NCBI GenBank assembly: GCA_032718475.1
Contig: JAUCBJ010001846.1
Span: forward strand, 62,001 to 126,000
DNA: 64,000 nt
Reading direction: 5' to 3'
Source: Nemertoderma westbladi
Lineage: Eukaryota; Animalia; Xenacoelomorpha
The notes under the pieces were generated by a model. It was not told the DNA's origin. It searched no databases and saw nothing but the letters and a program-made list of their open reading frames with translations. This document shows, piece after piece, positions 1 to 64,000 of the stretch (its first letter is position 1; the number at the start of each line of letters is the position of its first letter). Made by a program: the position numbers and the translations under genes.

Positions 1-39
1 AACCCGAATCAGGGGCTTATCATCAACAACACTAAACCA

Positions 40-708
40 ATGGGAAACTCCCCGTTACTTCGCTTATTACAGCTAGCTAACCCCGCCAAACCCATTGGGG
101 GGTATTGTTATTCAGCTGGGCTTGAAGGGGCTGTGAACACTGGCCTTGTGCAAAACAAAAAAGACCTTCAAGATTGGCTAAACACCCTGCTAGGTGAGGT
201 GCTTGTGTACAATGATTGTGCCTTAATGATTCGATTAATGCAGAGTTTATGCGCATCGAACATGTCCCAACTTTTACACTGGAACCAGTATGCGCTGGCT
301 ATTTTAGGTAACCAAGAGGCCTATGACGAGTCTAGAAAAATGGGTCAAGCCTTGCTGATGCTGGCCAAAAAACTGGGTATTCAGTTGCCTGCTAAACCTG
401 TTGACACACCCATCAGTTATGTCGTTTCTTATTGTTTGGTGGGGCATGCTTGGGGTATTTCCACCAACGACCTTATTTTAACCTATTTGTGGGGGTGGTT
501 AGAAAACCAACTATCTGGGGCCATGCGCTTACTACCCATTGGCCATTATGAAACACAAAAAATAATGTTAGCAGCTGATCAAACAATCAGTGCCTCCACA
601 CAGTTGGCCAAAAAAGTGCGCGATGACCAAATGGGGAAAAGCCTGCCGTTTTTTGAGCTATTATGTGCACAACACCAAACCCAATATACGCGTTTATTTC
701 AATCTTAA
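40..708 (+). CDS. ureF: Urease accessory protein UreF (intact copy)
   Basis: [22 protein letters not shown]-terminal motif, C-terminal YTRLFQS, directly upstream of ureG. Confidence 0.9.
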
Positions 709-719
709 AAGGAGGTATG

Positions 720-1325
720 ATGAAAAAAAGCCCATTTCGAATTGGTATCGGGGGGCCTGTTGGTTCAGGCAAAACAGCATTGATTCAACAATTGTGTATG
801 AATATGAAAGACACCTATCAAATGGCCGTTGTGACCAACGACATTTACACCCAAGAAGATGCCCAATTTTTAGCCAAACACCAAGCACTAGAAGCGGACC
901 GAATTGTGGGGGTTGAAACAGGCGGGTGTCCACACACGGCTATTCGGGAAGATGCCTCCGCTAATTTAATGGCCATTGAAGGTTTGGAAAAACGCTTCGA
1001 TAACCTAGATTTAATCATTGTTGAATCAGGGGGCGATAATTTAAGTGCCACCTTTAGCCCCGATTTGGCTGATATGACCTTGTATGTTATTGATGTTTGC
1101 GCGGGTGATAAAATACCTCGAAAAGGAGGTCCAGGCATTACCCGCTCTGATTTGCTGATCATCAACAAAATGGATTTAGCCCCCTATGTGGGCGCATCGC
1201 TGGCGATGATGAAAAAAGATTCAACAAGGATGCGAGGCGATAAACCCTTTGTATTCACCAACTTAAAAACACAACAAAATGTAAACCAAGTGATTGACTA
1301 CATTCAAACCAACATGGTGCTGTAG
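720..1325 (+). CDS. ureG: Urease accessory GTPase UreG (copy 1)
   Basis: [10 protein letters not shown]-loop, ETGGCPH, ESGGDNL and NKMD motifs; SD AGGAGG at 710-715 (start 717 or 720). Confidence 0.97.
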
Positions 1326-1356
1326 GCGACAGTACATTGATTAAGTGTTACCGTTT

Positions 1357-2337
1357 TCAGTCAATTAATTGATCAACTAAGTTTAACAAGGTTTGCTGCT
1401 CGTCTTGATCCAACATGCTACCTGAAAGTATTTGGTCAACCGCCTTGCGCCAATTTTGTAAATATTGTTGGGCTTGAGAAAGGGCAGTTGTTTGGTGAAA
1501 ATGACTTAAAATTAACCGAATTTGGCTATCATCACGTTTTTTAATGTAGCTTTCTACCTGTGTCTTCAGTGTGCTGGATGCCTGCATACCTAAAATTAGT
1601 GGCAAGGTGATTTTCCCTTCCACTAAATCGTGACCAGAAGGTTTGCCTAGCACATGATCTGACGACTGATAATCCAACAGATCATCAGATAATTGAAAAA
1701 TCATGCCCACATAATAGCCATAGCGTGAAAAAATCGTACATATCTCAGGGCTTGCGCTATGAGTATGGCAAACAATTTTGCCGATTAACTCAAACAAGCT
1801 GGCTGTTTTTTTCTCAATGATTTTTAAATAATCATTGATTGATAAATCAATATTAAATGCCAAGCGCATTTGGCTGACCTCACCTTCAGCCAATACACTC
1901 ATACAATGAGAAAACTCATACCCAAGACTTGGGTCATCGGCAACCAACATCAAGGCGCGGGCGGATAAAAAATCACCCGCCAAAATACTCAATGTATTGC
2001 CCCAAACATGACGTACACTGGGTTGGTGACGCCTAAATTCAGCTTGATCGATCACATCATCATGCAGTAAAGTCGCCATGTGAATCATTTCAATTGCCGC
2101 GGCTTGTTTAAAGTCTGTCTGCACATTTGTTACATCTTTTTTTGGGTGTGTTGTCATGATTTGATCAAGCATCATCCATACAAGTGGACGAATCATTTTG
2201 CCCTGACGTGCTAAATAATAATGAATAATCTCAGCTAGCAGCGGCTCATCACTTTGAAAACAAGTGGAAAAATAGGTCTTAAACTGCTTAAAACGTTCAG
2301 CAATTTGGGTATGTTGAGCGAATATTTTTTCAAACAT
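1357..2337 (-). CDS. ispB: Polyprenyl (octaprenyl) diphosphate synthase (copy 1)
   Basis: GKMIRP, LLHDDVID...RR and FQLSDDLLD aspartate-rich motifs; likely start MFEKIF at 2337. Confidence 0.9.
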   Translation of the reverse strand: MFEKIFAQHTQIAERFKQFKTYFSTCFQSDEPLLAEIIHYYLARQGKMIRPLVWMMLDQIMTTHPKKDVTNVQTDFKQAAAIEMIHMATLLHDDVIDQAEFRRHQPSVRHVWGNTLSILAGDFLSARALMLVADDPSLGYEFSHCMSVLAEGEVSQMRLAFNIDLSINDYLKIIEKKTASLFELIGKIVCHTHSASPEICTIFSRYGYYVGMIFQLSDDLLDYQSSDHVLGKPSGHDLVEGKITLPLILGMQASSTLKTQVESYIKKRDDSQIRLILSHFHQTTALSQAQQYLQNWRKAVDQILSGSMLDQDEQQTLLNLVDQLID

Positions 2338-2348
2338 GCCTGCTTTGA

Positions 2349-2747
2349 TTACTGAACACAACTCACCACCCGTCCAACAATAATCAAAAGTGGAGACTGT
2401 AGGCGTATATTCCCCACCCAAGCCTCGGCTTTTTTCAATTGTGTTTTATAAATCTGTTGATCGGCTGTGGTACCTTTGACAATAAAAGCCATGGGGGTAT
2501 CTAGTGGCATACCGTGGTCTTTTAAATTTTTAATACAAATATCTAAACTAGCTTTTCCCATGAAAAATACCAATGTTTTAAACGGATCAATTACCTTTTC
2601 CCATGGCACTTGATAGGCGAGCTTGCCCGAACCATCGCCATGTAGGGTTAAAAACTCAACCGAATGGGCACAGTCGCGATGCGTTAGGGGAATGTTGGCA
2701 TAAGACGCACAGCCATTGGCCGCACTGACCCCTGGGACAATGCTAAA
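2349..2747 (-). pseudogene. cysG: 5'-truncated duplicate of cysG (C-terminal ~132 codons only)
   Basis: Identical to 10911-11309 and cut at the repeat/island junction. Confidence 0.92.
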
Positions 2748-2821
2748 AACAAGACTGAAAACAGGATCAAGGGGGTGTTGAGGAGGAGGGGTGTGTTATA
2801 AAGTTTAAGGGTGAAAAATAG

Positions 2822-2890
2822 TGACATTGATTTTGGAAATTATTTTTCATTTCTATTGTCATTTTTTTTCAAAATGAGTGTTAACTGAAT
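2822..2890 (+). repeat. 69-bp partial copy of the MITE-like element at 29100-29269 (right part)
   Basis: TGACATTGATTTTGGAAA...GAGTGTTAACTGAAT matches 29200-29268 at 67/69. Confidence 0.9.
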
Positions 2891-2921
2891 GAAATATAAA
2901 ATTAACTTGTCACTCAACCTG

Positions 2922-3788
2922 TCATCCTACATCCACCAAAGCCCCAAAAATACTCTCTAAATCCAGACTTAAAGATTCAATTGGACGAATCAGCATGGCA
3001 AAATACGTTTGCCAAAGAATCACACCTGCCACGCCTTGCATATTAAAACTAATGACATAGCCTGCAATCAGTGTTACAAACATCAATAAGTAGACAGGCA
3101 ATGTCAGCATAAAGTTTTCTCTTGCATTCTTTATCATCTTCAATGCGATGGTTTCATACCATTTAGGTAGATGCTCAGAGAGATGTGTTTGTTTAAGGGT
3201 TTGAATGGATTGTTCTGTTTCTTTTTCGGCTAAGTTATTCCATTGTGTTCTATTGTATTTATATTTGCCTTTTATAAAAAAGCTATAGCCCAGTACAAAC
3301 ACGACACTAAAGATACAAAGCAAAGTGATAGATAGATTGATGGTAATGCTTAAAAATATAAGGGCTAATATAATTTGCAAACATGTTCCCAATATTAAGG
3401 TAGAAGATTCTGTAAAGATTGATATATAAGCCTGTCTTGTTCTTTCAAATGTTTCAATCGCATGGTCTTTATTGATTGAATGCTTTTGCGTAGCCTGAAT
3501 GCTCTGATAAGAAAAAAGTCTTGATCCATAAATATTGAGGTAAGTTGTAACTGCATGCATTGCAATGTTGAAGATGCCAAATATAGCGGTAATGCTTAAC
3601 ATCAATATCACGCTTTTTAAAACTTCTGGTGAGGTGCTGTTGGCATCTAAAAAGAGTTGGTAAATTCCTAAAGGAAATATCATGGAAACTAAAGAAGTAC
3701 ATACAAGAAGCGTTAAGAATACATAACTTAACTTTTTAGGCAAAGTTTTAAATGCTTGTTGTAGAGTTTTGATATAAAGCTTAAACAT
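2922..3788 (-). CDS. ABC exporter transmembrane domain (lasso D-like), no nucleotide-binding domain, possibly truncated
   Basis: About 6 hydrophobic segments; ends LIRPIESLS...ALVDVG, where ABC membrane domains join the NBD; no Walker A. Confidence 0.65.
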   Translation of the reverse strand: MFKLYIKTLQQAFKTLPKKLSYVFLTLLVCTSLVSMIFPLGIYQLFLDANSTSPEVLKSVILMLSITAIFGIFNIAMHAVTTYLNIYGSRLFSYQSIQATQKHSINKDHAIETFERTRQAYISIFTESSTLILGTCLQIILALIFLSITINLSITLLCIFSVVFVLGYSFFIKGKYKYNRTQWNNLAEKETEQSIQTLKQTHLSEHLPKWYETIALKMIKNARENFMLTLPVYLLMFVTLIAGYVISFNMQGVAGVILWQTYFAMLIRPIESLSLDLESIFGALVDVG

Positions 3789-5679
3789 CTTTTAAAGTTT
3801 CTTTCACTTTGGGGCTTGTGTAGTTGGGGTGGGAGAGTTTCAGTTTGGTGGCTTTATCGTTTTTTATAAAACGAAGCCAGCTTTCTGCTATTAGTTGATT
3901 ATGCAAATAACCTGTTCGCAAAGAAGCTGGATAGCCCTTGATTCTTGAAGAGGAAAGTTCCGAATATAGAAGCTTTAGAAATTCTTTTGGCTCTACCATA
4001 TTAAATTGATACAACATGGATGCAGAAGGATTGTTGGTAAAAATATCTAATAACTTTTGACTGTCATTTCTAATCATATGAACCATCATCTCGCCATAAG
4101 ATGTTTTAAATTTTTTAGTTCTAATAGATTCAGGCATAATATTTGAGAAACTGTGTCTTTGAATTTGTTTTTCTCTTGCATATTCTTCATAAAAAGAAAT
4201 ATCTTCGTGATAAGCAATATCATAAAGAAAGTGCTGAGCAATGGAATCAAAAAATTCAATAATACGTGCATCTAGCAACGGTGTTTTGTATGGAATCATA
4301 GAACTAAAAGCATCATGAAAATAAGAAGGATACTCTTCTAAAAATAAATGTCTTTGTCTATGAGTTAGTGTTGGTTCTTTTATCCATTTGCTTTGATTCA
4401 GCAATATTTTAAAAAAAGAACTAAGATTTACTTTGCCTGATACATTGTGTTCATACATGAAAGCATTGGGAATGAAAGTTAATTTGTTTCCTAAATAAAT
4501 CAGCAAACTTAAATAGAAGGACTTAAAAGAACTATTGCCAAGTTTTTGAATCACTTTAGATATACTTGCAAAACCTTTTTGCTGCATCAAATCATCTAAG
4601 CAATATTGACTACCTTCAGTTACATAATCGCCTTCACCACTCCATATAGAATGACAACCTAATTGTACAGCTAAGTTTTCTATAATTTCTTGCCAAAAAG
4701 GAAGACTCGTTGTAGCGGGTGTATCAATTCTTCTCCATGCGTCATTTGAAGATAGGCCATGAATATGAAGTAGCTTAGAACATTCAATAGGATAAAACTG
4801 GCAAGCTGTTTGATCAGCACACTGTTTAGCTAAGCCTAAGTCGTTGGTGTTGTGAAATACAGGATCACTAAAATACATGCTAAGTGCATAATTAGATTGC
4901 TTTTTATTGGCATAAATTGCACTAGCCACGGTTGCAGAATCTAAACCTCCGCTTATTTCAATCAGTTTTTTAGATGAATCTTGTGTTGTAACGACATTTT
5001 TCATCAAGTCTTCAAACGATTCACAGGCTTCTTTGAAAGATAACTTAGTTAAATCATTAGGATAATTGGAGTAATTAGAATAAGTTTTGTGCTCAATATC
5101 TAAAATCTGTTTCTTCAGATGAAAGCTAATACATGTGCCGCTACCCAAAAGCCTGACATTTTTTAAGCAGGTATCATGAAAAGATTCTGAAATATTATTT
5201 TGAAAAGAAAGCCACTGTTGTAAGCGTTGAGCATCTACCTCTAATTCAAAATTAGGAATCAGAAGTAAAATTCTTGAATCCGTTGTAATGTAATGGTTAT
5301 TGTGAAGCGATACCACATAAAGAGGAGGGCTTGTATAAAACGATGAAATAATTAAAAACTGATTGCCTGTATAAGCTGTGGCAATATAGATGCCTGCAAT
5401 ATCTTTTCTTGCCTCATTGTAGTTATTTTTCCATCTATCATTCCATAGCTGTTTATCTATTATTGGGTTTTCAAGATTCATGTATTGATCATTAAAAGTA
5501 CAAAAGCCTTGCCCTAAAAAGTTGGCATTTAGTTTTTGATATTGGTGTCTAAAGATTGCTTTCTTAACAATGCCTGCATCTTGTAAAAAGGATTTAAAAT
5601 CATTTCCAAGCCACTCTTTGCAAGACAAATACCATTGTTTAATCAACGCTTCTTTTTTTCCAATTCCAATCATCAACAT
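3781..5679 (-). CDS. Lasso peptide cyclase (asparagine-synthetase-like, C protein)
   Basis: EISGGLDSATV PP-loop, WSGEGD, TPLLDARIIEF; 632 aa; no N-terminal Cys of true AsnB; adjacent to B2, RRE and precursor. Confidence 0.9.
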   Translation of the reverse strand: MLMIGIGKKEALIKQWYLSCKEWLGNDFKSFLQDAGIVKKAIFRHQYQKLNANFLGQGFCTFNDQYMNLENPIIDKQLWNDRWKNNYNEARKDIAGIYIATAYTGNQFLIISSFYTSPPLYVVSLHNNHYITTDSRILLLIPNFELEVDAQRLQQWLSFQNNISESFHDTCLKNVRLLGSGTCISFHLKKQILDIEHKTYSNYSNYPNDLTKLSFKEACESFEDLMKNVVTTQDSSKKLIEISGGLDSATVASAIYANKKQSNYALSMYFSDPVFHNTNDLGLAKQCADQTACQFYPIECSKLLHIHGLSSNDAWRRIDTPATTSLPFWQEIIENLAVQLGCHSIWSGEGDYVTEGSQYCLDDLMQQKGFASISKVIQKLGNSSFKSFYLSLLIYLGNKLTFIPNAFMYEHNVSGKVNLSSFFKILLNQSKWIKEPTLTHRQRHLFLEEYPSYFHDAFSSMIPYKTPLLDARIIEFFDSIAQHFLYDIAYHEDISFYEEYAREKQIQRHSFSNIMPESIRTKKFKTSYGEMMVHMIRNDSQKLLDIFTNNPSASMLYQFNMVEPKEFLKLLYSELSSSRIKGYPASLRTGYLHNQLIAESWLRFIKNDKATKLKLSHPNYTSPKVKETLKDV

Positions 5680-5684
5680 GGTAT

Positions 5685-6152
5685 TTACAATAATACTTGA
5701 TGGAGGTTATCCTGAAGGTAGTTTTCTTTTTTGATGACAGTTAATCCCCTTATTTGATTGAATATGTCTATTTGTTGTAAAGATTTTTTGGTTTGATACT
5801 CTAACCAAGCATGTTGAATAATTTTACCACCCGCTCCATCTTTTGCTACTGCGTAAACAACATAGGACTTAAAACCAAATACCCCGCAATACAAATGAAA
5901 AGCAACAGAGGCAGTTAAACAAGTTAATGCTATATTATTGTTTTCATAATTGCTTGCTACAAGTTTTCGTAAACGATTGAGCTTTTTATGGAACAAAAAG
6001 CTGATGGGTTCTTGTGGATGGAATGTGGTATCAATGTAACTGCATTGCCGACAACATTTTAAAATCGCTTTATCTGTAGTTTTAGATTCATTGAGGTTTG
6101 ATAAAAAACTAGCATGTAAGAGCTTAAAAAGTAATAAATCTTTTTTCATCAA
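5685..6152 (-). CDS. Lasso leader peptidase (B2, transglutaminase-like)
   Basis: TCLTASVA ... QHAWLEY Cys/His motifs typical of lasso B2; 155 aa. Confidence 0.88.
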   Translation of the reverse strand: MMKKDLLLFKLLHASFLSNLNESKTTDKAILKCCRQCSYIDTTFHPQEPISFLFHKKLNRLRKLVASNYENNNIALTCLTASVAFHLYCGVFGFKSYVVYAVAKDGAGGKIIQHAWLEYQTKKSLQQIDIFNQIRGLTVIKKENYLQDNLHQVLL

Positions 6153-6952
6153 AGGTTAAAGTCTGCATGTAAAGCAAATGCCCAACTGTTTGCATGAAAA
6201 CTAAATTGTTTTTTATGTTGATCTAACACATAGTGAGCACTTAAATGGCTACTTTCTATTTTTTCAATAATATTGCCTTGGCGCTTATTTTCTGCCTTTG
6301 AAATACAGCTATTAAGTAAAAGTACTTCTGCATGATGTTTTAAGGCTGTGTTTTGAAGAAATCTTATGTATTTTTGATATTTAGAATATGCATTTTTTAC
6401 AGAATAATCTCTAAAAAACAAATCAGGTAAGGCTATTAAAATACCTTTGTTATTAAGAACAGATGGAATCTTTCTAAGATAAGAAGTAATGTCATAACAA
6501 AAGATCAAATTGATTCCAAAAAATGAAGCATATTGAATCCATCTTTTTTCCAAAACGGGCATCCAACTTCTTCTATAAATTAAAATTTCAATCTGATCTT
6601 CTCTTTTTAAACGTAAATTAAAAACCAAGGAGAATATATAAGGTAATAGAAACTTACCATGAGCTGATATAACAATAAAAGGTTGATTCCATTTCTCTAC
6701 ATCGACTTCTATAAAATTTTGGAAATACTTTGCAAAAGCAATATGTTGTGAACAACATAAATAATCATAGTATACCCTCATGTTGTTGATATAACCTTTT
6801 TCCAAAAGCAACCTTTGGGCTTTAGGCAAGGTAAATCTCAAAACAAAATTATGCAGATACGCTAAAGCAGTATGAAGACATCTTTTATAAAAGGAGGTAT
6901 AAAAACTTCTTAAAAATAAATGAAGATGTAAAGACTCTACACAAGCCTTCAT
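6149..6952 (-). CDS. Divergent lipid-A/lysophospholipid acyltransferase-like protein (LpxL/HtrB-like)
   Basis: FIVISAHG, NKGILIALPD and C-terminal NSWAFALH follow the LpxL motif order; the acidic residue of HxxxxD/E is not evident. Confidence 0.55.
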   Translation of the reverse strand: MKACVESLHLHLFLRSFYTSFYKRCLHTALAYLHNFVLRFTLPKAQRLLLEKGYINNMRVYYDYLCCSQHIAFAKYFQNFIEVDVEKWNQPFIVISAHGKFLLPYIFSLVFNLRLKREDQIEILIYRRSWMPVLEKRWIQYASFFGINLIFCYDITSYLRKIPSVLNNKGILIALPDLFFRDYSVKNAYSKYQKYIRFLQNTALKHHAEVLLLNSCISKAENKRQGNIIEKIESSHLSAHYVLDQHKKQFSFHANSWAFALHADFNL

Positions 6953-7530
6953 GTTTGACTATAAAAAGCTACTTTTTCATCTTCTATTGTATAACCCATA
7001 TTTTTTAGAGCACTTCGGGCAATAGCAAATGCCTTTTTAAGAGGCATGTGGGTTAGCATCTCAAATAGAAGCAGCGTAAACAATAAAGTAGAGTTGCCAT
7101 CGGGGTAACGAGGAAAGCCAATATAGTTTTTAGTTTTATGTTCTAACCAAACATCTGCCCAAGTTTGAGTACCTGTCATACAAGCAGTAGAAAGTATCAA
7201 TTGACATTTGCTTTTGTTTGGATGTTGTGAAAGTAAAGTTTCAAGTTGTTGAGTTTGAATGAGATTATTCTCAAACTTGTACTTTAAGGGCACAGATTCG
7301 TGGACTTCAGGTAAAGAAAAACCTGCGTTGTCTTGCGAATCACTGTCTCCATGCCCGTCAATAATCAGGTAAGGGGTTTTAGGTGTTTTTGTAATATGTT
7401 TTACAAAATCATCAGCGCTTCCGATATAGTGCATCAATACTTCGTAACATAAATATTCTAAAGATGATCGTATAGCTTGAGTGGACAATGAATCACTGAT
7501 GCAAAAAATGGTTACTTTTTTGTTTTTCAC
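6949..7530 (-). CDS. Stand-alone caspase/CHAT-like (clan CD) cysteine protease
   Basis: YLIIDGHG and LILSTACMTG, i.e. His-Gly and Ala-Cys dyad motifs each after a hydrophobic strand; GTG start. Confidence 0.65.
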   Translation of the reverse strand: MKNKKVTIFCISDSLSTQAIRSSLEYLCYEVLMHYIGSADDFVKHITKTPKTPYLIIDGHGDSDSQDNAGFSLPEVHESVPLKYKFENNLIQTQQLETLLSQHPNKSKCQLILSTACMTGTQTWADVWLEHKTKNYIGFPRYPDGNSTLLFTLLLFEMLTHMPLKKAFAIARSALKNMGYTIEDEKVAFYSQT

Positions 7531-7804
7531 AAAGATTGTGTTTTTGAATTAAACCAACCTCTATTAAATCATCAATAGCCAATTGTAAATAGTTTTTAGA
7601 TGAATGTTTAGAATCGGTTACTATTTCTATTGATTCAGCTATATTTGAAAGTTCGTTTAATGTAAGTTTTTTGTTTTCTAAAATTTTTTGAACAATAAAC
7701 GTGTGAACTTCTGAAAGCTCCAATATTTCTTCGTCTTTGTGTACCACCATGTTGTTGTCTAAAACAACATGGTGCATACCACAATAAGCGTAAGCTTCTT
7801 TCAT
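7493..7804 (-). CDS. RiPP recognition element (PqqD-like, lasso B1)
   Basis: About 100 aa; LELSEVHTFIVQKI...LAIDDLIEVGLI PqqD-like pattern; directly downstream of the precursor. Confidence 0.75.
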   Translation of the reverse strand: MKEAYAYCGMHHVVLDNNMVVHKDEEILELSEVHTFIVQKILENKKLTLNELSNIAESIEIVTDSKHSSKNYLQLAIDDLIEVGLIQKHNLCEKQKSNHFLHQ

Positions 7805-7809
7805 ATAAG

Positions 7810-7974
7810 CTAACTACCGCCACCGATACTGATAGTGCCTGTATTAAAACCGGAGCCACCACCTTTAGAGCCTCTCGGACGTGTTCCGTCACCCGGTTTA
7901 TTCTTTGTTCTCTGCGTTGCAATAGCAATATCTCCATGTTTCTTAATAGGAACATAATTTAATTTTTTCTTCAT
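7810..7974 (-). CDS. Lasso peptide precursor, 54 aa: leader MKKKLNYVPIKKHGDIAIATQ + RTKNKPGDGTRPRGSKGGGSGFNTGTISIGGGS
   Basis: SD GGAGG at 7980-7984; leader has Y-x-P...G-x5-T-x with Thr at -2; Asp at core position 8; first gene of the cluster. Confidence 0.9.
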   Translation of the reverse strand: MKKKLNYVPIKKHGDIAIATQRTKNKPGDGTRPRGSKGGGSGFNTGTISIGGGS

Positions 7975-8560
7975 AAATACCTCCACAGATTTCAAAATAA
8001 GATTTTAACTTAATAAACTCCCTTATTTCAAGATACTTTTAATAAATCTACATGTTGTAAATTCTTAAAAATCATATCCCCACGCAAATAAAGCAGTATA
8101 AAAATGAATTTAGATACCAAATATGAAGCAGGATTTTTTTGCTTATTCCAGAAAAAAGCAGGGATAATCTCATCTTTAACATGGCCTTTGTTATTGAGTG
8201 CATCCCCTACCAGCAGTAATCTTTTAATCAAGAACAGACATATGAATGAAGTTGCCAGAACGCTAATATCTGTTCATTTTGATGAACAACGATACTTGAA
8301 TCCAACTTAACATGTATAGAATCGACAAATTGATAAACACACATTTGGGCTTAAAAGTAGCCCCATGAAACTATCTTTCCCCTTATTAATTGGTTGCTGA
8401 CACTATTTAACCTCCAAGTAACACCCATTTTTCTCAATTTGATTCTCCGTTTGATTCACATTCCATCATTTTCTTGAGGGTTAATGAATTAGATGTGTTG
8501 GTTGTTTTTGTGAATGCTTATGACCTATTCTTTAAACAAAACTTGATTCAACACCATTAG

Positions 8561-8755
8561 TTAAAGACATTGCGCATTACTTGGATTTGAAAGTATATAA
8601 GCAGTTTCTTCATAAGATTGAAAATCTTCAAGGCTCATTACAACAGCAGTTTTCTTGTTTTGACGAGTAATCAAAATGGGCTGATGATCATCACTGACTT
8701 TGTCTAGGTTTTTTGCTAATTGATCTCGGAATGAAGAGTAAGTAATCGTTTCCAT
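8561..8755 (-). pseudogene. yefM: Phd/YefM antitoxin, C-terminally shortened, orphan (no toxin gene)
   Basis: METITYSSFRDQLA...ITRQNKKTAVVMSLEDFQSYEETAY; 64 aa vs ~83 typical; start lies 17 bp from the island junction. Confidence 0.8.
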
Positions 8756-8772
8756 ATAAAATTTGGTTTAAT

Positions 8773-9270
8773 AATGATTGTGCCTTAATGATTCGATTAA
8801 TGCAGAGTTTATGCGCATCGAACATGTCCCAACTTTTACACTGGAACCAGTATGCGCTGGCTATTTTAGGTAACCAAGAGGCCTATGACGAGTCTAGAAA
8901 AATGGGTCAAGCCTTGCTGATGCTGGCCAAAAAACTGGGTATTCAGTTGCCTGCTAAACCTGTTGACACACCCATCAGTTATGTCGTTTCTTATTGTTTG
9001 GTGGGGCATGCTTGGGGTATTTCCACCAACGACCTTATTTTAACCTATTTGTGGGGGTGGTTAGAAAACCAACTATCTGGGGCCATGCGCTTACTACCCA
9101 TTGGCCATTATGAAACACAAAAAATAATGTTAGCAGCTGATCAAACAATCAGTGCCTCCACACAGTTGGCCAAAAAAGTGCGCGATGACCAAATGGGGAA
9201 AAGCCTGCCGTTTTTTGAGCTATTATGTGCACAACACCAAACCCAATATACGCGTTTATTTCAATCTTAA
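8773..9270 (+). pseudogene. ureF: 5'-truncated duplicate of ureF (first 57 codons missing)
   Basis: Identical to 211-708 and cut at the junction. Confidence 0.92.
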
Positions 9271-9281
9271 AAGGAGGTATG

Positions 9282-9887
9282 ATGAAAAAAAGCCCATTTC
9301 GAATTGGTATCGGGGGGCCTGTTGGTTCAGGCAAAACAGCATTGATTCAACAATTGTGTATGAATATGAAAGACACCTATCAAATGGCCGTTGTGACCAA
9401 CGACATTTACACCCAAGAAGATGCCCAATTTTTAGCCAAACACCAAGCACTAGAAGCGGACCGAATTGTGGGGGTTGAAACAGGCGGGTGTCCACACACG
9501 GCTATTCGGGAAGATGCCTCCGCTAATTTAATGGCCATTGAAGGTTTGGAAAAACGCTTCGATAACCTAGATTTAATCATTGTTGAATCAGGGGGCGATA
9601 ATTTAAGTGCCACCTTTAGCCCCGATTTGGCTGATATGACCTTGTATGTTATTGATGTTTGCGCGGGTGATAAAATACCTCGAAAAGGAGGTCCAGGCAT
9701 TACCCGCTCTGATTTGCTGATCATCAACAAAATGGATTTAGCCCCCTATGTGGGCGCATCGCTGGCGATGATGAAAAAAGATTCAACAAGGATGCGAGGC
9801 GATAAACCCTTTGTATTCACCAACTTAAAAACACAACAAAATGTAAACCAAGTGATTGACTACATTCAAACCAACATGGTGCTGTAG
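9282..9887 (+). CDS. ureG: UreG (copy 2)
   Basis: Translation identical to copy 1. Confidence 0.95.
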
Positions 9888-9918
9888 GCGACAGTACATT
9901 GATTAAGTGTTACCGTTT

Positions 9919-10899
9919 TCAGTCAATTAATTGATCAACTAAGTTTAACAAGGTTTGCTGCTCGTCTTGATCCAACATGCTACCTGAAAGTATTTGGTCA
10001 ACCGCCTTGCGCCAATTTTGTAAATATTGTTGGGCTTGAGAAAGGGCAGTTGTTTGGTGAAAATGACTTAAAATTAACCGAATTTGGCTATCATCACGTT
10101 TTTTAATGTAGCTTTCTACCTGTGTCTTCAGTGTGCTGGATGCCTGCATACCTAAAATTAGTGGCAAGGTGATTTTCCCTTCCACTAAATCGTGACCAGA
10201 AGGTTTGCCTAGCACATGATCTGACGACTGATAATCCAACAGATCATCAGATAATTGAAAAATCATGCCCACATAATAGCCATAGCGTGAAAAAATCGTA
10301 CATATCTCAGGGCTTGCGCTATGAGTATGGCAAACAATTTTGCCGATTAACTCAAACAAGCTGGCTGTTTTTTTCTCAATGATTTTTAAATAATCATTGA
10401 TTGATAAATCAATATTAAATGCCAAGCGCATTTGGCTGACCTCACCTTCAGCCAATACACTCATACAATGAGAAAACTCATACCCAAGACTTGGGTCATC
10501 GGCAACCAACATCAAGGCGCGGGCGGATAAAAAATCACCCGCCAAAATACTCAATGTATTGCCCCAAACATGACGTACACTGGGTTGGTGACGCCTAAAT
10601 TCAGCTTGATCGATCACATCATCATGCAGTAAAGTCGCCATGTGAATCATTTCAATTGCCGCGGCTTGTTTAAAGTCTGTCTGCACATTTGTTACATCTT
10701 TTTTTGGGTGTGTTGTCATGATTTGATCAAGCATCATCCATACAAGTGGACGAATCATTTTGCCCTGACGTGCTAAATAATAATGAATAATCTCAGCTAG
10801 CAGCGGCTCATCACTTTGAAAACAAGTGGAAAAATAGGTCTTAAACTGCTTAAAACGTTCAGCAATTTGGGTATGTTGAGCGAATATTTTTTCAAACAT
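9919..10899 (-). CDS. ispB: Polyprenyl diphosphate synthase (copy 2)
   Basis: Translation identical to copy 1. Confidence 0.9.
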   Translation of the reverse strand: MFEKIFAQHTQIAERFKQFKTYFSTCFQSDEPLLAEIIHYYLARQGKMIRPLVWMMLDQIMTTHPKKDVTNVQTDFKQAAAIEMIHMATLLHDDVIDQAEFRRHQPSVRHVWGNTLSILAGDFLSARALMLVADDPSLGYEFSHCMSVLAEGEVSQMRLAFNIDLSINDYLKIIEKKTASLFELIGKIVCHTHSASPEICTIFSRYGYYVGMIFQLSDDLLDYQSSDHVLGKPSGHDLVEGKITLPLILGMQASSTLKTQVESYIKKRDDSQIRLILSHFHQTTALSQAQQYLQNWRKAVDQILSGSMLDQDEQQTLLNLVDQLID

Positions 10900-10910
10900 G
10901 CCTGCTTTGA

Positions 10911-12284
10911 TTACTGAACACAACTCACCACCCGTCCAACAATAATCAAAAGTGGAGACTGTAGGCGTATATTCCCCACCCAAGCCTCGGCTTTTTTCAA
11001 TTGTGTTTTATAAATCTGTTGATCGGCTGTGGTACCTTTGACAATAAAAGCCATGGGGGTATCTAGTGGCATACCGTGGTCTTTTAAATTTTTAATACAA
11101 ATATCTAAACTAGCTTTTCCCATGAAAAATACCAATGTTTTAAACGGATCAATTACCTTTTCCCATGGCACTTGATAGGCGAGCTTGCCCGAACCATCGC
11201 CATGTAGGGTTAAAAACTCAACCGAATGGGCACAGTCGCGATGCGTTAGGGGAATGTTGGCATAAGACGCACAGCCATTGGCCGCACTGACCCCTGGGAC
11301 AATGCTAAAGGGAATGCTGTGATCGGCTAAATGCGTAATTTCCTCACCCCCCCGACCAAAAACAAATGGGTCACCCCCTTTTAATCGAACCACATGCTTG
11401 CCTGCTTGGTAATGTTCAACCATCAGATCACAAATAACCGATTGTGGAACACTTTTGCCATAGCCGCGTTTACCCACCGCAACTAACTGAGCATCTCGCC
11501 TTACAAATTCTAAAACGCCCTGACCGATTAGTTGATCATGCAACAACACATCAGCACGTCTCATCAATCGACAAGCTTTGAGTGTTAAAAGCTCAGGGTC
11601 GCCTGGCCCTGCACCCACAATTGAGACACTGCCTGTATGATGTTGACGATTATTAAACTGTTTTAAGCAAGTGTTGGCATGGGCTAACATGGCTTGATGG
11701 GTTTGATAATTCAACAATTGATCTAATTGGTCATCCAGCAAGTATTGCCAAAAACGTTTTTTGGTTTCATCCAAACGCATTTTTTGAACCAAAGGGCGTA
11801 GGGTGTCAACCACCTCAATTAACTGGGTATAAGTTTTGGGCAGTTGTTGGAGTAGGTGTTTGCGAATGCCAGCACTGAGCATGGGGGCTTTGGTGCTGCT
11901 ACTGATGGCAATTAAAAGGGGGCTGCGATCAATCACAGACGGGACAACCGCACTACAAAAATTGGGCTGGTCAACTACATTTACCAAACAGTTTGTTTGA
12001 CTTGCTTGATGATAAATTTGTTGATTAATCAAGGGGTCATCGGTTGCAGCAATCACCAAGAACTGATCCTCTAAATCACATAGGTCATAACATCGTTTGA
12101 CTAAAAATAATCGGTGGGTTTGATCGTCCAGTGTCTTAATTTCAGGTAAAATTTCGGGGGCAACAACTGTTAGTATCACACCGGCTTGATAAAGGCGTTT
12201 TGCTTTTTGAAACGCAATTTTTCCCCCACCCACAATTAAACACTTTTTTTGATGCAGGTCTAAAAAAAGGGGGTACAAACTCAT
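10911..12284 (-). CDS. cysG: Siroheme synthase (multifunctional CysG)
   Basis: YPLFLDL..IVGGG dehydrogenase domain; VGAGPGDPELLTLKA and RLKGGDPFVFGRGGEE methyltransferase motifs. Confidence 0.97.
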   Translation of the reverse strand: MSLYPLFLDLHQKKCLIVGGGKIAFQKAKRLYQAGVILTVVAPEILPEIKTLDDQTHRLFLVKRCYDLCDLEDQFLVIAATDDPLINQQIYHQASQTNCLVNVVDQPNFCSAVVPSVIDRSPLLIAISSSTKAPMLSAGIRKHLLQQLPKTYTQLIEVVDTLRPLVQKMRLDETKKRFWQYLLDDQLDQLLNYQTHQAMLAHANTCLKQFNNRQHHTGSVSIVGAGPGDPELLTLKACRLMRRADVLLHDQLIGQGVLEFVRRDAQLVAVGKRGYGKSVPQSVICDLMVEHYQAGKHVVRLKGGDPFVFGRGGEEITHLADHSIPFSIVPGVSAANGCASYANIPLTHRDCAHSVEFLTLHGDGSGKLAYQVPWEKVIDPFKTLVFFMGKASLDICIKNLKDHGMPLDTPMAFIVKGTTADQQIYKTQLKKAEAWVGNIRLQSPLLIIVGRVVSCVQ

Positions 12285-12736
12285 TGACTTAACAATTGAT
12301 CTTGCAAGAAATAATCAAATCGTGAAAAAGCCGCTTCAATGGCTTGCAAACTGTAGGGCTTTGCAAATAAAAAACCATTAATACCGCAACGGCGCATAAA
12401 ACCAATTTGATCGAGCAATACATCCCCCACCGCGACGATCATATTTTGATAATGTAGGTCATTCACCAAACGATACGCCTGACTATAGCCCCGCCCATCT
12501 GTAAATGCTGGGAACTCAATTTCGATCACTGATAAAGACTGATAATTAATTGATTGCAAATCAATCACATGATCAACTGATGAAAGCCGAACCCCTAGTG
12601 GTAGCGCATTTTCAAGCAAGCTGGGTTCATTTTTAACCCACTCAATGGGTAAAACGGTGTTTTCAACTAATTGATCAGGTGATGTTTTAAAGTGCCAAGG
12701 GTAGGGGCAAAAATCACCTTTGTGATAAAAGTTCAT
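12281..12736 (-). CDS. DUF934 family protein
   Basis: IEFPAFTDGRGYSQAYRL...GDVLLDQ...MRRCG; typical partner of cysI. Confidence 0.9.
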   Translation of the reverse strand: MNFYHKGDFCPYPWHFKTSPDQLVENTVLPIEWVKNEPSLLENALPLGVRLSSVDHVIDLQSINYQSLSVIEIEFPAFTDGRGYSQAYRLVNDLHYQNMIVAVGDVLLDQIGFMRRCGINGFLFAKPYSLQAIEAAFSRFDYFLQDQLLSQ

Positions 12737-14376
12737 TGATACACCCGTTTTTTAAACGGGGCAACCCCAATTCGTTTATAAGTCGCTAAAAACGTTTCAC
12801 CGTCGAGCTTGTGTTGGGTGTAGGTTTGAACCACAGTATCAATGGCCGCTAACAGGCCATCGTGTGGCACGGCAGGCCCCATCACTTTGGCGCGCAACCC
12901 TAAGGCAGCTGAGCCCCCTAAGCCAATTTGATACCAATATTCCCCTTTTTTATCCACCCCTAAAATCCCAATATCCGCTGCATGGTGATGGCCGCACGCA
13001 TTCATACAGCCCGACATTTTAAGGCTGATCCCCCGAGCGGCGTATTGATCCTGAATGGCTTCAAAATGTTGTTGAATTTTCATCGATAAATCAATGGTCG
13101 GCGCATTGGCAAGGGAGCAAAAATCAAACCCTGGGCAACAAATTAAATCACCAATGGTGCCAATATTAGCGGTGGCTAAATCAGCCGCTTTTAATTGTTG
13201 CCATAATGGGTAGAGTTTTTCATATTCCACATCGGGTAACACCAAATTTTGATCATGAGTTGAACGAATCATTGAAAAGCTGTACTGATCAGATAAATCA
13301 GCAAGCAAATGCATTTGCTTGCTGCTAATATCGCCCGCTGCTTTTTGGCCTGATTTTAAAGAAACCATCACAATTCGATACCCAGAAACCTTATGTGAAA
13401 AGGTATTTTTCTCAAACCACTGTTCAAAGGCTGTGTCTGCTTTTGCAATTGCTGGCAGGTCACTGGCCAATCCTTTTTGATAGCCCAGCATTTGAAAATG
13501 TTGTTGAAAACTTTCTAACTTTTGATTAGATACGACATAATCTGCTTTTCTTTTTGCCCATTCGACTTCAACCAATTCCCTAAACTGCTCAATGCCCAAG
13601 GCATTGACTAAAATTTTAATACGCGACTTATATATATTGTCGCGACGGCCTTGCTCGTTATAAATACGAAGGATTGCTTCTAAATACGACAATAAATCTT
13701 TTTTGGGTAAAAATTCTCGAATCACCTTGCCTGCAAAAGGCGTACGACCCATCCCCCCACCGACTAACACCTCAAAACCCACCTCATCTGTTTTGGTGTC
13801 ACGCACAATGTAAAGGCCAATATCATGCCACAAAACAGCTGCGCGATCATGTTGTTTACAACCACTGACGGCAAACTTAAATTTGCGCGGCAAAAAAGAA
13901 AATTCAGGGTGTAAGGTTGACCATTGGCGAATGAGTTCGCAATATGGTCGTGGGTCTTCCACCTCGCCTTCGGCTACCCCTGCTAAATGATCAGCCGTGA
14001 CATTGCGAATACAATTGCCGCTGGTTTGCATGGCATGCATTTGAACACTTGCTAAATCGCCCAACACTTGGGGGATTTTTTCAAGGGGTATCCAGTTAAA
14101 TTGAATGTTTTGGCGAGTGGTCATATGACCATAACCCTTATCGTAACGATCTGCAATATCAGCTAACATCCGAAGCTGTTTACTATTCATCAGTCCATAA
14201 GGAATCGCCACCCGAAGCATAGGGGCATGACGCTGAATATAGAGCCCGTTCATTAAACGAAGGGGGCGAAACTGCTCTTCAGATAACGCCCCCTTCAAAA
14301 AACGCTGTGTTTGGTCTGTAAATTCTTTAACCCGTGCATCAACAAGGGCTTGGTCGACTGCGTTGTATTGATACAT
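12733..14376 (-). CDS. cysI: Sulfite reductase hemoprotein (nitrite/sulfite reductase)
   Basis: MYQY start, LPRKFK, CPGFDFC and SGCMNACG siroheme/Fe-S ligands. Confidence 0.93.
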   Translation of the reverse strand: MYQYNAVDQALVDARVKEFTDQTQRFLKGALSEEQFRPLRLMNGLYIQRHAPMLRVAIPYGLMNSKQLRMLADIADRYDKGYGHMTTRQNIQFNWIPLEKIPQVLGDLASVQMHAMQTSGNCIRNVTADHLAGVAEGEVEDPRPYCELIRQWSTLHPEFSFLPRKFKFAVSGCKQHDRAAVLWHDIGLYIVRDTKTDEVGFEVLVGGGMGRTPFAGKVIREFLPKKDLLSYLEAILRIYNEQGRRDNIYKSRIKILVNALGIEQFRELVEVEWAKRKADYVVSNQKLESFQQHFQMLGYQKGLASDLPAIAKADTAFEQWFEKNTFSHKVSGYRIVMVSLKSGQKAAGDISSKQMHLLADLSDQYSFSMIRSTHDQNLVLPDVEYEKLYPLWQQLKAADLATANIGTIGDLICCPGFDFCSLANAPTIDLSMKIQQHFEAIQDQYAARGISLKMSGCMNACGHHHAADIGILGVDKKGEYWYQIGLGGSAALGLRAKVMGPAVPHDGLLAAIDTVVQTYTQHKLDGETFLATYKRIGVAPFKKRVYQ

Positions 14377-14391
14377 CTGCTTTACTCCAAA

Positions 14392-15225
14392 CTAATTGAC
14401 CTGATCTAAGGTGATAATCTCTAAATTGCGTCGGTTTTGCAATAAAAGCTGATCGCCTGCGGTATAAATATTGTAAATCATGGTACGCTTCCCGCTTTCC
14501 CAGATGGCCTCCACTAGGGGCTGATCAAGTTTCTCAATGGGCTTGTTCGATTGATAGTTGGTGTAGCTTTGTGTCATTAAATGGCCTTCTTGATGCCAAA
14601 CCCCTTTTGCTTTTAACCGGTAGGGGTGGGCAATGTCATCTTGGTAAATAATCACATCCACCTGTGCCAACAGTTGGTGTTGATCGGCATAGGTTTGTTG
14701 GGTATTTAGACTTATTTGAATGCGCTCACTAAATTGAAAGTTTTTCGTCATCTCCCATGATGTTCCTAGAAGTTGGGGAGCCTTTTGCTGCTCATCGACA
14801 TAGCCCAAACGAACGGCTGACAAGCGAACACCCCCCACAGGGTCTTCTAAAATAAGATAGTTAGATAAAACATCTACCAATAAAAAAGTCTGCTTGGTGT
14901 TTAGGCCAATGGCCAAGCGAAGCGTTTCTTTTTCAGTCGTTGTAAAATCACCCGTCACAGTGGCTTGTGTGTAGCGAACAATTAATTCGTTCTTGATGTG
15001 CGACCACATGCCTTTGGTATGTACGCGAGCAGGTTTATTTAAATAGTTTAGGTCAATTTGGGCAGCTACTTTTGATGCCCTTTCAAATTTAACTTTAGAA
15101 ACAAATCGGCTAGCGGCCTGATCAGTGATGTTAACAAGCTGCCATGAGCCCTCAATAGGATGGGCAATGCCTGATAAAAAAATACTTAACAAGCACCCAG
15201 TGGTTAGTAATTTATAACGATTCAT
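14392..15225 (-). CDS. Hypothetical exported protein with two lipocalin-like repeats
   Basis: Signal-peptide-like N-terminus; IEGSWQL...KGMWSH..NELIVRYT repeated as LLGTSWEM...KGVWHQ..HLMTQSYT. Confidence 0.6.
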   Translation of the reverse strand: MNRYKLLTTGCLLSIFLSGIAHPIEGSWQLVNITDQAASRFVSKVKFERASKVAAQIDLNYLNKPARVHTKGMWSHIKNELIVRYTQATVTGDFTTTEKETLRLAIGLNTKQTFLLVDVLSNYLILEDPVGGVRLSAVRLGYVDEQQKAPQLLGTSWEMTKNFQFSERIQISLNTQQTYADQHQLLAQVDVIIYQDDIAHPYRLKAKGVWHQEGHLMTQSYTNYQSNKPIEKLDQPLVEAIWESGKRTMIYNIYTAGDQLLLQNRRNLEIITLDQVN

Positions 15226-16375
15226 AATAACGCTGTAAAACTTTCAAAACTTCTGGTCGGGTGAAATGAGCGGGCACGGGTTTACTTGAACCTAAAAGTT
15301 CCCTTAATTTTGTGCCTGATAACAATAAACGATCCTTTTGTTCATGCGGACAGGTTTTAAGCGAGCTCATACCATCGCAACGCTTGCACCAAAATGTCCA
15401 ATCCAGCTTCAACGGCTTTATTTCAAGAGTATTGGTCGGTATTTGATCAAAAATAGCTTGGGCATCAAACGCCCCATAATAATCCCCTACCCCAGCATGG
15501 TCGCGCCCCACAATTAAATAGGCGCATCCAAAGTTTTGGCGAAAAAGGGCGTGTAATAAGGCCTCTTTGGGACCAGCGTAGCGCATGTCCATGGGGTAAC
15601 CAGCTTGTAAAACAGTGTTGGGCATATAATAATGATCAACCAACTTTGTAATGGCCTCAATGCGCACCTTGGCGGGTATATCACCCGATTTAAGCTGACC
15701 TAAAATGGAATGAATCAACACCCCATCACAGGTCTCTAAAGCGATTTTGGTTAAAAACTCATGCGATCGGTGCATGGGGTTACGCGTTTGAAACGCCACC
15801 ACGTTGGACCACCCCCGTTTTATAAACGTTTTTCTAACCACTTCGGGGGTTAAATAAATAGTAGGAAAATCTTGTTTAAACACACCTTCGGTGAGCACCT
15901 CAAGTTGTCCGCCCAAATAAACATCGCCTTGGGCCATTACTTGTTTAACACCAGGGTGGTTGGGGTCAGTGGTTCCAAAAACAGCCTCACATTCAAGGTT
16001 TTTATCAGGCTTGTATTGATCCGCTACATGAAGTAACCCGGACAAGGTTTTATTCACGGAGAAAAGCTCAACGGTATCACCCACTTTTATTTGAGCGGCT
16101 TGATAAGGTGTGCAAGAAAGTGTGATGGGAATAGGCCAAAATAACCCATTGGACAAGCGCATATTTTCACAAACACTTTGCCAATCTGCTTGGCTCATAA
16201 AACCGCTTAAGGGGGTAAACGCCCCCATGCCCATCATCAGCAAATCGCCTAGCTCTTTGGAGCTTAACGTTAGTTGATGTTTTGATTTGATCGCATGAAT
16301 ATGGGCTAAACGCGCCTTTTCAATCAAAAGCGGCTTTAAGCCTTGACCCCCATGAGGGGGAACTAATTGGGTCAT
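15212..16375 (-). CDS. sat: Sulfate adenylyltransferase (Sat type)
   Basis: FQTRNPMHRSHE, GRDHAGVG and LSGTKLR motifs. Confidence 0.97.
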   Translation of the reverse strand: MTQLVPPHGGQGLKPLLIEKARLAHIHAIKSKHQLTLSSKELGDLLMMGMGAFTPLSGFMSQADWQSVCENMRLSNGLFWPIPITLSCTPYQAAQIKVGDTVELFSVNKTLSGLLHVADQYKPDKNLECEAVFGTTDPNHPGVKQVMAQGDVYLGGQLEVLTEGVFKQDFPTIYLTPEVVRKTFIKRGWSNVVAFQTRNPMHRSHEFLTKIALETCDGVLIHSILGQLKSGDIPAKVRIEAITKLVDHYYMPNTVLQAGYPMDMRYAGPKEALLHALFRQNFGCAYLIVGRDHAGVGDYYGAFDAQAIFDQIPTNTLEIKPLKLDWTFWCKRCDGMSSLKTCPHEQKDRLLLSGTKLRELLGSSKPVPAHFTRPEVLKVLQRYYESL

Positions 16376-16393
16376 ATCAAATTAATTGATGAG

Positions 16394-17191
16394 TTAAACA
16401 AATTTATACCAAAATAACATTAAAACCACCAATGATAAAACCCCTACCACTAATCGTTTAGCCAGTTTATCAGACACCCGATTCATCCAAATGCCTCCTA
16501 AAATCACCCCTGGAATACTGCCGCTAATTAGCAGCAAAAAAAGCCCATAGTCAAAGCGACCTTCAAACAAATGCCCTGCCCCTGCGATCATGGTTAAAAA
16601 AAGGGTGTGAAGTAGATCAGACCCCACCAACAAACGAATGGGTAGGGTAGGGTAAAGCAGCCCAATAATAGCCAACCCCAACACCCCGCCGCCCACTGAG
16701 GAGATTGAAACCAAAAAACCCAACAAGGCGCCGGCGCCGATTAGTACACAGTTTCGATACCTTGAGCTTACACCCAACAATCCTGCATCTGGTTTAGATT
16801 TGGCCGACTGCCACTGCGCAATGACCGGCCGCATTAAGGTGATTAAAAGCGTTATCACCACTACCACCAAAAGCACCCAGCCTACTAAATCATCATGTTG
16901 ATCAAGTGGGTAGTGTTTTAGCCATCTGAGTGTTAAAAGCGAGCTTGGTATACTGCCCGCTAATAAATATAAAACAATGGTGGATGAAAAGGCACGGTGG
17001 TAAAAATAGTTTAAGGTTCCAAAAAACTTGGTGACAAATACCACCACCAAATCCGTCCCCACCGCCACAACCGGCGGGATTCCAAAAAATATAATTAAGG
17101 TGGGGGTTAACAGTGAACCACCGCCCACACCCGTTAAGCCCACCATGATGCCAATCAAAAATGAGGCTGTTAGGTATAAAAATTCAATCAC
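16394..17191 (-). CDS. TauE/SafE family membrane protein
   Basis: GLTGVGGGSLLTP, AVGTDL, 8 TM segments; GTG start. Confidence 0.9.
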   Translation of the reverse strand: MIEFLYLTASFLIGIMVGLTGVGGGSLLTPTLIIFFGIPPVVAVGTDLVVVFVTKFFGTLNYFYHRAFSSTIVLYLLAGSIPSSLLTLRWLKHYPLDQHDDLVGWVLLVVVVITLLITLMRPVIAQWQSAKSKPDAGLLGVSSRYRNCVLIGAGALLGFLVSISSVGGGVLGLAIIGLLYPTLPIRLLVGSDLLHTLFLTMIAGAGHLFEGRFDYGLFLLLISGSIPGVILGGIWMNRVSDKLAKRLVVGVLSLVVLMLFWYKFV

Positions 17192-17250
17192 TGCTAGCTA
17201 CCATACAGCATGGTTAAATATCACATCGTGGGTATGTTTATTAGCTATTT

Positions 17251-17649
17251 TCATTCTTTAAAACGCAAATGCATTATTTTGTCATCCACTTTTTCCAGCT
17301 TAAGTTCTAAACGTAATGAATCGCGTAGATTTGCCAGTAATTCACCAGGCGAAGAATGTTGATCTTTATCCATCTGCTTTATAACTTTTAATACTAATTT
17401 TATTTGTTTCCGTGAACCTAAAAGCTGGATATCAGCCATTGCACGCTCAAAATTCTCTTGAATTTTTCCTGACATCTTGCGGTGACATGAAAATTCTAAT
17501 TGTCTGTAAGCCTCAAGCAAATAGCTTATTCGCGACGATCTGCGCTCATTGGCAACATCTCGACGTGCTGCAAAATAATGCCCAACCCAGTGACCCACCA
17601 AAGCAATGGTAAAGGCTGCCATCAATTGAGAAAAAAGCACCCAATCCAT
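17251..17649 (-). CDS. Hypothetical protein with an N-terminal TM helix
   Basis: 132-aa ORF co-oriented with the operon and filling the cysH-tauE gap. Confidence 0.7.
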   Translation of the reverse strand: MDWVLFSQLMAAFTIALVGHWVGHYFAARRDVANERRSSRISYLLEAYRQLEFSCHRKMSGKIQENFERAMADIQLLGSRKQIKLVLKVIKQMDKDQHSSPGELLANLRDSLRLELKLEKVDDKIMHLRFKE

Positions 17650-17656
17650 TATTTAA

Positions 17657-18370
17657 TTAATGCTGAATGGACTGAATGTGTAAGCCACATTCTTTTGTAT
17701 CTGGGTTTTCCCACCACCAACGGCCTGAGCGTACATCTTCACCCGCTACAATCGCGCGGGTACAAGGCGCGCAGCCAATGCTTGCAAACTTTTTATCATA
17801 GAGTTGGTTATAGGGCAGTTGATTGGATTTGATGTACGCCCACACTTGTTGTTCAGACCAATCCAGTAGGGGATTGATTTTATAAAGGCCATTATTTTCA
17901 TCCCACTCAATTGCTTCAAGGTTCTCTCTTGTGACAGATTGATCTTTGCGAATGCCAGTTATCCACGCTTTTTTACCTTTAAGCGCACGTTTAAGGGGCG
18001 CTACTTTACGAATAAAACAACATTGTTTACGGTGTTCAATGCTGTCATAAAAGGCGTTAATACCATTTTGGGCAACAAACTTTTCAATAGACTCAGCATT
18101 GGGGTAAAAAACGGCAATTTGCTTTTGATAACGCCTGCGAATGGAGTCGATCAGCAAAATGGTTTCTTCATGTAACCGACCCGTGTCCAAGGTAAAAATG
18201 AAAACGTCTGGAAAATTCATCATTAAAAGATCAGTTATCACCATATCTTCAATGCTTAGGCTATTGGCAAAGGCCACATCAACATGCGTTTCAATGCCTT
18301 TTTTAAGTACGGTAAGTGTTTGTTGAAGTTGAGCAGAGAAATCAGCCAAGTCGCTTGTCATATCACACAC
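17657..18370 (-). CDS. cysH: APS/PAPS reductase (Fe-S APS-reductase type)
   Basis: LDTGRL, CCFIRKV, SIGCAPCT and ECGLH motifs; start could be 18361. Confidence 0.95.
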   Translation of the reverse strand: MCDMTSDLADFSAQLQQTLTVLKKGIETHVDVAFANSLSIEDMVITDLLMMNFPDVFIFTLDTGRLHEETILLIDSIRRRYQKQIAVFYPNAESIEKFVAQNGINAFYDSIEHRKQCCFIRKVAPLKRALKGKKAWITGIRKDQSVTRENLEAIEWDENNGLYKINPLLDWSEQQVWAYIKSNQLPYNQLYDKKFASIGCAPCTRAIVAGEDVRSGRWWWENPDTKECGLHIQSIQH

Positions 18371-18424
18371 CTAAAAAATAAAAGTTTCCCCATTCTAAAA
18401 ATTTTTAACGATTTCTCAAAACAA

Positions 18425-19084
18425 TTATTGGTTAAGACCAACAGCCACTGCACCCTCATAATTTAAATAAACCTGATAATGTTTTGATTCCCAACGCCTT
18501 GAAACCGCATCATCCAAAAACACAATTAAACGATGGGGTGTGAAATGGGAAGCAATGATGATCGAAATATGGTGATTAATAGTTAGCGCATGTTGGTTAT
18601 TCTCAATGCGAAGCCCTGTCAGTTCAAGGCCCTTATATTTAGCCAGCAAATCAATATACAAATGGGCTTGATGAGTTAACGAAGCAATATCGGTGCCAAA
18701 CAATTGATAAAGTGGCTTATCAAGCGCTGCTCGATCAACCATGCGCCCCAACCGATCCACCACTTTTTTATTGTTCCAAAGTGCCCAAGGCTTTTCCCAA
18801 TTCACATATAAAAATAATTGATTCAAACGACCTCGACGCAACCAAATGCGAGCATTGCTGGGAAAAAAATCAGCTAAAACCGTTTGAATCGCCAAAAGGT
18901 CTGGCCACGTTCCAAAGGTGGTAAGTGCTTGTATTTTTTCTTTTAAACGTGCGCGGTCAATTAAGTGGGGGCTTTTAACATGCAATGTAAAAGAATGTGT
19001 TGGCCAACGGTTTAGGTCATTCCAAATACCTGCCAGCAAAATAATCAATAACAATAAACTGCCTAATAAAAAACGAAGCTGCAT
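18425..19084 (-). CDS. ftsQ: Cell division protein FtsQ/DivIB-like (divergent)
   Basis: N-terminal TM, EKPWALWN..VVDRLG, YLNYEGAVAV; directly downstream of ddl. Confidence 0.7.
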   Translation of the reverse strand: MQLRFLLGSLLLLIILLAGIWNDLNRWPTHSFTLHVKSPHLIDRARLKEKIQALTTFGTWPDLLAIQTVLADFFPSNARIWLRRGRLNQLFLYVNWEKPWALWNNKKVVDRLGRMVDRAALDKPLYQLFGTDIASLTHQAHLYIDLLAKYKGLELTGLRIENNQHALTINHHISIIIASHFTPHRLIVFLDDAVSRRWESKHYQVYLNYEGAVAVGLNQ

Positions 19085-19110
19085 GCAAAAACCTTCACTA
19101 AAACCGATAC

Positions 19111-20013
19111 CTAAACTGACTTTGTCAAATCAATTAATTGCTGTACCAATGCATCATATGACAAACCTGCCCCCGCCGCTGCTTTTGGAAAAATACTTTT
19201 CGCTGTCATCCCTGGTACGGTGTTGATCTCCAATAAATAAAAATTATCACCATCGTAGCGGCAATCAATTCTGCCCCAATGCTGACAGCCCAACGTGGAA
19301 AAGGCCTGCTTAATCATTTGGTTTAATTTTGTCTGATGCACAGCAGATAAATCAGCCGGACACAACAGTTGGGGTGGGCTTTCATATTTGGTTTGATAAC
19401 TGTGAATGGGGGCATTTAGGTTAATTTGAACAGATGGGAGTATTTGATCCCCTAAAATGGCCATACTGATTTCAGTTCCCGCAATATATTGCTCAACCAA
19501 CACTTGACTAAATGTTGATTGATCTAAAAAATCATCCAAAGATGTTTGATCCTCCACCAAGGCCAGCCCAATGCTTGATCCGCCGCTAACCGGTTTAACA
19601 ACAGCTGGAAATTCAATTAACCGATCAGCCGGCAACAATTTACCCCCTTTTATAACAAAACCCTTGGGGACACAAAGCCCTGCCTGTTGCCATACCTTTT
19701 TTGTTTTTGCTTTATCAAAACATATGGCCGACTCCTTGGCGCCTGTGCCTAAATAAGGAATCGATTGAGCACCTAGCCAAGCAGCCAATGCGCCATCCTC
19801 CCCCCAATGGCCATGCACTAAATTAATCGCTACGGTAAAACTATTTTTGGTTAAAAAATGTTGATCACTTAAAATCTCGGCGGTTATATCAACTAATGTT
19901 GATCGATACCCCAAATGCTGGCAAGCCTTGGCGAAGGTGTGTCCGCCTTTTAATGAAATTTCTCGCTCAGATGACGGCCCTCCAACCAATATTGCAATCA
20001 ATTCATTAGTCAT
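19111..20013 (-). CDS. ddl: D-alanine--D-alanine ligase
   Basis: GGPSSEREIS, HGHWGEDG and LEINTVPGMT motifs. Confidence 0.96.
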   Translation of the reverse strand: MTNELIAILVGGPSSEREISLKGGHTFAKACQHLGYRSTLVDITAEILSDQHFLTKNSFTVAINLVHGHWGEDGALAAWLGAQSIPYLGTGAKESAICFDKAKTKKVWQQAGLCVPKGFVIKGGKLLPADRLIEFPAVVKPVSGGSSIGLALVEDQTSLDDFLDQSTFSQVLVEQYIAGTEISMAILGDQILPSVQINLNAPIHSYQTKYESPPQLLCPADLSAVHQTKLNQMIKQAFSTLGCQHWGRIDCRYDGDNFYLLEINTVPGMTAKSIFPKAAAGAGLSYDALVQQLIDLTKSV

Positions 20014-20902
20014 TCCCTACAATTCTTACCTCTTTTTCTAAATCAACACCCATTTTTGATCGCACAACATGTTGGATGTGATCAATCAAATATTCAATGT
20101 CTGTGGCAGTTGCTTGCTTAACATTCACAATAAAATTAGCATGCTTACTTGAAACTTTTGCCCCACCAATACCAAACCCTTTTAAACCCGCGGCCTCAAT
20201 TAAAAGCCCTGCAAAATCAGTTGGGGGATTTTTAAATACTGACCCACAGCTTCTTTGATCAACCGGCTGGGTGTTTTTTCGTACCAACAAATAATGTGCA
20301 CAGCCTAGTTTGGCATTATTATCCTCAAAACAAAAACGAGCACCCACAATGACTCCATATATAGGCAAGCGACAAAACCGATACCCAATCTCACAATCCT
20401 TTGGGGTCAAACTATGTAAAACCCCTTGTTGATCCACCACTTCAATAAAGCACACATAATCCCAAATAGAAAAACCATGGGCACCTGCGTTCATCATCAA
20501 AGCCCCCCCTACACTCCCTGGAATGCCCACCAAAAATGCAGCCCCTAGCTGATCATTTTTTTCAACTTCTCTTGCCAAACGCATCACACCAACGCCTGCA
20601 CCAACATCCACTTGTGTACCCGTAAAAGCCATGTTTCTCATTTGACTCAAATTGATCGAAACTCCCAAAAGCCCGCCGTCGCGAACCAGCGTATTGCTCA
20701 TAAATCCCAAAAAGTGAACCGCTATTTCAGGGCAGTACCTTGACCGAAGCTTAAAAAACGCACAAACCTCATCAACACATTTGGGGTAAAACAAATGAGC
20801 CAAAACACCCCCTGCCCCCCAAACACTTAAGCGCTTGGCACACACATCTAAAAGCCATTTATCTTTTGAAAAACTAGGCTGAATCGCTCTTACACCTTGC
20901 AT
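20006..20902 (-). CDS. murB: UDP-N-acetylenolpyruvoylglucosamine reductase
   Basis: GIPGSVGGALMMNAGA, GSVFKNP and KHANFIVN motifs. Confidence 0.96.
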   Translation of the reverse strand: MQGVRAIQPSFSKDKWLLDVCAKRLSVWGAGGVLAHLFYPKCVDEVCAFFKLRSRYCPEIAVHFLGFMSNTLVRDGGLLGVSINLSQMRNMAFTGTQVDVGAGVGVMRLAREVEKNDQLGAAFLVGIPGSVGGALMMNAGAHGFSIWDYVCFIEVVDQQGVLHSLTPKDCEIGYRFCRLPIYGVIVGARFCFEDNNAKLGCAHYLLVRKNTQPVDQRSCGSVFKNPPTDFAGLLIEAAGLKGFGIGGAKVSSKHANFIVNVKQATATDIEYLIDHIQHVVRSKMGVDLEKEVRIVGND

Positions 20903-22299
20903 GTATCACAAAGCGTTTGAGCATGCTCACCAATACTACCCGCCCCTAACATTAGCAACACATCATCGGGCGCTACCAAATCCGTCAACAAATTGACTAG
21001 CTGATCAGATTGATACAGGTAAAATACATCCCCCACAGGGTGTGTGGCTTTAATGGCCTGATACAATACCTCCCCACTACCTTTCACATCAAAGGGTTCC
21101 CCTGCCCCATAGGTGGGTAAAATAATCAGTATTGATAGACTCGCTAAAACTTTTACAAAATCACTTAATAAATTCATGGTTCGGGTGTAGCGATGCGGCT
21201 CAAACACGACCACTAGCCGCCGACCTGAATAAGCCTGCTTAGCTGCCAGTAGACATTGCTCAATCTCTCTGGGATGATGGCAATAATCATCCACTAAATC
21301 AATTTCGCACCCACCTAATACCAAACAATAGGTCGAAAAACGGCGCTTAACCCCCTGATAAGTCGATAAACTAGGTAATAAATTTTTATAATCAAAGCCT
21401 AGCGCGCACAGCACAGCCACCGCAGCCAATAGATTTTGAACGGTATAAACGCCATGTAAATGGGTTTGAATATCTACCAACTCATCCCCTTGATACAAAA
21501 TACTAAACACATTGCCTGTAGACAGATGTTGTCTATTAAATGCCTGAATATCGGCTGTTTTGGACTGCCCATAGGTGATCACACGACCTGAATAATTAGC
21601 CAATAATTTAATGCATGCAGGATCATCTGCACAAACCACTAAACAGCCTTGGGGGTGTATTTGTTGTACAAATTGCAAAAATGCGTTTTGAAACTTATCA
21701 AAAGAGCCTCCATAGTTGGATAAATGGTCATTATCAATATTAAGAATTACCCCAATTTTGGGATTAAGATGTAAAAAACTTTGATCACTTTCATCCCCCT
21801 CGCAAATACAATACGCACTTATCCCTAAATGGGCATTGTATGAATGGCCTTGAGGCTGCCCGCCCATTAAATAGGTGGGGTCTAAGCCTGCTTTTTTCAA
21901 TAAAAATGACAACATCCCCACCACACTGGTTTTGCCATGTGAGCCGCTTACCACAATTGAATGCTCATACCCATTGACAATATGCGCTAATAATTCGCCG
22001 CGAGAAATGGCGGGAATACCTTGCGCTAAGGCTTGAGCTATTTCAGGATTACTTGAATCAATAACGCTAGAGAAAATCACCATATCAGCTGAGCCGACTT
22101 GTGTTTTGCAATGACCGGCGTGTATCGTGGCGCCCGCTCGCTTTAAGTGTTCAGCCAATGGCGTTTGGCGTTTATCAGAACCGTTAACGAGATGCCCTTT
22201 TTTTAAACACAAATACGCCAACGCACTCATACCATGCCCCAATATGCCAATAAAATGAAGACATTTTGGTGAGTTAAAAAAGGAAGACGATATCATCAA
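20890..22299 (-). CDS. murC: UDP-N-acetylmuramate--L-alanine ligase
   Basis: HFIGILGHGMS, GSHGKTS, EGDESD, DDYCHHP and FEPHRYTR motifs. Confidence 0.96.
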   Translation of the reverse strand: MMISSSFFNSPKCLHFIGILGHGMSALAYLCLKKGHLVNGSDKRQTPLAEHLKRAGATIHAGHCKTQVGSADMVIFSSVIDSSNPEIAQALAQGIPAISRGELLAHIVNGYEHSIVVSGSHGKTSVVGMLSFLLKKAGLDPTYLMGGQPQGHSYNAHLGISAYCICEGDESDQSFLHLNPKIGVILNIDNDHLSNYGGSFDKFQNAFLQFVQQIHPQGCLVVCADDPACIKLLANYSGRVITYGQSKTADIQAFNRQHLSTGNVFSILYQGDELVDIQTHLHGVYTVQNLLAAVAVLCALGFDYKNLLPSLSTYQGVKRRFSTYCLVLGGCEIDLVDDYCHHPREIEQCLLAAKQAYSGRRLVVVFEPHRYTRTMNLLSDFVKVLASLSILIILPTYGAGEPFDVKGSGEVLYQAIKATHPVGDVFYLYQSDQLVNLLTDLVAPDDVLLMLGAGSIGEHAQTLCDTCKV

Positions 22300-22475
22300 G
22301 CGGGATTTTTAACCAAAAACTGCGCGCCACAATAGGGGCAGCGCCCAGTGTTTTTTTGATCAATTTCAATATAAACACGCGGGTGTGTCATTTGGTTAGG
22401 GTTAATGGGGCATGAAACCGGTAAATCATTTGGACTCACCTCAAAATAAGATCTCACTTCTGCTTTTTTACTCAT
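22296..22475 (-). CDS. Small CHCC-type zinc-finger protein
   Basis: SCP...HPRVYI...CPYCG; start MSKK overlaps the ilvE stop. Confidence 0.85.
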   Translation of the reverse strand: MSKKAEVRSYFEVSPNDLPVSCPINPNQMTHPRVYIEIDQKNTGRCPYCGAQFLVKNPA

Positions 22476-23395
22476 AGTGCTGTTAGCCATTGTGAATGGT
22501 TTTTTGTGCGGCCGCGAATACAATCAAAATAACGCTGTTGAATCTTTTTGGTAATAGGGCCAGGTTTGCCTGAACCAATGGTTCGCCAGTCAATTTCATA
22601 AATGGGGGTTATCTCGGCTGCTGTGCCTAAAAAAAAGGCTTCATCAGCAATATAGACTTCATCTCTTGTAATCCGCCTGTGAGCATATTCAATGCCCAGC
22701 TCATCCATTAAAGTTAAAAGGGTATCGCTTGTAATACCATTTAACGATGAACCAACCGATGGGGTATGAACCAGGCCATCACGTACGATAAATAAGTTCT
22801 CGCCGCTACCTTCTGCGACAAAACCATCTACATCCAGCATTAATGCTTCATCAAAGCCCGCTTGTTGCGCCTCTTTAAGCGCTAACATGGAGTTAATATA
22901 ATGACCATTGGCCTTAGCGCGACACATCGCCACATTAACGTGATGGCGGTTAAATGATGAGGTTTTAATGCGAATGCCGTTTTCAATGCCTTCATCCCCC
23001 AAATAACTACCCCACGACCACGCCGCAATTGCCACATGTACTTTAAGGCCATCAGCTCGAAGCCCCATGCCCTCTGACCCATAAAAACAAATGGGCCGAA
23101 TGTAGGCATCTTTTAGTTTGTTTTCTCTGAGCACCTCAAGCGTTGCCTGCTTAATTTGTGCCTGTGAAAAGGGGATATCCATTTGTAAAATATGGGCTGA
23201 ATCAAACAATCGACGGATGTGTTCATCTAGGCGAAAAACGACTGTTTGTTGATCATCTGAAAAATACGCCCGTATACCCTCAAATACGCCCATGCCATAA
23301 TGCAGGGTGTGGGTTAGTACATGAACTTTTGCATCTCGCCACGGCAACATTTTGCCATCCATCCAAATCCAACCATCTCGATCCGAAAAATTCAT
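22472..23395 (-). CDS. ilvE: Branched-chain amino acid aminotransferase
   Basis: HTLHYGMGVFEGIRAY, EGSGENLF and GTAAEITP motifs. Confidence 0.97.
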   Translation of the reverse strand: MNFSDRDGWIWMDGKMLPWRDAKVHVLTHTLHYGMGVFEGIRAYFSDDQQTVVFRLDEHIRRLFDSAHILQMDIPFSQAQIKQATLEVLRENKLKDAYIRPICFYGSEGMGLRADGLKVHVAIAAWSWGSYLGDEGIENGIRIKTSSFNRHHVNVAMCRAKANGHYINSMLALKEAQQAGFDEALMLDVDGFVAEGSGENLFIVRDGLVHTPSVGSSLNGITSDTLLTLMDELGIEYAHRRITRDEVYIADEAFFLGTAAEITPIYEIDWRTIGSGKPGPITKKIQQRYFDCIRGRTKNHSQWLTAL

Positions 23396-23406
23396 GCACT
23401 CTCCAA

Positions 23407-24174
23407 TTAATACAGTGTTTTATCCTTAACATGGGCACTGTATTTCGACAGTGCAGCCCTAATATCAGCCTTTAAATCCGCATAAAACGGGGCAAAACTA
23501 GGCCTATTTTGGGTTAAGCCTAACAAATCTTCGGTTACCACAATTTGGCCATCGCAATGATTACCTGAGCCAATACCAATTAAGGGAATATTAACACTTG
23601 ATACGATATTTTTAGCAACATCAGGCTTAACGCATTCTGCCACCAAAGCAAACACCCCGGCATTTGAAAGCGCTTGAGCGCAATCAACCATTGATTTAGC
23701 AAGTTCTGAGTTTCCACCCACTGACAAAAAACGCCCCAAGCGCTTAACATATTGAGGCAACAATCCAATATGACCCATGATAGGAATGCCGCGATTGACT
23801 AAAAATTCAACGGTTGGGATCATGGCCTGATCAACCTCTAATTTCAAAGCATCCGCACCCGTTTTTGCCAATAAATAGGCGGCATTTTCAAAGGCTGTCT
23901 CAGGGTTTTTTTGATAACTTCCAAAGGGCATATCTATCACCACCAAAGCATGGCTGCATGCATTTGCCACACTCAAGCCATGATAAGCCATGGTTTCTAA
24001 ATCAACCGAGAGTGTATTTTTTTGTTGGTTTAACACCATATCCAATGAATCACCCACTAAAATAATATCAACCAAGGGATCAATAATTCCAGCCATTAAA
24101 CCATGGTAAGCGGTGGCTGCAACCCATTGTTCTGGTCGCCCCTTTTTTAGGTGCTCAACAATAACTTTTTGCAT
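23407..24174 (-). CDS. panB: 3-methyl-2-oxobutanoate hydroxymethyltransferase
   Basis: LVGDSL, DMPFGSY, GHIGLLPQ and GIGSG..CDGQI motifs. Confidence 0.95.
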   Translation of the reverse strand: MQKVIVEHLKKGRPEQWVAATAYHGLMAGIIDPLVDIILVGDSLDMVLNQQKNTLSVDLETMAYHGLSVANACSHALVVIDMPFGSYQKNPETAFENAAYLLAKTGADALKLEVDQAMIPTVEFLVNRGIPIMGHIGLLPQYVKRLGRFLSVGGNSELAKSMVDCAQALSNAGVFALVAECVKPDVAKNIVSSVNIPLIGIGSGNHCDGQIVVTEDLLGLTQNRPSFAPFYADLKADIRAALSKYSAHVKDKTLY

Positions 24175-24192
24175 TTTATTTGTAAAAATTGA

Positions 24193-25005
24193 TCAAAAAG
24201 GACTTAAGCGAATGATATAAAACAATAGAATAATCATCAACACTAACCGAAACAGCACCTTAACAACTTCTTCAGATGCCCCATGATGAATTTTTTTGCC
24301 CACAAAACAACCCAGCGGCAAACCTATCATGATTAAAGCACTAGCTGACCAATTAATGTATCCACCCTGCTCGCTTGATTCAACTACCCCTAAATAAGGT
24401 AAAAATATAAACAACAATGTTGAAAAAGTAGTTAAACAAAGCCCTGTTGTAACTGAAAAACGAATGGCTGATTTAGTCGAGAGCCCATAAAAACTATGCA
24501 TATACGGCACAATGAAAAAACCACCGCCTATGCCACACACAATTGCAAGTGGCACAAATAGCACAAGCGGCATTAATCCACCAAAAAAATTAAACCGACT
24601 ATTTCTTAATGCATCTACCCAAAAAGCAGCCGTTTTTGAGCCCCTTAAAAACTGCAATAAAATAACAATGATCAACAACGTAAAAATCCAATGATCAGGT
24701 AATATTTGTAAGGCAAAATTCCCAATCAAAACCCCCACAATTAAATAAGGCAGAGCTTGTTTTAAAAGTTGCCAATCAATTGACCTGCGATGATAAAGGG
24801 TGGAGAATAAAAAACTAGCCGCCATCGCAAGCAAAGTGGTTGCAATACTTTGGGTGAGTAAATCTTGCCCATAATAAAAGCGATTATAAACAAGCAAAGC
24901 GGGTAAAATAACTGAACCACCACCCATCCCTAACAATGCAGTCAAAAGGCCTGTTAAAATGCCAACCAACAATAACAATACATCAATCAATATCGATTCC
25001 ATCAC
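24193..25005 (-). CDS. TauE/SafE family membrane protein
   Basis: LLGMGGGSVILP and GIGGGFFIVP repeats; multiple TM segments. Confidence 0.8.
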   Translation of the reverse strand: MMESILIDVLLLLVGILTGLLTALLGMGGGSVILPALLVYNRFYYGQDLLTQSIATTLLAMAASFLFSTLYHRRSIDWQLLKQALPYLIVGVLIGNFALQILPDHWIFTLLIIVILLQFLRGSKTAAFWVDALRNSRFNFFGGLMPLVLFVPLAIVCGIGGGFFIVPYMHSFYGLSTKSAIRFSVTTGLCLTTFSTLLFIFLPYLGVVESSEQGGYINWSASALIMIGLPLGCFVGKKIHHGASEEVVKVLFRLVLMIILLFYIIRLSPF

Positions 25006-26134
25006 CCCACCCTTTTCTAAAGCAATTAAAATACCCGGCCAAGTTTACCTAGTGGGCGGTTGGGTTAGAGACCACCTGCTAGGGCTTAAATCTTCAGAAA
25101 AAGATTATGTGGTCACTGGCATCACAGCTGATCAAATGCTCAATTTAGGCTTTAAACAAGTTGGCAAGGATTTCCCTGTATTTTTACATCCTACCACACA
25201 TGAAGAATACGCGCTGGCTAGAACTGAAAAAAAACAAGGCGTAGGTTATTATGGCTTTGTTTGTGACGCAAGCCCTCATGTTTCTTTAACGGATGATTTA
25301 TCAAGGCGGGATTTAACCATCAACGCCATTGCCATGGATCAAAATGGCCAAATCATTGATCCGTTTGGTGGTAAGCGGGATATTCAACAAAAAAAACTTC
25401 GTCATATTTCACCCGCCTTTAAGCAGGACCCGGTTCGGGTTTTGCGTGTGGCGCGTTTTGCAACCAAACTAGCACCATTTGGTTTTACCATTGCACAATC
25501 CACCCAGCAAATGATGGCCGATATCGTCAAACAAGGTGAAGCTAGCCACTTAATTGCTGAACGCATATGGCAAGAATTTGTTAAAACACTAAACTACCCC
25601 AATATTAGTGTATTTTTTAACACCCTCAATGATTGCAATGCTCTTGGTATTATTGCCCCCCATATCAACGCTTCGACCATTTGTGCCAATCAAGCCAATA
25701 TTAGTCGTGCTTTTGAGTATTGTGCTGGAGATAAAGCACTGTACTTAGGATTTATACTGCGTGATATGCTACATATTCATATCCAAACGTTACTGACCAA
25801 ACTTAAAGCCAGCAAGCAGATGACAGAGATTGTCTCCAATGCCAGCCTAATTTATGCGTGTTTAACAGGTAACAAACATTCACCCACCGATTATTTAACC
25901 TTTTTTCGTCAATGGGATATTTTTAGAAATCCTAAGCGAGCTAAAACCATACTAGCTTTGTATGCAAAAGTAGACTCTCGGCATGCTAGGCGCATTGAAA
26001 AAATTAATCGTGCTATTGATGGGATTCAACAGTTAGATGCTAGTTCTATTATTAAAAAAAAGAACAATACCAATAAAAATATTAAAGAAATTATGGAATG
26101 CGCTTATTTGGGCGTTATTGAATCGTGTTTATAA
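24959..26134 (+). CDS. cca: tRNA nucleotidyltransferase (CCA-adding enzyme)
   Basis: YLVGGWVRD, EEYALARTE, RRDLTINA and DPVRVLRVARF motifs; start uncertain. Confidence 0.95.
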   Translation: MPTNNNNTSINIDSITPPFSKAIKIPGQVYLVGGWVRDHLLGLKSSEKDYVVTGITADQMLNLGFKQVGKDFPVFLHPTTHEEYALARTEKKQGVGYYGFVCDASPHVSLTDDLSRRDLTINAIAMDQNGQIIDPFGGKRDIQQKKLRHISPAFKQDPVRVLRVARFATKLAPFGFTIAQSTQQMMADIVKQGEASHLIAERIWQEFVKTLNYPNISVFFNTLNDCNALGIIAPHINASTICANQANISRAFEYCAGDKALYLGFILRDMLHIHIQTLLTKLKASKQMTEIVSNASLIYACLTGNKHSPTDYLTFFRQWDIFRNPKRAKTILALYAKVDSRHARRIEKINRAIDGIQQLDASSIIKKKNNTNKNIKEIMECAYLGVIESCL

Positions 26135-26163
26135 AAAAACGCCCACACAAGGCGGGCGTTTTT
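26135..26163. terminator. Bidirectional intrinsic terminator between cca and pstS
   Basis: AAAAACGCCC-9nt-GGGCGTTTTT perfect stem between convergent genes. Confidence 0.85.
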
Positions 26164-26183
26164 AACCAAGATAATTGGAAAAA

Positions 26184-27260
26184 TTAATTCAGAAGTTCTC
26201 TGTATTTTTTAACCAAATTGGCACTTAACGGCACAAAGCCATCTTTTTTCACCACGTTTTGACCTTGTTGTGAGAGCACCATTTTCAAAAACTCAGTTGT
26301 TCTTTTATTCAATCCTTTTTCAGGGTGTTTATTTACATACACATACAATAAACGACTCAACGGATAGCTACCTGAAACAATATTTTCAACCGTTGGCTTT
26401 ACATAAGGCCCACTATTTTTTTTGGCCACTTCAATGGTTTTAACCCCTGAAACGTTATAACCCATACCGGAATACCCAATAGCATTGAGATTAACAGCCA
26501 CTGCTTGTACAACCGCAGCACTGCCGGGCTGCTCGTTCACATCGGATCGATAATCGCCCTTACAAAGGGCTTTTTGCTTAAAATAGCCATAGGTGCCTGA
26601 GACAGAATTACGACCAAATAGTTGAATTTTTGACCGGCTTGTACCAATATCTGACCAATTGTTAATGGGGCTTTTATAGCCACACTTAAGCGTGCTTGAA
26701 AAAATGGCATCAATTTCAGGAATTGTTAACCTCCTAACTTTGTTAGCCGTGTTTACATAAAGCGCTAAGCCATCCAGCGCAACGGGAATTTGTGTGGGTT
26801 CATAGCCAAATCTTTTCACAAAAGAGTCAATTTCTTTTTTCTTCATCGCACGGCTCATGGGGCCAAAGTGAGACGATGATTCTGTCAAGGCAGGAGGCGC
26901 AGTTGAAGAACCAGCCGCCTGAATTTGCATGTTCATGCTCGAATAAAAGTCTCTAAATTTTTCTGACCAAAGTGTCATTAAATTAGCCAACGTATCTGAA
27001 CCCACACTCACCAAATTACCATTGACTCCACTGACTGGTTTATAAATTGGCATGCCCGCTTTGGTGTATTGGGGCGTCATGTCATGATCATATTCTGTTT
27101 GATCGTAGTCGTTCTGATGTACCACATCAGTTTGGTTTTGACCACCGCTAGCATGATAATCATCGGTGTCTTGATTATTAAAATTCATTAATAATGCAAC
27201 ACCAATTCCCACCAAAATAATTAAAGAAAGCCATTTACTTTTCATTATTTGAGTCCTCAT
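26184..27260 (-). CDS. pstS: Phosphate-binding protein PstS (no pstCAB adjacent)
   Basis: SVGSDTL, GSSTAPPAL, GRNSVSGTYGYF and YPLSRLLYVYVN motifs. Confidence 0.93.
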   Translation of the reverse strand: MRTQIMKSKWLSLIILVGIGVALLMNFNNQDTDDYHASGGQNQTDVVHQNDYDQTEYDHDMTPQYTKAGMPIYKPVSGVNGNLVSVGSDTLANLMTLWSEKFRDFYSSMNMQIQAAGSSTAPPALTESSSHFGPMSRAMKKKEIDSFVKRFGYEPTQIPVALDGLALYVNTANKVRRLTIPEIDAIFSSTLKCGYKSPINNWSDIGTSRSKIQLFGRNSVSGTYGYFKQKALCKGDYRSDVNEQPGSAAVVQAVAVNLNAIGYSGMGYNVSGVKTIEVAKKNSGPYVKPTVENIVSGSYPLSRLLYVYVNKHPEKGLNKRTTEFLKMVLSQQGQNVVKKDGFVPLSANLVKKYRELLN

Positions 27261-27541
27261 TGTTATTTTTTTTCAACACCTAATGATCTCAAGGTATCTT
27301 AAGTGCGAGACTACAAGAGTCAAAATAAGGTGTCAACAATTTTATGGCTGGATTGAAATGCTTGATACCAAAAAGTATGAAAGCACCTTTGATTTGTCCA
27401 ATAATATAGACATATTAGGTTATTGTTTCATTCAAAAATAGAGAAATTCTATACAGAAATAATCAAAAATTATTTGCCAAATAAACCACACAATGCGCCC
27501 TATTGAATTCACCTGTCAAAAAAGAGCTAGGCAGACCTGCA

Positions 27542-28303
27542 CTATTTACGAAAAACATATTCATTGCAGCCCATTTTGCCGCCCACTGTCTTTATTTTTT
27601 CCAATTGATAGCCTTTAACTATGATAAAAATCAACAATCTGCTCAGGGGTAGAAACTTCAAAGGGATACCCACCTACCCAGTCAATCAGGTCAACCCAAA
27701 TATTCATGCCCCTAGGTATTTTTCGACGTGTGACTAATTTCAGAACAACGCTTGGCAATGTTGGGTACAAAAGATGCAGCCCAATTAAAATAGGCCGACT
27801 GATCAAAAATTTGTTGTATAACTTTTTAATAACCGTCCAGTACGCACTGGCAAATGGCTGATAATTATACAAAGCAATCAATAACTTGCCGCCCTTTTTG
27901 ACATTCACATTGATATTTTCCAATGCGTTGTACATATTGCCTGTGTGGTGCAGCACACCCCACGAATACACAATATCGAATGTGCCTATCTTTTTTAGAT
28001 AATCAACATCCAACGCCGAGCCTTCCTCAATGTGCCATTTGTCATCATTTTTGAAGTATCTGAGCTTCAACTCACGGGTGCAAGCCACACACGCTGGATC
28101 ATAATCAAATGAAAAAACACGAGCGCCCAGCCGCCTTGACGCCAAAGAAAACAAGCCACTACCTAAAAAAGATAAGCCCGCTAAAGTGCTCCCAAAATTT
28201 CTTTTTAAGCTATTTTCGGCCTCGACAATACGTTGCTCCCCCAATTGGCACCGAATTTAAACCGACGCCCGTCTTTAACTTCCTCACGATGCGTTGATAT
28301 CAA
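27542..28303 (-). pseudogene. Class I SAM-dependent methyltransferase, degraded
   Basis: RFKFGANW N-terminus and GGKMGCNEYVFRK C-terminus are out of frame with ORF 27615-28244; SAM motif appears shortened (SFLGSGLFS); YSWGVLHHTG present. Confidence 0.8.
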
Positions 28304-28377
28304 AAAAACCTCTATAGACCTAAACATCCAATGATAAACTATTATAAAGAAATGCCAACACTCACCACCTGCTTTGG

Positions 28378-29413
28378 CTAAATTTTTTGCTTGGGAAAAG
28401 CACTTGAAAAGGTGATGACCTGCTGGGCGATTTGCGCAATAGCGTACTCATAAAAGGCTTGGTTTGCTTGGGTGTCACATAAGCCAAAAAGTTGTTGGCC
28501 TGCTTGGGTAAAAAGTGCTTTTCCTGTTTGTAACTGGTTGTTATCTTTTTTAGGGAACTCAAGTAATATTGGCTGCTTGTGATAAAAAAATATTGCCACC
28601 TCCATAGAGCCCATACTTTTCGTACCCTCCAACTGGATCAAACGATATTAACCCAATGGCATCTAAATGTTTTAGCGCTTTAAAATTAATCCCTTGCTCC
28701 TTGTATATTTCATTTTCATAATCAAAAATCAGAGGCACTCCATCCCCTATCACCCACACAAACTGGCAAAATTTTGTAAAAAACTTTGCATCACTTTTAT
28801 CCATCAAGGCCACTAAATTAAGCGTTCGTTTTGAATAGACGTTAGGGTTGGTAGCCTCTTTTGCCAATAAATTTGCCCAAAGTAATTGCATGATTGTATC
28901 CGATACCTTATCGCAGTGATCAAACAAATGAACCAACCAGTCTTCATCTAATTTTTCGGGCTTGGCATTTGGGGGCAGGTTTTTGATGGCTTGGGTAGTG
29001 ATTGATTCAGTATTTTTTGTTTTCGGGTTTGTTGGTGTGCCCACCAAACAGCCGCACGCTTTTCAATACCACCAACGGCTACATCCGCCTTGGCCATTAC
29101 ACTGGAGTAACACACATTCTGAAAACTACAAAAAGATACCAAAAACACTCCAACCTCAAACACACCAAAAAATCATGGCAATTTATCTATTCAAGAAAAT
29201 GACATTGATTTTGGAAAATCTTTTTCATTTCTATTGTCATTTTTTTTCAAAATGAGTGTTAACTGAATTTTATGATTTTAGCTTTTTGTCCTCGGCCTTT
29301 TTAACGATTCTTTTAGGCTCATACAAAATATCAACTGCATTGAACATTTTTTTAGAAAACACAGTTGCAGGCTTGGTTAAATCACCTAAATCAACAGAAA
29401 TATTATCTAGCAT
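28378..29413 (-). pseudogene. DUF2806-like protein, frameshifted and interrupted by a 170-bp insertion
   Basis: SD GGAGG + MLDNISVDLGDLTKPATV at 29413; continues MAKADV..., LDEDWL...VSD..MQLLWANLLAKEA..P..YSKRTL in pieces. Confidence 0.78.
29100..29269. mobile_element. 170-bp non-coding MITE-like insertion with sub-terminal inverted repeats
   Basis: 18-bp IRs at 29108-29125 and 29244-29261 (16/18), each 8 bp from the end; flanked by TTA at 29097-29099 and 29270-29272; removal rejoins the gene in frame. Confidence 0.7.
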
Positions 29414-29447
29414 TTATAACCCTCCCAAAAATATCAGCTTGGCGCGC

Positions 29448-32081
29448 TTAAGCTGCCCCATGACATTGCTTATACTTTTTGCCTGAGCCACACGGGCAAA
29501 GGTCGTTTCGACCCACTTTATCTTTAATCGCTTTTTGATCCATTGGTGGGTTTTCTATTTCCCCTTCCACAGGGGCATTATTTGGTTTGAACCCTTGGTC
29601 ACCTTTGATATCACTGGAAAGAATTGCCCGCGCTAGGGTGGCTGACCAGTTGGCTTCAAACTGGTCAAGCAATGTAAATGATTGGTGTTTGTATTCTTGA
29701 ATGGGGTTTTTTTGGGCGTAAGACTGCAAGTAAATGCCTTGTTTTAGGTGATCTAAATGTTTTAAATGCTCTACCCACAACATGTCCGAAACCTGCAAGG
29801 CAATCATTCTATAAACCCCTAAATGGGTGGTGGCATCATCTGCTTGTTCAAGTTGTGTTTGATACAATTTTTTGGCTTGCTCGCAAAAAAACGAAATGGC
29901 CTCATCGGCCTGAGTCGTCTCCCCTAAATTGCCCAACCCAAAGGAAAATGCACCGCCTAGTTGATGGGTTAATAGTTTGCCAACCACTGGCCAATCCCAC
30001 ATATCATCGGCTTGGGGCTCGTTTGCATGCACAACATCCCCTACCCACTGCTCAATCGCCTCAAAAACAATGTTATCAAAAGCTGTGGTCAGCAAAATTG
30101 TTTCGCGCTTTTTATAAAATACTTGGCGCTGGTAGTTGGCCACGTTGTCAAATTCCCATAAATTTTTGCGTGTGCCAAAATGGTGCGATTCCACACGTTT
30201 TTGAGCATTGGCAATGGAACGATTAATCATAGGGTGTTCAATAGATTGGTTATCCGAAACCCCTAAACCTTGCAAAATAGAACGCATGCGATCTGAGGAA
30301 AAAATACGCAACAGTTCATCTTCAAGTGAGACATAAAAACGTGTCTCCCCCGGATCACCTTGGCGACCTGAACGCCCACGCAGTTGGTTATCGATTCGCC
30401 TTGATTCATGGTGTTCTGTACCCAAAATAAAAAGCCCCTCCATCTCAATGACCTGTTGATGTACTTGCTCCCACTGTTTGGTTACTCTATCAATATCGCC
30501 TTGGGTTTTCTCCTCGCCTAACTGTTCAATTAATGCGTTTAGGTTACCACCCAATACAATATCGGTTCCACGACCAGCCATATTCGTTGCAATGGTAATC
30601 GCCCCCACGCAACCCGCTTGTGCCACAATATGAGCTTCTTTTTCATGTTGTTTGGCATTGAGTACTTGGTGGGGTAGTTTAGCTTTTGTTAGCTTTTGTG
30701 AAAGCTTCTCAGAGACTTCAATCGACGCGGTGCCAATCAATACGGGTTGGCCAGTGGCATGGCGAATTTTAACTTCATCAAGTAACATGTCAAATTTTTC
30801 TTTTAATGTCCCATAAATTCGATCAGGGTGATCAATACGCACCATCGGTTGATTGGTAGGCACTACCAACACATCTAGTCCATAAATTTGCCTAAATTCC
30901 CCTGCCTCGGTAAAGGCGGTGCCGGTCATGCCACTTATTTTTTCATAAAGCAAAAAAAAGTTTTGGTAGGTAATGGAGGCTAGCGTTTTACTTTCAGGCG
31001 AGATCACAAGCCCCTCTTTTGCCTCTATTGCTTGATGAAGCCCCTCTCCCCAGCGCCTGCCGGCCATGGCGCGGCCGGTGAATTCATCAATGATCAAAAC
31101 TTGACCTTGTCGAATAATGTAGTGTTGATTGTTGAAATAATGCCCTTGCGCTCGCATAGCGATCTCCAAGTGGTGTATTAAATTTAGGTGCGCTGGGTCG
31201 TGTAGTTGATCATCTGCCCCTAACAACTCTGCTTTTCTCAGCAAGTGTTGGGCACTTTCATACCCTGTTTCAGTTAAGGTTGCGCTTTTACTTTTTTCAT
31301 CTAATAGGTAATCTACCTTTTCGTCTTCTTCCTCTCGACTGGCGGTCATTTTTTTAACCAATTGATTAATTTTTTGATAAAGCAACGAGCCATCTTCTGA
31401 GTGGCCGGATATCACCAAAGGGGTACGCGCCTCATCAATTAAAATAGAGTCAATCTCATCAATAATGGCGTAGCCTAAATTGCCCATAGCGCACTCACCC
31501 ACATCAAGCACCATGTTTTTTCGCAAATAATCAAAACCAAATTCGTTATTCGCCCCATAGATAATGTTGTTTTGGTAAGCGTTTTGCCGCTGTTCAAAGG
31601 GCATGTCGGAATAAATAACCCCAGCCGTTAAGCCCAGCCCTTCAAACAAAGTTTTCATTTGCTCGTGGTCGCGTTTGGCTAAATAATCATTCACTGTTAC
31701 AACATGAACAGGCTTGCCCGTTAGGGCATTAAGGGCGGCGGGCAGCGTTGCGACCAAGGTTTTACCTTCGCCTGTTTTCATCTCGGCAATTTGGCCTTGG
31801 TGCAAAATAATGCCGCCGATCAGCTGTACATCAAAATGACGAAGCCCCAGCAAACGATTGGAGGCTTCTCGAACCATTGCAAATACTTCAACCAAGTGTT
31901 GATCTGTTTTTTCCCCTTTTTGAATAGCTTCACCAATAGCTGACATACGCGATTGGATGGCTTCTAAACTCAATGGCTTTATTTGGGGCTCAAAGGCGTT
32001 GATTTGTGAAACGACAGGTTGCATTTTTTGGATGGCTCGGTCATTTTTTGAGCCAATGATTTTTTCAATCCACGAAAACAT
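29448..32081 (-). CDS. secA: Preprotein translocase ATPase SecA
   Basis: MKTGEGKTL, IATNMAGRGTDI and C-terminal SEC-C GRNDLCPCGSGKKYKQCHG. Confidence 0.99.
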   Translation of the reverse strand: MFSWIEKIIGSKNDRAIQKMQPVVSQINAFEPQIKPLSLEAIQSRMSAIGEAIQKGEKTDQHLVEVFAMVREASNRLLGLRHFDVQLIGGIILHQGQIAEMKTGEGKTLVATLPAALNALTGKPVHVVTVNDYLAKRDHEQMKTLFEGLGLTAGVIYSDMPFEQRQNAYQNNIIYGANNEFGFDYLRKNMVLDVGECAMGNLGYAIIDEIDSILIDEARTPLVISGHSEDGSLLYQKINQLVKKMTASREEEDEKVDYLLDEKSKSATLTETGYESAQHLLRKAELLGADDQLHDPAHLNLIHHLEIAMRAQGHYFNNQHYIIRQGQVLIIDEFTGRAMAGRRWGEGLHQAIEAKEGLVISPESKTLASITYQNFFLLYEKISGMTGTAFTEAGEFRQIYGLDVLVVPTNQPMVRIDHPDRIYGTLKEKFDMLLDEVKIRHATGQPVLIGTASIEVSEKLSQKLTKAKLPHQVLNAKQHEKEAHIVAQAGCVGAITIATNMAGRGTDIVLGGNLNALIEQLGEEKTQGDIDRVTKQWEQVHQQVIEMEGLFILGTEHHESRRIDNQLRGRSGRQGDPGETRFYVSLEDELLRIFSSDRMRSILQGLGVSDNQSIEHPMINRSIANAQKRVESHHFGTRKNLWEFDNVANYQRQVFYKKRETILLTTAFDNIVFEAIEQWVGDVVHANEPQADDMWDWPVVGKLLTHQLGGAFSFGLGNLGETTQADEAISFFCEQAKKLYQTQLEQADDATTHLGVYRMIALQVSDMLWVEHLKHLDHLKQGIYLQSYAQKNPIQEYKHQSFTLLDQFEANWSATLARAILSSDIKGDQGFKPNNAPVEGEIENPPMDQKAIKDKVGRNDLCPCGSGKKYKQCHGAA

Positions 32082-32191
32082 AGCTAAATTTATAGTTAAA
32101 GGTTGGCTTATTGTAGCGCAACTTGTTTGATTAGCTAGGCTGTTGGGTGGTTGGCTAAATTTGATGAAAAATTTTGAAAGCAGCGGTGGCT

Positions 32192-32783
32192 TTAAGAGGT
32201 GCTTTTAGGTTGATATTTTGTGAGTGTTTTGGGAAATTTTCTTTTAACAATCAAATCAGCATGGGCTTTAATTTGACCGCCGATTTTCTCTTTTTCTATT
32301 TCAAATAGGCTGACTTGAACATCATGTTTTTTAGCCAGCTTCATGGCGGGAATAATATCGGTATCGCCTGTTACAAGTAAAATTCGATTAACCTTGCCCA
32401 GTAGTGAAATAGTGGCAATATCTAAGCCAATTCGCATATCAACGCTTTTTTGTTAAAAAATTGGGCGATAAGCTTGCTTATCTTTATCATAACTCCAATC
32501 TTGTAAGCGTAAATTGCCTTGCCGAATGGCAAATAGCTGTTTTTTGGATAATTTATCTAACAAAATATCTTCTTTTGGGGGATATTTTTTTCCATTAGGA
32601 TCTACCAGCTCTTTTTGAAATGAAGGTGCATCGTAATACAAAATCTTATGCAAGTATTCTTCATTTTTTATCAACTAGGTTTAAAAGAAATTTCTCAATC
32701 TCAGCATCAAAAAATAAAAACTGGCATCTCTTAAATACCTCTCTTAGGTAACCGCCATCCGCCAGTAAGCTACATTTTTTCAT
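32192..32783 (-). pseudogene. NYN-domain (PIN-like RNase) protein with a frameshift and an internal stop
   Basis: MKKCSLLADGGYL; ILYYDAP; RPIF*QKSVDMRIGLDIA; LVTGDTDIIPAMKLAK. Confidence 0.82.
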
Positions 32784-32898
32784 TTTCCCCACAAAAATAA
32801 AAGGGCAACAAGCGACCCTTAAAAATATGAGTCGCCTACGGCCATAGCGGATTAATAGTATGATAGGATCAATATATAGTTTATTGCATAATAAATGA

Positions 32899-32970
32899 TA
32901 TTAAAGTCCGAATTTTCGACTGGTTTGGAGCGTAGCGGAAAACCAGTCCGACAACATCCACTTGTTGGCT
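32899..32970 (-). other. Degenerate attC-like site
   Basis: Minus strand reads AGCCAACAAGTGGATGTTGTCGGACTGGTTTTCCGCTACGCTCCAAACCAGTCGAAAATTCGGACTTTAATA, 13 bp after a stop codon; 9-bp central stem; R' GTT is mutated. Confidence 0.65.
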
Positions 32971-32983
32971 TTTGCTTGAATTT

Positions 32984-33747
32984 TCACTCAACGCTCTCAG
33001 TAACTTCAATAATCTTACTTGATTTTAGACTTATATTGGCCGCAAACTTTGATATATCTATCTCAAGGAAGCGCCACCCCTCATCATCGACACCAGACTG
33101 AACATACAATTCCAAATTAAAATCCATTGGCTTTTTATCTTTTGTGTATATCTTTTTCTTGATAACCATCAGATTACCCATGACTCGATTAAAAAAGTGA
33201 TCTGAAGCAAAAAATGCTGCCCGATATTCACTTTGATACTTGAATTTAGTATGCTTCAGATATACTTCACGCCAAAATTCACCTACTATCGTTTTGGGGT
33301 GGTTATCTATATCGTAGTACTCGAACCTCGCCGTGGCTAAAAAATTTCCGACCATCTTGGTTTTCTAAATCTTCAAATGGCTCATTTAGGCGCTGCATAA
33401 ATAAATCAAAGTTATCTTTATAAAGCTCTACAATATACTTAGAGTCGCCAATTGCTTTGTCATCCTTTTTGGTACTCATGCAAAAAACAAAATACTGCTT
33501 TATATACTCTTCGTCATTGCCAACTCTGATACATTTGAATTCAATGCCCCTGAAACTTCCAGTAGGTAGTTTATTTGTGAACTTTTCATATTCTTTAGGA
33601 GGGAAAACTCATTGAGCATTCTTGAGAATCAGATTGGCCTACTTCATCTTCAATTTTTATGTACTTTGTTAATTCATAAAATCGAAATATGCCGACGGAG
33701 ATTTTTTCGGCAATTTCTAATGATGGAGTAAATTTGTACAACTTCAT
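32984..33747 (-). pseudogene. Hypothetical (cassette-like) gene with two frameshifts
   Basis: Read by hand: MKLYKFTPS... from 33747, shifts near 33600 and 33325, ends ...IEVTESVE. Confidence 0.7.
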
Positions 33748-33800
33748 TCTTTATCTGGCTCCATACACGACGGACAGCTAGCTAATAATAGATGCTTATC

Positions 33801-34829
33801 TCAAGTCGCATGCAACACCAAATTTTTCTCAAACTCATTCAAACGCTTCCAAATGCTTCTAAGCTCGGTGATGGTTGTCCAATTATGTAAAAAAAGTGAA
33901 AAACTGCCATGCACTTTTTGAAAGGCATTGCTTACTTGCACCACCACCCCTAGCTGAATCAGCCCTGTAAACAAACTAGAGCCCACAAATAAATACGGCA
34001 CAATCATCATGAACTGATCATAAAAATTCAACCACAAATCAAAGTACCCATAATGCAAATAAAGCCGCTGATAATTAAACCGAATGCCTAAAAAAAGCTC
34101 CTTTAAGGTTTCAGGCTTGGCATAATTGATTTTATCATCCTCGCCTAGTACCAAATCTTTACGAAATGCAGCCTCAACTTTTTGGTTGTTATATTCCAAA
34201 CCGGGTAAATACCACCCCACCAACCATGAAATTAAAAGCCCACCAAGGGATACTACCAAAGCTACCCAAACCAGTGAACCATCCGCGACTTTAAGCCAAC
34301 TTAAGCCCACACTCGTGCTCAAGTTCCACAAAATCGGTAAAAAGGCCACCAAAGTCATAATGGCTCGAACAATTTGTAAGCCTAATGATTCCACAATGCG
34401 GGCAAAACGATTGCAGTCTTCTTGAATACGTTGGCTTGCGCCTTCAATTTCAGCCGTTACATTACGCCAGCGGGGAATATAGTCAAAGGTGATGGCCTCG
34501 CGCCAACGAAGACCATATATACGCGTAAACCAGCCTGTTAAAGTGGCTAAAATTACATAGGGGAAGGCCACAACCGAAAACGAGGGGTCGCCTTCAAGCC
34601 CATTGTATAAATAACTTAAAGATAGCAGGTGATCAAAAAAAAGCGTGATGCCTACCTGTGGATCATTCACATAATTGCCCGCATTTTGAAGCAAGTTATA
34701 AAACCTTCCATACCACTGGTTAATCGCTACTGTCATTTGCACCTGTAGCCACAACGACCCTAATAAAAGTAGCGCCCCACCCCATGCCCACATGGCCCAA
34801 TGCTTCGTCCAGAAAAATGCTTTAATCAT
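33801..34829 (-). CDS. SbmA/BacA-like peptide transporter
   Basis: AINQWYGRFYNLLQ, IEGASQRIQED, NNQKVEAAFRKDLVLGED and WTTITELRSIWKRL motifs. Confidence 0.88.
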   Translation of the reverse strand: MIKAFFWTKHWAMWAWGGALLLLGSLWLQVQMTVAINQWYGRFYNLLQNAGNYVNDPQVGITLFFDHLLSLSYLYNGLEGDPSFSVVAFPYVILATLTGWFTRIYGLRWREAITFDYIPRWRNVTAEIEGASQRIQEDCNRFARIVESLGLQIVRAIMTLVAFLPILWNLSTSVGLSWLKVADGSLVWVALVVSLGGLLISWLVGWYLPGLEYNNQKVEAAFRKDLVLGEDDKINYAKPETLKELFLGIRFNYQRLYLHYGYFDLWLNFYDQFMMIVPYLFVGSSLFTGLIQLGVVVQVSNAFQKVHGSFSLFLHNWTTITELRSIWKRLNEFEKNLVLHAT

Positions 34830-34840
34830 GTTGAATCTGC

Positions 34841-35635
34841 TCAGTTTGTTTGTAAATAGTTTGCCTTAATTTCATCTACATACTGTTGATCCACTGGGTG
34901 ATAGGGTGTTTCTCGTTTGTGGCCGAGGTTTCGATACCATACAAATGTGTCAAGATCATCAATCATTAAAAATGGGTTGCCCTTGATTTGCTCGCCCAAG
35001 GTTGTAAATAAACGATTCCCATAATCATGCCCTGGCAAAACAACAAGATAGCTGGGTAATGTGGCCAGTTTTTGTAGCGTTGAAAAAAGCACCTTTGCAT
35101 CACCACAACGCAGGTCACAGCGCCCTGACCCAAAAACAAACAAACTATCGCCTGAGAACAAATAATCCCCCACCTGATAACAAACCGACCCCGGCGTATG
35201 ACCAAAGGCATGCAACACGTTGATTGATGTTTGGCCTAAAACAATACGCTGCTCATCGTCTAGCATTTGAATATTGCTTGGCAGCGGCGTTTGGCAAAAA
35301 TCACATTCTTGTTTTGATAAGTGAACAGGCACGTCGGGGTAGCGAGATGACAGATCATCTAAACCATGGATGTGATCATGGTGGGTGTGGGTTAATAAAA
35401 TTGCTGCTAGTTGCCAGCCATGGATTTGAATGTGAGTATCAATCGCATCAATCTCCCATGCGGGATCAATCGCCGCCGCCGTTTTTGTGGATGAATCTAC
35501 AATAAAATATTGCAAATTATCCATCGGCCCACATTGAAGTGTATAAATACAACCCCCTTCAAACGAATGAACGGTTTTGATTATTCTCACGTCAGTGCAA
35601 CACTCTAAAATCATCTGCATGGCGCATTTGCCCAT
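34841..35635 (-). CDS. MBL-fold metallo-hydrolase (glyoxalase II-like)
   Basis: THTHHDH, GHTPGS, FSGDSLF and PGHDY motifs; start uncertain. Confidence 0.9.
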   Translation of the reverse strand: MGKCAMQMILECCTDVRIIKTVHSFEGGCIYTLQCGPMDNLQYFIVDSSTKTAAAIDPAWEIDAIDTHIQIHGWQLAAILLTHTHHDHIHGLDDLSSRYPDVPVHLSKQECDFCQTPLPSNIQMLDDEQRIVLGQTSINVLHAFGHTPGSVCYQVGDYLFSGDSLFVFGSGRCDLRCGDAKVLFSTLQKLATLPSYLVVLPGHDYGNRLFTTLGEQIKGNPFLMIDDLDTFVWYRNLGHKRETPYHPVDQQYVDEIKANYLQTN

Positions 35636-36029
35636 GACGCAACAAAAGGGCAGCCGCCTCGTTGTGTTTTACTTTTTGAGCGCCCACAATTAACTGATGA
35701 TAATGCTCAAAACTATCCTCAACGGGATAAAGTTCTAGGGCTAAAAATGCCTCCAAGGCATGCAGGCGATTAGCGGCCACAATTAAATCAATGGGGTAAA
35801 TCAAGCGACCCGTACCACCCCAAGCGACTTGCTGGTGTTGAATGTTTTGATGCCCTAAAAAATCAACTAATACAAAGCTGACTGGGTAATCAATGGGGTC
35901 GTCCTCGGTTTTAACTACAAAGTTTTTCCAAATTTTTTCGATTGAAAGTCCACTTGACTGCATGCTATCAAGTATTTTGGCTTTTAAAATCGACAACAAT
36001 TTAGGGTCTCGCCATTTGGAATCCTTCAT
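35592..36029 (-). CDS. Hypothetical protein
   Basis: 145-aa ORF translationally coupled to the Trm112-like gene. Confidence 0.6.
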   Translation of the reverse strand: MKDSKWRDPKLLSILKAKILDSMQSSGLSIEKIWKNFVVKTEDDPIDYPVSFVLVDFLGHQNIQHQQVAWGGTGRLIYPIDLIVAANRLHALEAFLALELYPVEDSFEHYHQLIVGAQKVKHNEAAALLLRHGQMRHADDFRVLH

Positions 36030-36211
36030 TTTTCAACATCCGGTGTGGTCGGTTGAGTAACTGGTTTTGCACAATCTTTAAGTAACATGGGTATGCCAGA
36101 TTCAATTGGGTAAGCTAGCTTGCAAGCATCACACAAAAATTCAGTGGCCTGATGCTTTAGTTTCCCTAAACAAGCAGGGCAGGCCAAACGCGCTAATAAA
36201 TCCTTTTTCAT
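36026..36211 (-). CDS. Trm112/YcaR family protein
   Basis: LACPACLGKL...CDACKLAYPIESGIPMLL. Confidence 0.9.
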   Translation of the reverse strand: MKKDLLARLACPACLGKLKHQATEFLCDACKLAYPIESGIPMLLKDCAKPVTQPTTPDVEK

Positions 36212-36228
36212 CTCAACATTCTATCATG

Positions 36229-38640
36229 TCAAAAAATAGGCTGCATTTTGTTACAAACCTTAGGCAAACCCATTGTTTGCCAAGGCCAAAGTTTGGCTTG
36301 TTTGACGATAATATGGGCGGACTGCATTTGCACATACACCCCCCCGAAACAGCCCGTGCTGTAATTTTTAACATTGTGTGAGCGGTAGCGATCCACAACT
36401 GAACGGGCAGGATGCCCATACCCATTAAACCGCGCATGCACAAAAATGGCATGCTCAAGTTTTTTGTGGTGTGCCAACCACTTTTTGCCTGATGAATAGC
36501 GGCTGCCTTGATGAGGAACAATCATCACATCGGCCTGCACATCCTTTCTTTTATTGACCAAAAGCGCTTCTTCTTTAAAGCCAATATCAGCCGCGATTAA
36601 AAAGGTTTTAACACCTGTTCTGACCATCAAAACACAGCTATGCGCATTATTGTTTTTAAAGGTTAAACCTTCCCACGGATACACAAATTCAAAATACACG
36701 CCATCCCATACCCATGGGTCTGCGTTTTGGCACAACTTTCCATTTTCTAAAAGCCCCGCTTGCCCTTCATATTTTTTGACCACATCAAACGAAGTGCCCA
36801 CCAAATTAATGCCACCTGCATGGTCGCGGTCAGCGTGGCTTGCCACAAACGCATCTAAACGCTTAACCCCTAAGCGTTTGAGTTTAGGCAACACAACAAA
36901 ATGGGTGTGGTGGGGGTAACCCGTGTCAAAAAGCAGGTGGTGATTTTTGGTTTCGATTAAAATCGATAAGCCATGACCAATATCCATGATGTGAAAATCA
37001 ACGGCCCCCTCGTTTGGTCGCATACGAAAATGAGCAACAAACAAACCCACTACAAAACCTAAAATAGCTAGGTAACGAACAAACCGACGGTTAAAAAAAA
37101 CAGCTACCAACGACAAACAAGTGGACAAAAAAATAAAAAGTGTCCACCCAATCTCAACCGACCAAAGCGGCCAAAACAACCCCTCAACACTGGCCAAAAA
37201 AGACATCAAAACACCCATCAAATCATTGATCACTTGCCAACACCAAGCGGCTATCGATTGCATGCCCAACCCAAATGTCAAAAGCCCTAATAAAGTTAAG
37301 GGCACAACCGTATAACCAAAAGGTAAAACCAACACAGCATTGAAAAAACCACTGAACACCCCTTGCTTAATCCCCAAATGCAAAAAAAGCGGTAATAACC
37401 AAATACTTAAAAAAATCGATACCCCGAATACCCCCCACAACATTGAACGCACACTTATTTGACCGCCTATTTGATGAAAACGACACATTTTCAAAAACAG
37501 CACAATACCAAGCACCGCACAATAAGATAACCAAAAACTGGTTGAAAATAACACTGTAGGCTTTACCAACAGCATCACACAAGCTGAAAAATTAAGCAGG
37601 CTAAATAACGAAGGTGTGTTGGTTTGAAATAAACGACAAAGTACATACAAAAACAACATCAACCACGCCCGCCAAGCTGGGATATTCATGCCTGAAAGGA
37701 GCACATAACAAAAACTCACCAACAAACTAACCAACAACAAGGTATTGATCATGCGACCCAAATAGGACTTATTCACCAAAAAAACCAAGCCGCAAAGCAT
37801 GCCATACACAAATAAAAACACCAACCCAATGTGTAAACCTGATATCACAAACAAATGAATCAACCCTGTTTTTTGAAGCAACAATTGATCAGATGGCTTC
37901 ATCCGGGATCGATCCCCCAACGTTAAGGCTTGTAAAATTCCCCCATGCTCAAAATTTGATAAATGGTCAGAAATTGTTTGACGAAACCAATACAACCCCT
38001 TCCAAATGGTTGGTACTGGCTCTATTTTTTTATATGCTTTTACATATGCCAAGCCGTCAAGGGATTGACTATACAAATAGGTTGAATAATTAAAAATATC
38101 AGGCTCATTCGTGCTGTGCACGGGCTTTAAACCCATCTTAATGGCCAAATAATCGCCCAAGCGAACTTTTAATCCAGAACGCTTATAGTCAGACACACGA
38201 AGTGTTAGCTGCTTTTTTTCTCGCCCCAACACATTTTGGCTAAATTGCTTGCTCCAACTGTCGGTTTGAAAAAAATATTGATCCGACCGATTAGATGATT
38301 TCACCAAACTTGAAACCACCCCATACACCCAATAGGTGGGAGAGGTAGATAATTCATTTTGAACCCTGAATCGATCCCCCATGGCAAAAAACTGCATGCT
38401 GCCCACCCACAACATTAAAACCCCAATGACCAGCGCATTTAATTGCAGGGTAATATAGCGAGACAGCCCTAAAAAAATAAGCCCTATCCCAAGTACATAA
38501 AAAAATAAACTACCTGTATTGAGCCATGTAACGCTGACTAAAAAAATAGCTGACCCTAGGCCAATAAATAACCCAGTATAAGAAAGGGGGCGGCTTTCAT
38601 GTAAAATAGATTGAAAATACTTTGATAAACGACTAATCAA
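36229..38640 (-). CDS. comEC: DNA internalization competence protein ComEC/Rec2
   Basis: GLIHLFVISGLHIG, SFWLSY and MBL domain DIGHG, SHADRDHAGG. Confidence 0.93.
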   Translation of the reverse strand: MISRLSKYFQSILHESRPLSYTGLFIGLGSAIFLVSVTWLNTGSLFFYVLGIGLIFLGLSRYITLQLNALVIGVLMLWVGSMQFFAMGDRFRVQNELSTSPTYWVYGVVSSLVKSSNRSDQYFFQTDSWSKQFSQNVLGREKKQLTLRVSDYKRSGLKVRLGDYLAIKMGLKPVHSTNEPDIFNYSTYLYSQSLDGLAYVKAYKKIEPVPTIWKGLYWFRQTISDHLSNFEHGGILQALTLGDRSRMKPSDQLLLQKTGLIHLFVISGLHIGLVFLFVYGMLCGLVFLVNKSYLGRMINTLLLVSLLVSFCYVLLSGMNIPAWRAWLMLFLYVLCRLFQTNTPSLFSLLNFSACVMLLVKPTVLFSTSFWLSYCAVLGIVLFLKMCRFHQIGGQISVRSMLWGVFGVSIFLSIWLLPLFLHLGIKQGVFSGFFNAVLVLPFGYTVVPLTLLGLLTFGLGMQSIAAWCWQVINDLMGVLMSFLASVEGLFWPLWSVEIGWTLFIFLSTCLSLVAVFFNRRFVRYLAILGFVVGLFVAHFRMRPNEGAVDFHIMDIGHGLSILIETKNHHLLFDTGYPHHTHFVVLPKLKRLGVKRLDAFVASHADRDHAGGINLVGTSFDVVKKYEGQAGLLENGKLCQNADPWVWDGVYFEFVYPWEGLTFKNNNAHSCVLMVRTGVKTFLIAADIGFKEEALLVNKRKDVQADVMIVPHQGSRYSSGKKWLAHHKKLEHAIFVHARFNGYGHPARSVVDRYRSHNVKNYSTGCFGGVYVQMQSAHIIVKQAKLWPWQTMGLPKVCNKMQPIF

Positions 38641-40363
38641 AATAATGACTGATCATTTGATCAACTTGCTTAAGATCATCTACATCATCAATTGCACTGG
38701 GCAAAAACTCAACAACCTGATCAATACCTTTTTGATCAAACAACAAAAAGGCGGGGGGACCTACCAACCCTTTTTGACTCAAAAAAGCAACATGTTCAGG
38801 TGCCATGGCAGTGACATCAAAAAAAACAAATGCCAAGCGCTTTACATAAGCGCGCACAGCTGTATTGTTCAAAAAAAAGTGTTTCTCTTTCAAGCAACTA
38901 ATGCACCAATCAGCATAGAGCAACACTAGCTTAGGGCGATTAACTGTTTCAAGCAAGTGGATCAATTCAGATGTTTTGCTGACCACATCAATCACATCCT
39001 CATTTGGTGAATCTGCCCAATGATAACGTACCACACCACTTTCAACCCAATAAACACTCACCAACAATGCCCCCAATAACAATGTCCCAATGGGTAAAAG
39101 CCTTGAAGCCATGTGTGTGCAAACCAAGCGTACCATATCAAACAAACAAAAACCCAGCATCGCCAACCAAATAACACCTAAATATTCACCACTGATCAGT
39201 GTGGTGCTATTCCAAAAAGCCAGCACCAGTAATACATAAACAATCAATCGCTTAGACAACAATAAATATGGGCCTGATTTGGGCATCATTTTTTGACCAA
39301 ACAAAGCAATCAAAATCAGCGGCAGACTCGCCCCCAACGCAAAAATAAGGGCAAAAATACCCACCTCCCAAACAACAAGATGCTTACTTGTGCCCACCTG
39401 AGCAATTAACCCCGCCAAAAGCGGCGCCGAGCAGGCAGAAATGAATACCAAATTTGCAAACCCCAACAAAAACGCACGCCCATAAACAAAGCGCACGCCA
39501 AGTAGCGCTTGGTGCAGTTTATCTTTCCAAGCCCCTGAAAAACTGGGCAACAAGTGCCCCCACAATACCCAAGCAGCACAACACAGTAAAAACAACACCA
39601 AAAACAATTTAACCACCCAATTTTGCAAGTACACTTGCAAAAATTGAGCAAAGTAAAACACCAAAAATGCTAGTAAAAAATAAGACAATAATAAACCAAA
39701 TCCGTAACCAAGCACCAAATGGGCCGATTGGGCTGTTGATGTTTTATGTTGGCCGGCAATCAACAAAAATAGTGTCCCCAATACTGGTAGACTACACGGG
39801 TTAATGACCATTAAAAGGCCTAGTAAAAAAACAGCCAGTACCTGATACCACCCTAAGTCAACCCATGAACTTTTGGGCTGATTTTTTACAGGCAAAGCAT
39901 TCAGTATGAATGCGTTGTCAGCTGTTGACCACAAAAAACGCTTTGTTCTTGGGGGCAAACAAGGCCCATTTTTTTGACAGCCTTGGAGAGTAAAATCAAA
40001 ATACGTGAACGTTTTTTTTGTTTGATCTTGAAGCGGAAACTGTAGTACAAAGTCTGATAAAAACACCTCTTGTTTGCCAAAATAAGGGTCATCATAAACT
40101 TGCCCTGTTGGCCAAATAGGTTTTTCAAGCTGAACATCACTATTTGCTTGAATGCTTGAACGATAAGCATAATACCCCTTTTGAACGTCCACACGAACAA
40201 CTACAGCCTTTAAAGATTGATCATATTCAACGCCAGCCCTAAATGCCCGATCAACCACATCCCAAACATTTTCAGCCAATAAAAAAGTTGAAATTAGCGA
40301 GAAAAAAAGGGCAATAATTGTAAGAAAAATAAATCGTCTTGCCTTATAATGGAGGCATGTCAT
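38633..40363 (-). CDS. dsbD: Thiol:disulfide interchange protein DsbD
   Basis: DPYFG, QGC...CLPP, NPCSLP, SACSAP and WCISC motifs. Confidence 0.9.
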   Translation of the reverse strand: MTCLHYKARRFIFLTIIALFFSLISTFLLAENVWDVVDRAFRAGVEYDQSLKAVVVRVDVQKGYYAYRSSIQANSDVQLEKPIWPTGQVYDDPYFGKQEVFLSDFVLQFPLQDQTKKTFTYFDFTLQGCQKNGPCLPPRTKRFLWSTADNAFILNALPVKNQPKSSWVDLGWYQVLAVFLLGLLMVINPCSLPVLGTLFLLIAGQHKTSTAQSAHLVLGYGFGLLLSYFLLAFLVFYFAQFLQVYLQNWVVKLFLVLFLLCCAAWVLWGHLLPSFSGAWKDKLHQALLGVRFVYGRAFLLGFANLVFISACSAPLLAGLIAQVGTSKHLVVWEVGIFALIFALGASLPLILIALFGQKMMPKSGPYLLLSKRLIVYVLLVLAFWNSTTLISGEYLGVIWLAMLGFCLFDMVRLVCTHMASRLLPIGTLLLGALLVSVYWVESGVVRYHWADSPNEDVIDVVSKTSELIHLLETVNRPKLVLLYADWCISCLKEKHFFLNNTAVRAYVKRLAFVFFDVTAMAPEHVAFLSQKGLVGPPAFLLFDQKGIDQVVEFLPSAIDDVDDLKQVDQMISHYFD

Positions 40364-40977
40364 TTAACTATCCACACAAAATACCCCTGTTGATATCAAA
40401 CAACCAAGTGCTTATGCCTGATGGCCTGATCACGTTGACTGTCTCTAATATTTCTGAGATTAAAATGCTTTCGCACATATTGGAAAATGATAGCATAGTT
40501 GGCGTGGTGCTAAAAAAAGGGAAGGATTGCTTCAAAATGGGCTGTGCAGGCCATGTGGAAAATATTCATTACACAGATAGCGAATACGCATTGACCCTCA
40601 ACGGTTTTAAGCGTTTTTTAATCCGACGTAAAAAGCTATCCCCATTTCTATATTGGCAAGCCTTTGTATCTTGGGATGCTGAAAACAAACAAACACAAGA
40701 CTTTAGCCAACAAGAACATGACCGATTGGCTCACACCATTACCGCTTACTTGAAAAAGTCAAATAACACTGAAAATCCCCAAAATGATGACAACTTAATC
40801 AATCAACCCATTGACCTATTAATCAATAATAACGAATTACTTAATTCGTTTAAACCCCTTGAAAAACAAGCGCTGCTTGAATCAAAAGACTTAAAATCTC
40901 GCTACGAACTGATCATGTCATTGATGAGTATGCGTATCAAACAAACCCATCCTAACAGTCAATATACATTCAATTAA
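40357..40977 (+). CDS. Lon N-terminal substrate-binding domain protein
   Basis: IPL...VLMPDG..TL, MGCAGHV, LNGFKRF and EKQALLE motifs; likely start MSFNY. Confidence 0.8.
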   Translation: MSFNYPHKIPLLISNNQVLMPDGLITLTVSNISEIKMLSHILENDSIVGVVLKKGKDCFKMGCAGHVENIHYTDSEYALTLNGFKRFLIRRKKLSPFLYWQAFVSWDAENKQTQDFSQQEHDRLAHTITAYLKKSNNTENPQNDDNLINQPIDLLINNNELLNSFKPLEKQALLESKDLKSRYELIMSLMSMRIKQTHPNSQYTFN

Positions 40978-41035
40978 CAACTAAGCTCACCGGCGGCAGT
41001 GGAGGAAGCCTAGGGTAGATGAGTGCCTGTTAATT
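40972..41035 (-). other. Degenerate attC-like site after the DUF2130 gene
   Basis: Minus strand reads AATTAAC...CTCCACTGCCGCCGGTGAGCTTAGTT-GTTAATT, with perfectly complementary 7-bp ends, starting at the stop codon. Confidence 0.5.
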
Positions 41036-42219
41036 ACTTTCTTCATCACTAGCCAATTCCAATTGTGGCACTGTCTGAACGGCACTTCCTGCTATTCCCT
41101 TAATTGATCCATACATATGGATTGTATTAAAAGAACCTTATCGATTTGTTTTTGGCGTTTTTTCCAATTTGCTTCCATTGAGCGCTTTTCGGTATTTAAA
41201 TCGTTTTGCATTTGTGTAAAGCCTTCTACAATTGCTTCAATCTGTAATTTAAATTCATTGCTTGTAAGAAAATCATAAAGCATCCCCATTTTATCGCCCT
41301 TGTTTTCTTGTGTAGTTATGGCGGTGCTAATTCGAATTATAGACTCTCTTAAAACCGTACACAGACCTTTGAATTCATCAAACGAACACACCCAAATGCC
41401 TTCTCTCAATCCCATACAATCCATGTCAGCAGGCATTGCATCTGTTACCAATACGCCTATGTCTGCATTTTTATCTCGGATATCAGATTTGAACTTTTCT
41501 ATCCATGATGGCTGGAAGTTTTTTGTTCTTTTGCTTTCGTAGTAGATGGTTCCGCAATTCTGGCGACTGAGAGTGTGAACTGTTTGTAAACAGTCAGCGC
41601 CTCGTTCACCTTTTTTTATTTCATTGATAGAATCAAGCGGAAATTGAGCAGATAACCACTGCTCAATCGCTAGTTCTTGGACTTCACCTTGTAATTGCGT
41701 TGACCCTTGTTCAGCTTTGCGCTGCGCTTCAGCCATCTGTTTTTTTAGCTGATTTATAACCTGCTCTTTCTTGGAAATATTAAGTTATGCTTCCAACTCT
41801 ATCTTATCTTTGAGTTCTCCTTTCTCACGCTTTAGCCTCTCAATATCTGCCTTGAATTTGTTAAGCACTTTGACCTGCTCGGATTTCTCTTCTAATTCCT
41901 TACGAAGGGCTGCTATTCTTTCCTCTTGCTCTTCTTTGGCTTGCTCCTTTAACGACTGCTCTAGTTTTGCAAGCTCTTCCTTTACACCGCTTTTAATAGC
42001 GCTAGACACTCGCTCCTTATAATCCTCATTTGCCTTTTCAATAGCCTCTTTTGCTGCCTTTAGCTCTTCTTCCTTTGATTCTAAATCTTTACGTTCTTTT
42101 GCGATTTTATCGTTGTATTTCTTCTTAAGCTCACCGTCCAATTGATGATATAAGATTTCGTTTACGTCGATTTCTTCGCCGCAATTAGGACAGCTTATTT
42201 TGTTCGATTCTTTACTCAT
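41034..42219 (-). pseudogene. DUF2130 family protein with an in-frame stop and a frameshift
   Basis: ISCPNCGEEID, QGSTQLQGEVQELAIE, YYESKRTK; stop at 41785-41787; C-terminal MYGSIKGIAG is out of frame. Confidence 0.85.
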
Positions 42220-43372
42220 AATTTTTCCTTGTTTCGGCTAATTGCTGTTCAACAACCATATTGCCTCGATGAACAAGCACATACTCATCGACATAACCAA
42301 GTTGGTTGATAATTTGATCACTTTTTTTACCCTTAATTTTTTCAACCTCAACTGAACTATAATTCACCAAGCCGCTGGCAACCACATGCCCACTTTCATC
42401 TTGGCACGCCACTAAATCCCCCCGAACAAACGACCCACTCACTTTTTTAACCCCCACCGGCAACAAACTTCCCCCTTCATTAAGCAAGGCATTAACAGCC
42501 CCTTTATCCACAACCAACACCCCCCGATGTTTTCGTTGACTCCCTAGCCAAACTTTTTTGCCAGCTTTCTTTAGATGAGCAGGGCGAATGCGTGTGCCAA
42601 CAATTGCGTCTCCTAACAAGCTGGGTAAAACCTTAGGGTCTGCGCCTGAAGCAACGATTGTTTCAATGCCAAAACTTCCTGCAAGTTTTGCTGATAACAC
42701 CTTGCTTAACATACCCCCTGATCCATATTCAGAAGGTGCATCTCCAGCCGCCTGTATTAACTTTGGGTTATCTGATTGAATAGAATCAATCAGTTTTGAT
42801 ACATTGTCTGATCGCACAGCACCAAGCTTATTTGTCCGAGGGTTTTTATTATAAACACCTGCCTGATTGGTTAACAAAACAAGCCGCTTGGCTAAAATAG
42901 CCCCCGCCAACATGGCCGATAGCTGATCATTATCGCCAAACTGAATCTCTGAAAAAGACACCACATCGTTTTCATTCACAATGGGTAAAATAGACTCACC
43001 CAATAAACCACTTAAGGTGCTTTGAATATTAAGATATCGCTTGGCGTCTGAGAAATCATCATGCGTTAACAGCACCTGAGAAATCTGTATGCCAAGTTTT
43101 GAAAAAGCGGACTGATAACGATGCATTAAAATACCCTGCCCGACTGAGGCAGCCATTTGCAAACGATACAGCTGATCAACTTTCCCATCCCAACCTAAGG
43201 CTTGTTTGCCAAGCGCAACGGCCCCTGAAGATACCAAAACAAGGCGATAACTTTTTTGCAACTGGGCAATTTGATCAAAAAGAAAATGAACACTGCCTCT
43301 AAGCAGGTCAGCAACAACACTGCTGCCCAACTTCACCACCCAAACGGGCTTGCGTGTTTTATTGATCGTCAT
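42212..43372 (-). CDS. proB: Glutamate 5-kinase
   Basis: VVKLGSS, VSSGAV, NENDVV, GDNDQLSA, GSGGMLSK motifs and a PUA domain. Confidence 0.97.
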   Translation of the reverse strand: MTINKTRKPVWVVKLGSSVVADLLRGSVHFLFDQIAQLQKSYRLVLVSSGAVALGKQALGWDGKVDQLYRLQMAASVGQGILMHRYQSAFSKLGIQISQVLLTHDDFSDAKRYLNIQSTLSGLLGESILPIVNENDVVSFSEIQFGDNDQLSAMLAGAILAKRLVLLTNQAGVYNKNPRTNKLGAVRSDNVSKLIDSIQSDNPKLIQAAGDAPSEYGSGGMLSKVLSAKLAGSFGIETIVASGADPKVLPSLLGDAIVGTRIRPAHLKKAGKKVWLGSQRKHRGVLVVDKGAVNALLNEGGSLLPVGVKKVSGSFVRGDLVACQDESGHVVASGLVNYSSVEVEKIKGKKSDQIINQLGYVDEYVLVHRGNMVVEQQLAETRKNYE

Positions 43373-44372
43373 TAGCCAATTGATCCAAAAAATCTTGCAT
43401 ATTCACTATCAACGCATCAAGGCCTGCTTTTGTTTTAGCCGACACTAAAAATGACGGCTGGCTAAAATAACCAGCCGCCCAATTCTTTAAGGCTGTTCGC
43501 TCTTTTAGTGACAACAAATCACACTTATTTAAAATAATAAAGTACGGACGTTTAACCAGCATATCGCTATAAGCACTAATTTCTCGATAAAGCGTTTCAA
43601 AACTACTTTGTGCTGCCTGATGACCCAAGGATGCATCCAGCACATACAACAATACCTTAACGCGCGATAGGTGTTTTAAAAACCGAATGCCCAAACCCAA
43701 GCCTTCAGAGGCACCCTCAATTAAACCGGGTATATCAGCCAACACCCAACGCTTGTCAATATCACTTTCAATCACAGCCAAATGAGGGTGGAGGGTGGTA
43801 AACGGATAATCGGCGATTTGTGTTGTGGAACCTGAAACAGCTTGCGTTAAACTTGACTTACCGGCATTGGGCAGCCCTGCCAAGCCAGCATCAGCCAGCA
43901 CTTTAAGCTCCAAGTGTACCTTCAATGCTTGACCTGCTTGACCTAATGTGGCTTTTCTAGGGGCTTGATGAACACTAGTTTTAAAATGATCATTACCCAA
44001 ACCCCCTTGACCCCCTTTGGCCACTAACAGCTCATCGGCTTGGTTAATAATTTCACCCATTAAATGATCGGTACCAGAGACATAAACCTGTGTACCCAAG
44101 GGCACTGGAATACGAATACTCTTAGCACAAGCACCGTGGCAGTTCTTGCCGCGACCAGATTGGCCATCTTTTGCAATAAATCGATTATTACCTCGAAAAT
44201 CCGCTAGCGTATTTAAGTTTTGATCAGCCACAAAAAACACATGCCCACCATTGCCGCCATTGCCACCATCTGGCCCGCCTCTTGGTATGCAGCGCTCTCG
44301 CCTGAAACTTACAGCGCCCTTGCCGCCACTACCTGCACGAACAAAAACTTCAGCTTCATCTACAAATTTCAA
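43359..44372 (-). CDS. obgE: GTPase ObgE/CgtA
   Basis: GGPDGGNGG, GLPNAGKS, YPFTTL and DIPGLIEGA motifs. Confidence 0.97.
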   Translation of the reverse strand: MKFVDEAEVFVRAGSGGKGAVSFRRERCIPRGGPDGGNGGNGGHVFFVADQNLNTLADFRGNNRFIAKDGQSGRGKNCHGACAKSIRIPVPLGTQVYVSGTDHLMGEIINQADELLVAKGGQGGLGNDHFKTSVHQAPRKATLGQAGQALKVHLELKVLADAGLAGLPNAGKSSLTQAVSGSTTQIADYPFTTLHPHLAVIESDIDKRWVLADIPGLIEGASEGLGLGIRFLKHLSRVKVLLYVLDASLGHQAAQSSFETLYREISAYSDMLVKRPYFIILNKCDLLSLKERTALKNWAAGYFSQPSFLVSAKTKAGLDALIVNMQDFLDQLANDDQ

Positions 44373-44375
44373 CGA

Positions 44376-44633
44376 TTATTGGGGGTAAACACTGACAGAT
44401 TTTTTATTTAAACGCCCCAAGACTTCAAACTTAACACAGCCCGTCACTTTGGCGTACAAGGTGTCGTCGTTCCCACGGGCGACATTAAGCCCGGGATGAA
44501 ACTTGGTGCCACGCTGGCGAACCAAAATATTACCGGCACTTACAAGTTGTCCACCATAACGCTTAACACCTAGTCGCTTTGATATCGAATCTCGACCATT
44601 GTTCGTACTACCTGCTGCCTTTTTATGTGCCAT
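44376..44633 (-). CDS. rpmA: 50S ribosomal protein L27
   Basis: [16 protein letters not shown]. Confidence 0.99.
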
Positions 44634-44647
44634 TTGAAAACTCCGAT

Positions 44648-44965
44648 TTACGCTTGAATATCAACAACTTCTAAATGTGTTTCTAAGGGACGGAACCCTT
44701 GGCGCTTTAGATAAGACTTGCGTCTTTTAAATTTCATGATGCGTATTTTTTTACCCTTTTGGTGCGATTTAACCATCACAACCACCTTGGCATTTTCTAC
44801 AAGGGGCTGGCCGATTTTGATGTTATCATCGTTTTGAACCATTAATACTTGGTCAAAAACATGCGCTTTGCCTACCTCAGCGTATTTTTGCATTGAGTCG
44901 ACGGCAAAATGATCGCCTTTTTTAATTTTGTGCTCAACACCGCCAGCTTTAATAATTGCGTACAT
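44648..44965 (-). CDS. rplU: 50S ribosomal protein L21
   Basis: MYAIIKAGG...KFKRRK..KRQGFR; directly upstream of rpmA. Confidence 0.96.
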
Positions 44966-45079
44966 TTTTACTCTGTTTTTAAGAAATTACAAGCACAATG
45001 GCTTTTATCTTGTGGTCATTTTTAGGGCTTTTATTATACAATTAAATTCTTAATTTTCAATATCAATTCCACACCGCTT

Positions 45080-46837
45080 ATGAAAACAGTTTATTGGTTA
45101 TGTTTTTTTGCTTGTTTGCATGTTCTGCCCATCAACGCTTTGTCTTTAATTGAATTTTATGATCGCGCATTTAGTAAAAGCCCAGCGCTAGATACAAAGC
45201 AACAGACTTTAGAAAACACACAGGATGCCATTGACTTAGTCCGAGCTAAAAGCTATCCCACGCTTGACTTAACGGCTTCTGGTACAAAATCTTCTCAAAA
45301 ACAAGACAATGTGGCTGATAAAAGTTTATATAACAGCGCATCGGGCATTTCACTCAACTATAGCTTTGTGGCGCTTCATGATGAACAGGTTCAAATTAAA
45401 GAACTTGAGCATCAAAATAGCGCAATTGACCTTGAGTCTTCTAAAAAATCATTTGGCATTAAACTGATCAAAGCCTATTTAACGGCCTCAAAAATTCAAA
45501 GCACAATCAAACAGTTGTTGGCTCAAAAAAAGTGGTTAATTAATAAAGTTACACAAGCCGAAACTGAAGATAGGTTGGGTGGCGGCAACAAAATGAATTT
45601 GTATACACTGGGTACGCAGCTAGCCTCGGTTCATGATCAAATCAAGGCGCAAGAATCAGTTTACATTGGGGCTATTAATGAATTGGTTGAGTTATACGGC
45701 GGTTATGTTGGAGATGTTCATCGCTTAAATGTGAATCGCATTGAATCTATTTTTGATCCTTCAATGATAGCGCTTGAACAATTAATTAATGCCGCCCTTA
45801 TGCATGATCAATCTGTACAATCTGCATACAATCAAATCAAAATTAATAATTTATCTATTCAAATTGGTAAAAACGCGAATATTCCATCACTAAGTGTATT
45901 TGGCCGATTTCAAAGAACTGGGTCTGATATCTCAACAATTTCATCGGGTTGGATTACAACCCCAAGCTCATCATCAACTATTAATAATTTATCGTTTGGT
46001 TGGAACTTAAGTTGGAGTATATATGACCAAGGGGTTCTGAAAAATGCGGTGAATAATTTGCTCGTTCAAAAATTGCAACTTAACAACCAACTATTAATCG
46101 CCCAGCGTTTGGTGAAAAAAAAGGCGCATCAAACTTACCATGATTTATTGCTGCTAGGTGATCGGCTTGAATTGATCAAAGACGGGATTGATAATGCCAA
46201 CAATGTATTAAAAATACGCGAAGCCCAGCACCGCTTTGATTCGGTCAACACTGATGGGTTATTGTCAGCTCAAGAACAGTTAGTGAAGTTTGAAAACTCA
46301 CTGCTGAATATACACGTTGAGCACATTCAAAAACAGCTTGATTTAAAAGTTTTAATGAGCAATTTTTCTAGGAACGATGCCCTAACCATCAACAATTGGC
46401 TGGATGATAAACCCAAGCATTTAGACTATTACCAAGCTGTTGATGAAAAATTTAATGTATTTAAAGCCCAGTTCACGCCCCCTAAAAGGCCTAGCCACAA
46501 CCCCTTAACTCATCAAAACTTACCCCCAAATCCTGCCCCAATTATTGCACCGGTTTCTCAAAAAAACCCAAATACCGAACTAAAATCTCAGGCTGAAGAG
46601 GTATTTTATACCACTCACTTAGCAGCCCAAGCAGAAACCATTGATCAATCAGCCAACCAAGTCCTAATTACACCTAATACCCCTAAAGAATTGATAGATG
46701 TTGAGTTTGAACACCCTGATCAGGATCAAGCATTAGATGCTGATGATCCTGATCAAGCTGTGTATCATTATTTCCACGAATACTTAAATGCAGCTGATCA
46801 GCCAATTGACCTTGAACCAACACCAACCCCGCCATAA
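45080..46837 (+). CDS. TolC-family outer membrane protein with a long Pro/Asp-rich C-terminal tail
   Basis: Signal peptide, LSLIEFYDRA, YPTLDL and IPSLSV repeats, GWNLSWSIYDQG. Confidence 0.8.
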   Translation: MKTVYWLCFFACLHVLPINALSLIEFYDRAFSKSPALDTKQQTLENTQDAIDLVRAKSYPTLDLTASGTKSSQKQDNVADKSLYNSASGISLNYSFVALHDEQVQIKELEHQNSAIDLESSKKSFGIKLIKAYLTASKIQSTIKQLLAQKKWLINKVTQAETEDRLGGGNKMNLYTLGTQLASVHDQIKAQESVYIGAINELVELYGGYVGDVHRLNVNRIESIFDPSMIALEQLINAALMHDQSVQSAYNQIKINNLSIQIGKNANIPSLSVFGRFQRTGSDISTISSGWITTPSSSSTINNLSFGWNLSWSIYDQGVLKNAVNNLLVQKLQLNNQLLIAQRLVKKKAHQTYHDLLLLGDRLELIKDGIDNANNVLKIREAQHRFDSVNTDGLLSAQEQLVKFENSLLNIHVEHIQKQLDLKVLMSNFSRNDALTINNWLDDKPKHLDYYQAVDEKFNVFKAQFTPPKRPSHNPLTHQNLPPNPAPIIAPVSQKNPNTELKSQAEEVFYTTHLAAQAETIDQSANQVLITPNTPKELIDVEFEHPDQDQALDADDPDQAVYHYFHEYLNAADQPIDLEPTPTPP

Positions 46838-47519
46838 CGGCGGTTTCAGCGCGAAGTATTCGACTACCCAAATTAACCACTGAACAATTCATTTGGTTAA
46901 ATGCATCCATCTCCTGAGCACTCCAGCCCCCTTCAGGCCATACTAATAAATCAATTGGGCAATTAAGTTTTAGTGAAGCTGAGCGAATTGATTGTACGGT
47001 TTGAGGGGCAAAAATGATTTTTTTGACGGCTTCGGTCGTGGTTGATAAATAATCTTCAAGTGTTTGAACGGGGTGAATGGTGACCCGATCATTTCGACTA
47101 CACTGCTCAGTGGCCTGAGTAGCAATTTTTTTCCAATGTTTATGTTTTTTTTCACTGATTAATTTTTTCTGATCGCTATTTTGACTAAATATTGGCCAAA
47201 TACTAGATGCACCAAGCTCAACCGCCTTTTGGATGACGATATCCATTTTCTCATTTTTAATGATTGATGCCACCACACCTACCGAAGTAATCGGTCGGGT
47301 GGGTTGAAATTTTTTAGCCTCAATTAAAACCTTCGCTGTCTTTGGGTTTAAAAATGTTGTTTGATACTCATGTCCATCAAAATTAAATAAAAAAAATTGG
47401 GCGCCCTTTTTAAAACGCACCACATTCACTAGGCGATGAAAAAGGGGTTTATCTAGTTGATATTCATGCCCCACCTCAAGGCTTTGATTGATATAAAATC
47501 GATACGCTCGTTTCATCAA
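46683..47519 (-). CDS. rsmE: 16S rRNA m3U1498 methyltransferase
   Basis: QKAVELGA, ATEQCSR, WPEGGWS and LGSRILRAETA motifs. Confidence 0.93.
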   Translation of the reverse strand: MMKRAYRFYINQSLEVGHEYQLDKPLFHRLVNVVRFKKGAQFFLFNFDGHEYQTTFLNPKTAKVLIEAKKFQPTRPITSVGVVASIIKNEKMDIVIQKAVELGASSIWPIFSQNSDQKKLISEKKHKHWKKIATQATEQCSRNDRVTIHPVQTLEDYLSTTTEAVKKIIFAPQTVQSIRSASLKLNCPIDLLVWPEGGWSAQEMDAFNQMNCSVVNLGSRILRAETAVMAGLVLVQGQLADQLHLSIRGNNDTQLDQDHQHLMLDPDQGVQTQHLSIL

Positions 47520-48556
47520 TTGCTAGATAACAAACGTGCTTGAAGGGCAGGGGTTATTTGTAGTTGATCATATTGATCAAATAAAAGCGCATACTTAACA
47601 TCAAATTTTTTAACCAAGGCCATAAATTGCTTAGGGCCACCCACCAACAGTGCTGTTGCCATTACGTCGGCTTCTGCCCCTGTCTTGGCAAGCACTGTGA
47701 CTGACTTTGTGTGCTCAACAGGCTGGCCATTTTTAGGGTTAATAATGTGAGAAATGCGCCTACCGTTTTGATGATAAAAACGGGTATAGTTGCCTGAAGT
47801 TGCAATGCTTTCTGATTTTTTCATCTGCACAATACCGATTATTTTTTTCGGATTATTTGGGTGTTGTATGGCCACCTTCCATTTGGTTTTACCTTTGCGG
47901 CCTTTGGCGGTGATATCGCCCCCAATGTTAATAATGACGTTTTCAATGCCTTGTTGGTTTAAAAAACTGGCTGTCCAATCTGCAATGTAGCCTTTTGCAA
48001 TGGCACCGATATCAATTTTAACCTTCGGGTTGGTGCTACTAAGTTGTTTGTTTTTAATGCGAAGTTGATGCATGCTGGGTTTTGATTGGATAATTTGTTG
48101 AATATGGCTATTTTTGGGGGGTTTAATTGGGTTGATGGTTTGGCGATGAAAGCCCCACAATGCAACCAATTGGCCAATAGCAGGGTTAAAAAGCCCATCG
48201 GTTTTTGTTTCATAATATTTAGCAGCTTCAATCAAATCAATGAGCGCTTCATTGATATTAATAGGCTGTTGTTTTAAAATGGCGCGGTTTACTTTTTCGA
48301 TCAACCCCCCTACTTCCCAGCTATGCCAATCGCGATGTAAAAGTTTGTATTGTGTTTGTAGTTGATCAAAAATTATCTCAGCCGATTGTTTGTTGGGCAA
48401 ACGTATTTGAACATTAACTCGCGTGCCAAAGACTAAAAAATCTTTTTTATGCAATGTTTGATCATCTGTTTTTAAAAGAGGCGAGAAGAGGATCACAATG
48501 ACCAAAAAGGCAGCGATAATAAGCCCAAGGATTATTTTTCTTGCAGGTTTTAACAT
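47516..48556 (-). CDS. apbE: FAD:protein FMN transferase ApbE
   Basis: DIGAIAKGY, NIGGDI, ATSGNY, HIINPKNG and ADVMATAL motifs. Confidence 0.93.
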   Translation of the reverse strand: MLKPARKIILGLIIAAFLVIVILFSPLLKTDDQTLHKKDFLVFGTRVNVQIRLPNKQSAEIIFDQLQTQYKLLHRDWHSWEVGGLIEKVNRAILKQQPININEALIDLIEAAKYYETKTDGLFNPAIGQLVALWGFHRQTINPIKPPKNSHIQQIIQSKPSMHQLRIKNKQLSSTNPKVKIDIGAIAKGYIADWTASFLNQQGIENVIINIGGDITAKGRKGKTKWKVAIQHPNNPKKIIGIVQMKKSESIATSGNYTRFYHQNGRRISHIINPKNGQPVEHTKSVTVLAKTGAEADVMATALLVGGPKQFMALVKKFDVKYALLFDQYDQLQITPALQARLLSSN

Positions 48557-49485
48557 ATGGCTTGCACTAGCAAATCAGCCACGTTTTGTTGGATATGGTT
48601 GTTAATTTCACAAATCCCTGTTGGGCTGGTGATGTTAATTTCTGTTATGTAATTGCCGATCATATCTAGCCCAACAAAAAACAAACCATGGGTTTGAAAA
48701 AAGCATTGTAGTTGATCACAGATGATTCGCTCTTTTTGGGCTAAAGGTCGAACGATCGGCTGTGCACCCATGGCTAAGTTGCCTCGACCCCACTTTCCTT
48801 GAGGTTGTCGAACTAATACGTGTTCGACAGGTTTGCCATCTATCATTAAAATACGTTTATCGCCTTGTTCAATTTCAGGCAAATAGACTTGTGCAACAAC
48901 CAATTGGGTTTGGTTAGCGCTGAGGTTGTTGATAATTATTTTAAAATTGGGATCAAAAAATTCTGTGATAAACACATTTTTTCCCCCCATACCATCTAGG
49001 GGTTTAATAACAATTTTTTCATATCTTTTGGCAAACAGTGTTATGTCTTTTTCGCTCGCGCTAATTAGCTGATCAGGTATGAGAGCAGGAAAATATTGGG
49101 TCATGCTTTTTTCATTTAATTGGCAAAGGGTGCTGGGCTGGTTGTAGATTGGGATGTCTTTCTCACAGGCCGCCAGTAGTTGGCAAGCGTATAAATAGTT
49201 TGCATCAAAGGGAGGGTCTTTTCGAATGAACAAGGTGTCAAAATACGAGACGTGGTAGTTTTTGGGGGGCTTTGTTATTTGGTAAAAGGATTGTTGATTG
49301 AAGTCAATATTGATCGCAGTTGCTCGAATACGCACCTGTTTATCACCCAAAAAAATATGGTGGGTATTAAATATATACACCCTATGTCTTGCTACCTGTA
49401 GCGCTTTGATTATTTGCAAAGTGCTGTCTTTTTTTGGATTTAGTTGGTCAAGGGGATCGATCCAAAACCCGATTTTTTTAGACAT
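48550..49485 (-). CDS. gshB: Glutathione synthetase
   Basis: KKDST, RKDPPFD, KPLDGMGG, RGNLAMG and EINITSPTG motifs. Confidence 0.97.
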   Translation of the reverse strand: MSKKIGFWIDPLDQLNPKKDSTLQIIKALQVARHRVYIFNTHHIFLGDKQVRIRATAINIDFNQQSFYQITKPPKNYHVSYFDTLFIRKDPPFDANYLYACQLLAACEKDIPIYNQPSTLCQLNEKSMTQYFPALIPDQLISASEKDITLFAKRYEKIVIKPLDGMGGKNVFITEFFDPNFKIIINNLSANQTQLVVAQVYLPEIEQGDKRILMIDGKPVEHVLVRQPQGKWGRGNLAMGAQPIVRPLAQKERIICDQLQCFFQTHGLFFVGLDMIGNYITEINITSPTGICEINNHIQQNVADLLVQAIC

Positions 49486-50692
49486 GTTGTGCTTCTTTAG
49501 TAGCTGCTAGTAGGGCGATTCTTCCAATCACGTGGTGTGCGTAAAACAGATCGCATTGTTGATCATTGATGTTAATGGGTTGTATGGTCATCCCTGGTGA
49601 GTTGAGGTTATCTTGCGTGTTTTTTTCTTGGTGAGATCGTGAAAAAACTTTAACCAATTGATGGCCAATGTATAAAAAGGTAAGTTCAGCGGTATTTTTG
49701 TTTTCATCAATTAAGTTAGAGGCAACGCCTTCTTGAATGAAGACTTGTTCAACACTTGATTTACCTTTGCTGTAACGCATTTTTTTTCGTTGTTGGCGGT
49801 TTAAGGTGTCAAAGTCGGTCATGTCAAATATTGGCATCACGCCCATGCCGTAGCTACCACTATCTGATTTAATAAATAAAAATGGTTTTTTTTCAATGCC
49901 ATAGTCATCGTATTTTTGCTTAATTTTTTTAAATATTGCCTCAGAATCACGCCGCAAACAACCGCTGATGACGTTGTTATATAAGTTGTTGTCCTGGCAG
50001 GTTGAAAAAAAGGCACCTAGTAGCCACGAGTCAATGCCTGTTATTTCACCCAATTCTCTTGCAATGGATTGGTAGTGTGTGAAGTGCGTGCTTTTTTTTC
50101 GCTGATGCCAACCTAAATGAACAGATGGTATGGTTTGTTGGCTAGAAAGGTTGTTTAATTTTTCCCAATCGCTGCTGATTAAATCATCGTTTAATAGGAT
50201 CAGATCAGGCATGAAATTATTTGAGCTCACCATCCCTTTTATATTTTCAATCGGATGTAGTTTTAGGTTATGTTGATCAACTTTGGTGGTATCTTTAATA
50301 TTAAGTGAACCAATATTAACCGCTACACCTGTTTGTTGAATTACTTTAAAAAGTTGAGCAATATTTTTAAGGTAGTGGGTATTCCTAGGTTGATATTCAA
50401 CCATTAATAATATTTTTTGTGTGTTGGGGTAATGGGTGCTTAGGTATTGACTAAAAATTGTCGAGGCATGCGTAATATCTGTTTCACTTAAAATAGAAAA
50501 AGAAGAGGGAAAAAGGTTGGTATCAACCGCACTGATTTTAAATTCTGAATCACGAATATCAACTGAGCTATAAATAGGTACTTCTAAGTTTTGAAATTTT
50601 TTCTCAAAAAAAAGTTCTATTTTTTCTTTTTTATTTGAAATAATTTCATAGATTTTAGGCGATATTTTCGTATTATTTAAATGATAGATCAT
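49478..50692 (-). CDS. gshA: Glutamate--cysteine ligase (GshA, ATP-grasp type)
   Basis: PIYSSVDIRD...VDTNLFP, LLNDDL, GWHQRKKS and KSDSGSYGMGV motifs; likely start MIYHL. Confidence 0.9.
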   Translation of the reverse strand: MIYHLNNTKISPKIYEIISNKKEKIELFFEKKFQNLEVPIYSSVDIRDSEFKISAVDTNLFPSSFSILSETDITHASTIFSQYLSTHYPNTQKILLMVEYQPRNTHYLKNIAQLFKVIQQTGVAVNIGSLNIKDTTKVDQHNLKLHPIENIKGMVSSNNFMPDLILLNDDLISSDWEKLNNLSSQQTIPSVHLGWHQRKKSTHFTHYQSIARELGEITGIDSWLLGAFFSTCQDNNLYNNVISGCLRRDSEAIFKKIKQKYDDYGIEKKPFLFIKSDSGSYGMGVMPIFDMTDFDTLNRQQRKKMRYSKGKSSVEQVFIQEGVASNLIDENKNTAELTFLYIGHQLVKVFSRSHQEKNTQDNLNSPGMTIQPININDQQCDLFYAHHVIGRIALLAATKEAQHV

Positions 50693-50706
50693 AAGGTAAA
50701 AAAAGA

Positions 50707-52032
50707 ATGCAAGACCAACTACCAAAAGTGTGGACTGAATGTGTGGATAGTCTAAAACAAATTGTATCTGAAACAAAGATCAATTTATGGATACATTCTT
50801 TGCAAGCAGAGTTGGCGGATAATTGCCTAACTTTATTGGCACCTAACCAAATTTATCACGACCATGTCCAAAAACATTTTTTAGAATTAATTAAGGAGCT
50901 GGTGAGTGCTATTTCTAAAAATACAATCACCATTAAATTGCAAATTAAAACAAACGACTTAAAACTTAAACCAGACAATACTTCGCATAAACAACTTATT
51001 AAAGCTAAAAAAAGCCCATTTAAAAAAGAGTATACATTTAAAAATTTAGTGATTGGCAATGCCAATCAATTGGCGATTGAAATTGCTATCAAAATCGCCA
51101 ACACCCCCCTTAATTTAGAATATAACCCCTTTTTCATTTATGGGTCATCAGGCTTGGGTAAAACTCATTTAATGCACGCCATCGCCAACACTATTTTAGA
51201 AAAATTTAAAGATATTAAAATTGCTTACATTGAAAGCCAAAACTTTGTTAAAAGTTTTATTAGCGCCCTTAAAAATAAAAAAATCGACCAATTCAGCGAA
51301 TATTACCAATCGCTAGATGTTTTACTGATTGATGATATTCATTTTTTTGCCCATAAAGGGGGCTCTCAACAAGAATTGTTTTATACCTTCAACTCTCTGT
51401 TTAATGCAAAAAGCCAAATTATTTTAAGTGCTGATCAATTCCCTAGAGAAATTAACGGGTTGGAAGACCGTCTAAAAACACGATTCGGTGCAGGCCTTAC
51501 AGTTTCTATCAAACCCCCTGAGTTAGAGATGAGAATGACCATTCTCAAAGAAAAAGCTAAACAAAAAAAGATTAAAATTAGTGACGATGCCACTTTATTG
51601 ATTGCAAAAAATGTGCAATCCAGTATTCGTGATCTAGAAGGTATTATTAATAGACTGCAAGCCTATCAAAAAATTAAAAAAGAACTGATTGATATCAACT
51701 ATGTTAAAAAAACAATCGGTGATTTGCTCTCTACCTACACAAACCTTGTAACCATTGAAAAAATACAACAAGTAGTATGCCAATATTTTCAACTATCGCT
51801 TAAAGAAATTTTATCCAGCAGCCGTTCAAAAAAAATTGTTAGAACCCGACAAATCGCCATGTTTTTATGCCGAGAACTCACCAATAAAAGCCTACCTGAA
51901 ATTAGCGTAAGTTTTGGAAAAAAAGATCATACCACCGTGTTATATGCCTGTCGAAAAATTGAAACTATTAAAAATAACAACCAAGAATTTATTCTTGATC
52001 ACATCACAAAAATTAAACAAATACTGTCTTAA
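50707..52032 (+). CDS. dnaA: Chromosomal replication initiator DnaA
   Basis: YNPFFIYGSSGLGKTHL, LLIDDIHF, RQIAMFL and KDHTTVLYA motifs. Confidence 0.99.
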   Translation: MQDQLPKVWTECVDSLKQIVSETKINLWIHSLQAELADNCLTLLAPNQIYHDHVQKHFLELIKELVSAISKNTITIKLQIKTNDLKLKPDNTSHKQLIKAKKSPFKKEYTFKNLVIGNANQLAIEIAIKIANTPLNLEYNPFFIYGSSGLGKTHLMHAIANTILEKFKDIKIAYIESQNFVKSFISALKNKKIDQFSEYYQSLDVLLIDDIHFFAHKGGSQQELFYTFNSLFNAKSQIILSADQFPREINGLEDRLKTRFGAGLTVSIKPPELEMRMTILKEKAKQKKIKISDDATLLIAKNVQSSIRDLEGIINRLQAYQKIKKELIDINYVKKTIGDLLSTYTNLVTIEKIQQVVCQYFQLSLKEILSSSRSKKIVRTRQIAMFLCRELTNKSLPEISVSFGKKDHTTVLYACRKIETIKNNNQEFILDHITKIKQILS

Positions 52033-52184
52033 AAAGTTGTGAATAAAAACTGTATATCTACAAAAAATTTGTTTTTAACAAACTATTCACAGTATTTAAT
52101 TTTTACTTTTCCTTAGTAACTACTATTAATTTTTTGTTTTTTATATAATCATATTCATACTTTTACTACTAAACTTTAATATAT
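52033..52184. promoter_or_regulatory. Candidate oriC (dnaA-dnaN intergenic region)
   Basis: Perfect DnaA box TGTGAATAA at 52038-52046; 1-mismatch boxes at 52072-52080 and 52083-52091; then a very AT-rich tract with TACTACTATT (DnaA-trio-like). Confidence 0.65.
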
Positions 52185-53294
52185 ATGAATATCAGTATTA
52201 ATAAAGAAAGTGTTTTACAAGCATTACAAAAAGTTGTTGGTGCATATGAAAAAAACCATTCACATCCTTCTTTGGCGAATGTTCTTATCAATATCTCAAA
52301 AAATCAACTAAAATTTATTTGCACAAACCTAGAAATTGAAATTACCACACTCACTCAATTAACCAATCTGTCTGAAAATGCTGATTTTAGTGTCTCAGTT
52401 AGCAAATTTTATGATATCTTCCGCCTACTGCCCGATGAGGAAATTTTTTTAAACTACGAAAAAGAGAAAGACCTTTTAATTATTCAAGGAAAACATTCCA
52501 AATTTTCATTAAAAACACTATCCACCAACTTATTTCCAGCCTTTGAGTCAGCCGAAAAACAACATGCTTTAACCATTAAAAGTGCTGACCTTATAGTGCT
52601 TATTAAACAAACCTCTATTTGCATTGCAAATAAAGATTTTAGGGTATTTTTAAATGGTTTATTGTTTCACGTGAAACCTGATGAATTAATCTGCGTCTCA
52701 AGCGACTCCCATCGCCTAGGGCTTGCTAAAAAATCGGTCGAAGCTGACTTTGAGAAAAAAGTCATCATCCCTAGACGATCCATTATTGAGATATTAAAAA
52801 TTATTCAACTTGAAGAAAGCGAGGTCATCTCCATTAACTTCTTTTCCTTATTTTTAGAAATACAACTTCAAGATACCCTACTTAAAACCAAATTAATCGT
52901 AGGTGAATTTCCTGATTACAAAAACCTAATACCCTTAGATCATCAAATTCAACTTATTGCCAACAAAACAGAACTTCAGCAAGCTGTCAAAACAATAGCT
53001 GTCGTTCTTGAAGACAAAAAAAACACCCTTATTTTAGAAATTTATGAAAATATTCTAATTATCAAAAACCATCAACTATCCAGCGATGAAGAAAAATCAG
53101 AAATACGAATAACCTTAGAACAAAACTACCCTAATTTTAAAATTGCTTTTAATGCACGATATTTACTAGAAATTCTTAGGGAAATAACAGGCGAGAAAAT
53201 CAAATTTAACTTTACCAAACCCACTGAAAGTTGCTTAATTTACCCAAGTGACGATAGTTTTTATCAATACGTTGTCATGCCCATGAATATTTAA
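52185..53294 (+). CDS. dnaN: DNA polymerase III beta clamp
   Basis: TNLEIEI, SSDSHRL, GEFPDY and YVVMPM motifs; position after dnaA. Confidence 0.97.
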   Translation: MNISINKESVLQALQKVVGAYEKNHSHPSLANVLINISKNQLKFICTNLEIEITTLTQLTNLSENADFSVSVSKFYDIFRLLPDEEIFLNYEKEKDLLIIQGKHSKFSLKTLSTNLFPAFESAEKQHALTIKSADLIVLIKQTSICIANKDFRVFLNGLLFHVKPDELICVSSDSHRLGLAKKSVEADFEKKVIIPRRSIIEILKIIQLEESEVISINFFSLFLEIQLQDTLLKTKLIVGEFPDYKNLIPLDHQIQLIANKTELQQAVKTIAVVLEDKKNTLILEIYENILIIKNHQLSSDEEKSEIRITLEQNYPNFKIAFNARYLLEILREITGEKIKFNFTKPTESCLIYPSDDSFYQYVVMPMNI

Positions 53295-56743
<3,449 letters not shown>

Positions 56744-56761
56744 AAACAAAAGGAGTCAAAA

Positions 56762-56971
56762 ATGGCCAGAGTCACCATTGAAAAAGCATTAGAAAACATC
56801 CCCAATCACTTTCAGCTAGTTAAAACAGCTATCAAGCGCGTTGAGCAACTTGAAGAAGGTGGGCCTCCCTTGGTTGAAAAACGATCTGAAACAGAAAATA
56901 ACATGATAATTGCGCTTCGTGAAATTGAAGAAAAGAAAATTAATGTCAATATTCTTGAAGAAACCATCTAA
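56762..56971 (+). CDS. rpoZ: RNA polymerase omega subunit
   Basis: MARVTIE...NHFQLV...IALREIE; SD AGGAG. Confidence 0.93.
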   Translation: MARVTIEKALENIPNHFQLVKTAIKRVEQLEEGGPPLVEKRSETENNMIIALREIEEKKINVNILEETI

Positions 56972-56979
56972 TCAACATT

Positions 56980-57513
56980 GTGGTAAAACTAAGCACACCA
57001 ACGACTAATCAAAATTTACAAGCGTCCGATTTTAACCTACCCGACCCCAACAACCAACAATGGTCACTTAAAGACTGTCAGGGCACAAAAGGCTTACTGG
57101 TCATGTTTATCTGCAATCATTGCCCCTATGTTCAGTCAATACTCAAAGCCATCAAAGAAGACACCGATAAACTATTAACACATCAAATTAAATCCGTTGC
57201 CATTATGTCAAACGACATTAACCAATACCCAGAAGACGCCCCCCAAAACATGCAACATTTATCCGAACAGCAACAATTTAAATTCCCCTACCTATATGAT
57301 CAGACCCAATCAGTTGCCAAACAATACGGGGCCGTTTGCACACCCGATTTTTTCGGGTTTGATCAACACCTTAAACTATGTTATCGAGGCCGGTTGCGAT
57401 CAGAAAATAACACCCCTGAACTACGATCATTTATGATAAAACTTGCTAATAATCAAAACATTGATCACCTGACCCAACAGCCCAGTATAGGCTGCTCAAT
57501 TAAATGGAAGTAA
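56980..57513 (+). CDS. Thioredoxin-fold (AhpC/TSA-like) protein
   Basis: FICNHCPYV, AVCTPDFF, YRGRL and PSIGCSIKWK motifs. Confidence 0.9.
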   Translation: MVKLSTPTTNQNLQASDFNLPDPNNQQWSLKDCQGTKGLLVMFICNHCPYVQSILKAIKEDTDKLLTHQIKSVAIMSNDINQYPEDAPQNMQHLSEQQQFKFPYLYDQTQSVAKQYGAVCTPDFFGFDQHLKLCYRGRLRSENNTPELRSFMIKLANNQNIDHLTQQPSIGCSIKWK

Positions 57514-59522
57514 AAAAAAATCAACACACCCTAGCCGATGTCATCCGTGTGTTAAGTGCCCAAGCCATTGATCAAGCAAACTCTGGCCACCCTGGCATGC
57601 CCATGGGCATGGCCGATATCGCCCAAGTGCTGTGGACAAAATACCTAACCCATGACCCAGCACACCCCAACTGGCCTAACCGTGATCGCTTTATCCTATC
57701 AAATGGTCATGGCTCTATGCTGTTATATGCCCTACTTCATCTGACAGGCTATGACCTACCCATGGAGCAAATTAAACAATTCAGGCAACTTCATTCCCAA
57801 ACACCCGGTCACCCAGAAACCCATGAAACCATAGGTGTTGAAACCACCACTGGCCCCTTGGGTCAAGGATTTGCCAATGCGGTGGGCATGGCCATATCAG
57901 CCCAGCTTTTGGCTGCCCAATTCAATACCCCGACCCATACCTTAATTGATTATTACACCTACGTATTTGTAGGCGATGGTTGTTTAATGGAGGGCATCTC
58001 ACATGAATCTGCCTCTCTTGCAGGTCACCTAGGTTTAAAAAAACTAATTGTTTTTTATGATGATAACCAAATCACCATTGACGGACACACCAACCAAACC
58101 TTTAGTGAAAATACCGCCAACCGTTTTTTAGCCTACAACTGGCATGTTATTCAGGTTGCTGGGCACCACCAACAGCACATTGCGTACGCCATTGACAAGG
58201 CCAAAGAACAAACCAAGCCCACTTTGGTTATTTGTAAAACCATCATCGGTTTTGGCTCACCCAACAAGCAAGGCCAAGCCAGTGTTCATGGTGCTCCACT
58301 GGGATCGAAAGAAACACAAGCTTTTTGTGAGCAAATTAGCTGGCCATACCCCCCGTTTGAAATTCCCGAATCTATTTATAAACAATGTGATGCGAGACCT
58401 AAAGGCAAAAAACACCACGACAAGTGGCAATCAGTTTGGGTTGACTATCAATCAAAACACCCTAAAAGGGCTGATGAATTTAAGCGCCGAAAAAACAAGC
58501 AATTACCTGATCAACTTGTTAGCAAGCTAAGTCAATGGACAGATAAAAAAATGGGTGAAATAAACACACCTTTGGCCACCCGACAAACCTCTCAAAAAAT
58601 ACATGCTTTTTTGGCAGTACATCTACCTGAACTTGTAGGCGGCTCAGCTGATCTTGCGGGATCAAACCTGACAACCAACGAATCCAGTCGCTTTATTGAA
58701 TCAAATAACTGGACAGGTAATAGTATTTACTTTGGTGTGCGAGAATTTGGAATGTCTGCCATTGCAAGTGGCCTAGCGCTATCAGGTTTTTTTAGACCCT
58801 ATGTTGCCACATTTTTGGTCTTTTCAGACTATGCCAGAAGTGCCATTCGCATGAGTGCTTTGATGAAGCTCAACACCATTTACATCATGACACACGATTC
58901 GATTGGTTTAGGGGAAGATGGCCCTACTCATCAACCAGTTGAGCATTTAAACAGCTTGCGTTTGATCCCTAACTTGTATGTATGGCGGCCGTGTGATTTT
59001 AAGGAAAATGCTGTTGCATGGCGTTTTGCTATTCAATCAACAAAGTCCCCCACACTACTTGCACTATCTCGACAAAAACTGCCCCAACTTAGCACAACAA
59101 TTGACGCCTCACATATTGAAAAAGGGGGTTATATACTGGCCAATTATGGAACTGATATTCAGGTCATGTTAATTGCCACAGGTTCAGAGGTCGAAATTGC
59201 CCATCAGGCCTTTGAAATACTTAAAAAACAAGGTATTAGCACACAGCTTGTTTCTATGCCATGTTGTGAGGTGTTTGATCAGCAACCTAAAGATTATCAG
59301 GCTCAAATTATTCCTCAAAGCGCACCGTGTAAAATTGCGATAGAAGCAGGCAATAAGGATCGTTGGTACAAGTATGTGGGTATAGAGGGCGAGGTGATTG
59401 GCTTAGATAGTTTTGGGGCATCAGGTAAGGCAAAAGATTTATATAAGCACTTTAAAATAACAACAGAACATGTGGTGTCAGTGTGTACAAAAAAACTTAA
59501 AATTAGTAGTCTAAACGACTAA
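57504..59522 (+). CDS. tkt: Transketolase
   Basis: SGHPGMP, GDGCLMEG and THDSIGLGEDGPTHQP motifs. Confidence 0.98.
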   Translation: MEVKKNQHTLADVIRVLSAQAIDQANSGHPGMPMGMADIAQVLWTKYLTHDPAHPNWPNRDRFILSNGHGSMLLYALLHLTGYDLPMEQIKQFRQLHSQTPGHPETHETIGVETTTGPLGQGFANAVGMAISAQLLAAQFNTPTHTLIDYYTYVFVGDGCLMEGISHESASLAGHLGLKKLIVFYDDNQITIDGHTNQTFSENTANRFLAYNWHVIQVAGHHQQHIAYAIDKAKEQTKPTLVICKTIIGFGSPNKQGQASVHGAPLGSKETQAFCEQISWPYPPFEIPESIYKQCDARPKGKKHHDKWQSVWVDYQSKHPKRADEFKRRKNKQLPDQLVSKLSQWTDKKMGEINTPLATRQTSQKIHAFLAVHLPELVGGSADLAGSNLTTNESSRFIESNNWTGNSIYFGVREFGMSAIASGLALSGFFRPYVATFLVFSDYARSAIRMSALMKLNTIYIMTHDSIGLGEDGPTHQPVEHLNSLRLIPNLYVWRPCDFKENAVAWRFAIQSTKSPTLLALSRQKLPQLSTTIDASHIEKGGYILANYGTDIQVMLIATGSEVEIAHQAFEILKKQGISTQLVSMPCCEVFDQQPKDYQAQIIPQSAPCKIAIEAGNKDRWYKYVGIEGEVIGLDSFGASGKAKDLYKHFKITTEHVVSVCTKKLKISSLND

Positions 59523-59715
59523 ACTAATAGGATTATTTATCAATATATTAATCTTAGAAAAATTAGACTTAAAGATTGTGGTTGTTTTGTTATTTAAATT
59601 AAATGATCAAAAAGATATAAGCTCAACTCGCATAACAAAAATGTTATTGGACAACTTAAGGAATATCACAATACCTAACAATCCCCTTCAGTTAACTTAA
59701 ATAATCAACAACGTC

Positions 59716-60723
59716 ATGGATCAAAAAACACGAATTGCAATCAATGGTTATGGTAGAATTGGTCGTGCAATACTTCGTGCTTTTTTTGAGCAAGGCTATC
59801 ATCAGTCAATGGATTTGATTGCTTTTAATAATCGAGGCGCAATACATACCCATGCGCATTTAACCGAATATGACAGTGTTCATGGTCGGTTTAATCATTC
59901 AGTTGACTGTGATGACCAACATTTATATATTGATCAATACCCTATCAAGCACCTACAACAAGTTGAGCCTGAAAAGCTCCCTTGGGCAGAACTTGAAATT
60001 GATGTAGTGTTAGAATGCACAGGCAAATTTACCTCAAAAAAGGGTTGTCAAAAACATTTAAAAGCCGGCGCTAAAAAAGTGCTCATTTCAGCCCCCGCTA
60101 AAGGTGATGTAGATAAAACAATTGTTTATGGGGTGAATCACCACCAACTTTTAGATGAGCATATGGTGGTATCTAATGCCTCTTGCACCACTAATTGTTT
60201 AGCACCACTGCTTTTTCCACTTTCTAAAACCATTGGCATTGAATCAGGATTGATGACCACCATTCATGCCTACACCAACGATCAAACATTGTTAGATGCT
60301 AGGCACAGCGACCTTCGGCGCGCTCGCGCAGCTAACTGTTCCATCATTCCCACCAAAACAGGGGCAGCAGCTACCATTGGTTTGATTATTCCTGAACTAA
60401 AAGGCAAGCTTGATGGTTTTGCCCTACGTGTACCCACCCCAAATGTGTCGATGGTGGATGTAACCTTTGTGCCTGAAAAAACAGCCTCGCTTGAACACAT
60501 TCATCAAATACTTCAAGCGGCGGCTGAAAATGAGATGAAACATGTTTTGAAATATACCGAGCAACCCCTAGTTTCAATTGACTACAACCACGCCCCTTAC
60601 TCATGTGTTTTTGATGCAACCCTATCAAGGCAAGTGGGCAAAAGCTTTAAACTGTGTGGTTGGTATGACAATGAATGGGCCTTTTCACTACGAATGTTAG
60701 ATGTTGCAAAATTAATGAAATAA
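59716..60723 (+). CDS. gap: Type I glyceraldehyde-3-phosphate dehydrogenase
   Basis: INGYGRIGR, SNASCTTNCLAP and WYDNEW motifs. Confidence 0.96.
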   Translation: MDQKTRIAINGYGRIGRAILRAFFEQGYHQSMDLIAFNNRGAIHTHAHLTEYDSVHGRFNHSVDCDDQHLYIDQYPIKHLQQVEPEKLPWAELEIDVVLECTGKFTSKKGCQKHLKAGAKKVLISAPAKGDVDKTIVYGVNHHQLLDEHMVVSNASCTTNCLAPLLFPLSKTIGIESGLMTTIHAYTNDQTLLDARHSDLRRARAANCSIIPTKTGAAATIGLIIPELKGKLDGFALRVPTPNVSMVDVTFVPEKTASLEHIHQILQAAAENEMKHVLKYTEQPLVSIDYNHAPYSCVFDATLSRQVGKSFKLCGWYDNEWAFSLRMLDVAKLMK

Positions 60724-60725
60724 AC

Positions 60726-61904
60726 ATGCTGCTTCAAACCATCCAAGACATTGATATTACCAGCCAACGCCTCATTATTCGCCAAGACTTCAACGTGCCA
60801 ATCAAGGATGGATGCATTCAAAGCCATGAGCGCATCAAAAGAAGCCTACCAACCATTAAATACGCTATGGTGCAAGGAAGCGGGGTTGTTTTGTTTTCCC
60901 ATTTAGGCAACCCGCAAAAAGAGCCAACAAAAAAATCACAATACAGCTTGCAAGTTGTTGCAGACGCACTAAGCAGTCAACTAAAAATGCCCGTTAAATT
61001 GATCCAAAATATAGCAGATGCTAAATTTACACCCAAAACCGTTCAATTACTTGAAAATACAAGATTTTTTAAAGGCGAAACCACAAACAGTATAGCACTT
61101 GCCAAACAATGGGCTAAACATTGCGACATATTTGTGATGGATGCCTTTGGCGCGGCGCATCGAGAACATGCTTCAACTGCGGGCATGGGTCAATATGCCA
61201 AAAAAGTGTGTGCAGGATTGTTACTTGAAGCAGAAATTCAAGCCATTGATTCAGTGATGCAATCGCCCAAACGGCCGCTTTTAGCCATTGTGGGGGGGGC
61301 TAAAATATCAACAAAAATTCATGTGCTCAAACATTTAGCCGACATTGCTGATCACATCATCATCGGTGGGGCGATGGCCAACACTTGCCTAGCGGCTCAA
61401 GGCATTGGTGTGGGTCAGTCGTTATATGAGCCCACACTCATTGAAAAAGTTCGATTACTTTTGGATCAAGCCAAGAGCGCTTGCCAGATTTATTTACCAG
61501 CGGACGTTAAAGTAGCCAAACAGATCACCGACACGACCAGTCGCATTTGCTCAATTGATGAACTTAAAAGTGATGAATCAATTTTTGATATTGGGTCAGA
61601 AACACTTGCCCATTATCAAAGGGTGATTGAATCATCACAAACCATTGTATGGAACGGTCCATTGGGCGCATTTGAATATGATGAATTTTGTGTAGGCACT
61701 TACAGAATAGCCAAATCAGTGGCTGATTGTGGTGCCCATACTGTGGTGGGTGGCGGGGATACCATCCATGCCTTAGAGTGTGTTGAGAAGTTGGGGCAAA
61801 TTAATTTTGTTTCAACAGGTGGCAGCGCATTTTTAGACTACTTATCTGGCAGAACCCTACCAGGGATCAAAAATTTAATGAAAAATCGGGAGCAATTATG
61901 TTGA
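60726..61904 (+). CDS. pgk: Phosphoglycerate kinase
   Basis: [26 protein letters not shown] and STGG motifs. Confidence 0.97.
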
Positions 61905-62929
61905 TATCAATGCGACAATTACTAGACCACGGGGCTGAAAATAACTACGGTGTGCCAGCCTTTAATGTGAACAATTTAGAACAAATTCAAGCCATTATGG
62001 AGGCGGCTGATCAAACAAATAGCCCCATTATACTGCAAAGTTCAGCAGGGGCTCGAAAATACGCCGGGGCTGAATTTGTTCGTCACTTGCTTTTAGGCGC
62101 ACTTGAAAAATGGCCACATATTCCGTTGGTTATGCACCAAGACCATGGGGCCTCCCCTGCGGTTTGTGTGCGTTCTATTCAGCTGGGTTTTTCATCTGTC
62201 ATGATGGATGGCTCCTTGCATGAAGATATGAAAACCCCCGCTGATTTTGACTACAATGTTCTAGTTACATCCCAAGTGGTTCAAATGGCGCATGCCTGCG
62301 GCGTTTCAGTCGAAGGCGAACTAGGCTGCTTAGGCTCCCTTGAAACAGGCCTTGCAGGCGAAGAAGATGGCTCAGGCGCCCAAGGGAAATTAAACAAAGC
62401 ACAACTGTTAACCGACCCACGAGAGGCCGCTGATTTTGTTAAGCAAACAAAAGTAGATGCCCTGGCCATTGCCATTGGCACCAGCCACGGGGCCTATAAA
62501 TTTAGTCAACCCCCTACAAAGGAGGTGTTATCGATTGAGCGTATTAAAGAAATTCACGTGCGAATCCCCAACACCCATTTGGTGATGCATGGCTCATCAT
62601 CGGTGCCACAGGACTGGCTAAAAACCATTAATGAACATGGCGGGCAAATGGGCAAAACCTACGGCGTGCCAATTGCTGAGATTCAAGAAGGTATCAAACA
62701 TGGGGTTCGCAAGGTCAATATTGACACCGACCTTCGCATGGCCTCCACCGGTGCGATTCGTCAATTTCTTAACGAACACCCCTCTGAATTTGACCCTAGA
62801 AAATATTTAATTGAGGCTAAAAAGGCCATGAAAACGATCTGTGTTGAGCGTTTTGAAGCCTTTGGTACAGCTGGCTGGGCGTCTAAAATTAAACCCCTCA
62901 GTTTAGGGGCGATGGTGGCAAGGTATTAA
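61898..62929 (+). CDS. fba: Class II fructose-bisphosphate aldolase
   Basis: [20 protein letters not shown] and LVMHGSS motifs. Confidence 0.97.
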
Positions 62930-63025
62930 TGATGAGTGCAAAATACTGCTTTCTAAGGTAGCTGCTATCCTTTACTCAGCAAACGAACATTTAGGCTTTT
63001 CAAATAAAGATTTTCGTTTGAATTA

Positions 63026-63051
63026 GCGTAAGGGCTCTGAATCCCTTACGC
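63026..63051. other. 9-bp perfect hairpin downstream of fba
   Basis: GCGTAAGGG-ctctgaat-CCCTTACGC, with no U-tract. Confidence 0.55.
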
Positions 63052-63285
63052 CCTCATCGTGTTTCATTATTGTGTAGATTGGGGCTGTTTTTAAATCTTA
63101 TCTGGCGATTAAATATAATTTGTGAACCACCTAAGTTTTGAAGATAAACTAAGGTTAAAATTTATATCTATCCATACGAAATAGTGATACAGTCCGAGCA
63201 CCGCAGCAAATCTATTTTTCTTAATTTGGTGTTAGGTGTACAAAAAGAAATTTTCGAGTCCTTGATGGCACAGCGATAGGAGAAA

Positions 63286-63758
63286 ATGATGAAAAAATTA
63301 ATTATAGTTGTTATTTCTTTCGGTCTTCTAGTTGGGTGTGCAGGCAGCGCAAGCCATAAAGTGGTAAGTTCACATCGAGCAGGAGATAGTAAACGTGCCC
63401 ACAAATTGATGTTGAGATTATAAAAGCACAAGCCGTTATAGACGGGGTCAACCGAAATAAGCAGGATGTTAGTGGGGCAGATGTAGTTGATGGAATATTA
63501 TGGTTCCTGTTTAATATGATCGCAAAATCGGGCAATTATACTGATGCTATTGATGCGGCAGATCGTCGCATTGGCGTTCTTCAATCATTGCGAAAGGATC
63601 AAAACTGCGAGGTTGTCTCAACAAAAAAACAAAACGCGGCGGCTTTAAAATTAAGCGAGGAACTCACAAAGTTGAACGACCTATATAAAACGGATGCGTT
63701 GACAAAAGAAGAGTGTAAGGTAGCGAAGCAAAAAGTTTTAAACAGTGTTAGCTATTAA
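63286..63758 (+). pseudogene. Lipoprotein with a C-terminal SHOCT-like domain, frameshifted near 63393
   Basis: SD AGGAG; MMKKLIIVVISFGLLVGC lipobox; continues in another frame into ORF 63516-63758 (EELTKLNDLYKTDALTKEECKVAKQKVL). Confidence 0.72.
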
Positions 63759-64000
63759 AGTGATTAACAGGATAAATGCAAGCGGGTCAGTAAAAAGCTG
63801 CTCCGTTTAGTTGCTAGTGATTGATAAATTAGATTGATCATAAATATTGTGTGTGAGACTGACGCTAATATGATGGAAGGGGCATTGTTGTAGATTTGCC
63901 TAAAACTCACTGATTCTTTGTTTTTTAAAACAATGAAGGGTGTGCAGTGCTTTGGTGCTAAGAGTAATTTTCATTTAAAGGCTTATCAAAGCATTTTGAT

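Follow-up and report, generated by a model that had tools for sequence, protein, structure and literature searches.

Lariocidin-type lasso peptides are recently recognised ribosome-targeting antibiotics that are active against resistant Gram-negative bacteria. In the class V members (lariocidin B and gelatinamin A) the side chain of Lys2 accepts the C-terminal carboxyl, and the lrc, tri and gel clusters each include an N-acetyltransferase self-resistance gene, which is not universal in the family. The clan-CD enzymes LrcF and GelP, from the clusters of lariocidin (lrc, Paenibacillus sp. M2) and its Bacillota relative gelatinamin (gel, Brevibacillus gelatini), remove a C-terminal Gly and can close the second ring (PMC11451635, PMC13178200); GelP is surface-anchored (PMC13178200). 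Lariocidin is bound to the ribosome in a compact form, with Phe11 stacking on U531 (PMC11451635). A near-invariant PGDG around the ring-forming Asp8, together with many Lys and Arg residues, is a feature of the family (PMC12070363). Triculamin-type precursors are leaderless and carry a follower which is necessary for biosynthesis and is predicted to dock as a helix on an N-truncated cyclase (10.64898/2026.07.03.736388); such followers have been described with an FxRDL-type motif (PMC12070363). Palmamin (Chitinasiproducens palmae, Pseudomonadota) is canonical triculamin-like, with an A/B1/B2/C/D cluster in a Gram-negative host. In the available part of PMC12070363, its cluster is given as having neither acetyltransferase nor clostripain, and a tail, CHAT-like genes or LpxL-like genes are not described.

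The stretch of DNA analysed here (the window, 64 kb) encodes on its minus strand a 54-residue product, MKKKLNYVPIKKHGDIAIATQRTKNKPGDGTRPRGSKGGGSGFNTGTISIGGGS, at the head of a seven-gene operon (Table 1). The original prediction, made from the letters of the sequence, was of a precursor comprising a leader, an 18-residue core and a tail, and the translation bears it out in all three parts. The 18-mer holds six Lys or Arg residues and, as claimed, a single Asp at position 8, which is also the sole acidic residue past the leader. The two NCBIfam models of the NF050021/NF050022 set both match the precursor below their curated cut-offs (lario_core, 17.0 bits against 27, E 0.0056; lario_lasso, 15.9 bits against 40, E 0.0087), while BLASTP aligns it without gaps to lariocidin-type precursors over 37 residues spanning leader and core (40.5% identity). 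Word-index searches returned no homologue of the precursor, of the cyclase or of the 193-aa protein. A collection of 15 billion proteins lacks the cluster as a whole, so that routine mining would miss it. Among the public sequencing runs listed, one DNA run, probably the source, carries the locus, and no RNA run does.

Table 1. Features of the locus, with positions in the 64-kb window.
Feature	Position	Strand	Basis
Exact 2,537-bp direct repeat, left copy	211..2747	.	exact identity, offset 8562
6,025-bp island with operon and orphan Phd/YefM antitoxin gene	2748..8772	.	composition, repeat limits
288-aa membrane protein, paired hydrophobic segments	2922..3788	-	hydropathy
Lasso cyclase C, 632 aa, full length including N-terminal domain	3781..5679	-	Asn_synthase
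B2 leader peptidase (transglutaminase-like Cys protease), 155 aa	5685..6152	-	Transglut_core3, lasso_biosyn_B2, hhalign, triad
267-aa divergent LpxL-like (Lip_A_acyltrans-like) protein	6149..6952	-	PF03279 relatives, BLASTP
193-aa mini-CHAT (caspase-fold, clan CD-like) protein, predicted tail peptidase	6949..7530	-	homologue family, AF2, Foldseek
103-aa protein at the position and size of B1 (RiPP recognition element)	7493..7804	-	position only
Precursor gene A, 54 aa	7810..7974	-	translation; NCBIfam sub-threshold; BLASTP; unique pattern
Leader, residues 1-21	7974-7912	-	translation
Core, residues 22-39	7911-7858	-	translation
Tail, residues 40-54	7857-7813	-	translation
Precursor stop codon	7812-7810	-	translation
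GGAGG ribosome-binding site	7984-7980	-	5 nt ahead of precursor ATG; sequence read
Promoter-like TTGAAA-18-TAAAAT	8031..8002	-	10/12 consensus matches, joint-best among 13 sites; consensus match only
Orphan Phd/YefM antitoxin gene	8755..8561	-	Phd_YefM E 1e-21 (Pfam)
Exact 2,537-bp direct repeat, right copy	8773-11309	.	exact identity, offset 8562

Canonical lasso leaders carry Thr at position -2, and the Thr noticed there is indeed present (...ATQ, then R). It aligns with ...VTL followed by S, A or R in 13 of 14 family leaders, and the register I-12, K-11, G-8 and T-2 is conserved against 14 distinct leaders of the family. When the alignment is anchored, the score of this register is reached by 28 of 20,000 shuffles; an HMM test in which the leader was left unanchored did not attain significance, with 418 of 2,000 shuffles scoring at least as high. 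The predicted cleavage ahead of Arg1 is consistent with the alignment, which is free of gaps between positions -12 and +9, and Arg directly after a ...TL cut site also occurs in family precursors on two metagenome contigs (L017 and L021). Lariocidin and gelatinamin share with this locus the Thr at -2, the I/V-K-x-Y/H-G leader motif and the presence of a clan-CD-type peptidase in the cluster.

The lariocidin core is printed as SKKSKPGDGKFGRGVKRG in a review table (PMC12427821) and is also encoded in Paenibacillus and Bacillus loci among the retrieved pattern matches, which shows that the reference used for the original prediction was correct. Counting reproduces the 10 of 18 identical positions that had been claimed for the ungapped comparison; the lariocidin residues kept are K3, K5, P6, G7, D8, G9, R13, G14 and K16, with PGDG at positions 6-9. 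The closest core type is that of the triculamin-type precursor L019 (13/18). The predicted 8-residue ring on Asp8 and the K-x-K-P-G-D-G...R-G-x-K skeleton are common to lariocidin, gelatinamin and the present core, which differs from the other two in having Arg1, Thr2 in place of the second-ring Lys, Arg11 in place of Phe (the lariocidin residue) or His, and Pro12. The Lys2 that serves as acceptor in class V is thus replaced by Thr; Lys3 and Lys5 are conceivable acceptors of a second ring in its place, which we only infer.

A search of the window for K-x-K-P-G-D-G-x3-R-G-x-K gave one match, and none was obtained in 100 shuffles. In public collections the same degenerate pattern has 12 matches in 596 Gb of genomes, 10 of them lasso precursors, and 10 matches in metagenomes, 8 of them precursors, so that 18 of its 22 matches fall on lasso precursors. 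Judged from these sequence counts, the match of the core to lariocidin is beyond chance. That the frame is open by chance and encodes no precursor is therefore extremely improbable: it has only 54 codons, the word search found no homologue and the curated HMM cut-offs are not reached, but the motif is absent from all shuffles and marks precursors elsewhere, the leader register is conserved, and the gene has a ribosome-binding site and stands in the correct position ahead of B1, B2 and C. The sub-threshold NCBIfam matches, the PGDG, the adjacent B2 and cyclase genes and the leader register support, at the level of sequence, the assignment originally made of the gene as a lariocidin/triculamin-type lasso precursor, a divergent member of a known family.

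The genes follow in the order A, a B1-sized gene, the genes of the 193-aa and 267-aa proteins, B2, cyclase and membrane protein, over 5.1 kb (7974..2922); all seven reading frames are open, and packing from A to the last gene includes overlaps of 4, 4 and 8 nt and gaps of 5 nt. The 103-aa gene begins 5 nt past the precursor stop. Its product is a putative B1, assigned by position only, as it is without PqqD, RRE, Pfam, NCBIfam or PDB support and reaches an hhalign probability of 1.3% against LrcB1 homologues. B2 is recognised by Transglut_core3 (E 5e-5, 23.6 bits, cut-off 26) and by the NCBIfam model lasso_biosyn_B2 (E 1.5e-4, 22.2 bits, cut-off 33), aligns with LrcB2 at an hhalign probability of 78.8%, and has a C78, H114, D129 triad which is invariant with 10 LrcB2-like proteins. 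The leader-bearing precursor, B2 and full-length cyclase layout are those of lariocidin and its Bacillota relatives, whereas triculamin-type systems are leaderless, lack B1 and B2 and have an N-truncated cyclase.

The cyclase matches Asn_synthase (PF00733) with 29.5 bits, above the cut-off of 21, and conserves the residues of the SGGLDS-type (SGG-x-DS) ATP-binding motif (S243, G244, G245, D247 and S248). Its alignment with full-length cyclases begins at residue 7-12. It is only 21-26% identical to eight lariocidin-type cyclases over 537-659 columns. Among 1.84e9 representatives there are only 59 matches at E<=1e-3, and 57 of these, when compared with the fetched loci, are most similar to a lariocidin-type cyclase. 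The nearest relatives in these 1.84 billion representatives are of the lariocidin type; they are 21-27% identical, except for a metagenomic sister with 38%, whose group (P0002) has five members on contigs of up to 7 kb. In an unrooted tree the cyclase pairs with this sister on a deep branch separate from the clade that holds the verified loci. Searching genome and metagenome contigs with both sequences retrieved no related locus.

The tail consists of 15 Gly/Ser-rich residues, where lariocidin and gelatinamin have zero to one extra. In each of the 17 leader-bearing precursors of the family that were retrieved, the C-terminus lies 17-23 residues past the cut site, and apart from the present one none of those retrieved has a core of more than 23 residues, so the C-terminal extension noticed beyond the family core end is real and the longest among these relatives. 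It had been argued that a 33-residue core would be very long; it is long, yet not without precedent, since pandonodin is a 33-residue lasso peptide (table of PMC12427821). The tail was tried as a second core and rejected because it contains neither Asp nor Glu. It had further been called follower-like, and of this the extension stands, while the Gly/Ser-rich composition, the full-length cyclase and the presence of a leader count against a follower in the triculamin sense. The L019 sequence also continues past the ...KGG core end, but its follower has 36 residues, and triculamin-type followers are long, predicted to be helical and to dock on the cyclase. We regard it as improbable that the tail is a recognition element, i.e. 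a follower which aids binding by the cyclase or the acyltransferase and is later removed by any protease. The core is nearer to that of leaderless L019 than to lariocidin, the BLASTP alignment of the precursor with L019 (63% over 27 residues) passes the core end by a few residues and so enters the follower, and the triculamin follower is needed for biosynthesis (10.64898/2026.07.03.736388). However, that follower is a predicted helix acting on an N-truncated cyclase in systems without leader, B1 and B2 (10.64898/2026.07.03.736388), and the tail is without the FxRDL-type motif given in PMC12070363. We instead favour a tail that is removed by an enzyme of the operon, for which the 193-aa protein is the candidate.

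The 193-aa protein of this operon is itself undetected by the Pfam CHAT model. Homologues were found first in 5 and then in 32 of 401 Bacilli genomes; H60, G61, C117 and G120 are invariant across 31 sequences of the family, of which 11 are matched by Pfam CHAT (best E 1.7e-5), and the family profile aligns in the PDB with the CHAT protein 8tl0 at E 0.26. The AF2 model has a pLDDT of 84.5 and a pTM of 0.86 (a single-sequence prediction, with pLDDT 42, was unusable). Foldseek places SAVED-CHAT 8tl0 first (E 7e-8, TM 0.66-0.70), followed by matches to MALT1, Craspase, the C11 protease 6n9j and caspases. The predicted fold, with His and Cys at the ends of adjacent strands, is shared with SAVED-CHAT 8tl0, Csx29 TPR-CHAT, MALT1 and C11 proteases, and on this model the protein is a member of the CHAT/caspase-fold family. 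It corresponds to a stand-alone catalytic domain of ~190 aa, without the sensor or repeat domains of other CHAT and clan CD peptidases. H60 and C117 are presumably the catalytic pair, given their strand placement in the model and the topology of clan CD.

The peptidase of the lariocidin and gelatinamin clusters is a C11 lipoprotein of ~400 aa, whereas the protein here is a cytoplasmic mini-CHAT. The class V transpeptidase is C11 clostripain-like and has a signal peptide; none of the operon proteins has a Pfam C11 match, and the idea that the 193-aa protein is a lipoprotein or carries a signal peptide was rejected because its N-terminus has no hydrophobic segment, which sets it apart from the surface-anchored GelP (PMC13178200). 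Against seven LrcF/GelP homologues the hhalign probability is 3%, although in this weak alignment its His-Gly falls on the His-Gly of the LrcF-like C11 enzymes. In eleven Bacilli loci read, the homologues sit beside unrelated genes and not in RiPP clusters, and the family therefore has another, general role. No literature linking a CHAT domain to lasso peptides was found.

These neighbourhoods bear on whether the tail is kept. If it were, the mature product would be a 33-residue lasso whose long Gly/Ser-rich tail stays flexible, and a different task, such as regulation, immunity or unrelated housekeeping, would fall to the CHAT-like protein. The size of pandonodin (PMC12427821), the stand-alone Bacilli homologues and the fact that tail cleavage is a prediction all fit this possibility. 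It nevertheless appears unlikely to us, as the 17 leader-bearing relatives all end much closer to the cut site, and a 15-residue appendage would probably disturb the compact form bound to the ribosome (compare PMC11451635). Moreover, the 193-aa gene is placed between B1 and B2, overlapping the adjacent gene on each side, which argues for a role in the pathway. We consider it slightly better than an even chance that the whole is best explained by a divergent lariocidin/triculamin-family precursor heading a seven-gene operon, in which the CHAT/caspase-fold protein likely trims the tail.

The 267-aa protein has no Pfam match of its own, but PF03279 is found in 20 of its 30 matches in a protein atlas search, and BLASTP aligns it, His motif included, with a protein of locus L060 (31% over 91 aa, E 1e-5) which is a bona fide PF03279 member (172.5 bits). 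A search of 401 Bacillota genomes gave only two matches to it, both at chance level, and the 381 genomes from the phylum of G005 gave none. Both this protein and the 193-aa one reach an hhalign probability of 0.2% against LrcE homologues, and searching the PDB with the sequences of the 193-aa, 267-aa and 103-aa proteins yielded either nothing or matches at chance level. It is possible, from its sequence relatives, that the 267-aa protein is a putative peptide acyltransferase. Compared with lariocidin and gelatinamin, the LpxL-like gene is extra, while a GNAT gene (Pfam and NCBIfam searches of the island ORFs) and the D1/D2 ABC pair were not found. The last gene of the operon encodes a membrane protein with hydrophobic segments at residues 24-42, 59-77, 139-157 and 228-258, without an ABC_membrane match (Pfam) or similarity to LrcD1/D2 (hhalign). 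It ends where the ATPase domain of an ABC exporter would begin, and is possibly, on the layout, a truncated exporter. With no GNAT detected and a last gene that lacks an ATPase domain, the gene set is perhaps incomplete. Nothing informative came from PADLOC or PHROGs, and Rfam gave no family in the window.

From the sequences, gene order, family relationships and peptidase fold, which were read directly, we infer the following chemical steps and target. The protein in the B1 position and B2, through C78, H114 and D129, likely remove the 21-residue leader after Gln-1, and the full-length cyclase likely links the amine of Arg1 to Asp8, giving the predicted 8-residue ring with the tail threaded. 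The 15-residue extension would then likely be trimmed by the 193-aa peptidase (His60/Cys117), in parallel to the C-terminal processing of lariocidin and gelatinamin by the C11 enzymes LrcF and GelP; a pro-drug role of the tail is likewise a prediction. This would yield a cationic peptide of ~16-20 residues with a charge of +6, whose expected target would be the 30S ribosomal subunit because the lariocidin residues K3 to K16 listed above are kept. Calculated monoisotopic masses of the lasso forms are 3142.60 Da for the 33-mer, 1850.00 Da for the 18-mer and 1735.96 Da for the 16-mer; a second ring would lower them by another 18.01 Da, and acylation would raise them by the mass of the acyl group. 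The LpxL-like protein may acylate the peptide, either as immunity replacing the usual GNAT or as lipidation. A more elaborate version, which we put forward only tentatively, is a leader-core-tail pro-peptide in which the mini-CHAT enzyme cuts the tail or builds a Lys3 or Lys5 ring and an LpxL-type enzyme replaces GNAT in immunity or adds a lipid.

If this were true, it would add a third biosynthetic logic to the family, intermediate between its canonical route, which uses a leader, and its non-canonical one, which uses a follower, and would give the stand-alone mini-CHAT family, present in 32 of the 401 Bacilli genomes sampled, its first assigned function. In the available parts of the cited sources, a leader and a C-terminal extension in one precursor are not described for either canonical or follower-type members, and the predicted mini-CHAT peptidase and putative LpxL-like acyltransferase are accessory genes unreported for lasso clusters in the searches made. 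Should the CHAT-like enzyme cut off or recyclise the tail, it would offer a new and compact means of processing peptide C-termini. Natural variation in core and maturation is raw material for improving lariocidin-type antibiotics, and the locus offers a strongly diverged natural core (Arg1, Thr2, Arg11, Pro12) that retains the PGDG/RG/K skeleton.

The operon lies on an island of low-GC foreign DNA (32.7% GC, against 40-42% in the flanks), which raises the question of whether the cluster is only a remnant, decaying or incomplete, that no longer makes an exported product. Its foreign origin would allow for this, as would the last gene, which stops short of an ATPase domain and ends 174 bp from the island edge, the Phd antitoxin gene, for which no toxin partner was found on the island, and the lack of a recognisable immunity gene in the Pfam and NCBIfam searches. 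We judge it rather improbable, as the seven frames are open and tightly coupled, the catalytic residues of B2, cyclase and CHAT-like protein are intact, and neither variants nor indels are seen along the island in the source run. The flanking direct repeat comprises part of ureF, ureG, a polyprenyl synthase gene and the 3' part of cysG. In the source run it forms a single 2,537-bp unitig with a depth of 87.5, compared with 49 for the island, ~50 for the unitigs at its junctions and 32-37 for the flanks.

The translation of the minus-strand frame at 7974..7810, MKKKLNYVPIKKHGDIAIATQRTKNKPGDGTRPRGSKGGGSGFNTGTISIGGGS, is the first of an operon of seven minus-strand frames that follow one another with overlaps of 4, 4 and 8 nt or gaps of 5 nt (see table). 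A ribosome-binding-type GGAGG lies 5 nt upstream of its ATG, and just upstream of the gene TTGAAA-18-TAAAAT (8031..8002), a consensus match only, is the region's joint-best sigma-70-like match. Residues 22-39 (7911-7858) form the 18-residue core, for which six basic residues and a sole Asp at position 8 had been claimed; six Lys/Arg and Asp8 were counted. As Asp8 is also the sole Asp/Glu of the precursor past the leader, any lasso ring must close on it. The lariocidin core given in the original prediction is correct, since it agrees with the one printed as SKKSKPGDGKFGRGVKRG in the table of a review (PMC12427821), and the identical core is encoded in fetched loci of Paenibacillus polymyxa and several Bacillus species. 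The proposed ungapped identity of 10 of 18 core positions was reproduced by manual count, and both Lys3 and Lys16 of lariocidin are conserved.

The window has a single occurrence of the degenerate pattern K-x-K-P-G-D-G-x3-R-G-x-K, and 100 shuffles had none. Searching 596 Gb of species-representative genomes with this pattern gave 12 places (10 lasso precursors and 2 chance matches), while a metagenome collection gave 10 (8 precursors, and 2 places within long unrelated ORFs). The lariocidin-like core is therefore real and far beyond chance. The two models that NCBIfam carries for the lariocidin family both score the precursor below threshold (lario_core 17.0 bits, cut-off 27; lario_lasso 15.9 bits, cut-off 40). 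Overall, the 54-aa gene is very probably a precursor of the lariocidin/triculamin kind.

The family precursors retrieved include 17 with a leader, among which 14 leaders are distinct. A free HMM search with these 14 did not single out the window leader, as 418 of 2,000 shuffles scored as well; in a register anchored on PGDG, its score was reached by only 28 of 20,000 shuffles. In that register the window leader agrees with the family at four positions: -12 (Ile/Val/Leu), -11 (Lys), -8 (Gly) and -2 (Thr, already pointed out in the original prediction). Position -9 is His in the window leader and Tyr in the family. Aligned by BLASTP with lariocidin-type precursors, the whole precursor matches over 37 residues (3-39) without gaps at 40.5% identity. 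The ungapped alignment and the anchored register place the predicted cut between Gln-1 and Arg1, with an 8-residue ring, and we consider cleavage before Arg1 together with an Arg1-Asp8 ring likely. The lariocidin ring, described as Ser1-Asp8 (PMC11451635), likewise has 8 residues, but starts with Ser1. Arg at position 1 had been flagged as atypical, and it is indeed unusual, yet it is also predicted in the lariocidin-family precursors of two metagenome contigs (L017:3833-3874 and L021:1115-1156), where a leader ending in ...TL is followed by RKKSKPGDG...; in L017, B1-, B2- and cyclase-like genes adjoin the precursor.

Frames of the lasso peptide operon, in order of transcription
Feature	Position	Strand	Length
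Precursor (A)	7974..7810	minus	54 aa
Protein at B1 position	7804..7493	minus	103 aa
Mini-CHAT protein	7530..6949	minus	193 aa
LpxL-like protein	6952..6149	minus	267 aa
B2 leader peptidase (by sequence)	6152..5685	minus	155 aa
Lasso cyclase (by sequence)	5679..3781	minus	632 aa
Membrane protein	3788..2922	minus	288 aa

The position and size of the 103-aa protein are as expected for B1, for which Pfam, NCBIfam, PDB and hhalign gave no sequence support. The 155-aa protein is a B2 leader peptidase: it matches Transglut_core3 (E 5e-5) as well as lasso_biosyn_B2 (E 1.5e-4), in each case below the curated bit cut-off, reaches 78.8% in hhalign against LrcB2 homologues, and has its catalytic residues intact (Cys78, His114 and Asp129, invariant alongside ten LrcB2-like proteins). 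An asparagine-synthase-like lasso cyclase is encoded by the 632-aa frame (PF00733, 29.5 bits, cut-off 21), with conserved ATP-site residues. No close relative of it was found by word-index search among 5.8 billion clusters, and a full HMMER search of 1.84 billion representatives returned only 59 proteins at E<=1e-3, of which a metagenomic sister cyclase (P0002, 38% identity) is the sole match better than 1e-30. For 57 of these 59, the best counterpart among ORFs from the loci fetched by core motif is a lariocidin-type cyclase (21-62% identity). The window cyclase itself is 21-26% identical to eight lariocidin-type cyclases over 537-659 columns, and an unrooted FastTree of 66 cyclases places it with the P0002 group on a long branch of their own, outside the clade of verified loci. 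A collection of 15 billion proteins held no exact copies of the seven operon proteins. In a Bacillus paralicheniformis locus (L008:11988-14005), the lariocidin-type cyclase is split over two ORFs (494 and 200 aa) that overlap, while its relatives have one of ~672 aa; this is probably a frameshifted gene.

The precursor's C-terminal tail had been described as follower-like. It does exceed the extension of all 17 leader-bearing relatives, which end 17-23 residues past the cut site, while the window peptide reaches 33. In triculamin-type clusters, which are described as having neither B1 nor B2, the follower is a predicted helix docking on an N-truncated cyclase (10.64898/2026.07.03.736388; PMC12070363). 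The window differs from these in its Gly/Ser-rich tail, full-length cyclase and leader, and for these reasons the tail is not a follower in the triculamin sense. Apart from it, only one long C-terminal sequence was retrieved, a 36-residue follower. It belongs to a leaderless, high-GC precursor of the triculamin type (L019), whose core is identical to that of the window at 13 of 18 positions (manual count). Length alone does not force removal of the tail, because pandonodin is listed as a lasso peptide with 33 residues (PMC12427821); we nevertheless lean slightly towards a tail that is removed. Variation in C-terminal length occurs naturally inside the canonical clade, as shown by a lariocidin-type precursor on a metagenome contig (L020:10001-10042) with a 21-residue core and an extra ...GGKKG end. 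A family precursor from a Planctomycetota MAG (L009:1542-1748), adjoined by a B2 homologue, has no Thr at -2, has Trp at predicted position 1 and carries a 6-residue C-terminal extension containing Cys, which hints at a possible disulfide.

The 193-aa protein is a tentative candidate for removing the tail. It had no matches in Pfam, NCBIfam, PADLOC, PHROGs or PDB sequence searches and no homologues by word-index search, and its single-sequence fold was unusable (pLDDT 42); a language-model look-up returned small hypothetical proteins and one CHAT cluster. A six-frame search detected relatives in 5 of the 401 Bacillota genomes sampled, and a profile search raised this to 32 of 401 genomes sampled from one Bacillota class. 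His60, Gly61, Cys117 and Gly120 are invariant in the resulting 31-sequence alignment, 11 members of which match the Pfam CHAT model (best E 1.7e-5), the window protein not being among them. With this alignment, AlphaFold2 gave a model with pLDDT 84.5 and pTM 0.86, for which Foldseek ranked SAVED-CHAT 8tl0 first (E 7e-8, TM 0.66-0.70), further matches being MALT1, the Craspase TPR-CHAT protease, a Bacteroides C11 protease and caspases. In the model, strand 54-58 precedes His60 and strand 111-117 ends in Cys117, which we take to be the clan CD arrangement. As modelled, the protein thus has a caspase fold, and it is probably cytoplasmic, since a hydrophobic N-terminal segment is absent from its sequence.

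By analogy, the lariocidin (lrc) and gelatinamin (gel) clusters offer a direct precedent for operon-encoded C-terminal processing, as their clan-CD C11 enzymes (LrcF, GelP) are reported to remove the C-terminal Gly and to be able to join the new C-terminus to Lys2 (PMC11451635; PMC13178200). The 193-aa protein, however, belongs to a different family, and residue 2 of the window core is Thr; hhalign against seven LrcF/GelP homologues gave only 3%, with a local alignment setting His-Gly on His-Gly. A transpeptidation of the new C-terminus onto Lys3 or Lys5 would be speculative and improbable. In the eleven Bacilli loci read, the neighbours of the 193-aa homologues are unrelated genes, which is evidence against a dedicated role. 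These Bacilli homologues (L023-L057) form a family of stand-alone proteins, ~180-215 aa long, that share a caspase/CHAT-like fold and in which the His and Cys are invariant.

The 267-aa protein had no match among database HMMs, while 20 of 30 language-model matches carry Lip_A_acyltrans (PF03279). Compared with one bona fide PF03279 protein (L060, 172.5 bits), it gave 31% identity over 91 residues in BLASTP (E 1e-5, a single comparison), in which its ...SAHGKF... matches the other protein's His motif, ...SAHFGNWE..., whose acidic residue lies opposite a gap. We read this as a divergent LpxL-like protein, and catalytic competence is not asserted. Self-resistance in the family is usually attributed to a GNAT acetylating Lys3 or Lys16 (10.64898/2026.07.03.736388; PMC13178200). 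The operon and island contain no GNAT, while both lysines are kept; the LpxL-like protein might take over this role, or might lipidate the peptide.

As to the target, lariocidin is reported to approach the A-site tRNA with Pro6 and Gly7 and to stack Phe11 on U531 (PMC11451635). By analogy, we infer that the window peptide would target the ribosome, because Pro6 and Gly7 are conserved and because of the basic residues; the replacement of Phe11 by Arg counts against this.

The lariocidin family and its spread into Gammaproteobacteria have been published (PMC11451635; PMC12070363). The literature covered on lasso peptides, leaders and followers, and on class V lasso peptides and clostripain, showed no member that combines a leader with a long C-terminal extension, although supplementary alignments could contain one. 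Nor did it show a CHAT-type peptidase or LpxL-type gene with a lasso peptide, and no paper was found that links a CHAT domain to a lasso peptide.

The last protein of the operon (288 aa) has paired hydrophobic segments and ends where the ATPase domain of an ABC exporter would start, with no detectable similarity to ABC_membrane or LrcD1/D2. An island of 6,025 bp (2748-8772) carries the operon together with an orphan Phd/YefM antitoxin gene; its GC content is 32.7%, against 40-42% in the surroundings. It is bracketed by two exact direct copies (211-2747 and 8773-11309) of a 2,537-bp chromosomal segment containing part of ureF, ureG, a polyprenyl synthase and the 3' part of cysG, a layout expected from integration of a segment-carrying circle by homologous recombination. 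The one public sequencing run that contains this DNA is probably its source; in it, the repeat is a single unitig of depth 87.5, the island has a depth of 49 and the flanks 32-37. Both junctions are crossed by short unitigs of depth ~50 and are therefore real. The graph fits a single integrated copy, a tandem amplification or an additional 8.56-kb circle, any of which may be present.

The antitoxin gene (8561-8755, minus strand, E 1e-21) begins 17 bp from the island's right edge, on the inner side. It is not followed by a toxin gene, as all three same-strand frames contain stops in the next 330 bp downstream. At the island's left end, a 69-bp element (2822-2890) recurs at 29200-29268 with 97% identity; in the source run it shows extra contig depth and several loose ends, suggesting further genome copies, as of a small dispersed repeat. 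The remaining window is ordinary chromosome (dnaA-dnaN-recF-gyrB, mur/ddl genes, secA). It includes, 26 kb away from the lasso operon, a homologue of SbmA/BacA-type peptide-antibiotic transporters (33801-34829, minus strand; NF009036 463.8 bits, SbmA model E 8e-85).
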